Assembly (NCBI GenBank): GCA_944351395.1
Contig: CALVPP010000002.1
Span: 1-57,619 of the forward strand
Direction of reading: 5' to 3'
DNA length: 57,619 nt
DNA from: an uncultured Bacilli bacterium
GTDB taxonomy: Bacteria > Bacillota_I > Bacilli_A > RFN20 > CAG-826
Position 1 is the first letter of the stretch. Every line of letters begins with the position of its first letter. Both the position numbers and the translations under genes were made by a program. Shown here piece by piece: positions 1-57,619 of this stretch. The notes under the pieces were generated by a model. It was not told where the DNA came from. It saw nothing but the letters and a program-made list of their open reading frames with translations, and searched no databases.

Positions 1-72
1 CGAACGACGGGAGTTGAACCCGCGAATGACCGGTTCACAGCCGGTTGTGTTAACCACTTCACCACATTCGCC
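1..72 (-). tRNA. tRNA-His (anticodon GTG). The last acceptor nucleotide, the discriminator and any CCA lie beyond the window edge
   Basis: Reverse complement reads G-GCGAATG-TG-GTGAAGTGGTTAACAC-A-ACCGG-CTGTGAA-CCGGT-CATTC-GCGGG-TTCAACT-CCCGT-CGTTCG. This gives a cloverleaf with a 5-bp anticodon stem, loop CT-GTG-AA, T-loop TTCAACT and acceptor GCGAATG/CGTTCG(C). The extra 5' G(-1) is typical of tRNA-His. Confidence 0.85.
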
Positions 73-132
73 AGCGACTTATATTATAGATATTCTCTTG
101 CTTTTAAGCAAAGAAATAATTTGCGAATTATA

Positions 133-1590
133 TTATCTATAAGCGCTTGCGTCGACGCTTTCACCATGAGCTAGGAGATTTTCCATGTCCATTCTTACGA
201 TTTCTCTAGCGTATACTTCATCTAAATATTCCACTACTTGCGTATCAGGATCAAAATCGATAATCGCCGTGTAGTTTCTTCCTGTTGACATCTTAAAGGC
301 TGTAAAATTTGTCGCAGCGATAAGATAATTTGCCTCTGCATCAACTGGTGTTTTTAAATCAGGATATAATTCCCCTTCACGAGAGAAATCTTCCAGTTGG
401 AAGCCACTAAGACTTAAAATGACAATCTCGTTATCAAAAGGCATAGCTTTATATAACCTTTCGTATGTGACATCACCTTCTGGTAAAGTTGCTCTTTGTG
501 AATAAGAATCTAAAGCGTAGACAACTTCATATTCCGTATTAGCGTTCACATATTCCAATATCGATTCAGCACTATAACGAGATAAGACATAATCCATGTC
601 TAAATCACCATTTGTGATACGACCAATGACTTTTTTATCGCCTGCTATATCATGATTTTCATTTAGCCATTGAGCAATTTCTGGGTCTTCATCAAAATTG
701 TATAGGAAGTCTTCTTCCGTATAGCCAGTGAGGTCACTATCGATACTAAATTCTTTCGTTTCCGTATCGACGATGAAACGTATTTGCGAAATATGATGTC
801 CATCCACTCCACCTTCGATGATATAAACATCATTTCGACTATCTGAATATACTTCATGATTGTGGGCGGCGAATATGACGTCGACGTATGGAGAATAAGT
901 ACTCAAATTATTTGAACTCCCTCCTTCATGCATCGAAAGGACGACGATGTCACAATTTTCTTCTTCTTTGAGAATAGTAGAAGCCTCTCTCACGTAATTT
1001 AAAGGCCTATCGAAAGTGATATCTTCGACGTATGGAGAATAAATGGATGTCCATTGTTGATTGCCGATGATACCAATTATCCCAATTTTTATTCCAAGTC
1101 TTTCGACGATTGTATAAGGTTTGACATAATCTAATGCTTCGCTATTAGGATAAGAAACGATATTTGCTCCTAAAAATGGAAAATCAGCAGTTGTTAAGAC
1201 GTTATGAATGTTATCTTGACCCCAATCGAATTCATGGTTTCCTAGCGTCATAGCGTCAAATTCCATCATATTCATCCATTCGGTCATGAGTAAACCTTTA
1301 TCACTATTAGAAGCACTGCTACCTTGCCACATGTCTCCACCGCTTAAAAGCACTAAACCATCTGGATTTCTGGCTCTTCTATTTTTGATGTAACGACCAA
1401 TTTTAGCAATACCCGGATCTTTATCGACATCGTCTCTTACCATCTTCCCGTGCAAATCGTTGATGTGCAATATGTCGATGTAAACTTTCCCATCTGGGGG
1501 AATATCAGGATCAGGCAATGGGGCTGGACCACAACTAAAAACAGTAAAAATTAGAGGAAATAATAACAAAAGGGAATATTTTTTTCTCAT
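133..1590 (-). CDS. Lipoprotein, bifunctional metallophosphatase/5'-nucleotidase family
   Basis: Signal peptide with lipobox (LIFTVFS-C). Calcineurin-like metallophosphoesterase motifs are present: [29 protein letters not shown]. The long C-terminal region is typical of 5'-nucleotidases. ATGA start/stop overlap with gpmA. Confidence 0.85.
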
Positions 1591-2333
1591 TTAGCCTTGC
1601 CTTGGTTTTTAACAGCGTTCATCTTCTTTGCTAATTCTTCTTGATCGCCTAAATAATATTTTTTGACCATCTTGAAATCATCATCAAATTCATAGACTAG
1701 AGGTACACCAGTTGGAATATTTACATCGATAATTTCTTCGTCAGTTAAATTATCAAAATATTTGACGAGCGATCTTAATGAATTGCCATGAGCGACGATG
1801 AGAACACGTTTACCCGCTTCCATATCTTTTTTAATCACTTCGTTAAAGTAAGGAACGGTGCGTTGAATCGTCTCTTTTAAAGATTCAGTTAAAGGTAAAT
1901 TTTTCTTATCTTCGTTACGATACATCGGGGCAACATAAGGTGAACGAGGATCGTCTGGTTCAAGAGCGGGCGGGCAGACATCGAAACTACGACGCCAAAG
2001 CTTCACTTGTTCTTCACCATATTTTTTTGCGGTCTCTGCTTTGTTTAAACCTTGTAAGGCACCATAATGTTTTTCGTTTAGATGCCAATCTTTGACGACA
2101 GGTAGCCAATCTCTATCCATCTCGTCTAAGACATTGTTTAATGTGTGAATAGCTCTTTTTAAATAAGAGGTGTAACAAATATCAAAATCATAGCCATCTG
2201 CTTTTAATAGACGGCCAGCATTTTTTGCCTCTTCGATGCCGGTTGGGGAAAGATCGACATCCGTCCAACCTGTGAATAAGTTTTCTTTGTTCCATAAACT
2301 TTCGCCGTGGCGAATGAGCACTAATTTCATCAT
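1587..2333 (-). CDS. gpmA: 2,3-bisphosphoglycerate-dependent phosphoglycerate mutase
   Basis: N-terminus [28 protein letters not shown] carries the RHGE histidine-phosphatase signature, and HGNSLR is near the C-terminus. The ORF-track start (TTG at 2357) contains the SD AAAGGAG, so I trimmed the start to ATG 2333. Confidence 0.93.
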
Positions 2334-2398
2334 TTTGTTCTTTTTATCTCCTTTCAAAATAATGTGTCTATAAACAAACTACACCTATATTATAACGA

Positions 2399-2825
2399 TT
2401 ATTGCCATTCATCAAAGATGGTAAAATCATGATATGCCTTTTTGATAGGTAGTTTTTTATAAGTAATTGGGTCTAATAAGGCTTCTCGCCAATGAAGTCT
2501 TAAACGAGACATGATAATTTTTACGAATTTTTTGTCTTCTTCACGAAGTCCTCTATATTTCTTCCTTATAGCCCATAAAGATTTTAATGGACGATTAATA
2601 ATATCACCCAAACTATTGTTTTCCGTTTTTAATACTTCAAAGATGATATTGATGAAACGTCTTTTTATCTAATGATATATCCCCTAAGAATAGGCCTCTT
2701 CCCTCATTATCCAAAGTAGGTGCAATATCGTCCCATTTTAAATATGTCAAAGCGGATAATATTAAACTATCCACTTCTCCAATGGGGCGTTTATGAAAAG
2801 AATATTGTCCCCATTTTTTTAACAT
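2399..2825 (-). pseudogene. Two short out-of-frame ORFs (62 aa and 70 aa), probably decayed gene remnants
   Basis: ORF 2637..2825 (..GEVDSLILSALTYLKWDDIAP..) resembles only the N-terminal ~60 aa of DUF2974/Mbeg1-like proteins, which are normally >300 aa. ORF 2399..2611 is in another frame and ends ..TIFDEWQ-stop, like the Walker-B segment (TLFDEWQ) of the ATPase at 9414..10694. Neither ORF has a convincing SD. Confidence 0.3.
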
Positions 2826-2849
2826 ATTGGATGATATTCATGTTTTGTT

Positions 2850-3749
2850 TTAATCAGTTACTTTCTTTTGATAATGAAAAACGTAGACGAAATAAGCGGT
2901 GACAAGATAGACGATACCGCTTAAAAGCATGCTCATAGAAACGTCAGTAAGGAAATGATTACCGCTCAAGATGCGAATGAACGCAGCTAATAAAACAAAT
3001 AACAAAGCACCATATGTCAACAAAGCATTATATGTGCGTTTTGCTAATGAAGGATAAAAAATCATGAGAGTAGAGACGAGCGGAAAAATGGCCATCGCTT
3101 TATTCACATGCCCGCTTGGAAATGATTTATAGACGCCCATCTCGTTAAAATTAGGATTCCACCAGTTAGTAAATGTCGCACCACTATTTAAGATGTCATT
3201 ATATCTTGCTCTACCCCATACATATTTAATGACGATAGTAAATAAAATGCTGACGCCTAATGCGATGATAAGAAATAAACCGACACGGAGAAGTTGATCA
3301 CTATTTTTATTTTTTGTCATATAAGTAGATAAAGTTAATAACACTAGTTCAATCGTCACGGCAATGATGATAGAAATGAGATAGATGACAGATGCGCTAG
3401 CAATCGCTCCACTCATCGATAAAATCTCTTCGATATCCATGACCATGAGGACGATACTCACGATGAAAACGATGATCATACCACTAACGTAGAACCACCA
3501 TTTCTTTTTATCGTTCGCAATGAAGACGACGAATAAACACGATATTGCTATAGCAAAACACATATATAAAGGCAAAGTAAAGATGAATGATAAAATCATC
3601 CATCCGATGTTATCAGATATCGCTATCGCTTCACTAAAATCTAAATCAAAGACTGATCCGATAGCGAATATAGCGATAAATACTAAAGCAATTAAAATAA
3701 TATCGAAGATGAATAATGATCGAAATTTGAGATTAAATAACTTTTTCAT
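2850..3749 (-). CDS. PAP2-family membrane phosphatase
   Basis: Polytopic membrane protein carrying the three PAP2 motifs in order: K..WGRAR(Y), SFPSGH, and SGNHFLTDV. Confidence 0.8.
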   Translation of the reverse strand: MKKLFNLKFRSLFIFDIILIALVFIAIFAIGSVFDLDFSEAIAISDNIGWMILSFIFTLPLYMCFAIAISCLFVVFIANDKKKWWFYVSGMIIVFIVSIVLMVMDIEEILSMSGAIASASVIYLISIIIAVTIELVLLTLSTYMTKNKNSDQLLRVGLFLIIALGVSILFTIVIKYVWGRARYNDILNSGATFTNWWNPNFNEMGVYKSFPSGHVNKAMAIFPLVSTLMIFYPSLAKRTYNALLTYGALLFVLLAAFIRILSGNHFLTDVSMSMLLSGIVYLVTAYFVYVFHYQKKVTD

Positions 3750-3847
3750 TCTTTATTTATTATAGCTTAAACATTTTTTGCTATGCAAATCATTGCTTTT
3801 TATTTTTATTAGCAACATAATTATTTACATAAAGGAGTGATAATATT

Positions 3848-4420
3848 ATGAAATCATTATTCAATCGTTGGAAATGGTTCCAAATTGTCGAAGGTGTCAT
3901 CTTGCTCGCTCTTGGTCTCATTCTCGCTATTTGTTGTTGGATGTCTGGCTTTGATCAAGCATTAGGTTACATCGTTGCGACCGTCATCTTATTAGACGCA
4001 ATCCTCTTCATCGCTCTACCCTTAATTCCAAAGAAATTAGAGTTCGATATGAGCATCGTCGTCGGAGGTGCACTTGCAGCCATCGCCGTCTTCCTCTTCA
4101 TGGAACCAACATTCCTCAAACAATTCTTACCAGTTCTCGTCGGTACCGTTCTCGTCGCTGTCTCGGTCTATTTCCTCACCAAAGCTGTAAAAGATATCTT
4201 AGATCATCTTAGACCAGTCACTATTGCCTTTGATTTTGCTGCATGGGCTTTAAGTTTAGCGTTAGGTATCACATTCCTCGTCTTTGGTATCCAAGGTACC
4301 GCTAGCGACATTACCAACATCTTACTTACTATCGTCGGTGCCGCTTTAGCTTTAGTCGGTCTTATGATCATCATATCGACTATCGTCATCGTCGCTCGTG
4401 CGAGAAAAGCAAGAAGTTAA
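3848..4420 (+). CDS. Small integral membrane protein of unknown function (about 6 TM segments)
   Basis: 190-aa ORF that is hydrophobic throughout. SD AAGGAG lies 8 nt upstream of the ATG. Its terminator is the hairpin split by the IS insertion. Confidence 0.6.
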   Translation: MKSLFNRWKWFQIVEGVILLALGLILAICCWMSGFDQALGYIVATVILLDAILFIALPLIPKKLEFDMSIVVGGALAAIAVFLFMEPTFLKQFLPVLVGTVLVAVSVYFLTKAVKDILDHLRPVTIAFDFAAWALSLALGITFLVFGIQGTASDITNILLTIVGAALALVGLMIIISTIVIVARARKARS

Positions 4421-4542
4421 TTTTTATTTGACATTAGTTTTTAAAAGAGCAGTTTCGTGAAGTGCTAGTGTAAAAGTGGACAAGGGTAAAAAAGCCCCAT
4501 CCACTTTTTTCTTTGTTATTCTATTAAAAAGGAGGATCTATC

Positions 4543-4923
4543 ATGGCAAGACAAAAAGGAACAAAAAATAATATGCGTTCTCCAAAAGAAAAAGAACAAA
4601 TAGTTCTTGAAGCGTTCAAATGTGGTCCTAATGTGACATTCAAAAAATATGGCATTAGCGAGAGATTGTTGCATAGTTGGATGAGAAAGTATCGTGAAAA
4701 TGGTATTGATGGCTTAATAAGCAAAACCGGCAAGTCACCTAAGCCAGGAAACGGCTTAAAAGGATTACATGTTAAGAAAAACAAAACTAGAGAAGAAGAA
4801 CTTGAGCTTGAGAATCTTAAGTTAAAAATTGAGGTAGCCCGATTAAAAAAAGGGTACCAAGTGAAAGGAGTTGGTTCAAAAAAGGAATACGTTACTATCA
4901 AAGACTCGAATACGAAGTCTTAG
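4543..4923 (+). CDS. IS3-family transposase OrfA (HTH DNA-binding protein)
   Basis: 126 aa with an N-terminal HTH and a leucine-zipper-like LELENLKLKIEVARLKK. SD GGAGG lies upstream. Confidence 0.88.
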   Translation: MARQKGTKNNMRSPKEKEQIVLEAFKCGPNVTFKKYGISERLLHSWMRKYRENGIDGLISKTGKSPKPGNGLKGLHVKKNKTREEELELENLKLKIEVARLKKGYQVKGVGSKKEYVTIKDSNTKS

Positions 4924-5774
4924 ACGAATTATCTAAACAATATTCTGTATCATTACTATGTAATGTTATGGATATAAATCGAAGCGGATATTATAAATGG
5001 AAATATCGTAAAGCTCATCCATCAGCAAGACATATACAAAGGATGAAAGATGTTGAATTCATCAAGGAAGAGTCTGACAAACATAAAGCTCACGGTTATC
5101 GTTGGTTAGCAGCGTTTCTACAAAGAAAATATGGAGTAATCATGTCTCCAGAATACATATATCGATGCAGGAAATATGCAGGAGTTATATGTGAATCAAA
5201 ACATTATAAATGGAAGAAACCTGGAGAAAATAGTTACATTTATGACAATCTAATATGGAACAATTGGAATGCATCTAAACCATTAGAAATAATCGTATCT
5301 GATATGACATCATTCTATTCCAAAGGAATATATTACGAATTAACGTTATACTTCGATACGTTCAATCGTGAAATTGTGGGGTTTGGATTAACAAACAGAC
5401 GAGGAGAAGCAAGGCCATATTTTGAAGGATTAGAACAAGTTATAGGGCTTATAAAAGAAAAAGAACAAACCAGCTTATCTACATTGCATACAGATCAAGG
5501 CGCGGTTTATTCTTCTGAAGCCTTTAACAAGCTTCTATCTAATAATAACATTATCCATTCAATGTCTCGAGCAGGAACTCCAACAGATAATCCAATAGAT
5601 GAATCTCTTAATGGGTGGATCAAAGATGAACTATTTATCGATTTCAATTTGAAGAAGTGTGATGATGTTTTATCTTTGATAAGGGATTACATCAATTATT
5701 ATAATTACGAACGTCCAATGTACTGTCTTAAATACAAAACCCCACATCAGTATAAAACTGACATGGGGTATTGA
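4543..5774 (+). CDS. IS3-family transposase OrfAB fusion, made by programmed -1 frameshift at 4878..4884
   Basis: Slipping -1 at A-AAA-AAG gives ..KK-GIRYYQRLEYEVLDELSKQYSVSLLCNVMDINRSGYYKW.., running in frame into the 4968..5774 ORF. The DDE integrase core is present: VSDMT, HTDQGAVY, ESLNGWIKDE. Confidence 0.82.
4878..4884 (+). promoter_or_regulatory. Programmed -1 ribosomal frameshift heptamer A-AAA-AAG
   Basis: The heptamer is in the X-XXY-YYZ phase of orfA (TCA AAA AAG). The -1 frame is open from here to the orfB stop. Confidence 0.8.
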
Positions 5775-5854
5775 TGCTTTTTTAAACTGTCTACTTTTTG
5801 TTGACTAGTTCATCGTGCTGCTCTTTTTTTTAATGAATCACTTAAGCTTTTTAT

Positions 5855-6616
5855 TCAATTAGTTGGTGCGATTAAAAATTCATTTGCATTTGGTTTATGT
5901 ATATTAGCGCTTAAATTTACATTAGCGCGCACCGTTAGTGCTGCACCATTATCATCTTCCATGACCATTTCAACACTACGCAAGATATAATCATCAATCT
6001 TAGCGTTCATACGATTGATCAACTCCTCATTTTTTTCTTCGTATGCGACGTGTAATTGTCCTTCCTTATCACTACCAAAACTATAAGACATCTCTATCAC
6101 CGGATTTCCTGATTCGATAGTAGTAAAGACACTATTGATAGAACTTGAAACACTGTAAGTGAGAATGACAGGGTTATACATCGATTCATCTAACACGCGA
6201 GCCACATTTTCATCAAAATAAGCTTTCGCCAATTCTTCGGTGTCAAAATGTTTAGTGAGGTTTTCTTTGCTAGTCGTCTCTTCTAGTATGCAAACACTAG
6301 TGCCTTCGACGTACATCCAACTTTTCATAGTCATATTCGTCTCGCTTGCATCATCATAATTATATGTTTCAGCGTAAAAATAATATGCATTAGCGTCATA
6401 ACTAGTAATATTTCTCATCGTAGAATTGCCGTCTACTGCATCTTTAGTCGACATGTAAAATTCAATCGTAAAAGCATCGGGAGTAAGAATTTGCCCTGCT
6501 TCTAAAGTAGAAACAATATCATTTAGTCTAACCTTCGCTTCATCTAAAGTTATAGGTGTCGGACCGCAAGATGATAAAAGAAGAATAGGTAATATAGTTA
6601 AGGATAATCTTTTCAT
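5855..6616 (-). CDS. Lipoprotein of unknown function (paralog of 6726..7508)
   Basis: MKRLSLTILPILLLSS-C lipobox. SD AGGAGG lies upstream of ATG 6616; the ORF-track start at 6667 was trimmed. It shares the motifs PDAFTIEFY, ANAYY, WMYVEGT and C-terminal KPN..EF with the neighbouring gene. Confidence 0.8.
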   Translation of the reverse strand: MKRLSLTILPILLLSSCGPTPITLDEAKVRLNDIVSTLEAGQILTPDAFTIEFYMSTKDAVDGNSTMRNITSYDANAYYFYAETYNYDDASETNMTMKSWMYVEGTSVCILEETTSKENLTKHFDTEELAKAYFDENVARVLDESMYNPVILTYSVSSSINSVFTTIESGNPVIEMSYSFGSDKEGQLHVAYEEKNEELINRMNAKIDDYILRSVEMVMEDDNGAALTVRANVNLSANIHKPNANEFLIAPTN

Positions 6617-6673
6617 AAAAGCTAGGCCTCCTAATATCATTAAAACAAATATGAAAAAGTAGCACAACTGAAT

Positions 6674-6698
6674 AAAAAAACGATGCCTGATGGCACCG
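6674..6698 (-). terminator. Rho-independent terminator after lipoprotein gene 6726..7508
   Basis: Minus-strand RNA reads CGGUGCC-AUCA-GGCAUCG. This is a 7-bp stem with one G-U pair, followed by U7. Confidence 0.75.
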
Positions 6699-6725
6699 CT
6701 TTATAAATAAAAATTAGAATCTAAG

Positions 6726-7508
6726 CTACATTGATGGCGTATATTCATCTAAGTTTGGTTTGACTAAATCAACATTCAAAGAAACATTAAGAATATCTTG
6801 TATCTCATTCGAACTAGAGAGACCTTTGACTGTATATTTCGTAACGAGTGAATTATCAATTGTGACATCGATTTCTTCGCTTTGGCCTTGATAAGTCATT
6901 TTCATTTTAGCACTTATGTTTTGTTCGCCTGCTGACGCTATATGATAATCTAACGTCGCACCTTCAGGAATTTCTCGCACTTCTGATTCTTCCACTATGG
7001 TGAGTACTTGTTCCACTGATGGTAAAGCATTATTAATGGTTATATTAACAAGATTCATTTGTGAAGCAAGAGAACCCACTCCACCACCCATATCAGTGTT
7101 CATCATATTATTCCACATTAAGTTAGCTGCATCTTCTGTTTCTGCTGGTATTTCAGTGCGTTGTTTTGAACCATTATTATTCACGACGACATAGAATGTA
7201 GTACCTTCGACGTACATCCATTGCTCGACGAACATCGTCTCTTCACCCATCGTAATATCAGATGTCGAATGATAATAACAATTTGCATTATCGATAGCGG
7301 CAAAAGAATCAGTTTCAACATCACTTGATTCATTGACCACTTTCACATATTCTGTGATTGAAAAAGCGGTAGGATTATTGACAGAGCCATTGGTGAGTCG
7401 GGTATCGATATCGTTATAGATTTCCCAAGCATCTTCGATAGAAAAAGATTCACCACAAGACGCTAACGCGAGAGAGGGCAAAAATAATAATAAGCTGAGT
7501 TTTTTCAT
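6726..7508 (-). CDS. Lipoprotein of unknown function (paralog of 5855..6616)
   Basis: MKKLSLLLFLPSLALAS-C lipobox. It shares the motifs PTAFSITEY, ANCYY, WMYVEGT and KPNLDEY with the downstream paralog. Confidence 0.8.
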   Translation of the reverse strand: MKKLSLLLFLPSLALASCGESFSIEDAWEIYNDIDTRLTNGSVNNPTAFSITEYVKVVNESSDVETDSFAAIDNANCYYHSTSDITMGEETMFVEQWMYVEGTTFYVVVNNNGSKQRTEIPAETEDAANLMWNNMMNTDMGGGVGSLASQMNLVNITINNALPSVEQVLTIVEESEVREIPEGATLDYHIASAGEQNISAKMKMTYQGQSEEIDVTIDNSLVTKYTVKGLSSSNEIQDILNVSLNVDLVKPNLDEYTPSM

Positions 7509-7562
7509 ATCTATTTTCTCCTTTCCCTATAGATTTTATCGCTTTAGACAACGAATTAAAAA

Positions 7563-8159
7563 CTAATTTTGTTCCTTTAACACAATTTCTTTAAAGTGTG
7601 GTAAAGAGAGAATCATATCGCAAAATATGTGCCACTCTTTAAGTTTATGAAATCTTCTTTGAAAATAGATGGTCTTTAATTGTTGGTAATTAGTCGTCAT
7701 AGACGCTCCCAAGCAAAAACCACAAGGTAAAGAAGCAACTATTTCTCGCCATAACACTTTCTTCTCATCTTCATCTTCTAAACTCTTATATTTATCGATG
7801 AGAGATTGAATAATTTTTAATACTTCTTCATTCGTATCGCTAACACATTGCGATTTAACGTCAAATTTTAATAAAGAATGCATCGTCGATTGGCTAGAGA
7901 TAAAATCTAACCAATGATAACGTTGTGCTTGTTTCCACCAATATAGTGGAGCGTAGACATCGAATTGAACAATAATCCCTTTTAAAAAATTATCATGTCC
8001 TTCGCCTTTAGGAGTAGAGCCTAATTTAATCGCTCGTGCCATATCTTTTTCGTCAACCGGTTCATTATTAATTTCGGTGCGCATCGGATTACCGCTCGCC
8101 TTGATAGCTTTATCAAGTCCATAAACTTGTACATGATCAACATGAAATTCCATTTTCAT
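7563..8159 (-). CDS. ThyX-fold (flavin-dependent thymidylate synthase-like) protein with a degenerate active-site motif
   Basis: [42 protein letters not shown] aligns by eye with Thermotoga ThyX [76 protein letters not shown] aligns with [34 protein letters not shown]. The RHR..S.R signature is replaced by RYH(W)..Q.T. The gene overlaps the folD 3' end by 23 nt. Confidence 0.6.
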   Translation of the reverse strand: [198 protein letters not shown]

Positions 8160-8946
8160 AAGCCTCCATTACATTTTCCATCAAACTTAATCTCGTAAGT
8201 AATCCCACTCCCCCAGGAACAGGAGTCACTAATAAAACATCATCACGTGGCTCGATATCACCAACTAAATGACCTTCAACACGTGAAATACCAACATCCA
8301 CTAATATGGCATCTTTTAATAAAGGAACATCTTTCTTCAATAAATATGGTTGACCTGTCGCAACGACGATGAGCTGAGCGTGTTTTAGAAAACGATCTCT
8401 ATCTTCTAATTTCGTTTTAGAATGGAGGACAGTTACATTCATGCTCCTATCTAAAAGCATCTTCGCTAAAGGCCGACCGACGATATTGCTTCTCCCAATG
8501 ATGACCGCATTTTTACCACTAAATTCAAAACCTAAATAAGTTAAATAAGAAACTATACCTTTAGGAGTACACGCTTCAAAAGATGATAAAGGATGAAAAC
8601 CATCGACATCTTTTTTTGGGTCGATTATTTTTTTCACTTCTTGTTCGCTAATATGTTTCGGTAAAGGCAATTGGACGATGATACCATCGATTGAAATATC
8701 TTCGTTCAATTGCTCGACTTTAGCTAATAATTCATCTTGACTAGTCTTTTCGTCAAGTTTAATAAGGATTGCTTCTATTCCTAATTCACTCGCGTCTTTC
8801 AATTTACCTTTCACGTAAGAATTAGAAGCTACATCATCATTCACTTGCACGATAGCGAGTTTTGGTGCACGCTTCAAAGAAGCGATTTTAATCTTCAACT
8901 CTTCTTTTCTCAATTTGACGTAGTCTTTAATAGTTAATAAATCCAT
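8137..8946 (-). CDS. folD: Bifunctional 5,10-methylene-tetrahydrofolate dehydrogenase/cyclohydrolase
   Basis: Diagnostic motifs are present: SNSYVKGK, VQLPLPKHI, GRSNIVGRPLAKML, TPVPGGVGLLT. Confidence 0.93.
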   Translation of the reverse strand: MDLLTIKDYVKLRKEELKIKIASLKRAPKLAIVQVNDDVASNSYVKGKLKDASELGIEAILIKLDEKTSQDELLAKVEQLNEDISIDGIIVQLPLPKHISEQEVKKIIDPKKDVDGFHPLSSFEACTPKGIVSYLTYLGFEFSGKNAVIIGRSNIVGRPLAKMLLDRSMNVTVLHSKTKLEDRDRFLKHAQLIVVATGQPYLLKKDVPLLKDAILVDVGISRVEGHLVGDIEPRDDVLLVTPVPGGVGLLTRLSLMENVMEAYENGISC

Positions 8947-9023
8947 ACTTAATAATTATATAGTATCGAGTTAACCTTAAAAGAGATATTTATCAATTTA
9001 GATAAATAATTTTGCTTAAATAA

Positions 9024-9051
9024 TAAAAAAACAAGACCGATTAGATCTTGT
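9024..9051 (-). terminator. Rho-independent terminator after secG
   Basis: Minus-strand RNA reads ACAAGAUC-UAAUC-GGUCUUGU. This is an 8-bp stem with one G-U pair, followed by U8. Confidence 0.75.
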
Positions 9052-9078
9052 TTCATAAATTCAATTTAGTTTAATTAA

Positions 9079-9309
9079 TTACGCAGCCATCGCATTGATC
9101 AATATAGCGATAGTCATGAAGGCGATATCGACGATGAGGGTGAGGATGGAAATCACTTTTTCTGCACCTCTTTCTTTCGTCTTCACGAAAATATTAAGAC
9201 CACCGCCAGTAATCGCACCAGATGCGCCTTGTGATTTGCCACCTTGCATGAGCGATAGGATGATAGCGATGACTCCGACGATTAAGAAGATGATGTCATA
9301 CCATGCCAT
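9079..9309 (-). CDS. secG: Preprotein translocase subunit SecG
   Basis: 76 aa with two TM segments flanking the Gly-rich loop LMQGGKSQGASGAITGGG, which is typical of SecG. Confidence 0.85.
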   Translation of the reverse strand: MAWYDIIFLIVGVIAIILSLMQGGKSQGASGAITGGGLNIFVKTKERGAEKVISILTLIVDIAFMTIAILINAMAA

Positions 9310-9413
9310 GAATCTTTCGACCCCTTTCTTTCGATAACGTTACATATAATACATTCTTTTCTTTCTAGTGTAAACTAGCAAATTTCGCCAAATAAATCAT
9401 TAAAACGTATTCG

Positions 9414-10694
9414 TTAATCTTTTAAACAAGTTATTGGAATAATTTTAACATCATTTTTTGTATAACAAATATCACCAGTAGTAATAATAATCATCAAATC
9501 TGGTTCTCGAATTGGTAGTTTATTTTTGTCTTTATTGTTTTCAACTACTAATTCTTTAAATTTTAATAAGTTGTTTATGCCTTCATCAATTCGTTTGCTA
9601 CCCAATTTAACTTCCACAAGAGCGTACCGACCATCTGATAAGGTAACAACCCAATCTATTTCCAGATTATAGGCATCGTGATAATGCTTTATAGTGCCAC
9701 CAAGTGAAGAAGAATAAACTAATAAATCTCGATATACTAAACTTTCAAATACATGGCCAAATAAATCAAAATCTTTAAAATAATAATTAGGCGATATTCC
9801 TAAAGCTGCAGACGCGATTGAAGGATCGATAAATATTCTTTTTTTCGGCATCCTTATTGCTTTTTTACTTCTTATTTCTGGATTCCACGCATCAACATCA
9901 GCAATAACAAATAGCTCTTTCAATTTATCGACGTATTCATCAAAAGTTTCTTCGCTAATTTTGTAATTTGCAACGACATCATTGTAAATAACATTCTTTT
10001 TCGCAAGTGTACCTATATTTCTTGCGTATGACTTTAAAATAGCATTAACAATTTCTGGATTCCTCTTTTTATTATCAAGCGAACAAATATCTTTTTCGCA
10101 TATTTGCTTAAAATAATCGCGAGCGATAAGAAGTTTAGCCTCGTCATTTTGAATCGCCATAGTGCGAGGCCATCCACCTCTACAGGCAACAAATATCAAT
10201 CTGTTGATATCTACATCACTTGTTATCCCATCTATTGCCAAATTAGGATTATCAAACAATTCCTTTAGTGATACTTTTCCATTCGAATCACTGGTTTCAT
10301 ACAATGACATAGGGTACATTGTAACCGTTGAGATTCTAGTTGTACCAGTATGTGCGGTATTAACTTTTTTTGAAGAAGAACCAGTAAGATAAAACTGTCC
10401 AAAACAATCTTCATTGTCGCACGCTAAGCGAACAAGCCCCCATATTTTCGGAGCATCTTGCCATTCATCAAATAGCGTAGGACGAGGAAAATTCAAAAAA
10501 GCATTAATGTTTGAGTCGGCTAAAAGAAGGTATGAATTCCTGCGCGACTCGTCCTCAAATTCAATTGTATAAGAACATCTCTCTTTTGCAGTTCTTGTCT
10601 TACCAGAACCTTTTGGACCTAAAATATTTATTGCTCCAAAAGCTTTTTCTCTTAAATCTAAATCTTTGTCAATTATTCTTTTGATATATTTCAT
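9414..10694 (-). CDS. Solitary AAA+ ATPase with a DUF4143-type (PD-(D/E)xK-like) C-terminal domain (COG1373 family)
   Basis: Walker A is ILGPKGSGKTRTA and Walker B is TLFDEWQDAP. The C-terminus reads GHVFESLVYRDL...LEIDWVV...YALVEVKLG, a nuclease-fold-like E..D..E.K pattern. There is no recognisable SD before the ATG. Confidence 0.75.
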   Translation of the reverse strand: MKYIKRIIDKDLDLREKAFGAINILGPKGSGKTRTAKERCSYTIEFEDESRRNSYLLLADSNINAFLNFPRPTLFDEWQDAPKIWGLVRLACDNEDCFGQFYLTGSSSKKVNTAHTGTTRISTVTMYPMSLYETSDSNGKVSLKELFDNPNLAIDGITSDVDINRLIFVACRGGWPRTMAIQNDEAKLLIARDYFKQICEKDICSLDNKKRNPEIVNAILKSYARNIGTLAKKNVIYNDVVANYKISEETFDEYVDKLKELFVIADVDAWNPEIRSKKAIRMPKKRIFIDPSIASAALGISPNYYFKDFDLFGHVFESLVYRDLLVYSSSLGGTIKHYHDAYNLEIDWVVTLSDGRYALVEVKLGSKRIDEGINNLLKFKELVVENNKDKNKLPIREPDLMIIITTGDICYTKNDVKIIPITCLKD

Positions 10695-10741
10695 ATTTAC
10701 AATTTCATTTTAGCAAATTTATTCTTAGATACAACAAAAAT

Positions 10742-10805
10742 CGGAATTTCCTAGGTACTTTTACCGGAATTTCCCAGGTACTTTTACCGGAATTTCCCAG
10801 GTTTT
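10742..10805. repeat. 23-bp direct tandem repeat, 2.8 copies
   Basis: Copy 1 (10742..10764) is CGGAATTTCCTAGGTACTTTTAC. Copy 2 (10765..10787) is CGGAATTTCCCAGGTACTTTTAC. Copy 3 (10788..10805) is CGGAATTTCCCAGGTTTT. The repeat starts 7 nt upstream of a candidate TTGTAT-16-TGcTAAAAT promoter for the ATPase gene. Confidence 0.9.
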
Positions 10806-11050
10806 AGAAGTTCATTTGTGGCTGGAACTAGTATTTATTTTTTAAGATGATTAAAATTAGCACGTTGCACTATAGATAAAAAATATTTTCTTAAAGCAGT
10901 ACTCATTTTTTAATAAATCGTGTCATTTTTTAATCGATACCTTCGTTATGAAACCATAGTCTTCCTCACAATCTAAACGCACCATACATATCGATCTTAT
11001 CGAATAAAATTAATAATATTGTTTTATTAACATGGGTTTTATCGAATATT

Positions 11051-11085
11051 AAAAAAGGAACCCTGTTAAACACGAACAAGATTCC
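11051..11085 (-). terminator. Rho-independent terminator after the 863-aa lipoprotein gene
   Basis: Minus-strand RNA reads GGAAUCUUGUU-CGUGUUU-AACAGGGUUCC. This is an 11-bp stem with two G-U pairs, followed by U6. Confidence 0.8.
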
Positions 11086-11117
11086 TTTAATTTAGTTAAT
11101 TAATGTAGATACTTCTA

Positions 11118-13709
11118 TTATTCACCAGCTGCTACGCCAAAGAATAAATTGACATATGCAACGGAAGCAGTTCTTACATCTAATTGAACTGCGATGGTGA
11201 CATTCGTATCAGGATTAGTGTAGATTGTAGCACCATTAGCATCTGTCGCACCATCAGTCGTCCAACCTGCTTCAGTTAAAAGAGCAACATAAGTAGTATG
11301 CATTTCTGTTGCTTCCGCTTCAGTACCATAGAAATAAGCGGAGGTTGTAGAACTATCACATGCCCATTCGGCATCTAAGAAAGGTACGACATCAACATCA
11401 ATACCGGCTGTTTCCATTGCGGCAGCAAAATCAGCATCGTATTCAGACCAAGTTGTTGCGACTGTTGGCACAGTTGCGTCACTATAGGCAGAGAATACTA
11501 CTTCAACGTAGTAGTATACATCGAATACATTAACTGGATTAACAGCTACTGCGATTGGATTACCTGGCAAAGTATAGACTTGATACCCATTAGAATCTTC
11601 AAGACCTTCATCTAATGACCATCCAGCAGTAGTTAAAGCATCGACCATTTCAGCAGCTAGAGCTTCTGCTGTCTCAAAAGAATCTAGATATGCACTCTCG
11701 GCTAACATGCCATAGTATGAGTCATTATACACTGTCCAATCTAAATCGATGAACGGAACAGAATCGATATTTCCGCCTAATGCTTCATTGACAGAGGCTG
11801 CCCATTCGGCATCAACTTCACTCCACATAGTAGCAGGAATTAAATCTTCTGATGCCCAGAAGATGATATCACAGACAAATTCACCACTGCTTGCTTCCCA
11901 AGCACTAGTAGAGACATAAATTGTGCTTACGCCATTAGAATAGACGCTTGCGCCATAACCATCTGTAATGTCAGGAACAATTGTCCAACCAGCAGCTCCA
12001 AGAACTTCGATGTATTCATTAGATAGAGCTTCTGCTTCTGCTAACGTTTCAAAGGATGCTTGGACACCAAATTCATAATAAATAGTATCTGCATAGCCGA
12101 ACCAATCAGCAGCGATGAATGGCACATTATCAACATCTTCACCTAAGTAAGTGACTGCGGAATCATACCAACCAGTTTGACCACTAACTTCACTCCAAGC
12201 TTCAGGAGCGTATTCGACAAACGTTGCATCTGCGTATGGGAAGACGGAAGAACCAATGTTAGAGATATTGATAGTTAATTCACCAATTATAAGTCCAAAA
12301 CCGTAGTAATCATACTCATAGGATAAGGTTGCACCAGTAACGGTCGTTCCTTCAGTTGTTAGAACAACTTCGACAGAACTAATATTCATGATCATGTAAT
12401 AAGAACCGATGAACGCTAATGCGGGGTCAAGACCGAGCAAAAGATTATCAGTTAAACCACCAGCTAAACTATAGACACCATTACCTAATGGAGTGAATAA
12501 GTCAGCAGAGAAGTCGACTGGATTGAGCATATCAGAGATAGCTGGAGCAAGAGGCGATTTACTATTAGCAGTAATCGTATTTGCTTCTTCGTCCACTGTG
12601 ACTTGGAATACGCCTTGTCCTTCAACTAAAGCATAAGTGGCCTCTGGCATAGCAATGCCTTCAGGAGTGACGATAACTTCACCCATAGATTCACCGCCAT
12701 CAACGATGTCTAAGGTGTAATTTTCGTTTTCTAATCCGGTGAGGAATGAATTGACGATAGCAGCATCATCACCAGTAATTGCTGGATTAGGATCTCTACG
12801 AGGAGCACCGATAGCTTCTTTCGTCGTCACGTTTGCAACTACGGTATTGGTGTAGTTAGCGTTGGCGGTCGTGCCATCTTCGAGTTCAAGTTCAACGATA
12901 CCAGAACCGACGACGGTAAGAGAAGCGACACTACCATCTTTGTTTAATTTGATAGTAACAGTATCGGTGACATCAGCGATGTAACCAGATAATTCGGATG
13001 CTAATTCGACAGCACCATGTTCTGCACCGATAGCTACATCTAATTGAGTTGGACTCGTCAATGTAACTTCATCAGCGGTAATAGTGTTGAAAGAATAAGC
13101 AATATAGTCATCTGCTAAGACTGGCTCGCCATCAGAGGTGTATTGAATTTCAGAAACTTCGTTATGATTATCGAGAACATAATCGACGAGGTAACCTTCT
13201 TCATTAGCAAAATAGCTATAAACAGAACCTTCAGAAGAATAGTACCATTGTTCATTGCCTTCATTAACATTTAGATATGTATTGAAGTCAAAAGAACCTA
13301 AAGCACCATAATCTGGAGAGACGAGAGTAGATGTACCAGTGACAGCAATTTCATTAGCGATGCTTGCTAACACAGCCTCTACATCAGGATTGACAGTTAA
13401 GGTAACTTCATCCTTTAAAACTGTCTCTTCACTTGTAGCAACTAAAGTGATGTCGACTGTGCCGACACCGACTGCAGTTACGAGACCTGCATCGCTTACG
13501 GTAGCAACTTCTGCATCACTTGTCGCCCATGTGAGTGTAGCGTCTGCGCCTTCTGGTGTAACAGTCGACGTGAGTTGGAGAGTATCTCCAATTTCTAGAG
13601 TCGTCGTCGACGCGTTAATTTCTACGTCTTCGGGAGGAATGACCGTAGGAGCACAACCAGCAAGGACAAGAGCACACATTGGTAATAGAATAAATTTCTT
13701 CAAATGCAT
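11118..13709 (-). CDS. Large, highly acidic surface lipoprotein with an N-terminal Big_2 (bacterial Ig-like) domain and three tandem C-terminal modules
   Basis: Lipobox LVLAG-C. The segment TLEIGDTLQLTSTVTPEGADATLTWATSDAEVATVSDAGLVTAVGVGTVDITL is a textbook Big_2 domain. The C-terminal ~365 aa hold three ~120-aa repeats with the pattern WSE..(A/D)..VPFI..DW...AEA...AGW....D..G..(V/I)Y. K and R are nearly absent. Confidence 0.85.
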   Translation of the reverse strand: MHLKKFILLPMCALVLAGCAPTVIPPEDVEINASTTTLEIGDTLQLTSTVTPEGADATLTWATSDAEVATVSDAGLVTAVGVGTVDITLVATSEETVLKDEVTLTVNPDVEAVLASIANEIAVTGTSTLVSPDYGALGSFDFNTYLNVNEGNEQWYYSSEGSVYSYFANEEGYLVDYVLDNHNEVSEIQYTSDGEPVLADDYIAYSFNTITADEVTLTSPTQLDVAIGAEHGAVELASELSGYIADVTDTVTIKLNKDGSVASLTVVGSGIVELELEDGTTANANYTNTVVANVTTKEAIGAPRRDPNPAITGDDAAIVNSFLTGLENENYTLDIVDGGESMGEVIVTPEGIAMPEATYALVEGQGVFQVTVDEEANTITANSKSPLAPAISDMLNPVDFSADLFTPLGNGVYSLAGGLTDNLLLGLDPALAFIGSYYMIMNISSVEVVLTTEGTTVTGATLSYEYDYYGFGLIIGELTINISNIGSSVFPYADATFVEYAPEAWSEVSGQTGWYDSAVTYLGEDVDNVPFIAADWFGYADTIYYEFGVQASFETLAEAEALSNEYIEVLGAAGWTIVPDITDGYGASVYSNGVSTIYVSTSAWEASSGEFVCDIIFWASEDLIPATMWSEVDAEWAASVNEALGGNIDSVPFIDLDWTVYNDSYYGMLAESAYLDSFETAEALAAEMVDALTTAGWSLDEGLEDSNGYQVYTLPGNPIAVAVNPVNVFDVYYYVEVVFSAYSDATVPTVATTWSEYDADFAAAMETAGIDVDVVPFLDAEWACDSSTTSAYFYGTEAEATEMHTTYVALLTEAGWTTDGATDANGATIYTNPDTNVTIAVQLDVRTASVAYVNLFFGVAAGE

Positions 13710-13803
13710 AATTTTCTCCTTTCCATTACTTATTTAGTAAAGATATTCACTTTCTTATCACAATGCAATACTTTTTTTAAGAAATTTTTAAAACGAGAAA
13801 AGA

Positions 13804-13858
13804 TAAAAAAACACGCGTTAATTTATTAAGATTTTAAATAATTACTATACACGCGTGT
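13804..13858 (-). terminator. Possible long-loop terminator after the flavodiiron gene
   Basis: On the minus-strand RNA, ACACGCG (near 13858) can pair with CGCGUGU (near 13812). The loop is ~36 nt and a U7 run follows. The first arm is also part of the perfect 14-nt palindrome ATACACGCGTGTAT. Confidence 0.4.
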
Positions 13859-13913
13859 ATGATTTAGTTAAAGAATTAATGAAAATTTTTATCGTCACTT
13901 ATTAATTAACAAT

Positions 13914-15113
13914 TTATTCAAGACTTTTTTTAATTGCGTCAGCAAGAGCGATTAATTTTAAATAACTATCTTCATCGACACTAGATTTAATAGTGACATC
14001 TTCTTCTAATATGGTCATATTTTTCATCTTATTCACTTCTTCTTTCATGAGTTTGCCAGCTTGCGGAGCCCAACTACCATTCTCGACGATCGCTATTGTC
14101 CTAGAAGATAAATTATGTGCTTGTAAATCGTGCAATAAATTGTGCATGAGTAAAAAGATACCCATATTGTAAGTCGTCGACCCTAAGACGATATGAGAAT
14201 ATTTAAAAGCATTGCTCACGACGACAGATACATCAGTTAAAGACAAATCGTAGACGTCGACCTTTACGCCTCTTTTGACGAGTTGACACGCTAAAATGTT
14301 CATCGCATTTTCCGTGTGACCATAAACTGAACTATAAGCGATGAGAACACCTTTTTCTTCTGGTGTATATGTACTCCATAAATTATATTTTTCGATAATT
14401 TTAGCAAAATCATTACGCCAGACGAAACCATGAAGCGGACAAATTAATTTAATATCTAAACCACTAGCTTTTTTTAACACTGCTTGTACTTGTGGACCAT
14501 ACTTACCGACGATATTCGTATAATATCTTCTCGCTTCATCTAAATAATCATTAAAGAAATCCACTTCGTCATTAAATAGATGGCCATTTAGTGCGCCGAA
14601 TGTCCCAAAAGCATCAGCACTAAAGAGAATTTTATCTTTCATTTCATAACTCATCATCACTTCTGGCCAATGCACCATTGGAGCGTTCACAAATGTAAAG
14701 GTATGTTCGCCAACATTTAAAGTATCGCCTTCATTGACGAGATGAACTTTAGCGTCTAAATCTTTACCAAAAAATTGATGAATCATATTTAAAATCTTTT
14801 GATTACATACAATAGTGGCTTCTTTATGGTAATCGAGTAATGTTTTCAGAGTTGATGAATGATCTGGTTCCATGTGATGGACAATGACATAATCTAATTT
14901 TCTTCCCGCGAGAGCGAATTCAACGTTTTCTAAAAATGTTTCTAAACACGCTTTATCAACTGTATCTAACAATACTGTTTTTTCATCTTTTAAAAGGTAA
15001 GAATTATAGGACATACCTCTTTTTAAAGGATAAATTCCTTCGAAGATATGAATTTTTCTATCGTCCGCGCCAACCCAAGTTAATGATTCATTTACTTTTC
15101 TTACACAATGCAT
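13914..15113 (-). CDS. FprA-family A-type flavoprotein (flavodiiron protein, O2/NO reductase)
   Basis: Metallo-beta-lactamase-like domain with the di-iron motif HHMEPDHS, followed by a C-terminal flavodoxin-like domain (VLIAYSSVYGHTENAM). Confidence 0.88.
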   Translation of the reverse strand: MHCVRKVNESLTWVGADDRKIHIFEGIYPLKRGMSYNSYLLKDEKTVLLDTVDKACLETFLENVEFALAGRKLDYVIVHHMEPDHSSTLKTLLDYHKEATIVCNQKILNMIHQFFGKDLDAKVHLVNEGDTLNVGEHTFTFVNAPMVHWPEVMMSYEMKDKILFSADAFGTFGALNGHLFNDEVDFFNDYLDEARRYYTNIVGKYGPQVQAVLKKASGLDIKLICPLHGFVWRNDFAKIIEKYNLWSTYTPEEKGVLIAYSSVYGHTENAMNILACQLVKRGVKVDVYDLSLTDVSVVVSNAFKYSHIVLGSTTYNMGIFLLMHNLLHDLQAHNLSSRTIAIVENGSWAPQAGKLMKEEVNKMKNMTILEEDVTIKSSVDEDSYLKLIALADAIKKSLE

Positions 15114-15160
15114 AATTTTAAATACCTCGCTTTTCTTTCATCGATACCATTATAACTAAA

Positions 15161-15178
15161 GAAGTAAATAATTACTTC
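15161..15178. promoter_or_regulatory. 7-4-7 inverted repeat GAAGTAA-ATAA-TTACTTC, a candidate Fur-family (Zur/PerR-like) operator
   Basis: Perfect 7-bp arms sit in the divergent region between the flavodiiron gene and the ZIP zinc transporter gene. The core GTAA..TTAC resembles the Zur/PerR/Fur core GTAAT-N-ATTAC, but the spacing differs. Confidence 0.35.
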
Positions 15179-15245
15179 AAAAATGCATAAAAATCTTTAT
15201 CATTTCGCTTGTATTTGCTTTTCTCGTCCATATCATAATAGACAT

Positions 15246-16055
15246 ATGGACGCATTAACTTCATCAATCATATCTATTTGCATCATTTTTGGAGGATCAG
15301 CAATCGGATCCGCTCTAGTGTTTTTCTTTAAAAAAGATTTATCTGATAAGATGAATAATCTCGTTTTAGGTTTCGCAAGCGGCATCATGATTGCAGCGGG
15401 TATATTTGGCTTGCTCATCCCTTCGATTGAAGAAGCTCAAAACTCATCTACCTATGCATCGTTCCCATACGTCCCTGTTCTCATCGGATTTTTCATCGGA
15501 TGTATCATCCTTTATGCGATAGATAAAATCGTTCCACATTTGCACCACGAAGGCAGTGAGGAAGAAGGTATTAAGACGAACAAATTAGGCAAACACACCA
15601 AATTATTTTTTGCTGTTCTCATCCATAATATTCCAGAAGGCTTAGCCGTCGGTTTTGCCTGCGGTCTAGCATTAGCAAACCCAAGCCTCACTACTGCGAT
15701 GGCGGCTTTATCTTTAGCAATTGGCATCACTATTCAAAACATTCCTGAATCGTTTGCTGTCGCCGTACCTTTATACGCGAACGGTATGAAAAAATCTAAA
15801 GCGTTTCTTTTAGCTTTAGCGACTGGTATCGTCGAACCAATATTCGCTATAGTAGGTTTGTTTTTAGCGTTTTACATCGAACCATTGTTGCCCTGGTTAT
15901 TAAGTTTCGCTAGCGGGGCAATGATTTACGTCACTGTGGACGAATTATTGCCAGAAGCGAGAAAAGGTGCTGCTATACATTATGGATTATGGTCGTTTAT
16001 CATCGGATTCATGATCATGCTCGCATTAGAAGTAATACCTATCAATGTCATTTGA
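15246..16055 (+). CDS. ZIP-family (ZupT-like) divalent metal transporter
   Basis: Polytopic membrane protein with a His-rich loop (HLHHEGSEEEG) and the ZIP signature HNIPEGLAVG / QNIPESFAV. I moved the start to MDALTSS (15246). Confidence 0.85.
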   Translation: MDALTSSIISICIIFGGSAIGSALVFFFKKDLSDKMNNLVLGFASGIMIAAGIFGLLIPSIEEAQNSSTYASFPYVPVLIGFFIGCIILYAIDKIVPHLHHEGSEEEGIKTNKLGKHTKLFFAVLIHNIPEGLAVGFACGLALANPSLTTAMAALSLAIGITIQNIPESFAVAVPLYANGMKKSKAFLLALATGIVEPIFAIVGLFLAFYIEPLLPWLLSFASGAMIYVTVDELLPEARKGAAIHYGLWSFIIGFMIMLALEVIPINVI

Positions 16056-16662
16056 TGTTTTTTAAAATTTTCACTAATTCGTGTGCATTAGTGCTTGGAT
16101 TCATATCACAAAAATCATGTTCACATGCATTGTGATGTAGTAAAACTTTATCACAATTTTTAATGCATACATCTGCCAAAGGTTCTAATAATTCAAAATA
16201 ATTTTCACCTTTTCTATAATTTGGAAGGTGTTTTTTTAATTCGCGTTCCAACTGTCCAAAGTTCTCAAATTGTTTCGTAGTAAACATAAAGTGGAACAAT
16301 AAAAATACTTCGAAACATGGATTAGAAGGAAGAAATCTTATAGGTAACTTATTCTCTTTGATTATTTTTTGAATGTTTTTCATTTTATTTTTATCAAAAT
16401 CCATATCAAAAAGACAATAAAGCAAATCTCCATCCGACAAACCATTATTTTTAATGTAAGTTTTCATCTCATTCATAATGCCTTGAAGGTGCGTGTTGTT
16501 TCCAAAAACTTTTTTAATACGGTATCTATTTTGCAAAGAATTAAAGTTCTTAAAATATAAAAACTCGCTTCTATTTTTTCCTTCCACACCTAAAAGAATT
16601 AGTTTTCTTTCCTCTCGAAAATTAATTCTTCTTTTTTTCTGCCTACTTCTAATTTCTTTCAT
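16048..16662 (-). CDS. RloB-like Toprim-domain protein (AbiLii/RloB-like), partner of the upstream ATPase
   Basis: KLILLGVEGKNRSEFLYF matches the EGxxE Toprim/RloB N-terminal motif. LFDMDFD is a DxD motif. LPSNPCFEVFLLFHF matches the RloB signature SNPCFE.WLLLHF. There is a 4-nt overlap with the ATPase gene, and the 3' end overlaps the convergent ZIP gene by 8 nt. Confidence 0.8.
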   Translation of the reverse strand: MKEIRSRQKKRRINFREERKLILLGVEGKNRSEFLYFKNFNSLQNRYRIKKVFGNNTHLQGIMNEMKTYIKNNGLSDGDLLYCLFDMDFDKNKMKNIQKIIKENKLPIRFLPSNPCFEVFLLFHFMFTTKQFENFGQLERELKKHLPNYRKGENYFELLEPLADVCIKNCDKVLLHHNACEHDFCDMNPSTNAHELVKILKNIK

Positions 16663-17903
16663 GAATCGATATTCGGCATCGCTCCAAAACGACCTTCTAA
16701 GTATTTTTTTAAAACATTGTCATCTAATCTAACGCTAAATTCGTCCAACGAATAAAGTGAAGATGTTCCTAAATTAAAGTCCTTTTCAGCAAAATATATT
16801 TGGTCGCGTCTAAAATAATCTAGATTGAGCAACAAAATGTTATGTGAATTAAAAATTAACTGCGCACCTTTTTTATTAATGGTGGGGTCATTAAAAAGAT
16901 TTAAAATATATTTCATCATCTCGTGATGTAATCCATTATCCATTTCGTCGATGACTATAGTTTTACCATTTATCAAAGCATCGTAAATCAAAGGTGCATA
17001 ACATAATATTTTTTTTGTACCATTTGATTCAAATAAGAAATTTAATGGGAATTCGACTGTATTTTCATCTGTTTTAATCTTGTGTTGAGTAATAATTCTA
17101 AATCGTTTTAAACCTTCTACTGCTTTTGGGGTTAAGTTAAATCGACGCATGACATCTGCTTTGAAGTTGTCATCTGCATTGTCAACTTCATATGTATAGT
17201 TAGAAATATTGATGTCAGCTTCATTTAAAAATCTGATGATGAATTCATTTAGACCTAAATCCTCATTCTTATCTAACTGATTTGCTAAATAATTTAAATC
17301 AAAATAATTATTCTCGTATATTCCTATATCATTTTTAAAATATTCAAACGCTTCTAAAGTGGATTTTGCATTCCACGCAGTAGCAGTAGATAAGAAAAGT
17401 TTATTTTCAGATGTTCTAGCAACTATAGGTCCTAGTTCATCGCGAGTATTTTCTCTAAAAACATATTCATTGGTGTTTTTTCTTTCAAAAATTAAAGAGG
17501 GTTTTTGTGTTTTATAAACATATAAATATTCTTCAAAGATTTGTTTATTTGTCGCTTTAAAACCATATTCATATTTGCGACCATTTTTCATGAAAACAAA
17601 TTCGAACGAGGATGGCTCATTAACGTGCTTGTCATCAAATAAAAAAGGAACGAGGCGATTATAAGAATCCCCTATTTGGTGGATGTTGGAAGTTCTCACT
17701 AAATCTATTGCCACAGATAATGCTTCAAGAACAGCGCTCTTACCAGAGGCGTTTGCACCAAAAATAGCCACTGATGGGAGAACTCGTTCTCCATCTTCTA
17801 AGATGACGGAATCTTGATGTTCCTTAAAATTATTTGCAAGCAAATTTAATGTAGCTTCGTCGCGAAATGATTTAAAGTTTGCAAAAGAGAATTGAATGAG
17901 CAT
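16659..17903 (-). CDS. ABC/AAA_21-type ATPase (AbiLi/RloA-like)
   Basis: MLIQFSFANFKSFRDEATL.. is the typical N-terminus of this family. Walker A is FGANASGKSAVLEAL, Walker B is IVIDEMDNGLH, and the H-loop is FNSHN. SD GAGGAGG lies upstream of ATG 17903; the ORF-track start at 17933 was trimmed. Confidence 0.8.
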   Translation of the reverse strand: MLIQFSFANFKSFRDEATLNLLANNFKEHQDSVILEDGERVLPSVAIFGANASGKSAVLEALSVAIDLVRTSNIHQIGDSYNRLVPFLFDDKHVNEPSSFEFVFMKNGRKYEYGFKATNKQIFEEYLYVYKTQKPSLIFERKNTNEYVFRENTRDELGPIVARTSENKLFLSTATAWNAKSTLEAFEYFKNDIGIYENNYFDLNYLANQLDKNEDLGLNEFIIRFLNEADINISNYTYEVDNADDNFKADVMRRFNLTPKAVEGLKRFRIITQHKIKTDENTVEFPLNFLFESNGTKKILCYAPLIYDALINGKTIVIDEMDNGLHHEMMKYILNLFNDPTINKKGAQLIFNSHNILLLNLDYFRRDQIYFAEKDFNLGTSSLYSLDEFSVRLDDNVLKKYLEGRFGAMPNIDS

Positions 17904-18005
17904 ATGTTTCCTCCTCATTAATAAAATACACAAAAATAAGAGCCTATTTCAAATATATTTTTATATTTTTTGTATTTTTTTCACAAATTCTTGAAAAATA
18001 TGATA

Positions 18006-19112
18006 TTAAATATTCGTTTTTAATGATTTGTACCACGCACTATCGAGAAAGGAAATATCTTTTTCTTCTTCTCTATTTACTATTTCACCATCGACATAGT
18101 AATCGACTGTTCTACCTAACGAAGTAAAAGCAAAAGCATCACCTTTAGAAGTAAATGTCGACTCACCATTGATCGAACTCCAATATATAGAAGTACAATA
18201 TTTACTCATACGCTCAACGGCTTCAATATAAGGGTGTTGATCTTCTAACGGGGCGTTTTCTTGGTTGCTAGAAAGAATACCAGACATAGTAAATATCATA
18301 TCTGGTTTAACATAAGTCAATAATTCATCACCATTCGATGTTTTTGAACCATGATGACAAGTTTTATAAAGAACAAAATTTGTCTCTTTAAAATATTCCT
18401 TTTCACTTTTATCCATGCTTTCGATGAGTTTTGTTTCCTCTGCACTAGGAAGGTCGCCCGCCATGAACACTTTTGCGTTATTGTAATTTAAAACGCAGGC
18501 GATGCTAGAAGCGTTGAGATCGCTCACCTCTTCTAATGGTGTCGCTACTTCTCCAGTATCAAAAAATTCTAAATAAATATTAGCTTCTTCATCGATTGTA
18601 ATTTTTCTACCATATTGTGCATCATTTATTAGGTCGTAATACGTAATATATTTACTGCCCTCATCAATAAAACTATCTCGCATAGCGACATAATTTTCCG
18701 CAGTCTTAGAAGTCGGTTTCGTGTTCGGATCGATGAACATATCAATATTCATATTTATATCCTTAAAAAACGAAACGTCTTGCATCGCTCCGATGTGGTC
18801 ACTATGAAAATGTGAGAGCATGACGATGTCTATCGTCTTATCCACTACGTATTTATCTAATGCAGCTTTAACAGTTTCTTCATCACTTTCTGTTCCAGCA
18901 TCCACTAACATATCGAAATTGTTATATTGTACTAAGAAACTATCACCATATCGTCCTTTCATCTCAAGAGCGATAATTTTTAATTCATCACCATCGACGA
19001 TAGGAGGTTCAGGTGGATTTGGAGGGTCTGGAGGATTGATAATATCGTTTATAAAATCGCACCCAGTAAGAGGTATTAATAGTACGCTTATAAGTAAAAA
19101 TCTCTTTTTCAT
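18006..19112 (-). CDS. Lipoprotein with a metallo-beta-lactamase fold (ComEC C-terminal-domain-like hydrolase)
   Basis: Lipobox LLIPLTG-C, then a Pro-rich linker PPDPPNPPEPP. MBL motifs are MLSHFHSDHIG and KTCHHGS. Confidence 0.75.
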   Translation of the reverse strand: MKKRFLLISVLLIPLTGCDFINDIINPPDPPNPPEPPIVDGDELKIIALEMKGRYGDSFLVQYNNFDMLVDAGTESDEETVKAALDKYVVDKTIDIVMLSHFHSDHIGAMQDVSFFKDINMNIDMFIDPNTKPTSKTAENYVAMRDSFIDEGSKYITYYDLINDAQYGRKITIDEEANIYLEFFDTGEVATPLEEVSDLNASSIACVLNYNNAKVFMAGDLPSAEETKLIESMDKSEKEYFKETNFVLYKTCHHGSKTSNGDELLTYVKPDMIFTMSGILSSNQENAPLEDQHPYIEAVERMSKYCTSIYWSSINGESTFTSKGDAFAFTSLGRTVDYYVDGEIVNREEEKDISFLDSAWYKSLKTNI

Positions 19113-19151
19113 ACTTCTATTTTATAGAACTAGTACTAATATTAACAATGA

Positions 19152-19191
19152 CAAAAAAGAAAAAAGTGGTAACAGTTCACTATTACCACTT
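19152..19191 (-). terminator. Rho-independent terminator after clpB
   Basis: Minus-strand RNA reads AAGUGGUAA-UAGUGAACUG-UUACCACUU, a perfect 9-bp stem followed by a U-rich run (UUUUUCUUUUUU). Confidence 0.8.
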
Positions 19192-19198
19192 CACGTCT

Positions 19199-21310
19199 TT
19201 ATTTTGTTTTAATTATGAATTTATCGTCTTCCACATCGACGATATAAGCGTGTTTTGTATCTACTTCATTCGCCATGATTTTCTTCGCTAATAAAGTTTC
19301 GATTTCATTTTGAATGTAACGCTTAATCGGTCTCGCACCAAAATCTGGTGAATAAGCATCGTCTAAAATTTTTCTTTTTGCCTTCTCAGTGAAAGTAAAC
19401 GAATAATAGATTTCTTTTAATCTTTCATCTAATTCACTTAACATCTTTTCGACGACGAGAAGCTGCGTCTCTTTATCAAGAGGATGGAAGTAGACGATTT
19501 CATCTATACGATTTAAGAATTCAGGTCTAAATGTCGCATGTAATAATTGATCGACTTTATCGACTTCACCATGCAATAAATATTCACTACCTAAATTCGA
19601 AGTCATGATGATGACTGTATTTTTAAAATCTACGAGACGACCTTGTGAATCAGTAAGTCTTCCTTCATCTAACACTTGTAACAAAAGATTAAATACTTCA
19701 GGATGAGCTTTTTCAATTTCGTCAAAAAGAACGATACTATACGGATTTCGACGGACTTTTTCAGTTAGTTGTCCACCTTCTTCATAACCGACGTAACCCG
19801 GTGGGGCGCCGATGAGACGCGAGACACTAAACTTTTCCATATATTCACTCATATCGATACGGATGATGTGATGTTCACTATCAAATAAAGCCTCGGCAAG
19901 CGTTCTAGCCACTTCTGTCTTACCAACGCCAGTTGGGCCTAAGAAGAGAAATGAACCAATAGGACGATTTTGATCTTTAATGCCAGCACGCTGTCTAATG
20001 ATTGCGTCACTCACTAATTTGATAGCCTCGTCTTGTCCTTTGACTCGTTTCTTCAAGATGTTTTCTAGATCTAAAACTTTTTCTTTATCACCTTTAGAAA
20101 TTCTAGAGACTGGGATATTAGTCATCTTGGAGACGATACGAGCAATTTCTTCTTCATCCACGACTTCAGAAAGCAAGCGACGATGATCACTATCTTTCTT
20201 TTCTAAACTTTGTAATTTTTTCTCTAAATTAGGAATTTTTTCATATTGTAATTCACTAGCTTTTACATAATCACCTTTCGAAAGAAATTTATCGAGATCG
20301 AATTTAGCTTTTTCAATTTCTTTTTTAATATTTTTTGCTTCTTCGATATCTTTCTTTTCTTTCGACCATTGACTTTCTAATTCATGGCAAGTCTTATTTT
20401 CTTCTTCTAACTCATCATTTAACTTAGCAAGTCTTTTTTTAGATGATTCATCACTTTCTTTTTGTAACGCGGCACGTTCAATTTCTAAACGTCTAATGCG
20501 TCTTAAACATTCATCTAGTTCAGTCGGCATCGATTCAATCTCTACTTTGATAGAAGCACAAGCTTCGTCCACTAAATCGATAGCTTTATCAGGTAAGAAT
20601 CTATTAGTGATGTATCTATTAGATAAAGTAGCAGCAGCGACGAGAGCGTTATCTAAAATAGTTACACCATGATATGTCTCAAATCTTTCTTTTAGGCCAC
20701 GCAAAATAGATATCGTATCTTCGACAGTCGGTTCATTGATCATGACTGGTTGAAACCTACGTTCCAAAGCGCGATCTTTTTCGATGTATTCGCGATATTC
20801 ATTGAGAGTAGTCGCTCCGATACAATCAATTTCGCCTCTCGCTAGCATTGGTTTAAGCATATTAGAAGCGTCTAAAGCGCCATCTGTTCTACCAGCACCG
20901 ACGATGAGGTGAATTTCATCGATAAAAAGAATAATTTTTCCTTCGCTAGCCTTGATTTTATTGAGCACAGCTTTTAATCTTTCTTCGAATTCACCACGAT
21001 ACTTCGCCCCTGCGACAAGTGCACCCATATCTAATTCAAATATTTCTTTATTTTTTAAAGAATCGGGCACATCATTTTTAACAATTCTTTCCGCTAAACC
21101 TTCCAAGATGGCAGTCTTACCGACACCAGGCTCACCGATGAGGATGACATTATTTTTCGTTTTGCGTGCTAAAATTTCGACAATTTTACGAATTTCATCA
21201 TTACGACCGATGACTGGATCGACTTTGCCTAGTCTAACTTGTTCTGTAATATTACGACCAAATTTTTCTAATACTTTTTCGTCTTTTGAATAATCGATTG
21301 GTTGTTCCAT
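19199..21310 (-). CDS. clpB: ClpB-type AAA+ disaggregase lacking the N-terminal domain
   Basis: Two AAA+ modules are present ([15 protein letters not shown] and [15 protein letters not shown]). A long coiled-coil middle domain lies between them, which is ClpB-like. The protein starts ~15 aa before [17 protein letters not shown], the position where E. coli ClpB domain 1 begins. Confidence 0.9.
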
Positions 21311-21344
21311 AAACTAATCACCTCCATTTCAAATGACTAAGCGT

Positions 21345-21373
21345 ATTTTAGAAGAAAAATTAGCACTTGTCAA
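21345..21373 (-). promoter_or_regulatory. SigA-type promoter of clpB (TTGACA-17-TAAAAT)
   Basis: On the minus strand, TTGACA sits at 21373..21368, followed by a 17-nt spacer and TAAAAT at 21350..21345. The -35 hexamer lies inside the CIRCE spacer and left arm. Confidence 0.65.
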
Positions 21374-21386
21374 GTGAGAGTGCTAA
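21360..21386. promoter_or_regulatory. CIRCE operator (HrcA binding site)
   Basis: TTAGCACTT-GTCAAGTGA-GAGTGCTAA matches the consensus TTAGCACTC-N9-GAGTGCTAA with one mismatch. It lies 50 nt upstream of the clpB start. Confidence 0.88.
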
Positions 21387-21435
21387 AAATTTAATGTAAT
21401 TTATTTATAAATTAAAATATGTTAAAATACGTTTT

Positions 21436-21879
21436 ATGAAAATTTTAGTCGTTAGCGATACACATTATGAACTAGATAATCTATCAAAATTATTGAAAAA
21501 ATATCCAGACATGGACTTATATCTTCACGCTGGCGACAGCGAGCGGTCGCCTGATGAATTATTTCCTTTTCAAAGCGTAAAAGGTAATAGGGATTATTTA
21601 TCATCTTTTCCTAAAGAACTTGTGTTCAATACACCTATAGGTAACCTCATCATGCGTCACATCTTACAGTATTCTTTAAATGATTTATATGAGAAAAATA
21701 TCAAGGTTGTCATAAGTGGCCATACTCACAAAAAAGATTATCGCTATCACGATGGTATCTACTTCATCAATCCAGGATCGTTAGATTATCCAAGAGACGG
21801 GAATAGAGGGAGTTACGCTATCGTCAACATTGATGTTAATCAATTACAAGTAAAATTTCATTCAATAGACGATTTGTAA
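21436..21879 (+). CDS. YfcE/MJ0936-family metallophosphoesterase
   Basis: 147 aa with the motifs VVSDTHY, AGDS, GNRD and SGHTH. Confidence 0.8.
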   Translation: MKILVVSDTHYELDNLSKLLKKYPDMDLYLHAGDSERSPDELFPFQSVKGNRDYLSSFPKELVFNTPIGNLIMRHILQYSLNDLYEKNIKVVISGHTHKKDYRYHDGIYFINPGSLDYPRDGNRGSYAIVNIDVNQLQVKFHSIDDL

Positions 21880-22041
21880 TCTACTAATTATCTACTTAAA
21901 ATGGGGGCTTTTTCGAAAGTCAAAATATTTTGAGTAAAAGGCTTTTTTTCATCTTTTTATCTATATAAAATATGTGATACGAAATGGCTCAACATTGAGC
22001 AATGATGACGCAATCTTTTTTTAATGAATAATGGAGGAAAT

Positions 22042-24426
22042 ATGATCAGAGTAAGAAAAAGAGATGGTTCAATCGTCGACTTCGATCTGAACAAAATTAA
22101 AAACGCAATCGAAAGAGCGTTTAAAGCCGAAAATAAATATTATGACGATAACATTTTAAATCTGTTATCGCTCAATACGACTGCTATTTTTAATAGCAAA
22201 ATTAAAGAAGATACAATCGATGTCGAAGACATCCAAGATGCAGTAGAAATCGCACTCATACAAGGTGGCTACATCGACATCGCTAAATCATACATCGTCT
22301 ATCGTAAAAGACATGAATCACTTAGACAAATTAAAAATACAGAGTTAGATTACGCTGCTACCGTAAACAATTATTTAAAAATTAACGACTGGCGCGTTAA
22401 AGAAAATAGTACTGTTACTTATTCTGTCGGCGGTCTCATCCTCTCTAACTCTGGCGCGATGACGGCGAACTATTGGCTTAGTGAAATTTATGATTCAGAA
22501 ATTGAACAAGCTCATAGAAGTGGCGCTATCCACATCCACGACTTATCTATGTTAAGTGGTTACTGTGCTGGATGGTCTTTAAAACAACTCATACAAGAAG
22601 GTTTAGGAGGCGTACCAGGCAAAATTACTTCTAGTCCTGCATCCCACCTTTCTACTTTATGCAACCAAATGGTCAATTTCTTAGGCATCATGCAAAACGA
22701 ATGGGCTGGCGCTCAAGCATTCTCTAGCTTCGACACTTATCTAGCGCCATTTGTGAAAAAAGATAATCTTACTTATAAAGAAGTAAAACAATGTATTCAA
22801 TCATTCGTCTATGGTGTGAACACTCCTTCTAGATGGGGTACACAAGCACCATTTTCCAATATCACTTTAGACTGGGTCGTACCAAATGATATGAAAAACT
22901 TACCTGCTATCGTCGGTGGTAAAGAATGCGACTTCACCTATGGTGATTGTAAGAAAGAAATGGATATGATTAACAAAGCTTTCATCGAAATTATGATCGA
23001 AGGTGACGCAAATGGTCGCGGTTTCCAATATCCAATTCCTACTTATTCCATCACGAGAGATTTTGATTGGTCCGATACAGAAAATAACAAATTATTATTC
23101 GAGATGACTGCTAAATATGGCACTCCATATTTCTCAAATTACATCAATTCAGATATGGAACCGAGCGATGTGCGCTCGATGTGCTGCCGTCTTAGACTCG
23201 ATTTAAGGGAATTAAGGCGTAAATCAGGCGGTTTCTTCGGAAGCGGCGAAAGCACTGGTTCCGTCGGTGTCGTCACTATCAATTTACCTCGTATTGCTTA
23301 TCTTGCAACGGACGAACAAGATTTTTATGATCGACTCACTAAACTCATGAATTTAAGCGCGAGATCATTGAAAATTAAACGCGATACGATTACTAAATTA
23401 CTAAATGCTGGCTTATATCCTTACACCAAACGTTACTTAGGTTCTTTTGAAAACCACTTCTCCACTATCGGCTTAGTGGGCATGAACGAAGCGTGTTTAA
23501 ATGCGAGATGGTTAAGATGTGATCTAACACATGAAGAAGCACAAGATTTCGCTGTGAAGACGCTTAATTTTATGAGAGAAAAATTAAAAGATTATCAAGA
23601 AGAATATGGTGATCTTTATAACCTTGAAGCGACACCAGCTGAATCTACAGCCTATCGTCTCGCTAAACACGATAAGAAACTTTATCCAGATATCATCACT
23701 GCGACAGATGATGATCACACACCGTACTATACGAATAGTTCCCATCTTCCTGTTGGATTTACTGATGACATCTTTAAAGCACTAGACATTCAAGATAAAC
23801 TGCAACCTCTTTATACTTCTGGTACAGTTTTCCATACTTTCCTTGGTGAGAAAATGCCTTCTTGGCAAGCGACGAAAAATTTGGTGAGGAAAATTGCACA
23901 TAATTACAAATTGCCTTATTACACTATTTCTCCTACTTATTCCGTTTGTAAAAAACACGGCTATATTACCGGCGAAGTGTATGAATGTCCTCATTGTCAT
24001 GAAAAGACTGAAGTTTATTCTCGTATCACTGGTTATTATCGTCCTGTCCAAAATTGGAACGATGGTAAGGTACAAGAATTTAAAGATAGGAAGACTTATC
24101 ACGTCACCCCAGATTCAGTAAGAAATCTTAAAATTGAAAGATGTGAAGAAACGAACGATAACTATATCAAAAACCCTGTCTTAGATGAAAACAAATCTCT
24201 TCTCCTCTTCACTACGAAAACATGTCCAAATTGTAAACTCGTCAAAATGATGCTCGATAAGAACCATATTCCTTACACCATTATTGATGCGGAAGATGAA
24301 AAAGAAAAAACATTAGCGTTTAACATCAAACAAGCACCGACCTTACTCGTACCAAATGGCGAAGGTTATACATATTATCAAAACGCGAGTAACATCAAAG
24401 GTTACATCGATTCTAAGAAGAATTAA
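22042..24426 (+). CDS. nrdD: Anaerobic ribonucleoside-triphosphate reductase (class III) with an N-terminal ATP-cone and a fused C-terminal thioredoxin-fold CxxC domain
   Basis: ATP-cone: IRVRKRDGSIVDFDLNKIKNAIERAF. Finger-loop region: RSMCCRLRLD. Zn ribbon: CKKH...CPHC. Glycyl-radical motif SRITGYY at 24019..24039. A ~110-aa extension then follows, with LLLFTTKTCPNCKLV...QAPTLLV (CPNC at 24223..24234). SD GGAGG lies before ATG 22042. Confidence 0.9.
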   Translation: MIRVRKRDGSIVDFDLNKIKNAIERAFKAENKYYDDNILNLLSLNTTAIFNSKIKEDTIDVEDIQDAVEIALIQGGYIDIAKSYIVYRKRHESLRQIKNTELDYAATVNNYLKINDWRVKENSTVTYSVGGLILSNSGAMTANYWLSEIYDSEIEQAHRSGAIHIHDLSMLSGYCAGWSLKQLIQEGLGGVPGKITSSPASHLSTLCNQMVNFLGIMQNEWAGAQAFSSFDTYLAPFVKKDNLTYKEVKQCIQSFVYGVNTPSRWGTQAPFSNITLDWVVPNDMKNLPAIVGGKECDFTYGDCKKEMDMINKAFIEIMIEGDANGRGFQYPIPTYSITRDFDWSDTENNKLLFEMTAKYGTPYFSNYINSDMEPSDVRSMCCRLRLDLRELRRKSGGFFGSGESTGSVGVVTINLPRIAYLATDEQDFYDRLTKLMNLSARSLKIKRDTITKLLNAGLYPYTKRYLGSFENHFSTIGLVGMNEACLNARWLRCDLTHEEAQDFAVKTLNFMREKLKDYQEEYGDLYNLEATPAESTAYRLAKHDKKLYPDIITATDDDHTPYYTNSSHLPVGFTDDIFKALDIQDKLQPLYTSGTVFHTFLGEKMPSWQATKNLVRKIAHNYKLPYYTISPTYSVCKKHGYITGEVYECPHCHEKTEVYSRITGYYRPVQNWNDGKVQEFKDRKTYHVTPDSVRNLKIERCEETNDNYIKNPVLDENKSLLLFTTKTCPNCKLVKMMLDKNHIPYTIIDAEDEKEKTLAFNIKQAPTLLVPNGEGYTYYQNASNIKGYIDSKKN

Positions 24427-24431
24427 CTTTT

Positions 24432-25349
24432 ATGAATGTAGATGTCATCATCATCGGTGCCGGTCCTAGCGGACTGAACGCCGCCTTAAACTTACTGCGT
24501 AACGATCGAAGTGTTCTCATCTTAGAGAAAGAATCTTTGGGTGGACAAATCGCTAAATCGCCACGTGTAGAAAATCTTCCAAGTATCAAAGAAATTTCTG
24601 GTATGGAATTTATCGATCGCTTATTCGAACAAGTGAGCGATATGGGTGCAAATCTCGAATTAGAGGATGCTTTATCTATTGATAAACAAGGTAATACATT
24701 TTACGTTCGCACAGATTGCGATACCCACACCGCAAAAGCGGTGCTCATCGCTAACGGGGTAAGTCATCGTAAAATTGGCGTTCCTAAAGAAGACGAATAT
24801 GTTGGCCGTGGTCTTTCTTACTGTGCGACGTGTGATGGAGCGTTTTACGCAAATGAAGATGTCATCGTCGTCGGTGACGCTAATACGGCTTTACAATATG
24901 CGAACATGCTCGCTAATACGTCTAAAAAGGTGTATTTAGTTGCGCTTTTTGATAAATTATTTGCTGACCTTTCTCTCATCAAGAGATTGAACGCTAAAAC
25001 TAATGTCGAGGTGTTTTATAATTACTGCCTTAAACAATTAAAAGGCGAACCAGATTTTGAAGAAGCAATTTTTGAAAATACGAAGACGCATGAACTTAAA
25101 TCATTTAAAGCAAAAGGCATTTTCATCGCTGTCGGACAAGAACCACATAACGACAATTTTAAAAATTTAATCGATTTAGATGATAAGGGCTTTTTGCTCG
25201 TCGATGAGAAGATGATGTCTAAGACACCTGGCCTTTTTGCAAGTGGTGATACGCGTCAAAAAAATGTGCGCCAAGTGACGACTGCTGTAAGCGATAGTTC
25301 TATTGCTAGTTTCTATATAAACGATTATCTTGATTCTTTGGAATCGTAG
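24432..25349 (+). CDS. Thioredoxin-reductase-like flavoprotein lacking the NADPH-binding motifs
   Basis: FAD motif IIIGAGPSG, then GGQI, redox centre CATCDG and C-terminal SGD..RQ are all TrxB-like. However, TrxB GGGNTA is GDANTA here, and HRRDGFR is ALFDKLF here. Confidence 0.8.
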   Translation: MNVDVIIIGAGPSGLNAALNLLRNDRSVLILEKESLGGQIAKSPRVENLPSIKEISGMEFIDRLFEQVSDMGANLELEDALSIDKQGNTFYVRTDCDTHTAKAVLIANGVSHRKIGVPKEDEYVGRGLSYCATCDGAFYANEDVIVVGDANTALQYANMLANTSKKVYLVALFDKLFADLSLIKRLNAKTNVEVFYNYCLKQLKGEPDFEEAIFENTKTHELKSFKAKGIFIAVGQEPHNDNFKNLIDLDDKGFLLVDEKMMSKTPGLFASGDTRQKNVRQVTTAVSDSSIASFYINDYLDSLES

Positions 25350-26026
25350 CCTCTAGTTTCAATATTTAAATCAGGGTATCTTCTCTTCACTTCTAATATT
25401 TTTTCATAAGGGAAGGGATGAAGCCCTTTTTTGATGCAAGTGCCCCTATCTACAAATTGTTGGAACACTAATTTAGGAAATGGTTTAATATTTTCGATCA
25501 TCTCCACTAACGTTTCTACATCGTGTAATTCATCCACGAGAGTGGTTCTAAATTCATATTGAACGCCGGAAGATTTGATGAGATTAACGCTACGACGTAT
25601 AAGATTTAAATCATTCTCTACTCCCGTTGCGATAGAATATTTTTTGAAACTAGATTTAATATCCATTGCTATATAATCAATTAGATTATTCTTTAATAAA
25701 TCTTCAACTACTTCTGGTCTTGTTCCGTTCGTGTCTAATTTGACGAGGAATCCTAATTTTTTTACCTCGACTATAAATTGTTTTAGTCTGGGATCTAAAG
25801 TAGGTTCACCACCGCTAAAACAAACTGCATCAATTTTATTAATGCGTGTTTTTAAATCTTCAATGATGGATGAAAAAGATAATTCATCATCTTTAAAGTT
25901 GTTTAAGACGATGATGGAATTGTGACAAAAAGGACAACGCATATTACAGCCGCTAAAAAAGATGGTATAAGTTAGATAACCATCGAAATCCACTAATGAT
26001 AAATTGGAGACACCTGCTATTGCCAT
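25325..26026 (-). CDS. nrdG: Anaerobic ribonucleotide reductase activating protein (radical SAM)
   Basis: The segment FFSGCNMRCPFCHNS carries the CxxxCxxC cluster motif, and GGEPTL is present. It is adjacent to nrdD. Its 3' end overlaps the TrxR-like gene by 25 nt (convergent). Confidence 0.88.
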   Translation of the reverse strand: MAIAGVSNLSLVDFDGYLTYTIFFSGCNMRCPFCHNSIIVLNNFKDDELSFSSIIEDLKTRINKIDAVCFSGGEPTLDPRLKQFIVEVKKLGFLVKLDTNGTRPEVVEDLLKNNLIDYIAMDIKSSFKKYSIATGVENDLNLIRRSVNLIKSSGVQYEFRTTLVDELHDVETLVEMIENIKPFPKLVFQQFVDRGTCIKKGLHPFPYEKILEVKRRYPDLNIETRGYDSKESR

Positions 26027-26211
26027 ATAATAAGATTAGACTTTTATAAGCTTAAATGGAATAGTTTTTCATCTATTTTATCTATCTTTTAGATTGATAA
26101 CATAATGAATAAAATAATTTATCAAATGAGATGAAAATTGTTCATCATCAAGCCTTTAACTTGACTTTATTGACCTACTTTATTTAAGATAGAGCAACAA
26201 GAGGACGAAAA

Positions 26212-26685
26212 ATGAAATTAAACGAATACATTCAATTTCGACGTAAAGAATTAGGCCTCACGCAAAAAGATGTCGCTGATGCCTTAAATTATACAGTTCA
26301 AGCTATCTCAAAATATGAGAAAGGCTTATCACCTTTATCTAGTTCTTCTCTCATACCGATGGCTAAAGTTTTAAAAGTGGACGTCGATTCTTTATTAAGA
26401 TGTGAAACTAAAAAAGAAAACGATCTCGCTGAACTTAAAACATTCTCATCGCAACTCTTTGCAAAGAATTTTAAATATTTAAGAGAAGTACATAATCTCA
26501 CCCAAAAAGAAGTCGCTACTCTTTTAAAAATTCCTTATCAAAGCGTCTTCAATTGGGAAAAAGAAAAGAGCGTCCCGAAGACGCCCGCTCTTATTGGAAT
26601 TACAGAACTCTTCGATGTTAGTGCTACTTCAATTATGCTCACTAACATTAAAGAAGAAAGGCACAAAGCCGAACTTCGTTCATAA
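26212..26685 (+). CDS. XRE-family transcriptional regulator with two HTH domains
   Basis: There are two Cro/C1-type HTH units: LGLTQKDVADALNYTVQAISKYEKG and HNLTQKEVATLLKIPYQSVFNWEKE. Confidence 0.8.
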   Translation: MKLNEYIQFRRKELGLTQKDVADALNYTVQAISKYEKGLSPLSSSSLIPMAKVLKVDVDSLLRCETKKENDLAELKTFSSQLFAKNFKYLREVHNLTQKEVATLLKIPYQSVFNWEKEKSVPKTPALIGITELFDVSATSIMLTNIKEERHKAELRS

Positions 26686-27609
26686 CACCTCTTCTTCTTT
26701 ATATTCGATAGGTAAAGGAATATTATGCGCCCTTAAAAGGGCGTTTTGTTCTTTAAAATACTTCCTAAATAATTTGAAGAAACCTTTGGTTTTTTTGTTG
26801 ATGTAATTTGGATTAACATTAGGATCTGCTTCTAAATTTTTAAAGTCATATCGTCCGTTAACTCGCCAATGAGAAAGGATGCCAAAACGTACCGCATCGC
26901 TAGGACAATACATCGAACAACGCATACACACAGTGCAATGATGATTAATTTTAATCTTACCTTTTTTGTTACGGTGCATTGCTTTCGTCGGGCAAGCTTT
27001 AATACATAATTCACAATTGGTACATTTTTTCTTGTTCACATGAGCGATTGGTGCGTTCACGTAAGGAACGACATAAACTAATCTAGCGACGAAAGATAAA
27101 GGTCTTTTGTACCAAGAATATTTCATCTCTTCCTTTTCCTCTTTATCAATCTGAATAGCGAGTAATTGACAAAGAACTTTTAAATATAAATACAATTGCT
27201 TCGCTACTTCATCCTTATAACGGAACATGATGTTATAAGGCATGAGAAGATGTTTATCGATGATGAGTTCTAGATTTTTCTTTCTTAATCTTTTCACTAA
27301 TCTCGCCGCGGCAATATCATTCCACATGAGAGGTTCGCCGCTCGTACGGAAGATGAACAATTTTTTCTTCTCTTTTGCTTTTTCGATGAGCTTTGCATAT
27401 TTCATCACTACTTGTGGAGGATTAAATCCGTAGATAGGAAAACCAATGCCGACGTAATCATATGCATCGATGTTGATAGGAGTTATATCTCCTTCCATCT
27501 TTTTAATATCGACTTGATAACCTAATTTAGTTAGTTCATCTTTGATGAAAGAAGCAGCAAGGAACGTATTCCCTGTACCAGAAAAAACGTATAAAAGACA
27601 CTTTGACAT
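26680..27609 (-). CDS. EFR1-family ferredoxin (flavodoxin-like domain fused to a 2x[4Fe-4S] ferredoxin domain)
   Basis: N-terminal LLYVFSGTGNT has flavodoxin-like topology. Two cluster motifs are present: CTNCELCIKACP and CTVCMRCSMYCP. Confidence 0.78.
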   Translation of the reverse strand: MSKCLLYVFSGTGNTFLAASFIKDELTKLGYQVDIKKMEGDITPINIDAYDYVGIGFPIYGFNPPQVVMKYAKLIEKAKEKKKLFIFRTSGEPLMWNDIAAARLVKRLRKKNLELIIDKHLLMPYNIMFRYKDEVAKQLYLYLKVLCQLLAIQIDKEEKEEMKYSWYKRPLSFVARLVYVVPYVNAPIAHVNKKKCTNCELCIKACPTKAMHRNKKGKIKINHHCTVCMRCSMYCPSDAVRFGILSHWRVNGRYDFKNLEADPNVNPNYINKKTKGFFKLFRKYFKEQNALLRAHNIPLPIEYKEEEVL

Positions 27610-27620
27610 AAAATTACTAA

Positions 27621-28649
27621 TTATTTTTTATCGTTGACAAAGAAACTACCGTTTGGATAACAAGCACGAACTGTTTCTCTTATCGCTTCATCCAATCCAC
27701 CACGTGTAAGATGTAGTTCTTTAGCCACTTCATCTAAGACCTTTTCTGGAACGACGACGTCGTGAGTCATAATATCCTTCATGACATAACCAAAATCAAG
27801 ACCAGGTTCTAAACCTTTCTTAAGTTCACTCTTCATGACCGCTTTTCCACCCATGACGATGAAACAACGTGGAGCGTTATGTACTTTATGAGGTTTTTTA
27901 CCTGTTCCTTTATATAATTCATCGAGCATCGTCTCTAACATGTAATGGTACGACTTATTTTCATCACCGATAGGATAACGCATACCATCTTTACCATAAA
28001 GAATCGCTCCGACACCAGATTCAGCAATATGTTTGACAGTCGTCATCGTCGTCTTACCATTAGGGAAGAATATCATCTTCTTGCCTTTGATAAAACGATC
28101 TAAGAAGACTCCTTTCCAAAGTGGTTCGCGACCATGAACTGTGCCGAAGATGTAAGGAAGTTCGAGCACGACTACTTCCATCTTACCTTTTTCTTCGTTC
28201 AATTTTCTTGCTTGTTCCACTCTTGCTCTCACGTATGGGTGGCGTTCGGCAAGTTTAAGTTCAGGCATCTCACGATCAAAATAAGCAAAATAAGAATTGT
28301 AGACGACAGATTTTTTCACTCCTGCATCTCTTGCTGCTCTAAATACTTTAGCGCAATCTTCAACTAAATGTTGGCGGAAGAATGGGGCAGCGGGCGCCTT
28401 TGGGGTGACGCGATCATCTGGTCCCACAGAATAAATCATATAATCAAAGCCTTTTAAAGCTTCTTTAATTTCTTCTTCGCTAGCTTTAAAAACATCTAAA
28501 ACTTTGATGTGCACTTTCTTTTTAAAATCTTCTTCGATATCGACATCGTCAATAGAAATAGATGTGACATCAAATCCTTGCTCAATGGCGAGCATAGCGG
28601 TGTGGTGGCCTAATAGACCAGTACCGCCAATGATGGCTAGTTTTTTCAT
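27621..28649 (-). CDS. NAD(P)-binding Rossmann-fold oxidoreductase (extended SDR / epimerase-dehydratase-like family)
   Basis: N-terminal MKKLAIIGGTGLLGHH matches the GxxGxxG motif, and the length is 342 aa. The specific substrate is not inferable. Confidence 0.65.
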   Translation of the reverse strand: MKKLAIIGGTGLLGHHTAMLAIEQGFDVTSISIDDVDIEEDFKKKVHIKVLDVFKASEEEIKEALKGFDYMIYSVGPDDRVTPKAPAAPFFRQHLVEDCAKVFRAARDAGVKKSVVYNSYFAYFDREMPELKLAERHPYVRARVEQARKLNEEKGKMEVVVLELPYIFGTVHGREPLWKGVFLDRFIKGKKMIFFPNGKTTMTTVKHIAESGVGAILYGKDGMRYPIGDENKSYHYMLETMLDELYKGTGKKPHKVHNAPRCFIVMGGKAVMKSELKKGLEPGLDFGYVMKDIMTHDVVVPEKVLDEVAKELHLTRGGLDEAIRETVRACYPNGSFFVNDKK

Positions 28650-28802
28650 AATGATAACTCCTTAAAATATAATCTTTGTCATTATCGACGCTAAACAAAT
28701 AATAAAACAAAAATATTTGTAAATAAACATTTTATTGAAAAAGAAATTTGTTAATTATTTTTATATTATGTACATTAAATTGTAAAAAATTTATTAAAAG
28801 TC

Positions 28803-30779
28803 TTAATTTTGTGATTTTAATTCAAATAATACATCACGAATTTGAATCGCTTTTTCAAAATCATAAGCCTTAGCAGCTTCTCTCATTTCCTTTTCAAGCC
28901 TTCTTATTTCTCTATCTAGTTCAGACTTAGTGAGTTTAGCTTTCTTCTTAGCAACATCCACTTCTTCTTTTTCATAGTAATGTATCGGGGCGAAAATCTC
29001 TTTTTTTATCGTTTGAGGAACTATCCCATATTCGTCATTATATGATGCTTGTTTTTCTCTTCTTCTATTAGTTTCATCGATGGCTTCTTTCATGCTCATC
29101 GTCATATGATCAGCATACATTATCACTTCGCCATTCGCATTTCTCGCCGCACGACCAATAATTTGTATGAGAGAGCGGGTGGATCTTAAAAAACCTTCTT
29201 TGTCCGCATCTAAAATTGCAATCAAAGATACTTCTGGCAAATCTAATCCTTCTCTTAATAAATTGATGCCAACTAACACATCGTATTTGCCTTTTCTAAC
29301 TTCGTAAATGATTTGGCTTCTTTCTAAGGTTTTTGTTTCGTTATGCAAATAGACGGTTTTAATATCTCTTTCTTTTAAATATTTGGTCAAATCTTCAGCC
29401 ATTTTAATCGTCAAAGTGCAAACGATGACACGTTCTTGTCTTTCGGTGCGTTTTTTAATTTCATAAATTAAATCATCTATTTGTCCTAATGTTGGGCGAA
29501 GAGAAATAGATGGGTCAAGCAATCCAGTCGGGCGTATGATTTGTTCGATAATGTGTCCTCTTGCTTCTTTTAATTCGTAATCGCCGGGTGTCGCAGAAGT
29601 ACATATTGTTTGAGGCATCAATTTTTCAAATTCTTCGAACGATAATGGGCGATTATCTAGGGCACTTGGTAATCTAAAACCGTAGTCCACTAATGTGACT
29701 TTACGAGAATGATCGCCATTATACATGCCGCGAAGTTGAGGAAAAGTAACATGGCTTTCATCGACGACGAGAAGGAAATCCTTTGGAAAATAGTCTAAAA
29801 GGCAAAACGGTCTCTCGCCAGGCTTACGACCATCGATATGACGCGAATAGTTTTCGATGCCTGGACACATGCCAAATTCGCGTAATGACTCTATATCCTG
29901 TCTCGTGCGTAATTCTAATCTTTCTTTTTCTAACGGCTTGTTTTGTTCATCAAAATATTTGAGCCGCTCCTCAAGTTCAGCACTTATACTATCGCAAGCG
30001 CGTCTAATTCTTGCGCGCGTTGAAGCGTGTTCATAGGCAGGAAAAACGAAATAAGAAATTAGTTTTTCTTTAACTTGACCAGTTAATGGATCGACACTAT
30101 GAATACTTTCGACTTCATCACCAAAAGTATCGATACGTATGAGAAATTCATCGCTGTGCGGAGGCATGATTTCAATGACATCTCCTCTCACTCTGAACGT
30201 ACCCGGTTTGAGTTCCATATTATTTCTTACGTATTGAGCGTCTATAAGAGATGAAAATAATTTTTTCTGGTCAAGTGTTTCGCCCACTCTTATAGAAAAA
30301 ACTAAATTGCGATATTCATCTGGGTCCGTTAAACCGTAAATCGAGGCGACGCTAGCGACGATGATAGTGTCTTTTCTTTCTAATAATGAATTGATTGCGG
30401 ATGTTCTAAGCATCTCAATCTCTTCATTCATAAGTGCAGTTTTATCAATATGCGTATCAGTCTTAGGTAAATAGGCTTCTGGTTGATAAAAATCAAAATT
30501 TGAGACGAAATATTCAACCCTATTATGCGGAAAAAGCTCCTTAAATTCCGCATAAAGTTGTCCAGCAAGCGTCTTATTATGTACGATGACTAAAGTTGGT
30601 TTTTGTACTTTTTCTATAACATTAGCTATAGTAAAAGTTTTACCAGTTCCTGTCGCACCTAAAAGAACTTGTAGATGCACCCCATCATTTAAACCTGAAA
30701 CTAAGCCCTTAATAGCTTCTGGTTGATCGCCGGTCGGCGCATAATTCGCTTCGATTTTAAATAAATGTTGATCGTTCAT
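28803..30779 (-). CDS. uvrB: Excinuclease ABC subunit B
   Basis: N-terminus FKIEANYAPTGDQPEAI, Walker A GATGTGKTFT, DESH box, and a C-terminal UVR domain (EFEKAIQIRD-type: FEKAIQIRDVLFELK). Confidence 0.95.
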   Translation of the reverse strand: MNDQHLFKIEANYAPTGDQPEAIKGLVSGLNDGVHLQVLLGATGTGKTFTIANVIEKVQKPTLVIVHNKTLAGQLYAEFKELFPHNRVEYFVSNFDFYQPEAYLPKTDTHIDKTALMNEEIEMLRTSAINSLLERKDTIIVASVASIYGLTDPDEYRNLVFSIRVGETLDQKKLFSSLIDAQYVRNNMELKPGTFRVRGDVIEIMPPHSDEFLIRIDTFGDEVESIHSVDPLTGQVKEKLISYFVFPAYEHASTRARIRRACDSISAELEERLKYFDEQNKPLEKERLELRTRQDIESLREFGMCPGIENYSRHIDGRKPGERPFCLLDYFPKDFLLVVDESHVTFPQLRGMYNGDHSRKVTLVDYGFRLPSALDNRPLSFEEFEKLMPQTICTSATPGDYELKEARGHIIEQIIRPTGLLDPSISLRPTLGQIDDLIYEIKKRTERQERVIVCTLTIKMAEDLTKYLKERDIKTVYLHNETKTLERSQIIYEVRKGKYDVLVGINLLREGLDLPEVSLIAILDADKEGFLRSTRSLIQIIGRAARNANGEVIMYADHMTMSMKEAIDETNRRREKQASYNDEYGIVPQTIKKEIFAPIHYYEKEEVDVAKKKAKLTKSELDREIRRLEKEMREAAKAYDFEKAIQIRDVLFELKSQN

Positions 30780-31759
30780 CGATTTTTTCTTCTCTTCTTG
30801 CTATGTTTAGCAAAACCTTCACCATATACTGCATCCGTCTGCGTGTAGGTGACAAAAGCGAGAGGATCGATACGTGCAATACCTTCTTTTACTTGGTTTA
30901 GTTCACTACGTGTAAAGACGACTTTGATGAGCACATATTCAGCTTGCTTATAGCCACCTTTAACAGTTACTAGTGTTGTTCCTCTTCCAATATCGTCTTG
31001 TAAGAAACGATTAATCTCTTCCCATTTGTTAGATATGATTTCAGCAATTAAAGAAGTGTGTCTTAGACGAATATAAACGACTTCTATCATAGTCGCTGTC
31101 ACGAAAGCACTAATCATACCGACTAACCCCTGCACGAGGTTATTTGGGATGACGAACATACCGACGATGATGATGCTGGCGTCGATGATAAAAGAGGCGA
31201 TAGATTGTCTAATTTTTAAATACTTATTAGCCACAAAAGCTAAAATATCCACTCCACCAGTCGTGCCATTGCCTAAGAAAGTGAGTGCACATCCAACACC
31301 GACGAATACACCTCCAAACACACCGCAAAGAATGATGCGTCCTACATCACTACTTTCACTTATAGGCACGATTTGTGAGATGATGACTTCATTAAACCAA
31401 GGTACACGATAAAAAAGCATCAAAGCAAAAGGATAGACAATCGTCGACACGAGAGTGTTAAAAGAGAACTTTACTCCTAAAAGTAATAATCCGATGAAAA
31501 ATAACACCCATTGAGCGATGAGAACGGTCATATCGAACCAATAAGGCCCCGCATATTCACTTACGATCATCGCGATACCGCTTAACCCACCAGCGACGAT
31601 GTTTAAAGGCTCTAAAAATATAGCTGTGCCAAACGCTAGGAGAAAATTACCTAAAATAATTAATAAAATGTGAAATAAAAACCTTTTTGCCTCTTTCTTC
31701 GTACGAGGTAATAAAGATAAAAGGTCGTTTTTTGCGTCGACAAAATATTTTTTAAGCAT
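30776..31759 (-). CDS. YitT-family membrane protein (DUF2179 C-terminal domain)
   Basis: Polytopic N-terminal part with GGLSGIAMI and GGVDILA motifs, plus a soluble C-terminal ~80 aa. It overlaps both prfB and uvrB. Confidence 0.75.
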
Positions 31760-32859
31760 TATCTTTAACCTCTTTCTCTAACATGGCATTGATGAAACCA
31801 TCAATTTCGCCATCCATGGCACGATAGACATCAGCCTCTTCATAATTCGTTCTATTATCTTTTACGAGAGTATATGGACAGAAGACGTAAGAGCGAATTT
31901 GATTGCCCCACTCGATATTTTTCTTATCTCCCGCGATAGCGTTTAAATTTTTCTTTTTGAGTTCTAATTCTCTTTCATAAAGCTTAGCTTTGAGCATGCG
32001 CATCGCATATTCTTTATTAGCTAGTTGGCTTCTTTCTATTTGACATTGAGTGACAATACCTGTAGGGAGATGGGTAATGCGAACTGCTGTCTCAACTTTA
32101 TTGACGTTTTGACCCCCTGCACCACCACTACGATAAGTATCTACTCTCAAATCTTTATCATCTATCTTGATATCGATATCATCTTTAAATTCAGGAATGA
32201 TTGAAAAAGAAGCGAAAGAAGTGTGTCTTCTTTTATTTGCGTCAAATGGCGAAATTCTCACTAATCTATGGACACCTTTTTCGCATTTTAGAAGACCGTA
32301 AGCATTTTTACCTTCTACTTTAAATGTGACGGATTTAATACCTGCCTCATCGCCATCTTCATAATTCAAAATTGTCACTTTAAAGTGATGTTTTTCAGCG
32401 TAACGAGTATACATACGATAAAGCATATCGGCCCAATCTTGCGATTCGGTACCACCAGCGCCAGGATGAATTTCACATATCGCATTTAAATGATCATATT
32501 CGCCACGGAAAAGAACATCTAATCTAAAAGCATCAAATTCTTTTTTAAATTTCTTCCATTCAGTATCGATTTCATCTAAGAAACTGGTATCCTCGCTCGC
32601 TAATAAGAACAAGTCTTCTAAATTCTTACAATCGTCTAGTAATTTTTGATGGTTTTCAACTAAATCTTTTTTGTTATTGAGTTCATCAATAATCTTTACT
32701 GCATGATTTCTATCATCCCAAAAATGGTCATCATTGACTTCATCTTCTAATTTCTTAATTTCTTCTTTAAGTTTAGGTAGGTCAAAGTGAATCACCTAAC
32801 TTATCGATGACGAGCTTTGCATCTTCTAAACTATTTTTTAATATGTTTAAATCTTGCAT
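31752..32859 (-). CDS. prfB: Peptide chain release factor 2, requiring a programmed +1 frameshift
   Basis: Frame 0 is [28 protein letters not shown] (32859..32782). The +1 frame continues DLPKLKEEI... with the SPF and GGQ motifs ([18 protein letters not shown]). The start overlaps the secA stop (TAATG). Confidence 0.92.
32781..32800 (-). promoter_or_regulatory. RF2 autoregulatory +1 frameshift site (SD-like AGGTGAT, 3-nt spacer, CTT-TGA-C)
   Basis: The minus strand reads TAGGTGATTCACTTTGAC. The layout matches E. coli AGGGGGTATCTTTGAC: an internal SD-like element, a 3-nt spacer, then CUU UGA C. Confidence 0.9.
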
Positions 32860-35270
32860 TATTTCTTTTCCTCATCATTGTTTTTTAATTCTTGCTCACC
32901 GCTTGGTACTTCTTCAGCTTTGGGTGTCAAATTAGGTTTAATATTTAAAAGGTTTAAAACAGTATCGGTAGAAGCTGTTTCTAACATTTCGCGATAATGG
33001 TCATAACCTTCATTCACATAAGCTTGAAGAGGATTCGTCCCAGCATAACTACGTAGGTGAATCGTGTCGCGAAGTCTTGCCATCGTATCAATATGGCGAG
33101 TCCAGTTCCTATCGATGCAGACGAGCGCTATTTCTCTTTCTAACTTATTAGCGACATCTTCAGGCCATTCTTCTTTTCTTTTGAGATATCTAGCATAAAG
33201 AACTTCACCTAAATCTTGTCCAGCTTCATCGATGGGCGCTTCTTCATATAATTGAGGTTTTAAACTGCCGTTGGGAAGGAAACGTGGTTCACATTCTTTC
33301 TTTAAAAGTTCGCCAGAAACGACATGAATATTGTCGGGCATTGCCGCTCTTTTTGCTAAAAATAAACCAGTATTGGTAAAGAATTCTCTTAGAACACCAG
33401 AAATATCATCGCCTAATAAAATTTTATCGCGAATATCATAAATTGCTTGTCTTTGTTTACTTAAGACATCGTCATAATCTAACAAATTTTTACGAATATC
33501 GAAGTTTTGACCTTCGATACGTTTTTGTGCACTAGTGGTGATGTAAGTCATCATCTTGCTCTCTAAAGGCTCAGATTCATTACCTTTAAATTGTGTTCTT
33601 AATTTATCAGCAAAGGAGTCGCCAAAACGTAAGATGAGTTGATCATCAAGTGCGGTGTAAAAACGAGAGAAACCTGGATCGCCTTGACGACCACTACGAC
33701 CTCTTAGCTGATTATCGATACGGCGTGATTCATGTCTTTCTGTGCCAAACACGCATAAGCCACCTAATTTCTTCACCTCGTCATTAATCTTGATATCGGT
33801 ACCACGGCCGGCCATGTTCGTCGCAAGCGTAATCGCCCCTTTTTCGCCAGCGTGAGAAATAATTTCTGCTTCTCGAGCGTGGTTTTTAGCGTTTAACATC
33901 TCGTGTTTTAAACCAGCTTGATCTAATAATTTTGATACTTCTTCGCTCGATTCAACAGAAACTGTACCGATGAGGATAGGTTGTCCTTTTTCGTGCCTTT
34001 CTTTCACTTCATTGATGAGCGCTTTTAATTTCATGTCATGATTTAGATACATGTAATCAATTGCGTCTTCACGAGCGACAGGCAAATTTGTCGGCACTTG
34101 CACGACGCGCATATTGTAAATCTTACGGAATTCTTCTTCTTCTGTTTTCGCTGTACCAGTCATACCTGATAATTTTTTGTAGAGCCTAAAGAAGTTTTGA
34201 TAAGTAATCGTCGCCATCGTAATCGTTTCTTGCTTAATTTTCACGTTCTCTTTAGCTTGAATTGCTTGATGTAGACCATCGCTATATTCACGACCTTTGA
34301 GAATACGACCAGTGAACTGATCAATTAGTTGAATTTCATTGTCTTGATCAACCATATATTCGACATCGCGTTGCATGATGTAATTAGCTTTTAAAGCTTG
34401 ATGAATTCTATGAACTAAATCAGCATATTGTGGGTCATATATATTTTTGACACCGAACATACGACAAGCTTTATCATTACCTGCATCAGTCAAATTACAA
34501 GTTTTGGTCTTAATATCGATGACGAAATCTTTATCTTTTTTAAGAGTTTTAACGAACCTATCAGCAACTGTGTATTGGCTTGGCGCTGCCTTTGCACCAC
34601 CGGAAATGATGAGCGGGGTTCTGCTTTCATCGATAAGAATAGAGTCCGCTTCATCGATAACTGCATATTCTAAGCCGCGCAAGACTCGTCTATCGCGATT
34701 TTGTACCATGTTATCTCTAAGATAATCAAAACCAACTTCTGAGTTAGTCGTGTAAGTAATATCGCATAAATAAGCTTCCTTTTTCTCGCTCGGAGTAAGT
34801 TCTCTTAAATTACATCCGACAGTGAGACCTAAGAAACGATAAATTTGTCCCATCCAATCTGCGTCACGTTGAGCAAGATATTCGTTCACAGTGACGACGT
34901 GTGCGCCTTTACCATTAAGTGCGTTCAAATAGATGGTCATAGTCGCGGTAAGAGTTTTACCTTCACCAGTCTTCATCTCAGCGACATCACCATCGTGTAA
35001 CACTAAAGCACCCATGATTTGGACTTTATAAGGAAATTGGCCTAAACAACGACGAGCTGCTTCCCTTGCAACAGCAAATGCTTCAAACTTTATGTCTTCC
35101 AAAGTTTTTCCTTGCTTTAATAATTCCTTAAAGTAAGGTGTCTTGGCTTTCAATTCTTCGTCGCTCAAATTTTTCATCGTTTCTTCGTAAGCGATGACTT
35201 TATTCGCTTGTCTAGCGTATTTTTTAATTCTTCTTCTGTCAAAGCCTAGTATTCTCTCTAACGCTCCCAT
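32859..35270 (-). CDS. secA: Preprotein translocase ATPase SecA (no C-terminal zinc-binding tail)
   Basis: MKTGEGKTLTATM (Walker A), VIDEADSILIDE (DEAD-like), TNMAGRGTDI, and LRGRSGRQGDPG. It ends in an acidic tail without the CxC..C(H/C) motif. Confidence 0.95.
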   Translation of the reverse strand: MGALERILGFDRRRIKKYARQANKVIAYEETMKNLSDEELKAKTPYFKELLKQGKTLEDIKFEAFAVAREAARRCLGQFPYKVQIMGALVLHDGDVAEMKTGEGKTLTATMTIYLNALNGKGAHVVTVNEYLAQRDADWMGQIYRFLGLTVGCNLRELTPSEKKEAYLCDITYTTNSEVGFDYLRDNMVQNRDRRVLRGLEYAVIDEADSILIDESRTPLIISGGAKAAPSQYTVADRFVKTLKKDKDFVIDIKTKTCNLTDAGNDKACRMFGVKNIYDPQYADLVHRIHQALKANYIMQRDVEYMVDQDNEIQLIDQFTGRILKGREYSDGLHQAIQAKENVKIKQETITMATITYQNFFRLYKKLSGMTGTAKTEEEEFRKIYNMRVVQVPTNLPVAREDAIDYMYLNHDMKLKALINEVKERHEKGQPILIGTVSVESSEEVSKLLDQAGLKHEMLNAKNHAREAEIISHAGEKGAITLATNMAGRGTDIKINDEVKKLGGLCVFGTERHESRRIDNQLRGRSGRQGDPGFSRFYTALDDQLILRFGDSFADKLRTQFKGNESEPLESKMMTYITTSAQKRIEGQNFDIRKNLLDYDDVLSKQRQAIYDIRDKILLGDDISGVLREFFTNTGLFLAKRAAMPDNIHVVSGELLKKECEPRFLPNGSLKPQLYEEAPIDEAGQDLGEVLYARYLKRKEEWPEDVANKLEREIALVCIDRNWTRHIDTMARLRDTIHLRSYAGTNPLQAYVNEGYDHYREMLETASTDTVLNLLNIKPNLTPKAEEVPSGEQELKNNDEEKK

Positions 35271-35394
35271 AAATACCTCTCTATCTTTTTTATTAATTTA
35301 AATTTTCGATGTCTTTAATTATATTATTAAAAAGTAAAAACTTTAACTACATTTATTATATACACGTAAAAGCGTGCACTAATGCAGTTTAATT

Positions 35395-36288
35395 TTATAA
35401 GCTGTGTTTTAAATATCTCGCATTATCTACAAGATCGTCAATTGCGCCACTATTTAAATCATTCAAATTGTAAATGTTATCTAATATATCAAAAGTTTCT
35501 TTTAAATTATTTTTTGCATCATTCCAACCTATTCCATCAGTGAACCAAACAAAATGAAATTTATTGATAGATTTTGCTTCTAACGCTAATGTCTTATAAC
35601 TTCTAGCTGTTTCGTTTAATTTAGAACCTGATGATGAGTAAAAATTGCACTCGCAAGCGTAAATATCACCAAAAGCCCCAATAAATACAAAATCAAAACG
35701 TTTTTCTGTTTTGCCTTTATTAGATATGTTAGACAAGTCTAAATGGAATTTTCTTTCAACTTCGCTAATACACATCTCTTTAAAATAGGTCACATTTTTC
35801 TTTAGCCCCGCCTTAACAAGATAAGACTCAACAAGATCTTCCATGATGTGACCACTTCTGTTTTTTCTTGCGTTTGAATCCAAACCAACTTCTATCCCTA
35901 ATACATAATCGACCAAATTATTTATGATGTGATTTTCTAAAAGATCGAACAATCCACTATTACGCATAAAAAGAACATATTGATCAATCGAATAAGACAT
36001 TTTGTTAAAATCAAAAAGATAACTCGCATCGACGTCTTCAATTTGAATTTCTAATTCACGCTTAGCAAGTAGAATAGGAATGGTCTTTAAAACATTAGGA
36101 TATTCTTTAACGATAGCAACAAAATCTTCTTCGATATTTTTCGATGCAATAAGCGAATTAAGTATGTTTAATTCAATTTTGATTTTATCAACATTACCAT
36201 AAACTTTTTTAAAATCTGTGTAATATGTCCAAGTCGATACACTACTTTTCATAGTAGATAACCACTGCACAAAATCTCTTGTTTTCAT
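35395..36288 (-). CDS. dpnB: Type II restriction endonuclease, DpnII/MboI family (predicted GATC specificity)
   Basis: Collinear with my recollection of pneumococcal R.DpnII: WLSTM..WTYYTDF.KVY.NV..IK..LNI.NSLI.SKNI.EDF, GRKNR-like NARKNRSG, KRFDFV, NFYSSSGSKLNETARSYK, and TDG.GW..AKNNL.ETFDIL. Confidence 0.85.
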   Translation of the reverse strand: MKTRDFVQWLSTMKSSVSTWTYYTDFKKVYGNVDKIKIELNILNSLIASKNIEEDFVAIVKEYPNVLKTIPILLAKRELEIQIEDVDASYLFDFNKMSYSIDQYVLFMRNSGLFDLLENHIINNLVDYVLGIEVGLDSNARKNRSGHIMEDLVESYLVKAGLKKNVTYFKEMCISEVERKFHLDLSNISNKGKTEKRFDFVFIGAFGDIYACECNFYSSSGSKLNETARSYKTLALEAKSINKFHFVWFTDGIGWNDAKNNLKETFDILDNIYNLNDLNSGAIDDLVDNARYLKHSL

Positions 36289-36291
36289 CGT

Positions 36292-37089
36292 TTAACCTCC
36301 TAAATATCTTTTCTTTGTTAATTCAAGATAAGTTTCGTTTATCTCGATTCCTATGTATTTTCGATTCATAGAATGGGCTACTATACCAGTCGTACCAGAC
36401 CCATTAAATGGATCTAATATCAAATCATTTTCTTTTGTAGACGCCTTGATAAGTCGCTCTAATAGTCTTATGGGTTTTTGGGTAGGATGATTGCCATATT
36501 TTTTTTCTTTTCTCGTAGTAGTTGATAAAGCGAGTATAGGGTTTTCCTCAAAAATCCAAACATCTTTCATTTGCTTTCCACCATTTTCTTGTTTCATCTC
36601 CTCATAATTGAAATAATGATTACCTTTTTTCTTAGTTGTAAGCTGCTTACGCGCCCAAATAATTGTTTCAGTTGAATGAGCGAATGAACGACAAGATAAG
36701 TTGGGTGCAGGATTTGTTTTCTGCCAAATGATATTATTTATGATTGAAAAGCCTTCCATCTCAAGAGCGACGCCTATGGCGTACACACTATGTAAGGTGG
36801 AACTTATCATAATGGTGCCATCGTCTTTTAATACTTTGCGGCAAAGAAAAATCCATCGACGATGAAATTCAATTTTCTCTTCTATCGTAAGTGAAAGATC
36901 CCATTCACCTTTATCGACAGAAACTTGTTTGCCGCTATGACAAGAAATACCTCCGCTAGATAAAAAATAAGGAGGGTCTGCAAATATCATATCAATTGTT
37001 TTAATTTCAATAGTCTCAAGAATTTTAAAACAATCGCCTTTTAATAAAATGAAATTGTCATCTTGAAAATAAATATCTGTTTTTTTCAT
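36292..37089 (-). CDS. dpnA: N6-adenine DNA methyltransferase, DpnA-like (second methylase of DpnII-type systems)
   Basis: MIFADPPYFLSSGG (motif IV near the N-terminus), WQKTNPAPNLSCR, HSTETIIWARK, GKQMKDVW, HPTQKP, and LDPFNGSGTTG (motif I at the C-terminus). Confidence 0.85.
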   Translation of the reverse strand: MKKTDIYFQDDNFILLKGDCFKILETIEIKTIDMIFADPPYFLSSGGISCHSGKQVSVDKGEWDLSLTIEEKIEFHRRWIFLCRKVLKDDGTIMISSTLHSVYAIGVALEMEGFSIINNIIWQKTNPAPNLSCRSFAHSTETIIWARKQLTTKKKGNHYFNYEEMKQENGGKQMKDVWIFEENPILALSTTTRKEKKYGNHPTQKPIRLLERLIKASTKENDLILDPFNGSGTTGIVAHSMNRKYIGIEINETYLELTKKRYLGG

Positions 37090-37096
37090 ATTATTA

Positions 37097-37924
37097 TCAA
37101 TAGTTCGTGATGATTACTTCTTCAACATTTCCTCTGCCATCGGCTTTGGAATTAATCATTCTTTTCGCTTCTACGACGTGTATGTTAAAATCGCTATAAA
37201 TTTCTCGAATAAATTTCGTATTAGCGTTAGAGGCCATGACGAACACTCCTTTATCTGATAAGGATTTAACAAGTTTACATAATCTAATTTGTTCTTCCTT
37301 ACCAAATCCACCGCTGGTATAAGAGGTGAAAGATTGTTCAGCAACGACGTCGTAAGGAGGATCAAAATAAACAAAGTCACCTTTTTTAGCAGTTTTTACT
37401 GCTTCTTCAAAATCTTTACATAAAATAACAGGTTTTGTTTTAACAAAAAATTTATGTAGGGCGGCGATATTTTTATCATCAAAACAATGCACTTTAGCAT
37501 ATTTACCAGACGGAACATTAAAATAACCCTTTGCATTTACTCTATATAATCCATTAAAACATGCTTTATTTAAATATATGCATCGAGCAGCTTTGATGTA
37601 TAAAGGCAGTTTTGAAAAAGATTTTTTCCTATCTAAACTTCGAATTTCATAATAATATTCTTCCGAGTGGTTTTGTTCATGTTTTTTACATTCTTCAAAA
37701 AATAATTTAAACAATTTTTTGTTTCTCAAACATTTATAAATGGACATCAAATCTTTATTTGAATCATTAATACAAGCGCGATGTGGTTTTTTTTCTAAAA
37801 GTAAGGCTCCGCCACCGACAAAAGGTTCGTAATAATGTTTAAATTTTTTTGGCATATATTCGAGAAGTTTATTCATTATTTGCCTTTTTCCACCTGCCCA
37901 TTTAACAAAAGGTTGTAAATTCAT
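37097..37924 (-). CDS. dpnM: Dam-type N6-adenine DNA methyltransferase, DpnM-like (GATC)
   Basis: LQPFVKWAGGKRQI, YYEPFVGGGAL, FNGLYRVN, GDFVYFDPPY, and a C-terminal EVIITNY. Confidence 0.88.
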   Translation of the reverse strand: MNLQPFVKWAGGKRQIMNKLLEYMPKKFKHYYEPFVGGGALLLEKKPHRACINDSNKDLMSIYKCLRNKKLFKLFFEECKKHEQNHSEEYYYEIRSLDRKKSFSKLPLYIKAARCIYLNKACFNGLYRVNAKGYFNVPSGKYAKVHCFDDKNIAALHKFFVKTKPVILCKDFEEAVKTAKKGDFVYFDPPYDVVAEQSFTSYTSGGFGKEEQIRLCKLVKSLSDKGVFVMASNANTKFIREIYSDFNIHVVEAKRMINSKADGRGNVEEVIITNY

Positions 37925-38004
37925 ATCGGCTCCTTTTAAGACCTATTGATCTTAAAAGTATATTAGCACACGCTAACTCAAATAGATATAACTAGTTTAG
38001 TTTT

Positions 38005-38685
38005 TTACGTTTTTTCCATCTCCTCTTTCAGTTCATTTTTCGCTAGAACGAGTATCTCAATCTTTTTCGCTCCTCTTTTTCTTACCAAATCCACCATTGC
38101 TTCAATAGTAGAACCAGTAGTCATGATGTCATCGACAAGCAAAACTTTCTTACCACGCAAATTGACATCTTCATTTAAACTTATGTATTTTTTTACTTCT
38201 TTTCTTTCTTCACTTCTTAGTTCTACTTGTTTTGTAGACAATGATTTTACAAAACAATCTAATAAATTCCAGCCTATAACTTTAAATATTTCCTCCACTG
38301 GTTTAAAGCCTCTTTCGTTAGTATGCGATATATGAGAAGGAGCTATAAGAACAACATAATTTAAATATAAATATTTAAGGTGCAAATATCTTTCTAAAAA
38401 TGCCGGGGCTAAAGCGACATCCATATTCGTCTTCAATTGATATATTAAAGAACGTATGTAATCATCATAATGATAAATTGCTAGTCCTTTACATCCAGCA
38501 AATCTAAAGCGTTTGAAAACGGGATTTAATTTTTCAAAACATTTTTGACATAAATGTACTTCGTTCATCATGTTCAAGATTAGTCCATCTCTTTTAATTT
38601 CTTTTAAGCAAATGAGACAAATAGGTATTTGCGAATTCAATTTCTTTTTTTGACTTAACCATCTCTTCATCGATTCTATGCCCAA
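38005..38685 (-). CDS. comFC: ComF-family phosphoribosyltransferase-like competence protein (ComFC)
   Basis: N-terminal Cys pairs (CLICLKEI...CQKCFEKL) and the PRTase motif VLLVDDIMTTGST. The exact start within the 92-nt overlap with comFA is uncertain. Confidence 0.8.
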   Translation of the reverse strand: MGIESMKRWLSQKKKLNSQIPICLICLKEIKRDGLILNMMNEVHLCQKCFEKLNPVFKRFRFAGCKGLAIYHYDDYIRSLIYQLKTNMDVALAPAFLERYLHLKYLYLNYVVLIAPSHISHTNERGFKPVEEIFKVIGWNLLDCFVKSLSTKQVELRSEERKEVKKYISLNEDVNLRGKKVLLVDDIMTTGSTIEAMVDLVRKRGAKKIEILVLAKNELKEEMEKT

Positions 38686-39754
38686 GAAAAATCACCTCCC
38701 CTCGTTCATGTCCTAATTTTCTTCCTGCCCTGCCAGCTATTTGTGTAAGCGCGTAATGATCATAAAGAATATGGTCACTACGAAAAACGATGACTTGTAA
38801 ATCTTTGATAGTTACTCCTCTTTCTAAAATGCTCGTCGTGCATAAATAATGATATTTGCCATCTTTGAAATCTTGTACTTTTTGCATCCTCTTCTCATCT
38901 TTAGATGAAACACTAGTCCCACCTTTACAAAAAAGACTTAGAAATTTTGCTAATTTTATACTCATATCAATCGTTGGGCAAAACACTAAGCAAGGTAATT
39001 TATTTTTCTGATATTTCTTCAACTTATATATCAACACGACATACTTTATTAAACCAAACGACCAATAAAGTTTAGGAACAGGTATAGGTTTTTTATGAAA
39101 TCGGACGAATAATTGTAAAAATGAATAACCATTCTTCTTGAATTGTTCAATAAGTGTTTCGTCTGGGGTCGCGGACATAAAACAATAATGACCCCTAACA
39201 CTTCTAATGGCGATGTTATATAATGTGTCATTTCCTTTAAAAGGAAAAGCATCTACTTCATCGATGATGAGCAAATCAAAATATTGGTGATAGCGAAATA
39301 ATTGGTGTGTCGTAAGTAAAATGATATCACCATGTAATTCATGCGTATGTCCGCCGTATAAAGCGACTATCTTAGCGCTTTTAAATGCTTCCTTAAAACG
39401 AGGCAAAAGTTCGATGACGACATCTTTTCTTGGAGTAGCAAATCCAACATGCATATGATTTTTTAAAGCATAACTTATCGTCTCGTATACAATTTCTGTT
39501 TTGCCCGCTCCACAGACAGCATGAATTAGTGTGTTTTTGCCCTCTTTAAAAGAATTTAAAAATTGAGCGGATATATTTTTTTGTTCTTCGCTCAATTCAT
39601 AATTTAAAGATGCTTCGTCTTCATCGACTAAATAATTTATATTCGCTATTTCGCCTTGAAAAGAAATACATTTTCGACAATAAGGAATGTCTCGCCTATA
39701 GGCGATATACCTCACATCTTCATTTCCGCATATTGGACAAACAAAGTGATTCAC
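38594..39754 (-). CDS. comFA: ComFA-like DEAD/DEAH-box helicase (competence DNA uptake ATPase)
   Basis: N-terminal zinc finger CPICG...CRKC, Walker A AVCGAGKTE, DEVD box, and helicase C motifs TSILERGVT / QIAGRAGR. Confidence 0.82.
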   Translation of the reverse strand: MNHFVCPICGNEDVRYIAYRRDIPYCRKCISFQGEIANINYLVDEDEASLNYELSEEQKNISAQFLNSFKEGKNTLIHAVCGAGKTEIVYETISYALKNHMHVGFATPRKDVVIELLPRFKEAFKSAKIVALYGGHTHELHGDIILLTTHQLFRYHQYFDLLIIDEVDAFPFKGNDTLYNIAIRSVRGHYCFMSATPDETLIEQFKKNGYSFLQLFVRFHKKPIPVPKLYWSFGLIKYVVLIYKLKKYQKNKLPCLVFCPTIDMSIKLAKFLSLFCKGGTSVSSKDEKRMQKVQDFKDGKYHYLCTTSILERGVTIKDLQVIVFRSDHILYDHYALTQIAGRAGRKLGHERGEVIFLGHRIDEEMVKSKKEIEFANTYLSHLLKRN

Positions 39755-39774
39755 ATGTTATATATACACGTAAA

Positions 39775-40230
39775 TTACTTCATGTGTTCATCTTCATACG
39801 TTTTAATTAAATCAACTCTGCGTCTATGTCTTCCTTCTAAGCAATCCGTAGTTAGGAAAGTAATCGCTCTTCTAATTACATCTTCTTCGCGCATAAAATT
39901 CGCTCCAAAACACACGATGTTCGCATCATTATGTTCTCTTAATAAACTTGCGACGTCATCATTATAAGCGATGCCTGCTCTCACACCTTTTACTTTATTT
40001 GCCGCTAAACAAATACCTTCACCAGAAGAACAAATTAAAATGCCTAGGGTATTGTTTTTCACGACTTTTTCGCCGGCTTGAAAGGCGAAGATTGGATAAT
40101 CACAAGAAGACGTATCAAAAGTACCAACATCTTCAAATTCAAAGCCTTCGCGTCCTAACATTTTTTTGACCACTTCTTTTAGATTAAAGCCGGCGTGATC
40201 TGAACCGATAATAATTTTTTTAGAGCCCAT
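39775..40230 (-). CDS. rpiB: Ribose-5-phosphate isomerase B
   Basis: 151 aa with IIIGSDHAGFNLKE, ICSSGEGI, and REHNDANI. Confidence 0.9.
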   Translation of the reverse strand: MGSKKIIIGSDHAGFNLKEVVKKMLGREGFEFEDVGTFDTSSCDYPIFAFQAGEKVVKNNTLGILICSSGEGICLAANKVKGVRAGIAYNDDVASLLREHNDANIVCFGANFMREEDVIRRAITFLTTDCLEGRHRRRVDLIKTYEDEHMK

Positions 40231-40828
40231 TTTTTCTTAAAACCTCCTCAATTTCCGTCTCTTTTACGCTACCAAGGCGTATAATTTTTATATTTTTTTC
40301 ACTCGCATCTACAATTGTAGTAGGCATAGTAGATTGCACTTTGCCATGAGCGATAAGTTTTACTTCTTCTTCGCTAAAATAAGTTCTAACTTGCCCTTCA
40401 GTTAAAGCTGGAGGCATATCTTTTTTATTCGCGCTTGGGACGAGAAGCGGCTTACCAACATAATGAATAAATTCACGCAATGTATCGTCCCCGCTCACGC
40501 GTATACCGATTTTATTAGTGCCTAACGTGACATGCCATGGTAGTCCTTCTTTTACTCTTAATAATAATGTAATCTCGCCTGGCAAAAAATTGTCAATTAA
40601 ACATTTAGCCACATCATTAATGTAGGCGTATTTTTCTATATCATTAACATCTCCTAGCATGAGAGTGAATGGCTTATCAGGAGCGCGCATTTTAACTTCG
40701 ACTAATTTTTGAAAAGCCACTTCATCATCGTATGCAATAGCCAAACCAAAAACAGTCTCTGTCGGTATAGCGATGATATCGTGATTCAATATAGCTTGTT
40801 TTAATTTTTCAAATTGTTCTCTTTCCAT
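40220..40828 (-). CDS. tsaC: L-threonylcarbamoyladenylate synthase (Sua5/YciO/YrdC/YwlC family)
   Basis: IIAIPTETVFGLA, KPFTLML, RVSGD, PSANK and TIVD motifs are present. It lies in the conserved position next to prmC. Confidence 0.85.
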   Translation of the reverse strand: MEREQFEKLKQAILNHDIIAIPTETVFGLAIAYDDEVAFQKLVEVKMRAPDKPFTLMLGDVNDIEKYAYINDVAKCLIDNFLPGEITLLLRVKEGLPWHVTLGTNKIGIRVSGDDTLREFIHYVGKPLLVPSANKKDMPPALTEGQVRTYFSEEEVKLIAHGKVQSTMPTTIVDASEKNIKIIRLGSVKETEIEEVLRKNGL

Positions 40829-41655
40829 ATGTGTAAAATGACAAATCGATCATGATTAGACATATCTTTTCTTATCTCTATACTATAGCGATTAAAATAG
40901 TTAAAGCAAAGTTCTTGCATCACTTCTTTTTGATCATGATGAATTTCTAGATACACTCTTACCTCATCACCCATGCTATTTTTTATCATTTGAAATAATT
41001 GTTCATAAAGTTTATGACCAGGCTTCACTAAGTAAGCGCTTCTTGGTTCATTTAGTAGCACTAATGGATCGACGTCTTCTTCTTTTTCAATGTAAGGAAG
41101 ATTAGCGATTACGACATCATATTTTTTATTTTTTTCAATGAGTGGATTTATTAGATTTCCTAAATAAAAATTAATTTTAACGTCGTGCATATTAGCGTTA
41201 TGCATAGCAACTTCTAGAGCACTTTCGCTATTATCAATAGCGATAACTTCATCATTAATTCTTTTTTTCTTCACACTAATAGCGATAACACCTGATCCGG
41301 TTCCCACATCAACAATCGTCATTTTTCTTTTAAGTTTAGCCATATCTTTTAAAGCGATAGTGACTAATTCTTCTGTCTCTGGTCTAGGAATTAAAACTGC
41401 AGGTGAAACATAATATTCATCACCTAAAAAAGAAGCATGTCCTAAAACATATTGAAGAGGTTTACCTTCTCCCACTTCCTTTAAAATATCTTCTATTTCA
41501 TTTTTATCTTCTTCGCTTATTTCTTCTTTGAACGATTTGATAAGAGAAGTTCTATCATCTAACCCTAACACTTCTTGCATAGCAAGATAAATACTAGCGT
41601 TCTCTACGCTATGAAATTTCTTTTTAAATAAAAAATAGGCTTCTTCGACGCTCAA
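40801..41655 (-). CDS. prmC: Release-factor glutamine N5-methyltransferase (PrmC/HemK) with an NLPY variant of the NPPY motif
   Basis: PLQYVLG, IPRPETE, the SAM motif VDVGTGSG, and the catalytic tetrapeptide IANLPYI (41092..41103). It lies immediately downstream of prfA. Confidence 0.88.
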   Translation of the reverse strand: MSVEEAYFLFKKKFHSVENASIYLAMQEVLGLDDRTSLIKSFKEEISEEDKNEIEDILKEVGEGKPLQYVLGHASFLGDEYYVSPAVLIPRPETEELVTIALKDMAKLKRKMTIVDVGTGSGVIAISVKKKRINDEVIAIDNSESALEVAMHNANMHDVKINFYLGNLINPLIEKNKKYDVVIANLPYIEKEEDVDPLVLLNEPRSAYLVKPGHKLYEQLFQMIKNSMGDEVRVYLEIHHDQKEVMQELCFNYFNRYSIEIRKDMSNHDRFVILHIWKENNLKN

Positions 41656-42744
41656 TCAATTAATCTCCTCTTCTAATCTTTTTTGGATATCATCGTGGAT
41701 GAGTGCGTTAATAACTTCATCTAATTCTCCTTCCATGACGCGATCCAACTTTTGGATAGTGAGATTAATACGGTGATCAGTCACACGGTTTTGTGGATAA
41801 TTATAAGTTCTAATTTTTTCGCTTCTATCGCCGGTTCCAACTTTCGCTTTTCTTTCTTGTCCAATTTTCTCATCGCGGTCATGAAGCATTTTCTGGTAAA
41901 TCTTCGTGCGTAACATACGCATACATATTTCTCTATTTTGTAGTTGTGATTTTTCAGTTTGGCAGCTCACAACTATACCAGTTGGAATATGTGTTATGCG
42001 CACGGCTGATTCAGTTTTATTAACATTTTGTCCACCCGCACCCTGTGAGCGATATGTATCCATACTTAAATCTTGGGGATTAATTTTTACTTCAATTTCT
42101 TCTGCTTCTGGCATGACTAATACAGTCGCTGTCGAAGTATGAATTCTTCCTGCTGCTTCAGTCTTTGGCACTCTTTGGACACGATGTGCACCGCTTTCAA
42201 ATTTTAGTTTAGAATAAACGTCTTTACCTTTGATGGAAAATGAAACGAAAGCAAAACCACCTGCTTCCGAGGGATTTTCATCGATGAGTTGTACTTTCCA
42301 ATTATTTTTTTCTGCATATTTTACATACATACGGAAAAGATCCCCTGCAAAAATGTTAGCTTCGTCTCCTCCTGCTGCACCTCTAATTTCGACGATGATG
42401 TTTTTGTCGTCATCTGGTGATTTGGGTAAAAGTAAAATAGTTAGTTCATCGATGAGCAAAACCATTTCATCGTGTAATGATTTCACTTCTTCTTTCGCTA
42501 ATTCGGCAATTTCTTGATCTTGATCACGACTTAAAATTTCTGCTTCTTCAAGATTTTTTTCATCTCTTAAAAATTCATCATACTTTTCGCATGCTGGTTC
42601 TAAATTCGCTCTTTCTTTAGATAAGGCACGGAAGGTAGCAATATCTTCCGTCACTTTTTCATCCATGAGTGAACGATCTATTTCTTCGAGACGACGTTTC
42701 GTGACCTCGAGTCTTTTTCTCATGCTTTCTTCCATCATTGACAT
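41656..42744 (-). CDS. prfA: Peptide chain release factor 1
   Basis: PxT-type decoding region (VPKTEAAGRIHTS) and the GGQ motif ([11 protein letters not shown]). Confidence 0.95.
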   Translation of the reverse strand: MSMMEESMRKRLEVTKRRLEEIDRSLMDEKVTEDIATFRALSKERANLEPACEKYDEFLRDEKNLEEAEILSRDQDQEIAELAKEEVKSLHDEMVLLIDELTILLLPKSPDDDKNIIVEIRGAAGGDEANIFAGDLFRMYVKYAEKNNWKVQLIDENPSEAGGFAFVSFSIKGKDVYSKLKFESGAHRVQRVPKTEAAGRIHTSTATVLVMPEAEEIEVKINPQDLSMDTYRSQGAGGQNVNKTESAVRITHIPTGIVVSCQTEKSQLQNREICMRMLRTKIYQKMLHDRDEKIGQERKAKVGTGDRSEKIRTYNYPQNRVTDHRINLTIQKLDRVMEGELDEVINALIHDDIQKRLEEEIN

Positions 42745-42912
42745 AGTTAGTATTCTAACACATCATGATGAATTAGAGAAAACGAAAGAATACATAAACA
42801 AAATATATTAAAGATTATTTAATAATTACTATAGAACAAAACTTTTGCTTAATATTCATATTAACTCTATCAAATGCCATAAACTTTATGTATAATTGAA
42901 GACGTATAACTT

Positions 42913-44613
42913 ATGGCCTACAAAGCACTTTATCGAACATATCGTCCTTTAACCTTTGAAGAAGTCGTCGGGCAAGATCATATCGTCCGTACTTTAAAAA
43001 ATGCTTTAAAGGAAAATAAAATCGCTCATGCTTATCTTTTTGCTGGTCCTAGAGGAACGGGTAAGACGAGCATGGCTAAACTTCTTGCCAAAGCATTAAA
43101 TTGTGAAGAAGGCGTAGGACATCAATGCAACGAATGTTCAAATTGCATCGCTATTAACGAAGTATCTCATCCAGACGTCATAGAAATTGACGCGGCGAGC
43201 AATAATGGTGTCGATGAAGTAAGAGATTTAATTGATAGAGTAAAATATTTACCAATTAAAGGTCGATATAAAGTTTATATCATAGACGAGGTGCACATGA
43301 TGACTAGCGGAGCGTTTAATGCATTGCTTCGCACATTAGAAGAGCCGCCCGCCCACGTCATCTTCATCCTCGCCACAACTGAACCGCATAAAATATTGCC
43401 CACTATTCTATCTCGTTGCCAAAGATACGATTTTAATAAAGTAAGTGATGTCGATATTAAACGTCGACTAATCTACGTCTTAGACAAAGAACAAATTACT
43501 TATGAAGAAGATGCTATCGACATGATTACTTCTCTTGCCGATGGCGGCATGAGAGATGCTTTATCTATCTTAGATCAATTGCTCGCTTATTCTGGTCGCA
43601 CTCTTCGAGCGAAAGATGTCTTAGATGTCTTTGCTCTTACGAGTAAAGAGGAAAAAATAAAGTTACTCAATTACATTTTAGACGGTGATGTAGAAAACAC
43701 TTTATCGTTAACGCGTTCTTTTATCGAACATGGTAACGATATCAAAAAATTATTATTAGATCTTCTCGACATTTTAAAAGATGTCTACACCTATCAAGTG
43801 ACAGAAGATAAGACTTTGTTATTGACACTAAATGAAAGCGAAGTTAATGCCTTGTCGCATTTCGCTGATGAAGAAGACTTGTTGAAGATGAGTGAAATTT
43901 TGCTTAATGCTTCGACATCATTAAGAAACGTAAGTAATGCTAGATCGCTATTAGAAATTAGTTTATTAAAACTTACTTCTATGCATAAGAAAACATTGAA
44001 AACTGTGGCAAAAGCCGACGAAAATGAAGAAAAAGTTATAAAAGAAGAACCTAAAATAGTAGAGAAAACAATAATAAAAAAAGAAGAACCAGTTCCTACT
44101 CCTATGAAAAAAGAAGAACCGGCTAAAGAAAAAGCTTTAGATGAACCGCTTCTCCTTTTTAATGAAGAAGAATTAGTCGCTGACACTAATCTATACCCAG
44201 ATGATGAAAAATACGTGTTAAACGAAGAAACTATCATAAACGCCATGATTAAAGGCGATAAGGAATTAAAGAAAAGTATCATCTCTAAATGGGATAAATT
44301 GACTCCCTATCTAGCTAGCCCAACTCTTGGTAAATATGCTTCTTTATTAAAAGACGCTAGACCATATATTGCGACGAAGGAATTACTCATCCTCGAATAT
44401 GATTTAGATATCGTCGCTGATAAAGTCAATTTAAAAAATAATCAAAAGACAATCGCTAATCTTGTCGAAAAAATAACGAATAAGCATTTCTTCGTCCACG
44501 CTCTTACAAGAATGCAAACTATTGCTGATGTCAAAAAATTCCGTGATTTATCACAACTTGGCAAACTAAAAAAAGCTGACGAAGTAACTATTGATTTAAA
44601 GGAGATTAAGTAA
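42913..44613 (+). CDS. dnaX: DNA polymerase III subunit tau (gamma/tau)
   Basis: YRTYRP..F.EVVGQ, GPRGTGKTS, the zinc module CEEGVGHQCNECSNC, DEVHM, and SRCQRYDF. Confidence 0.95.
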   Translation: MAYKALYRTYRPLTFEEVVGQDHIVRTLKNALKENKIAHAYLFAGPRGTGKTSMAKLLAKALNCEEGVGHQCNECSNCIAINEVSHPDVIEIDAASNNGVDEVRDLIDRVKYLPIKGRYKVYIIDEVHMMTSGAFNALLRTLEEPPAHVIFILATTEPHKILPTILSRCQRYDFNKVSDVDIKRRLIYVLDKEQITYEEDAIDMITSLADGGMRDALSILDQLLAYSGRTLRAKDVLDVFALTSKEEKIKLLNYILDGDVENTLSLTRSFIEHGNDIKKLLLDLLDILKDVYTYQVTEDKTLLLTLNESEVNALSHFADEEDLLKMSEILLNASTSLRNVSNARSLLEISLLKLTSMHKKTLKTVAKADENEEKVIKEEPKIVEKTIIKKEEPVPTPMKKEEPAKEKALDEPLLLFNEEELVADTNLYPDDEKYVLNEETIINAMIKGDKELKKSIISKWDKLTPYLASPTLGKYASLLKDARPYIATKELLILEYDLDIVADKVNLKNNQKTIANLVEKITNKHFFVHALTRMQTIADVKKFRDLSQLGKLKKADEVTIDLKEIK

Positions 44614-44614
44614 T

Positions 44615-44914
44615 ATGAACATGCAACAACTCATGCTACAAGCACAAAAGATGCAAAAAGCTATGGCTAAAGCTAAAGAAGAATTAGCAAATAAATCTTT
44701 TAGTGTATCTAAGGGTGGAGCGTTCACAATTGTGATGAAAGGTGATAGAACTATCGAAAAAATTGAGATAGATGAAGATGCCTTAGATAAAGAAAATAAG
44801 GAGATGTTAGAAGAGATGATCGCTCTTGCTATCGACGAAGTTTTAGAAAAAATTCAAGAGGAAGAAGCTAAAATTACCCAAGGTGCCGCTGGAGGTTTAG
44901 GCTTAGGATTTTAA
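44615..44914 (+). CDS. ybaB: YbaB/EbfC-family nucleoid-associated protein
   Basis: 99 aa starting MNMQQLMLQAQKMQKAM. It sits in the conserved position between dnaX and recR. Confidence 0.9.
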   Translation: MNMQQLMLQAQKMQKAMAKAKEELANKSFSVSKGGAFTIVMKGDRTIEKIEIDEDALDKENKEMLEEMIALAIDEVLEKIQEEEAKITQGAAGGLGLGF

Positions 44915-44917
44915 TCG

Positions 44918-45520
44918 ATGAATGAACATTTAGAAACTATCGACATTTTGATTAATGCTTTAAAGGCATTCCCGGGCATAGGTACGAGGCAAGCTACGCG
45001 CATGGCTTATGACATTTTAAGGATGGACGATGAACAAGTTGATTCCATCATTCATTCTTTAAAAGAGACGAAAGAAAAAATACACCCCTGCCCTCGCTGC
45101 GGATTATATTGCGAAGGAGATATTTGCCATATTTGTAATGATTCCAACAGGGACCACGAAACAATGCTCATCATCACTGACCCAAAGGATAGTTTGCCTT
45201 TTGAAAAAAATGAGACGTTCCATGGCATCTATTTTGTTTTAGGCACTTCTTTATCTTTAAGTCAAGGTCGAACAGTTGAAGATTTACATCTCGACAAATT
45301 GTTCACGCGCATCGAAGAAGAAGGCGTCAAAGAAATTATCATCGCTACAGAGCCAACTGTCGCTGGTGAAACAACCGCTTTATACATCGCTAACAGTTTA
45401 AAAGATAAAGACATCAAAGTTAGTCGACTTGCTTATGGTTTGCCAATGGGTTCATCTATCGACTACGCTGATAGTTTGACTTTAGATCGTGCCTTGAAGG
45501 GGCGCACGAAAATAGAATGA
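44918..45520 (+). CDS. recR: Recombination protein RecR
   Basis: LINALKAFPGIG (HhH), the C4 zinc finger CPRCG..C..C.IC, and a Toprim domain. Confidence 0.93.
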   Translation: MNEHLETIDILINALKAFPGIGTRQATRMAYDILRMDDEQVDSIIHSLKETKEKIHPCPRCGLYCEGDICHICNDSNRDHETMLIITDPKDSLPFEKNETFHGIYFVLGTSLSLSQGRTVEDLHLDKLFTRIEEEGVKEIIIATEPTVAGETTALYIANSLKDKDIKVSRLAYGLPMGSSIDYADSLTLDRALKGRTKIE

Positions 45521-45533
45521 GAGGGTTTAACTT

Positions 45534-46157
45534 ATGTTCATCACATTCGAAGGACCAGAAGGAAGCGGCAAAACTTCAGTCATTAAAAATGTTTACGATT
45601 ATTTGACTAAACGAGGCTACGAGATAATACTTACTCGCGAACCAGGTGGCACTCCTATTGCTGAAGAAATTCGTAATGTCATCTTAGATAAAAAGAACAC
45701 GAATTTAGACGCTCGTGCCGAAGCACTACTTTACGCCGCAAGTAGAAGGCAACATCTCGTCGAAAAAGTATGGCCCGCTTTAAAGGAAGGAAAAATAGTG
45801 CTCTGCGATCGTTTCCTCGATTCAAGTTTAGCCTACCAAGGTGGGGCTAGAGGTATTGGGGTGGAAGAGATATTAAACGTAAATCTTTTTGCGACTGAAG
45901 GTTTTTATCCAGATTTAACTTTTTTATTAGACATTGAACCATCATTAGGATTGAAACGCATTGCGTTAAATAAAAATAGAGAAGTGAATAGACTAGATTT
46001 AGAGAAAATTGAATTCCATAATAAAGTGCGACAAACTTTTTTAGATTTAGCAAAAAAATATGAGGATCGTTACGTCATCATCGACGCTTCTAAACCATTA
46101 ACTGAGGTGAATAAAAGTGTCGAAGAAGCCATCGCAAGACGTTTAAAAGAGAAGTGA
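45534..46157 (+). CDS. tmk: Thymidylate kinase
   Basis: FITFEGPEGSGKTS, REPGGT, DRF.DSSLAYQG. Confidence 0.93.
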   Translation: MFITFEGPEGSGKTSVIKNVYDYLTKRGYEIILTREPGGTPIAEEIRNVILDKKNTNLDARAEALLYAASRRQHLVEKVWPALKEGKIVLCDRFLDSSLAYQGGARGIGVEEILNVNLFATEGFYPDLTFLLDIEPSLGLKRIALNKNREVNRLDLEKIEFHNKVRQTFLDLAKKYEDRYVIIDASKPLTEVNKSVEEAIARRLKEK

Positions 46158-47143
46158 ATAGTGAAAATTATTTAAAAACATATCAGCCTAATGTTTATAA
46201 AACATTAGAACACGCATTAAAAGATGGCAATATCGCTCACGCTTACCTTTTGAGTGGCGAAGCAGGTATTCCTCTTTTATCAATGGCTAAATTCTTAGCA
46301 AAATCTATCATCTGTGATAATCCTACTCCTTTTGCTTGTGAGCAATGTTTAACTTGTGCACGCGTAGACGATGGTAATTATCAAGATATTGTCATTCTCG
46401 ATGGTGCGAGTTCATCATTGAAAAAAGATGAAATAAATCAAGTCATCACTTCTTTTTCTTACACCGCTAAAGAAGCTAAAGGTGTATTAATTTATATCAT
46501 TCATCTCGTCGAAAATATGACGAATGAAGCTATAAATGCTTTATTACGTTTTTTAGAAGAGCCGGTAGATGACGTATACGCTATTCTAACGACAGAAAAT
46601 GAAGAAAGAGTGTTGCCTACAATCATATCGCGAACTCAGCTTCTTCGTTTTAAATTAATTGACCGTAAAAAAGTGATAAACGAAGCAAATGAATTAGGTG
46701 TCTATGAAGAAGATGCTGAGCTATTATCTTACTTTTATAACAATGCATACGAAATTAAAGAACATACAAATGATGAAAAATATCTCTCGTTAAAAGAATT
46801 ATTTAGAGATTATTTAGAAGAGATGAATAAAGGACGAGGTGAAGTCGTATATTTTACTCAAACTATCCTTTCTAACAAACTGAGAGCGAAAGAAGACGCA
46901 CGAATGTTCTTAGATTTATTCATCGACTTTTTTAAGAATATGCAGGAAGCTAAATATACGAACGATTATATTTTTCAAAGCTTTAAGAGTATAATAGATG
47001 CACTAAATCAAAAGCTCGACCATATGGAAGAGACTTTAGATTTATTATTTACATTACGACAAAATATCGAGATGAATGTCAATATCCCACTTCTTTTCGA
47101 TAAATTGACTTATAGTGTGACGAAAGGGATGAAAAAATTATGA
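46154..47143 (+). CDS. holB: DNA polymerase III subunit delta prime
   Basis: The P-loop is degenerate (HAYLLSGEAG). The zinc-module-like segment CEQCLTCARV and the SRT motif (IISRTQLLRF) are present. It lies in the conserved tmk-holB-yaaT order. Confidence 0.85.
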   Translation: MNSENYLKTYQPNVYKTLEHALKDGNIAHAYLLSGEAGIPLLSMAKFLAKSIICDNPTPFACEQCLTCARVDDGNYQDIVILDGASSSLKKDEINQVITSFSYTAKEAKGVLIYIIHLVENMTNEAINALLRFLEEPVDDVYAILTTENEERVLPTIISRTQLLRFKLIDRKKVINEANELGVYEEDAELLSYFYNNAYEIKEHTNDEKYLSLKELFRDYLEEMNKGRGEVVYFTQTILSNKLRAKEDARMFLDLFIDFFKNMQEAKYTNDYIFQSFKSIIDALNQKLDHMEETLDLLFTLRQNIEMNVNIPLLFDKLTYSVTKGMKKL

Positions 47144-47982
47144 GTGAAAATAAAAGATATAGCGTCGCTGTTCATTTTGAGAAGAGCGACCGTTCTTACT
47201 ATTTTGTAAGTGAAGATGAGTCGTTAAAAATAGGAGACCAGGTCATATGTGAGACGATACGAGGCATAGAACTTGGTCGCATCGCTTCTAAACTAAATGA
47301 AATTGAAGGCGACTTCGATGAATCTGAACTAAGACCTATTTTAAGAAAGGCTATCGAATTAGATTTAGAAAGATACGAACAAAATATCGTGGACGCAGAA
47401 GAAGCTTATCAAATCGCTATCAAAGAAGTGAAAAAACTTAATCTACCGATGAAGCTCACTATGGCAGAATATACGCTCGACCGCAATAAACTACAATTCG
47501 ATTTCGCCGCTGAAGAAAGAGTAGATTTTCGCGAACTAGCAAAACGTCTTGCTAGTATCTTTCATACACGTATCGAATTAAGGCAAATTGGTCCTCGCGA
47601 TAGAGCGAAAGCAACAGGTGGTTTGGGTGTGTGTGGTTTAAAATTATGTTGTTCTTTATTTTTAAATGAATTTGATGGTATTTCCATCAATCGTGCCAAA
47701 AATCAAATGCTCGCTCTTAACATTCCTAAGCTTAGTGGAGCGTGTGGCAAACTCATTTGCTGCCTAAAATATGAAGATGAGCAATATAGTGAATTAAAAA
47801 AATATTATCCCCGTCTCGGAGAAAAAATAAAAATTGAAGATAACGAATATCACGTCTCTAGCATCAACGTCTTGTCGCGCACCGTCAAAATCGAGAATCC
47901 TGAAGACGTTAAAATTTTAGATTTAGATGAATATAACCAATTGAGCAAAGGGAAAAAGATAGATGATGAAACGCTCGCTTAA
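47140..47982 (+). CDS. ricT: PSP1-domain protein RicT (YaaT)
   Basis: PSP1 C-terminal domain with Cys clusters GVCGLKLCC and GACGKLICCLKYE. Confidence 0.85.
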   Translation: MSENKRYSVAVHFEKSDRSYYFVSEDESLKIGDQVICETIRGIELGRIASKLNEIEGDFDESELRPILRKAIELDLERYEQNIVDAEEAYQIAIKEVKKLNLPMKLTMAEYTLDRNKLQFDFAAEERVDFRELAKRLASIFHTRIELRQIGPRDRAKATGGLGVCGLKLCCSLFLNEFDGISINRAKNQMLALNIPKLSGACGKLICCLKYEDEQYSELKKYYPRLGEKIKIEDNEYHVSSINVLSRTVKIENPEDVKILDLDEYNQLSKGKKIDDETLA

Positions 47983-48826
47983 TTTCAAAAATGACGATGC
48001 AAAATTGTATTTGGTTGCCACTCCTATCGGTAATTTAAAAGAACTATCACCACGCGCTATTGAAATATTAAACGAAGTCGATATCATCGCCTGTGAAGAT
48101 ACGAGAGTCACTAAACCTTTACTCCTCCACTTTGACATTCATAAAGAGATGATTATCTCTCTTCACGAACACAACGAACGAGTAACTTCTGAAAAAATCA
48201 TTCAATACATCGTAGATGATCATAAAAATGTCGCTTACGTGAGTGACCAAGGTTACCCTACTATCTCTGATCCTGGTCATATACTCGTTAAGAAAGCACT
48301 AGAAAACGAGATTAATGTCGTACCTATAAGTGGGCCTAGCGCATTTTTAAATGCTTTGGTAGGTTCTGGATTAGATGCGACACATTTTTATTTTCATGGC
48401 TTCTTAGATGCGAAAGAAAAAGCGAGAAGAGAAGAATTATTAAAGCTTAAAAACCGAGAAGAAACACTCATATTTTATGAGGCACCACACCGCCTAGCTA
48501 AATGTGTCTTAGACATGTACGATGTTTTAGGTGATAGAAAAGCGTGCATCGCAAGAGAACTTACAAAAATTCATGAAGAATTCATTCGCGGTAATCTAAA
48601 AGATTTGAGCGAGTTAACCGCTAAAGAACAACTAAAAGGCGAATTCGTCATCGTCATCGAAGGAGCAGATAATGAACAAAGTGCTTTTAGAAGCGATGAA
48701 GAAATTGTCAGTTTCGTCAATTCATTAGTGGACGTCGGTCTATCGACAAAAGATGCCATTGAACGCGCTAGTGAACAACTGAAAATTAAGAAAAATTACA
48801 TCTATAAATTGTATCATCGCGGCTAA
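47963..48826 (+). CDS. rsmI: 16S rRNA (cytidine1402-2'-O)-methyltransferase
   Basis: LYLVATPIGNL.ELSPRA...L.EVD.IACEDTR, SDQGYPTISDPG, and FYEAPHR. Confidence 0.92.
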   Translation: MMKRSLNFKNDDAKLYLVATPIGNLKELSPRAIEILNEVDIIACEDTRVTKPLLLHFDIHKEMIISLHEHNERVTSEKIIQYIVDDHKNVAYVSDQGYPTISDPGHILVKKALENEINVVPISGPSAFLNALVGSGLDATHFYFHGFLDAKEKARREELLKLKNREETLIFYEAPHRLAKCVLDMYDVLGDRKACIARELTKIHEEFIRGNLKDLSELTAKEQLKGEFVIVIEGADNEQSAFRSDEEIVSFVNSLVDVGLSTKDAIERASEQLKIKKNYIYKLYHRG

Positions 48827-48841
48827 ATGCCGCTTTTTTTG
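48819..48841 (+). terminator. Rho-independent terminator of rsmI
   Basis: GCGGC-TAAAT-GCCGC followed by T8. The stem includes the rsmI stop codon. Confidence 0.75.
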
Positions 48842-49162
48842 TTATTTATCGCGGTTAATGTGGAAGCCCATCGCATCACTAACGGGGATGCTAAATGCCA
48901 CACCATGCCCTGCCGTATCAAGACCACAATTATCATTAATTGCTTTTAAAACACGATCACGTTTACTTTTTTCGACGACGATGAGAACGAGTTCTTTATC
49001 TTGTTGTACGGGCATATCTAAAATCTTTTCAATACCTTTTCTACCCGTGCCTTTAGCAGTTAATACAGTACCGCCACCAGCACCTTGCTCTTTAGCAGCA
49101 TTCATGACTAAATCACTATTACCAGGATTTACGATAGCGATGATGAGTTCTTTATTTTCCAT
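48842..49162 (-). CDS. P-II-like signal-transduction-fold protein
   Basis: 106 aa laid out like GlnB/GlnK: beta-alpha-beta, a T-loop-like segment TAKGTGRKG, then GHGVAFSIPVSDAMG (compare GDGKIFVSPVEE). Confidence 0.55.
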   Translation of the reverse strand: MENKELIIAIVNPGNSDLVMNAAKEQGAGGGTVLTAKGTGRKGIEKILDMPVQQDKELVLIVVEKSKRDRVLKAINDNCGLDTAGHGVAFSIPVSDAMGFHINRDK

Positions 49163-49553
49163 ATTTATCTTCCTCGATTCCGTACATGAAATATTTATAT
49201 GCTTTAAGATTGATGATGCTAGTCAAATCGATGCTAAACGCGACACCTTTTGTGCGTTTAGAAACGATGAATTGTTCTCTAGTGCGATAGAAAAGTTCAT
49301 TGAGATTAGATTTTGGTGTGATAGCGATGATAATATCCTTCTTCACTTGGGTTAAGCCTAACATACGATACATCTCTTTCGTTGCTGTGCCTCGTCCTTG
49401 CAATGTTAAAACGTAATGACAATTACATTCATTGATAAAACAATTTTTATAAATCGAAGCTAAACCATTATTCACGATGACGATGAAAAGAGATAGTCTT
49501 TGACTATCATCGTCATATAGAACTGTATTTTTATTAGCTTTTTGTTCTGCCAT
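49152..49553 (-). CDS. Second, divergent P-II-like protein, overlapping the first by 11 nt
   Basis: 133 aa with LSLFIVIVNNG..., the T-loop-like LQGRGTATKE, and KGVAFSIDLTSI. The layout matches the downstream gene. Confidence 0.45.
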   Translation of the reverse strand: MAEQKANKNTVLYDDDSQRLSLFIVIVNNGLASIYKNCFINECNCHYVLTLQGRGTATKEMYRMLGLTQVKKDIIIAITPKSNLNELFYRTREQFIVSKRTKGVAFSIDLTSIINLKAYKYFMYGIEEDKYGK

Positions 49554-49579
49554 ACGACCTTATATCATTATAGAAACTT

Positions 49580-50500
49580 TTATCTTTTAAAGATAGAGAG
49601 AAATATATCAGGCATCTTCGATTTAAAATCGTAGATCTTATCCTTAAGAGGATGTTTTATTTTTAATTCATAAGCGTGCAAACCTAAACGATTGATTGGG
49701 TTAGGCGGTTCGCCATATTTATCATCACCAATGACGTAATGACCTCTATGACCTAATTGTACACGAATCTGATTTTTACGACCGCTCATGATGGAAACAT
49801 CTAATAACGAATATTCACTATTAGTTTTCATCACTTTGTAATGTGTAATTGATAACTTGCCGCCTTTTCTTCTTTCATCGACATACATGAGATCTAGGTT
49901 GTTCTTAAATAGATAATCTTTAAACGTGTCTTCCTCTTTTTTCATCTTACCTGTCACGATAGCGTAGTATCCTCTTTTAATCACTAATTCGTTCCACTTC
50001 TCTTGAAAAGCTTTTGCAACATCTAACTTCTTAGCAAAGACGAGAACACCACTCGTATTTTTATCTAACCTATGGATGACGTAACACTTAGCATGTTTGT
50101 CTTTATTCATAAGATATTTGCTCACCTTAGCGTAGCTTGTCACTACTTTCTCTTTATCGCTAGCAACGGAAAGAATACCTTCTGGTTTTTCAATAGCAAT
50201 TACATCTTCATCTTCGTATATTTTATGAATATCATCATTCACTAATTCTTTATAATGCGGTCTCTTTTTCAAAATGATAATTTCATCATGAACATTTACT
50301 TGATAATCAAATTGATGAACGCTCACACCATTGACGAGCACTTGTCCATATTTGAGAAAAGATTTTAAGTTGTTTCGCGATACCCCTTTGACTTCTTCTC
50401 TTAAAAAATCTAAAAGAGGCGTTTTATTTTTCACCCTATAAGACTTATAATCTTTCGGTTCGAAACTAACTTTTTGAAAGCGTTTTTCATTTTTATTCAT
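49580..50500 (-). CDS. RluA-family pseudouridine synthase with an N-terminal S4 domain
   Basis: The catalytic motif HRLDKNTSGVLVFAK and KNQIRVQL are present. Confidence 0.88.
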   Translation of the reverse strand: MNKNEKRFQKVSFEPKDYKSYRVKNKTPLLDFLREEVKGVSRNNLKSFLKYGQVLVNGVSVHQFDYQVNVHDEIIILKKRPHYKELVNDDIHKIYEDEDVIAIEKPEGILSVASDKEKVVTSYAKVSKYLMNKDKHAKCYVIHRLDKNTSGVLVFAKKLDVAKAFQEKWNELVIKRGYYAIVTGKMKKEEDTFKDYLFKNNLDLMYVDERRKGGKLSITHYKVMKTNSEYSLLDVSIMSGRKNQIRVQLGHRGHYVIGDDKYGEPPNPINRLGLHAYELKIKHPLKDKIYDFKSKMPDIFLSIFKR

Positions 50501-50772
50501 ATCTGCATAAATTATTGAGCATTTATTAAATAAAGTCCATCCTAAAGTTGTTTATAGCTTTGCACTCATAAACTTAAAATGTTAAAAATCAAATGAACTT
50601 ATTCTCATCTTTTTCAATACTGAATTTTTATCCCTCAAATAATAATTCATTTTTACTACGCTAAATTGTCTAAAGTTGACTATGTATTTTGAAAGGGTGT
50701 TCACATAAAAGATTATTTGAATATGATTTTAAGTTGTAATAAACTTTGTTTATCTTGAAAGGAGGTAAAATC

Positions 50773-53688
50773 ATGCGTGTCGGATTAGATATTGGCTCAA
50801 CGACGATTAAATGTGTCGTCTTAAATGATGCTGGTGAAGTAATTTATAAGACATATGAGCGACATTACGCTCACATCAAAGAGAACATCATCAAAGCGCT
50901 TAAAACTTTAAAAGAACAAAATATCGTCCGTGGTGATATTTACCTCGCTATGTCTGGTTCCGCAGGCATGGGTATTGCTGAAGCATCTGATATACCTTTC
51001 GTTCAAGAAGTCTATGCGACGAGAGTGTGTGCGAATAAATATTTAAAGGATGCTAGTTGTATTATCGAGCTCGGCGGTGAGGATGCTAAAATTTTATTTT
51101 TAGAAAATGGATTGGAAGTACGAATGAATGGCACTTGTGCTGGTGGTACTGGCGCTTTCATCGACCAAATGGCCACCCTACTCAATATCAGTGTCGATGA
51201 ATTAAATAAATTAGCAAGTGAACATAAAAAGACATATAACATAGCTTCTCGATGTGGTGTATTCGCAAAAAGCGATGTTCAACCTCTACTCAATCAAGGC
51301 GCTGATAAACGTGATGTAGCTTGGTCTATTTTAAAAGCTGTTGTCAACCAAACAATTGCTGGTCTAACGCAAGGAAGAGAAATTAAAGGTAATGTCATCT
51401 ATCTGGGCGGTCCTTTAACATTTTTAGATCAACTACGTTTTAGTTTTGATGAAACATTACATTTAAAAGGGAATTTACCAGAAAATTCGTTATATTGCGT
51501 CGCTATTGGGGCTAGTTTATGTAGTGACGCTAAGCACGATTTAGATTACTTTATCGATAAATTAGAAGCCTATGAGACGAGCGGTAACTATCGTTTTTAC
51601 CCACCTCTATTTAAAGATGAAAAAGAATTAGAAGATTTTAGGAAGAGACATGCTAAACATAGTGTGCAAATCAAATCATTAGAAAATTACGATAAGCCAG
51701 TTTATCTCGGCATCGATAGCGGCTCCACCACGCTTAAATTTATCATCATTGATGAAGAATATAACGTTCGCTATAGCAAGTATATGTCTAACGAAGGTAA
51801 TCCAGTGTCTTTATTAAAAAAAGAACTCATAGAGCTTTACGAAAAATATCCTTCGATCAATATCGCCGGTAGTGCTTCGACTGGGTATGGCGAAGAACTC
51901 ATGAAAAATGCATTTAGTCTTGATGGTGGACTAGTCGAAACGATGGCACATTTTTATGCAGCTAAACATTTCATGCCTGATGTCAGTTTCGTCATCGATA
52001 TCGGCGGTCAAGATATCAAATGTTTTAAAATCGAAGATGGTGTCATCACTGATATATTTCTTAACGAAGCGTGTTCTTCAGGTTGTGGATCTTTTTTACA
52101 AACATTCGCTAACGCGTTAGGTTATAGTGTCGAAGAATTCGCTAATATTGCTCTTTTAGCAAAAAAACCTGTCGACTTAGGCTCTAGATGCACAGTTTTC
52201 ATGAATTCTAGCGTTAAGCAAGCTCAAAAAGATGGTGCTACCATTGAAAATATCTCAGCAGGATTATCGATATCGGTCGTCAAAAATGCACTTTACAAAG
52301 TAATAAGAGTTACTGATAAAAACTCATTAGGTAAAAAAGTCGTCGTCCAGGGCGGAACGTTTCTAAATGAAGCAGTCTTAAGAGCGTTTGAAAAAGAATT
52401 AGACCTAGATGTTGTTTCGCCTAATATTGCAGGTGTTATGGGCGCTTTTGGAGCGGCGATGTATGCGATGAAATTAGGTATAAAAAAATCTCACATTTTG
52501 AACAAAGATGAGCTCTTAAATTTTACGCACGTAGTTCGCACATACACTTGTGGGTTATGTAATAATAAGTGTTTACTAACACTTAATACTTTTCAAAACA
52601 ATAAATCATTCATCTCTGGTAATCGATGTGAAAAACCACTCATGAAAAAAGTAGCGGGCGATGAATATAACATCTACGCTCAAGTGCAAAACATCCTTCA
52701 ATCATATCACCCAATTGAAGGCAAAAGAGATATCGATATCGCTATTCCCCTCGTCTTGAATATGTATGAATTATTTCCCTTCTGGCATGCATTTTTTTCA
52801 AGTCTTGGCATGCGAGTCCGCCATAGCGGTTTTTCTAGCACGAAACTTTATTTAGAAGGACAATCGACCATACCTAGTGACACAGCATGCTATCCAGCAA
52901 AACTTGTACATGGTCACATTCATAAATTAGTAAAGGAAGGATATAAATATATCTTCTACCCTTGTATGTCCTATAACATCGATGAGAAGAAGGGTGATAA
53001 TCATTATAATTGTCCAATCGTCGCCTATTATCCTGAAACGATTAAAAATAATGTTGATGAAATAAATGACGTCACATTTATTAAAGATTATATATCTTTA
53101 AATGATGAGGATTTCTTTGCGAAGAAAATGTATGACATCATCAATAAAAAGATATGTAAAGTATCAAAAAGAGAAGTGAAACAAGCGACAAAAATCGCCT
53201 ATAACGCTTATAAAGAATATTTGTCTAATATAAGAACTAGAGGGCAAGATATCATCGATAGAGCGAGAAAAAATCATAAACAGATTATCGTTCTAGCGGG
53301 AAGACCCTACCATGTCGATCCTGGTATCAATCATGGTATCGATAGATTGATCAATGGTTTAGATGTCGCTTTATTGAATGAAGAATCGATATCACATCTC
53401 GTCAAAAAATTTAAGACGAACGTCATGAATCAATGGACATATCACGCTAGGCTATACGCTGCTGCTAAATATATAAGTGAATTCGATGATATGAACCTCG
53501 TCCAACTAGTGTCTTTTGGCTGCGGTTTAGATGCGATTACGAGTGATGAGACACGTTTACTTCTTGAAAGTGAAGGCAAGATTTATACGCAAATTAAAAT
53601 CGATGAAATAACGAATTTAGGAACTGTGCGAATTCGTCTTCGTTCCTTATTAGAAGCATTGAAGGAGAAAAATAATGAAAGAAAGTGA
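50773..53688 (+). CDS. Fused double BcrAD/BadFG-type ATPase (2-hydroxyacyl-CoA dehydratase activase-like) with a C-terminal uncharacterised domain
   Basis: Two actin-fold ATPase units are present (MRVGLDIGSTTIKCVV and VYLGIDSGSTTLKFII). Each carries a cluster-ligand-type Cys segment (NGTCAGGTGAF and NEACSSGCGSF). The linker has CGLCNNKC..C. SD AGGAGG lies before ATG 50773. Confidence 0.8.
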   Translation: MRVGLDIGSTTIKCVVLNDAGEVIYKTYERHYAHIKENIIKALKTLKEQNIVRGDIYLAMSGSAGMGIAEASDIPFVQEVYATRVCANKYLKDASCIIELGGEDAKILFLENGLEVRMNGTCAGGTGAFIDQMATLLNISVDELNKLASEHKKTYNIASRCGVFAKSDVQPLLNQGADKRDVAWSILKAVVNQTIAGLTQGREIKGNVIYLGGPLTFLDQLRFSFDETLHLKGNLPENSLYCVAIGASLCSDAKHDLDYFIDKLEAYETSGNYRFYPPLFKDEKELEDFRKRHAKHSVQIKSLENYDKPVYLGIDSGSTTLKFIIIDEEYNVRYSKYMSNEGNPVSLLKKELIELYEKYPSINIAGSASTGYGEELMKNAFSLDGGLVETMAHFYAAKHFMPDVSFVIDIGGQDIKCFKIEDGVITDIFLNEACSSGCGSFLQTFANALGYSVEEFANIALLAKKPVDLGSRCTVFMNSSVKQAQKDGATIENISAGLSISVVKNALYKVIRVTDKNSLGKKVVVQGGTFLNEAVLRAFEKELDLDVVSPNIAGVMGAFGAAMYAMKLGIKKSHILNKDELLNFTHVVRTYTCGLCNNKCLLTLNTFQNNKSFISGNRCEKPLMKKVAGDEYNIYAQVQNILQSYHPIEGKRDIDIAIPLVLNMYELFPFWHAFFSSLGMRVRHSGFSSTKLYLEGQSTIPSDTACYPAKLVHGHIHKLVKEGYKYIFYPCMSYNIDEKKGDNHYNCPIVAYYPETIKNNVDEINDVTFIKDYISLNDEDFFAKKMYDIINKKICKVSKREVKQATKIAYNAYKEYLSNIRTRGQDIIDRARKNHKQIIVLAGRPYHVDPGINHGIDRLINGLDVALLNEESISHLVKKFKTNVMNQWTYHARLYAAAKYISEFDDMNLVQLVSFGCGLDAITSDETRLLLESEGKIYTQIKIDEITNLGTVRIRLRSLLEALKEKNNERK

Positions 53689-54937
53689 AGAAAAATATCT
53701 ACTAGACATAGTCGACTTCACCAAAGAGATGAAAAAGACTCACACCGTTCTCATCCCGACGATGTTAGAATTTCATTTTCGCCTTCTAGAAGCTGCTTTA
53801 AACAATTTAGGTTATAAAACTGAATTACTGAAAAACGATGATACACATGTCGTGACAACTGGTTTAAGATACGTTCATAACGATACATGTTACCCTGCTT
53901 TATGTGTCATCGGACAATTTATCGAAGCTTTAAAAGCAAGAAATGATTTAGATAAAGTAGCTCTTATCATCACTCAGACTGGCGGAGGCTGTCGCGCGAC
54001 AAATTATGTTCCATTACTACGTAAAGCATTAGACAAGGCTAACTTTCATAATATTCCAATCATCGTCTTAAATTTAGGTAATCTTAAAGAATCGCGTGGC
54101 ATCGATATGAATATCAAATTTTTAAGTAAATTAGTTGCTGCTATCACGTATGGCGATACGATCATGTATCTTCACAACAAGACGAGAAGTTATGAAATTG
54201 AACGTGGAGGAAGTTACGCTATCGCGAATAAATGGATCGATAAATTAGGTGAACTCATAAGAAATGGTAAAGGGACGAAGAAGAAAGATATTAAAAAATA
54301 TCTGCCACTCATCGCTAAGGATTTTGATAACTTACCAATCGAAATGAAAAAACTACCCAAAGTTGGCATAGTTGGTGAAATTTACGTCAAATATTCGCCG
54401 ATAGGTAATAATCATTTGGAACAATTCCTCGTCTCTAGTGGTGCAGAAATTAACGTTCCTGGTCTTTTTGCTTTCGTCCTTTATTGTCTGCAAAACTCAA
54501 TCTACGATTTTGGTTATTATGGTGGTAAACATCTAAAAGTTCATATCACTAATTTTCTCGTCTCTTTTTTGGTGAAAAGGGAAAAACTTATGATAGACGC
54601 TATTAAACTTACTAAATTCAATCCACCACAACCATTCAAAGAGATGAAAGATTATACGCATGGTATCATCAAGCATGGAGCGAAGATGGGTGAGGGTTGG
54701 CTCCTCACTGCGGAGATGATTGAACTCATCGAAAGCGGCTACCCTAATATCGTTTTAACACAACCTTTCGGATGCTTGCCAAATCACATATGTGGCAAGG
54801 GCGTTATGAAAAGAATAAAAAGTTTGCATAATGAAGCGAATATCGTCGCTATCGATTATGATTCTAGCGCTTCTAAAGTTAATCAAGAAAATAGGATTAA
54901 ACTCATGCTTGCAATCGCTAAAGAAAATATGAATTAA
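53675..54937 (+). CDS. 2-hydroxyacyl-CoA dehydratase-family / activase-associated partner protein
   Basis: 420 aa, overlapping the activase gene by 14 nt. The Cys-containing motifs HNDTCYPALC, TQTGGGCRATNY and QPFGCLPNHICGKG are typical of this family as I remember it. Confidence 0.55.
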   Translation: MKESEEKYLLDIVDFTKEMKKTHTVLIPTMLEFHFRLLEAALNNLGYKTELLKNDDTHVVTTGLRYVHNDTCYPALCVIGQFIEALKARNDLDKVALIITQTGGGCRATNYVPLLRKALDKANFHNIPIIVLNLGNLKESRGIDMNIKFLSKLVAAITYGDTIMYLHNKTRSYEIERGGSYAIANKWIDKLGELIRNGKGTKKKDIKKYLPLIAKDFDNLPIEMKKLPKVGIVGEIYVKYSPIGNNHLEQFLVSSGAEINVPGLFAFVLYCLQNSIYDFGYYGGKHLKVHITNFLVSFLVKREKLMIDAIKLTKFNPPQPFKEMKDYTHGIIKHGAKMGEGWLLTAEMIELIESGYPNIVLTQPFGCLPNHICGKGVMKRIKSLHNEANIVAIDYDSSASKVNQENRIKLMLAIAKENMN

Positions 54938-54939
54938 TC

Positions 54940-55947
54940 TTACTTTTTAATTGAAGAATAAACGTGTTCGTAAGTTTCTTTTAATTCTTGACCTATCTTA
55001 TCTAAAGTTTTAGTTTTGACGACTTCATAAGCTTTATTTGTAAATTGAGTATTATCGCTAGATAAAAGTAAATTCAGCTTCTCTATAAATTCATCGACAT
55101 CACTGGCCATATAACAGTTTTCGCCTTCTTTAAGCCAACCATCATAGACTGGTATTCTTCTTACTAAACAACAAAGATGAGACGCTAAAGCTTCTAAGAC
55201 GACGATGCCTTCTGTCTCTTCGCGACTTGGGAAAAGAAGCGCGCTAGCGTATTGCATCGCCCCTTTAATGATGTCATTAGCGATATAACCGGGCATGATG
55301 ACATTAGAGGGTCGACGTTTAATTGCTTTGAGCACTTTACCTTGCGTCAAAATTTTAGCTAAATGACCAAACCAAATAAAAGTGACATCAGGGAAGGCGC
55401 GTGCAATTTCAAAAAAATCATCGATGCCCTTGCGAATGAACGGCAATCCAATACCGATGACTACCTTTTCATCAGTGATATGAAAATAATCTTTAAATGC
55501 TTTGATTTTATTTTCATCAGGAGCGTAAGCCTCAACATCGATACCATTAGATATTGCTTTAACCGGGGTTCCTAATTGATAATTATCGATGAGATGCTTC
55601 GAATAATCTGTTGGGGTGATGATGAAATCAGCATGCTTATACATGTATAACAATTGATGATTAAACCAAAACTTCACTAACTTCCAACATCTAAACGACT
55701 GTCTAAAATCTTCTAAGGTGCTATGACCGTGTACGATAACAGGAATGTGTAATTTATGACATTTTTTAAGTAGTCTTTTCGATTTGAAAAATAATGTGTT
55801 GATGTGAGCGATATCAAATGTATCATTCTTATCTAGTGTAAAAGGCACGTTTGCTAACTTTAAGGCTTCTGTCTGATGGCGCATCGCTCTTCCGATGCCT
55901 GATTTTTTAATCGCTTTTTGAGATTCAAAATAAAGTAATACTTTCAT
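54940..55947 (-). CDS. GT4-family glycosyltransferase (possible glycolipid synthase)
   Basis: GT-B fold pattern with the E-x7-E motif (PSREETEGIVVLEALAS). Confidence 0.78.
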   Translation of the reverse strand: MKVLLYFESQKAIKKSGIGRAMRHQTEALKLANVPFTLDKNDTFDIAHINTLFFKSKRLLKKCHKLHIPVIVHGHSTLEDFRQSFRCWKLVKFWFNHQLLYMYKHADFIITPTDYSKHLIDNYQLGTPVKAISNGIDVEAYAPDENKIKAFKDYFHITDEKVVIGIGLPFIRKGIDDFFEIARAFPDVTFIWFGHLAKILTQGKVLKAIKRRPSNVIMPGYIANDIIKGAMQYASALLFPSREETEGIVVLEALASHLCCLVRRIPVYDGWLKEGENCYMASDVDEFIEKLNLLLSSDNTQFTNKAYEVVKTKTLDKIGQELKETYEHVYSSIKK

Positions 55948-55950
55948 GCG

Positions 55951-56298
55951 TTAAGACCTCCTTAAAAAGATGTAGACGACGCCAGGGTTGGCGATTCTTT
56001 TATCGGTCGCGGGTATCATGCGTGTCAATTTATTTGATAAGCGAGAATGATGAAAGCTTAGTTCATTGCCTTTAATGTAATCAACTATTTCGCCATCACA
56101 TTTTAAAGAAATTAGTTTCATCAACAATTCGTCTTGAATGCGGTGTGTTCCTCCTCGAGAACCATAACCAGTCACCACTTTTAAAACGTGTACGTTTCTT
56201 TCTTTAGCGTATTCTAATTCTTCTTCAAACATCTCCATCGCTTCTTCGACGAAAGGATGTCCTGCGTGGATGTCAACTTCGTAAATATAATAGTTCAT
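55951..56298 (-). CDS. Stand-alone Smr-domain protein
   Basis: EVDIHAGHPFVEEAMEMFEEEL...VLKVVTGYGSRGG matches the Smr layout (DxH ... hhh.G.G..G). ATGA overlap with the upstream membrane-protein gene. Confidence 0.65.
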   Translation of the reverse strand: MNYYIYEVDIHAGHPFVEEAMEMFEEELEYAKERNVHVLKVVTGYGSRGGTHRIQDELLMKLISLKCDGEIVDYIKGNELSFHHSRLSNKLTRMIPATDKRIANPGVVYIFLRRS

Positions 56299-57371
56299 CT
56301 GCCAATTAAACCAATTAAATATTTAAAAAATGAGGCAAAAGCCGAACCAATTTTCGGAATAAAGATAGTGAGTATGATAATAGCGAACAAGACAATAGTC
56401 GGTGAAATGATATAAACGATATCAAATGAAGCGACACCACTGAAAAGTTGTAAAGATATGAATCCATAGAAAACGCCTAGTGAAGCAAAATAGGCGATGA
56501 CGTTAATTAAGGCAGCGATAAGATATGCTAACACCTTGCCTTTTTTATCTTCTTTAGGATAGTGAGCTAAAAAGCCATAACTCGTATATAACAAACTTAT
56601 AAAACCAAAAATTCCAGCGATGACGAAGACCCATCCCACTGCTGATTTTTCATCAAACGTCAATATCGATTGAGCGCTATAAAAGGAAAAATAATTTATG
56701 ATAGCGAAAATCAAGACGAAGATGAGCCAAACATATTCGTGTTTTAAGAAATTAAATAGTTTTATTCCTTCGCTAGTTGTTTCATCTTTTATCTTTTTTA
56801 TCGTTACATTATCCCTTTTCTTTAAGACCTCGCCACCAACGCTTATATCTGTGTATTCTGGTAATGGTGTTTTAGGAGAAAAGAAGAAGATAGAAAATGG
56901 ATAAGAATAGCGATCGAATAAAGCGTTGATGAGTCCTTCATTATTTGAGTTCGTCTCTTCTTTAAAATCGATTGTAATATATTTTACGTGCTTATCTTTC
57001 GCTAAAATGTTTAAAGCGTCGAGCATCTTTTTCACTCTTTCTCGATCGTTTAAGACGACTCTATTTCTAAGATAAGACAACTTGTATTCTAAGTCTTCAA
57101 CGTATTCTTTAAACGTTTCCTTTTCACAAATAGAAACGACGTTAAAGGAGATAAGATTCTCCACTTTTACTTTAAGCACTAACGTCTTATACTTTTCATC
57201 GCGTAAGATATCTACATTATCTACGTCGATAGATATCGTATCTATTTCTTTTTCAACACTTGTTATATTGAGATTTAAAAGCGAGAAAAAATAGACATCG
57301 GCGTTAGAAAGGTGATGTACACCATCATCGTAATTTTTTTGTTCATTGGTTTTATTTTTTAAAGTAATCAT
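56295..57371 (-). CDS. Membrane protein of unknown function (~200-aa soluble N-terminal domain plus about 5 TM segments)
   Basis: 358-aa ORF with a hydrophobic C-terminal half. I recognise no motif. Confidence 0.6.
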   Translation of the reverse strand: MITLKNKTNEQKNYDDGVHHLSNADVYFFSLLNLNITSVEKEIDTISIDVDNVDILRDEKYKTLVLKVKVENLISFNVVSICEKETFKEYVEDLEYKLSYLRNRVVLNDRERVKKMLDALNILAKDKHVKYITIDFKEETNSNNEGLINALFDRYSYPFSIFFFSPKTPLPEYTDISVGGEVLKKRDNVTIKKIKDETTSEGIKLFNFLKHEYVWLIFVLIFAIINYFSFYSAQSILTFDEKSAVGWVFVIAGIFGFISLLYTSYGFLAHYPKEDKKGKVLAYLIAALINVIAYFASLGVFYGFISLQLFSGVASFDIVYIISPTIVLFAIIILTIFIPKIGSAFASFFKYLIGLIGR

Positions 57372-57619
57372 AAATATAGTCTATGTGTTTATTATTTAAT
57401 CATGAATGAAACCAATTTTCAATTTTACTTATGAGTAAAACATCAATGCACAAAAACATTTATTATTCTCTTTGATGAAATATAATCTTTTTTTGCATAT
57501 TTAAAGGAACCAGAATAAAGATAAAATCTTTACTTAAAATACATCCTGTTTTCCGTAGATACTAATTAATTATTTTTGTTTAATCAAAGATTAATATTTT
57601 GTTTTGGTCTTGTGTTGCA

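Follow-up and report, generated by a model that had tools for sequence, protein, structure and literature searches.

The window, by which we mean the whole stretch of 57,619 nucleotides analysed here, encodes a class III ribonucleotide reductase (NrdD) that carries a thioredoxin-fold redoxin domain at its C-terminus and is followed directly by a thioredoxin reductase (TrxR) homologue in which both NADPH motifs have been replaced. We favour, with moderate confidence, the view that these proteins form a self-contained thiol-based reducing module for the class III enzyme. Such a module suggests an electron route for the commonest 'double-cysteine' anaerobic reductases. The features on which this view is built are as follows, with positions given in the window.

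22042..24426, + strand: nrdD, class III ribonucleotide reductase with C-terminal redoxin domain; NF006126 1139 bits (cut-off 548)
22024..24426, + strand: longest reading of the nrdD ORF, 800 aa, opening upstream of the likely start
22564..22566, + strand: beta-A cysteine C181 (SGYCAGW)
23179..23190, + strand: finger loop M386-C387-C388-R389 (MCCR), aligned to T. maritima S328-C329-C330-R and E. coli M-G-C-R
23626..23628, + strand: active-site glutamate E535 (YNLEATPAE), aligned with T. maritima FNIEQVPAE
24019..24039, + strand: glycyl-radical motif SRITGYY (G670), matching RITGY/RIVGY of solved NrdDs
24100..24195, + strand: variable, poorly conserved linker (residues 693-724) from the glycyl-radical domain to the redoxin domain
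24196..24423, + strand: redoxin domain of thioredoxin fold, ~75 aa (residues 725-800); 24.9 bits to Pfam Glutaredoxin (cut-off 22.9)
24223..24234, + strand: CPNC of the redoxin domain, recomputed from the translation
24337..24339, + strand: cis-Pro (APT) of the redoxin domain
24432..25349, + strand: low-Mr TrxR homologue ('TLF type'), 305 aa
24456..24473, + strand: FAD motif GAGPSG of the TrxR homologue, intact
24822..24833, + strand: redox-active CATC of the TrxR homologue, intact
24873..24890, + strand: GDANTA of the TrxR homologue, at the GxGxxA position
24942..24962, + strand: ALFDKLF of the TrxR homologue, at the HRRxxxR position
25325..26026, - strand: nrdG, radical-SAM activase of NrdD; TIGR02495 (NrdG2) 201.9 bits (cut-off 131.15)
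26680..27609, - strand: EFR1-family flavodoxin-like/2x[4Fe-4S] ferredoxin; NF038196 122.6 bits

The start of nrdD is probably at 22042, since a GGAGG ribosome-binding site lies 7 nt upstream and homologues begin MIRV. Profile searches place an ATP-cone at residues 9-98 and PF13597 at residues 127-692 (E 5e-194). The TrxR-like gene begins 5 nt past the NrdD stop, nrdG converges on it with an overlap of 25 nt, and beyond nrdG come first an HTH gene and next EFR1. When the ORFs and translations were recomputed, this layout, with EFR1 two genes off, and all motif coordinates of the initial annotation were reproduced.

The initial annotation had also read the C-terminal extension of NrdD as a CxxC thioredoxin fold, and structure prediction bears this out. 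The AF2 model of the domain (pLDDT 94.1) has a b-a-b-a-b-b-a topology, and a Foldseek search of the PDB gave 68 matches at E<=1e-3, with probability 1.0 to thioredoxins and NrdH; the 50 matches listed are all of thioredoxin fold (mostly thioredoxins, also NrdH and Grx). CPNC and the cis-Pro are invariant in 45 homologues. The extension is real and represents a minority state: of the 150 top-ranking representatives at 50% identity, 67 yielded a glycyl-radical motif; 49 of these end 27-48 aa past it, and the other 18 continue for 100 aa or more and have a CxxC in this tail. In an alignment of 19 homologues the linker shows no conservation and varies from ~30 to ~100 aa in length. One relative (L069) has an Ala/Pro-rich repeat as its linker.

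Alignment to formate- and thiol-type NrdDs matches C181, the CC pair and E535 to C125, C329-C330 and E495 of the T. maritima enzyme, and by its sequence the window's NrdD thus bears the thiol-type hallmarks (beta-A Cys, CC pair and Glu). C181 and RSMCCRL are invariant across all homologous loci covering their segments, as is E535 wherever the loci cover it; the aligned E. coli, T4 and P. copri NrdDs have no Glu at this position. The finger-loop Met had been considered to conflict with thiol chemistry. There is no such conflict: 83% of double-Cys NrdDs begin the finger motif with Met, which makes MCCR the majority motif, and the Glu of the thiol type is also present. The reductant of MCCR NrdDs was left unresolved in that work (Burnim et al.).

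The TrxR homologue is predicted to have an intact TrxR fold, its AF2 model (pLDDT 93.3) having 7jyp as top structural match (TM 0.94), and it scores 290.9 bits against TIGR01292, under the cut-off of 343.45. In alignment to the solved TrxRs of S. pyogenes (5uwy) and E. coli (1tde), GDANTA falls under GGGDSA/GGGNTA and ALFDKLF under HRRDQLR/HRRDGFR, and the FAD motif and CxxC are kept, so the absence of both NADPH motifs holds. The same type of site (GDANTA/TLFDKFF, hence TLF type) is found in ~130 sequences at 50-57% identity, in which the GD motif, the CxxC and the FAD motif residues never vary. Of the 10 TLF-specific positions, eight belong to the two NADPH motifs or adjoin them; the substitutions, in E. 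coli numbering, are G153D, G154A, E160Y, H175T/A, R176L, R177F, R181F and L222F. Thermotoga-type TrxRs without HRR use NADH, and loss of HRR alone is no proof of lost NADH use. In the window's lineage, the pyridine-nucleotide site appears to have become a conserved hydrophobic/aromatic one, which makes it likely, on sequence grounds, that the TLF-type reductase no longer uses NADPH.

Likening this reductase to the FFTR/DTR type, as had been proposed, did not withstand comparison. It scores 198 bits against ordinary NTRs, 134.8 against the Gloeobacter DTR/FFTR and 105.7 against the solved FFTR; its motif region reaches only 14-20 bits with FFTR/DTR, the remodelled site is unlike theirs, and the nearest non-TLF relatives found are NrdD-linked TrxRs. 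The C-terminal Trp tail is absent from it. Its net charge is about -9, acidic like that of ordinary NTRs, so a basic surface on which acidic carriers could dock is not obvious. The suggestion that EFR1 is the donor to the module also loses ground, as synteny of the gene is limited to the window and a 79%-identical relative (L081), and the gene is absent at the other TLF-type loci compared; EFR1 is a possible donor outside the conserved module. Because EFR1 is not conserved, and the loci compared have no ferredoxin or flavodoxin gene conserved beside the module, a ferredoxin or flavodoxin donor for the TLF-type reductase is something that we infer at roughly even chances.

The pairing of the two genes recurs well beyond the window. 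In 39 of 80 related genome loci, TrxR comes directly after NrdD with the CPNC domain; many Clostridia and Bacilli are represented, and the module is recurrent in gut Firmicutes. The nucleotide sites of the NrdD-linked TrxRs are of three kinds: canonical HRR (4), QNL (26) and GDANTA/TLFDKFF (9). All 14 TLF contexts examined read NrdD-Grx, TrxR, nrdG, and the convergent arrangement of nrdG is also seen in L081, L084, L090 and L092. Outside the NrdD-linked group, none of 34 canonical HRR-type TrxRs adjoins NrdD. With the motif columns left out, the TLF type forms a single clade in 20 of 30 bootstraps, with the NrdD-linked QNL/HRR enzymes as its sister, and the closest non-TLF relatives found are NrdD-linked TrxRs, some with canonical motifs. 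Chance can be excluded, since CPNC and the cis-Pro are kept in 43 loci and the replaced TrxR motifs in ~130 homologues. NrdD, redoxin and TrxR very probably constitute a dedicated thiol module for the ribonucleotide reductase (RNR).

Conceivably, the remodelled site of the TLF reductase still accepts a pyridine nucleotide (NADH being the most plausible), which would make the module simply an NADH/TrxR/redoxin system for NrdD. Its fold is unchanged, with NAD(P)H enzymes as the closest match; of the GxGxxA residues it has kept the first Gly and the Ala, and 11 of 120 TLF members have the second Gly too (GDGNTA). Furthermore, the QNL-type sisters keep GGGNSA and have lost only the 2'-phosphate arginines, a state that points to specificity having shifted by degrees rather than having been lost outright. 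We nevertheless regard continued use as unlikely: an invariant Asp interrupts the glycine-rich turn of the TLF type, four basic residues have become Thr/Leu/Phe/Phe with the aromatic E160Y and L222F alongside, and the acidic residue at the end of beta-2 that is typical of NADH sites is absent.

On the side of NrdD, it is rather improbable that turnover is driven by formate via Met386 and Cys181, as in NrdD1, with the redoxin and TrxR as accessories that rescue or pre-reduce adventitious active-site disulfides (e.g. following exposure to oxygen or oxidants) instead of delivering the two electrons of each cycle. The Met at i-2, the NrdD1 position, is invariant, MCCR enzymes hold components for either reductant (Burnim et al.), and in some relatives (L089) the redoxin is present on NrdD without an adjacent TrxR. 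The Glu that marks formate-independent chemistry is, however, equally invariant, and the T. maritima enzyme, an SCCR relative, shows no activity with formate and requires a protein factor of >10 kDa. In addition, an entire TrxR clade is held beside NrdD, which favours a stoichiometric role. A general disulfide-reducing system, associated with NrdD only incidentally or for regulation, would fit the single TrxB reported for Bacilli (Anjou et al.) and the lack of a canonical trxB/trxA among the ORFs scanned in the window (those before 36292). Against this, the redoxin and NrdD share one covalent chain, and all 14 TLF contexts examined are linked to NrdD, with the linkage extending over three motif types and numerous taxa, making this reading highly improbable.

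In the dedicated thiol module that we prefer, NrdG would generate the glycyl radical on NrdD, and each turnover at the MCCR+Glu site would leave Cys181 of beta-A and Cys387 of the finger loop as a disulfide. The CPNC domain, on its flexible tether of ~30 residues, would reduce this disulfide, either in cis or in the partner subunit of the dimer, and would itself be re-reduced by the TrxR homologue via FAD and the CATC dithiol. This reductase would be co-transcribed with nrdD, is probably translationally coupled to it, and would probably be fed by a low-potential carrier (ferredoxin or flavodoxin) encoded elsewhere.

Precedents include NrdD2 with Trx/TrxR, NrdD3 with NrdH and a ferredoxin:disulfide reductase, and ferredoxin-using flavin TrxRs. 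NrdD2 with thioredoxin/TrxR/NADPH (Neisseria bacilliformis; T. maritima 4coi/4u3e) has the beta-A Cys, double-Cys loop and Glu in common with the window's enzyme, and its reducing system is presumed to be a redoxin plus a flavin TrxR, as in the window. Its finger loop reads SCCR rather than MCCR, the window's NrdD matches TmNrdD at only 140 bits, and, unlike in NrdD2, the redoxin is fused and the TrxR in the operon lacks the NADPH motifs. In Methanosarcina barkeri, NrdD3 is likewise a class III RNR with a dedicated small redoxin, reportedly NrdH-like and reduced from ferredoxin rather than NADPH. Its motif is QCCR/A; Met and Glu are both missing, and so is the fusion. The M. barkeri reductase is not a flavoprotein but an FTR-like Fe-S enzyme.

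The clostridial FFTR (6gna) and the Gloeobacter FFTR/DTR (5j60) are also low-Mr TrxRs that have FAD and CxxC and lack GxGxxA/HRRxxxR, but they are distant in sequence, and the window's model overlays NTRs in their FO conformation. NrdH-NrdEF (class Ib) operons also encode a small glutaredoxin-like, TrxR-reducible redoxin with the RNR, although the RNR class differs and the NrdH family model gives the window's redoxin only 17 bits (cut-off 85.75). The active site of NrdH is CVQC, and that of the window's redoxin CPNC. In the Grx::NrdB of Facklamia ignava, the fused redoxin serves as the reductant of NrdB, a role proposed here for the domain on NrdD; that fusion is N-terminal, on a class I radical subunit and glutathione-linked, whereas the window's is C-terminal on NrdD. 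A grx::nrdD fusion is on record as a single RefSeq case, Lachnospiraceae bacterium TWA4; in contrast, the NrdD fusion described here is widespread (18 of 67 representatives; 39 genome loci) and has a TrxR of its own beside it.

On recomputation, the gene map and motif coordinates of the initial annotation were all found to be correct. The module and its immediate neighbours are arranged as follows:

22024..24426 (+), nrdD, 800 aa in the ORF map
24100..24195, NrdD linker, with a single Cys (C707 at 24142..24144)
24432..25349 (+), TrxR homologue, 305 aa, beginning 5 nt past the nrdD stop
25325..26026 (-), nrdG, convergent with the TrxR-like gene, with a 25-nt overlap
26212..26685 (+), HTH regulator carrying two HTH_3 domains, flanked by nrdG and the EFR1 ferredoxin
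26680..27609, EFR1-family ferredoxin, beyond the HTH regulator

The likely start of nrdD is 22042, as first annotated, because a GGAGG lies 7 nt upstream and the homologues begin MIRV. A scan for NrdR boxes returned a perfect palindrome, TCAAAATATTTTGA, at 21920..21935, ~105 nt upstream of nrdD, with three mismatches to the NrdR-box consensus; the count of NrdR-box-like matches across the window was no higher than chance. An Rfam search gave a tRNA fragment as its sole match. In the stretches examined, homologues of the HTH_3 regulator also lie near the module in L081, a relative with 79% identity, and in another homologous locus, L012.

The NrdD protein scores 1139 bits against NF006126 (cut-off 548) and matches PF13597 over its full length, with an ATP-cone at residues 9-98 and the NRDD core at residues 127-692. 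The core, the glycyl-radical motif SRITGYY (RxxGY) and an NrdG activase, which scores 201.9 bits against NrdG2 TIGR02495 (cut-off 131), identify a class III RNR. Alignment to the solved Thermotoga maritima enzyme places the beta-A Cys, C181, at C125 (invariant in relatives covering the site), the finger loop M386-C387-C388-R at S328-C329-C330-R, and the active-site E535 at E495. The finger loop reads M-G-C-R in the NrdDs of Escherichia coli, T4 and P. copri, which lack a Glu at the E535 position. The window NrdD therefore unites the thiol-type hallmarks, a CC pair and a Glu, with the formate-type Met. In terms of the class III subtypes, it has the beta-A Cys, the xCCR double Cys and the active-site Glu as proton source of NrdD2, departing from that subtype in its MCCR motif. 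It has only the Met in common with NrdD1 (single-Cys MGCR, no Glu), given its MCCR and E535, and its MCCR and Glu also separate it from NrdD3 (QCCR/A, neither Met nor Glu).

The Met had initially been regarded as a conflict with thiol-based reduction. It is no anomaly: MGCR and MCCR are the two dominant class III motifs, with Met beginning the motif in 83% of double-Cys enzymes (Burnim et al.). MCCR is invariant in every relative covering the finger loop. Judged by these residues, the window NrdD is a member of a larger MCCR+Glu group. According to published surveys, this group comprises most double-Cys class III RNRs and its reductant, formate or thioredoxin, is unresolved; thioredoxin alone has been assigned only to two small SCCR+Glu subclades, those of N. 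bacilliformis and T. maritima.

Past the glycyl-radical motif, NrdD continues through a ~30-residue unconserved linker into a 75-residue terminal domain. This domain scores 24.9 bits against the Pfam Glutaredoxin family (cut-off 22.9) and falls below the curated equivalogs for NrdH (TIGR02194, 17 bits against 85.75), Grx3 (TIGR02181, 17.1 against a cut-off of 90) and YruB (TIGR02196, 23.2 against 88.55). An AlphaFold2 model built from an alignment of 44 homologues has a pLDDT of 94.1 and b-a-b-a-b-b-a topology. Foldseek returned 68 PDB matches at E<=0.001, and the 50 listed are all thioredoxin-fold proteins, mostly thioredoxins, with NrdH and glutaredoxin included; the probability is 1.0 for thioredoxins and NrdH. 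As in Grx/NrdH-like redoxins, helix 1 has the CxxC at its N-terminus and strand 3 is preceded by a cis-Pro, and the C, P, N, C and cis-Pro residues are invariant among homologues. Profile search and structure prediction thus agree with the original proposal that the C-terminal extension is a redoxin fold.

Such an extension is a minority feature. Of the 150 best NrdD representatives at 50% identity, 67 yielded the glycyl-radical motif; the tail that follows it is 27-48 residues long in 49 of these, and the remaining 18 have a long tail bearing CPNC or a variant (CPKC, CPWC, CPRC or CQNC). Many of the nearest representatives (P0197-P0345) are 900-1900 aa long and match in 2-4 separate stretches, a pattern pointing to inteins, and pattern search missed the finger-loop motif in many of these proteins.

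The linker varies from ~30 to ~100 residues among homologues. In locus L069 (5520..6020), it reaches ~100 residues with repeated AAPAKV units and resembles the swinging-arm linkers of 2-oxoacid dehydrogenase E2 proteins, which are likewise rich in Ala and Pro. The variation in length and the Ala/Pro-rich repeat are as would be expected of a flexible tether. Many homologues also have one or two Cys (CxC/CxxC) in the linker, ~20 residues before the redoxin domain, for example ACHC, CGC, CNC, CAC, CDDC and CLAC (loci L003, L004, L006, L007, L016, L021 and L040); the linker of L084 has none. Such residues may act as an additional shuttle pair, as in the class I C-terminal tail, or their presence may be due to chance.

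The TrxR homologue is a full-length low-Mr TrxR with intact GAGPSG, CATC and GD motifs. It has the FAD-binding GxGxxG, redox-active CxxC and fold of an NTR and aligns with NTRs over its full length; its AlphaFold2 model (pLDDT 93.3) superposes at a TM of 0.94 on T. africanus TrxR and Firmicute NTRs. Its score against TIGR01292 is 290.9 bits, under the cut-off of 343.45. HMMER alignments to the solved S. pyogenes and E. coli TrxRs place GDANTA under GGG(D/N)(S/T)A and ALFDKLF under HRRDxxR, which bears out the absence of GxGxxA and HRRxxxR noticed in the initial annotation.

The replacement is itself conserved. All of the best 120 homologues, which are 50-57% identical and mostly from 'Bacilli bacterium' MAGs, have GD(A/G)N(T/S)A and x-L-F-x-x-x-(F/Y), the commonest form of the latter being TLFDKFF; we refer to these enzymes as the TLF type. 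In public annotation they are labelled either 'thioredoxin reductase (NADPH)' or, generically, as an FAD-dependent oxidoreductase. Because the altered motifs are kept throughout this set, they do not represent decay. We compared 130 TLF sequences with 30 having a GGGNSA/QNLxxLT site (QNL type) and 38 canonical ones (HRR type) and found 10 TLF-specific positions. Eight of these fall in the two NADPH motifs or next to them: G153D, G154A, E160Y, H175T, R176L, R177F and R181F, plus L222F (E. coli numbering). As read from these alignments, the TLF site is a coordinated, conserved swap of phosphate-binding residues for an Asp and a hydrophobic/aromatic set. Domain net charge does not separate the reductase types.

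To establish how widely the module occurs, we scanned one genome per species, obtaining 80 loci. In 39 of these, an NrdD with a CPNC tail lies directly upstream of a TrxR homologue, with the NrdD core at 69-81% identity to that of the window (mostly 75-80%). By motif, the linked reductases comprise 9 GDANTA/TLFDKFF, 26 GGGNSA/QNLxxLT and 4 canonical GGGNTA/HRRDxFR enzymes. Outside the linked group, NrdD was found near canonical TrxR in 0 of 34 cases. Four further metagenomic TLF proteins, one of them on a 1.13-Mb contig, are also encoded in the order NrdD-Grx, TrxR and convergent nrdG. The suggested co-occurrence of the fusion with a motif-less TrxR was recovered in 14 of 14 TLF contexts. In the Bacilli loci of TLF type, nrdG follows the reductase gene in convergent orientation and shares 4-25 nt with it; in most QNL-type loci (e.g. 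L006-L008, L019, L021 and L026), it precedes nrdD on the same strand, giving the order nrdG-nrdD-trxR. Some relatives encode the redoxin separately, as an 86-aa gene following nrdD, and have no adjoining TrxR. A profile search with canonical Bacilli TrxBs gave no match on the long TLF-carrying contigs.

The NrdD-linked enzymes group together in neighbour-joining trees, save for two linked members with canonical motifs (L036 and L039). With the motif columns left out, 20 of 30 bootstraps recover the TLF type as monophyletic, and its sister is the QNL clade plus one linked canonical member. We also considered a relationship between the QNL enzymes and T. africanus TrxR (7jyp), which has QNL in common with them and heads the fold matches; this was rejected because the tree puts 7jyp among ordinary NTRs.

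Given the observed fold, motif states, fusion and conserved gene linkage, we propose that C181 and C387 would be oxidised at each turnover and re-reduced by the tethered CPNC domain, which would in turn be re-reduced by the CATC of the TrxR-like flavoenzyme. The FAD of this enzyme would be reduced by a donor other than NADPH, most plausibly ferredoxin or flavodoxin. These anaerobes already need a carrier of this type for reduction of the NrdG cluster. The EFR1 protein, initially put forward as the donor, is not supported in this role: its synteny is confined to the window and L081, which are also the only two of 11 TLF loci with ferredoxin motifs. When all ORFs of the 11 loci were clustered, only NrdD, TrxR and NrdG were common to them, with no shared ferredoxin or flavodoxin neighbour.

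Other readings of the module have to be weighed against this chain. The TLF reductase might retain the use of NADH. The NTR fold is in keeping with pyridine-nucleotide use; set against the loss of both motifs throughout the family, we think this unlikely. Formate might instead drive turnover, with the thiol chain serving as a rescue system. The finger-loop Met is of the formate type and the CC pair and Glu are of the thiol type; in T. maritima NrdD, formate gives no activity and a protein factor of >10 kDa is required. Weighing these, we regard a formate-driven enzyme as improbable. Lastly, the module might be a general thiol system. With all 14 TLF contexts linked to NrdD, such a general role appears very improbable. 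A donor-fed thiol chain dedicated to NrdD is the reading we prefer.

Several other genes in and around the module deserve mention. A 399-aa ODP/metallo-beta-lactamase protein, possibly flavodiiron-like, is encoded at 13914..15113 (-), 7 kb upstream of nrdD, and in L012 a homologue (7912..9063) separates the TrxR-like gene from nrdG. The window also has scattered defence and mobile genes, which lie at 16048..17933 (-), 35395..36288 (-), 4968..5774 (+) and 9414..10694 (-), and comprise an RloB/AAA_21 pair, a DpnII restriction endonuclease, an rve integrase and a DUF4143 ATPase; Pfam describes AAA_21 as a 'putative AbiEii toxin'.

The initial annotation assigned the reductase to the FFTR/DTR type, with which the window protein shares a TrxR fold without NAD(P)H motifs. 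The solved enzymes are nevertheless distant: the clostridial FFTR 6gna scores 105.7 bits and the Gloeobacter FFTR/DTR 5j60 134.8 bits, against 198 for NTRs, and the motif region of the solved FFTRs gives 14-20 bits. No FFTR is among the top 50 fold matches of the model. In cyanobacterial FFTR, a Trp in the C-terminal tail stacks on the FAD; the window protein has no such tail, ending at its last helix (282-304 of 305 aa). The low scores, the fold ranking and the absent Trp tail, with a tree built without FFTR or DTR sequences, suggest that the TLF type lost its NADPH site independently of the FFTRs. In L080 (7001..7858), from an uncultured Clostridium sp., another TrxR homologue without both NADPH motifs (GNGKTA/NQGDKFL) has no adjoining NrdD and in sequence resembles Bacillus-type NTRs more than the solved FFTR, with NTRs first when the PDB is queried; it may be yet another separate motif loss.

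A broader reading is a real possibility, though slightly less likely than not. The GDANTA/TLFDKFF enzymes would form a separate pyridine-nucleotide-independent lineage of flavin TrxRs, evolved independently of the clostridial and cyanobacterial FFTRs inside a clade dedicated to class III RNR (HRR, then QNL, then TLF); coupled to the tethered CPNC domain, they would make many gut Bacilli and Clostridia reliant on ferredoxin, flavodoxin or another donor, in place of NAD(P)H or formate, for making dNTPs anaerobically. On this view, class III RNRs of the MCCR+Glu majority group would be driven by thiols. That the redoxin is covalently tethered and its reductase co-transcribed argues strongly, at the genomic level, for turnover based on thiols in this group, and the minimal three-protein system (NrdD-redoxin, TrxR-like protein and NrdG) lets the question of the reductant be tested directly. 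Three nucleotide-site states in one NrdD-linked clade also provide a natural series for the change and loss of pyridine-nucleotide dependence.

In the accessible literature, we found no description of the breadth of the NrdD-redoxin-TrxR module, its presence in the MCCR+Glu majority group, the series of three site states among NrdD-dedicated reductases or a TLF family whose rebuilt nucleotide site is conserved. Already known are class III RNRs served by redoxins, ferredoxin-linked flavin TrxRs and RNR-Grx fusions, with one NrdD fusion noted; beside these, the TLF type stands as a candidate new NAD(P)H-independent TrxR family in abundant gut Firmicutes.
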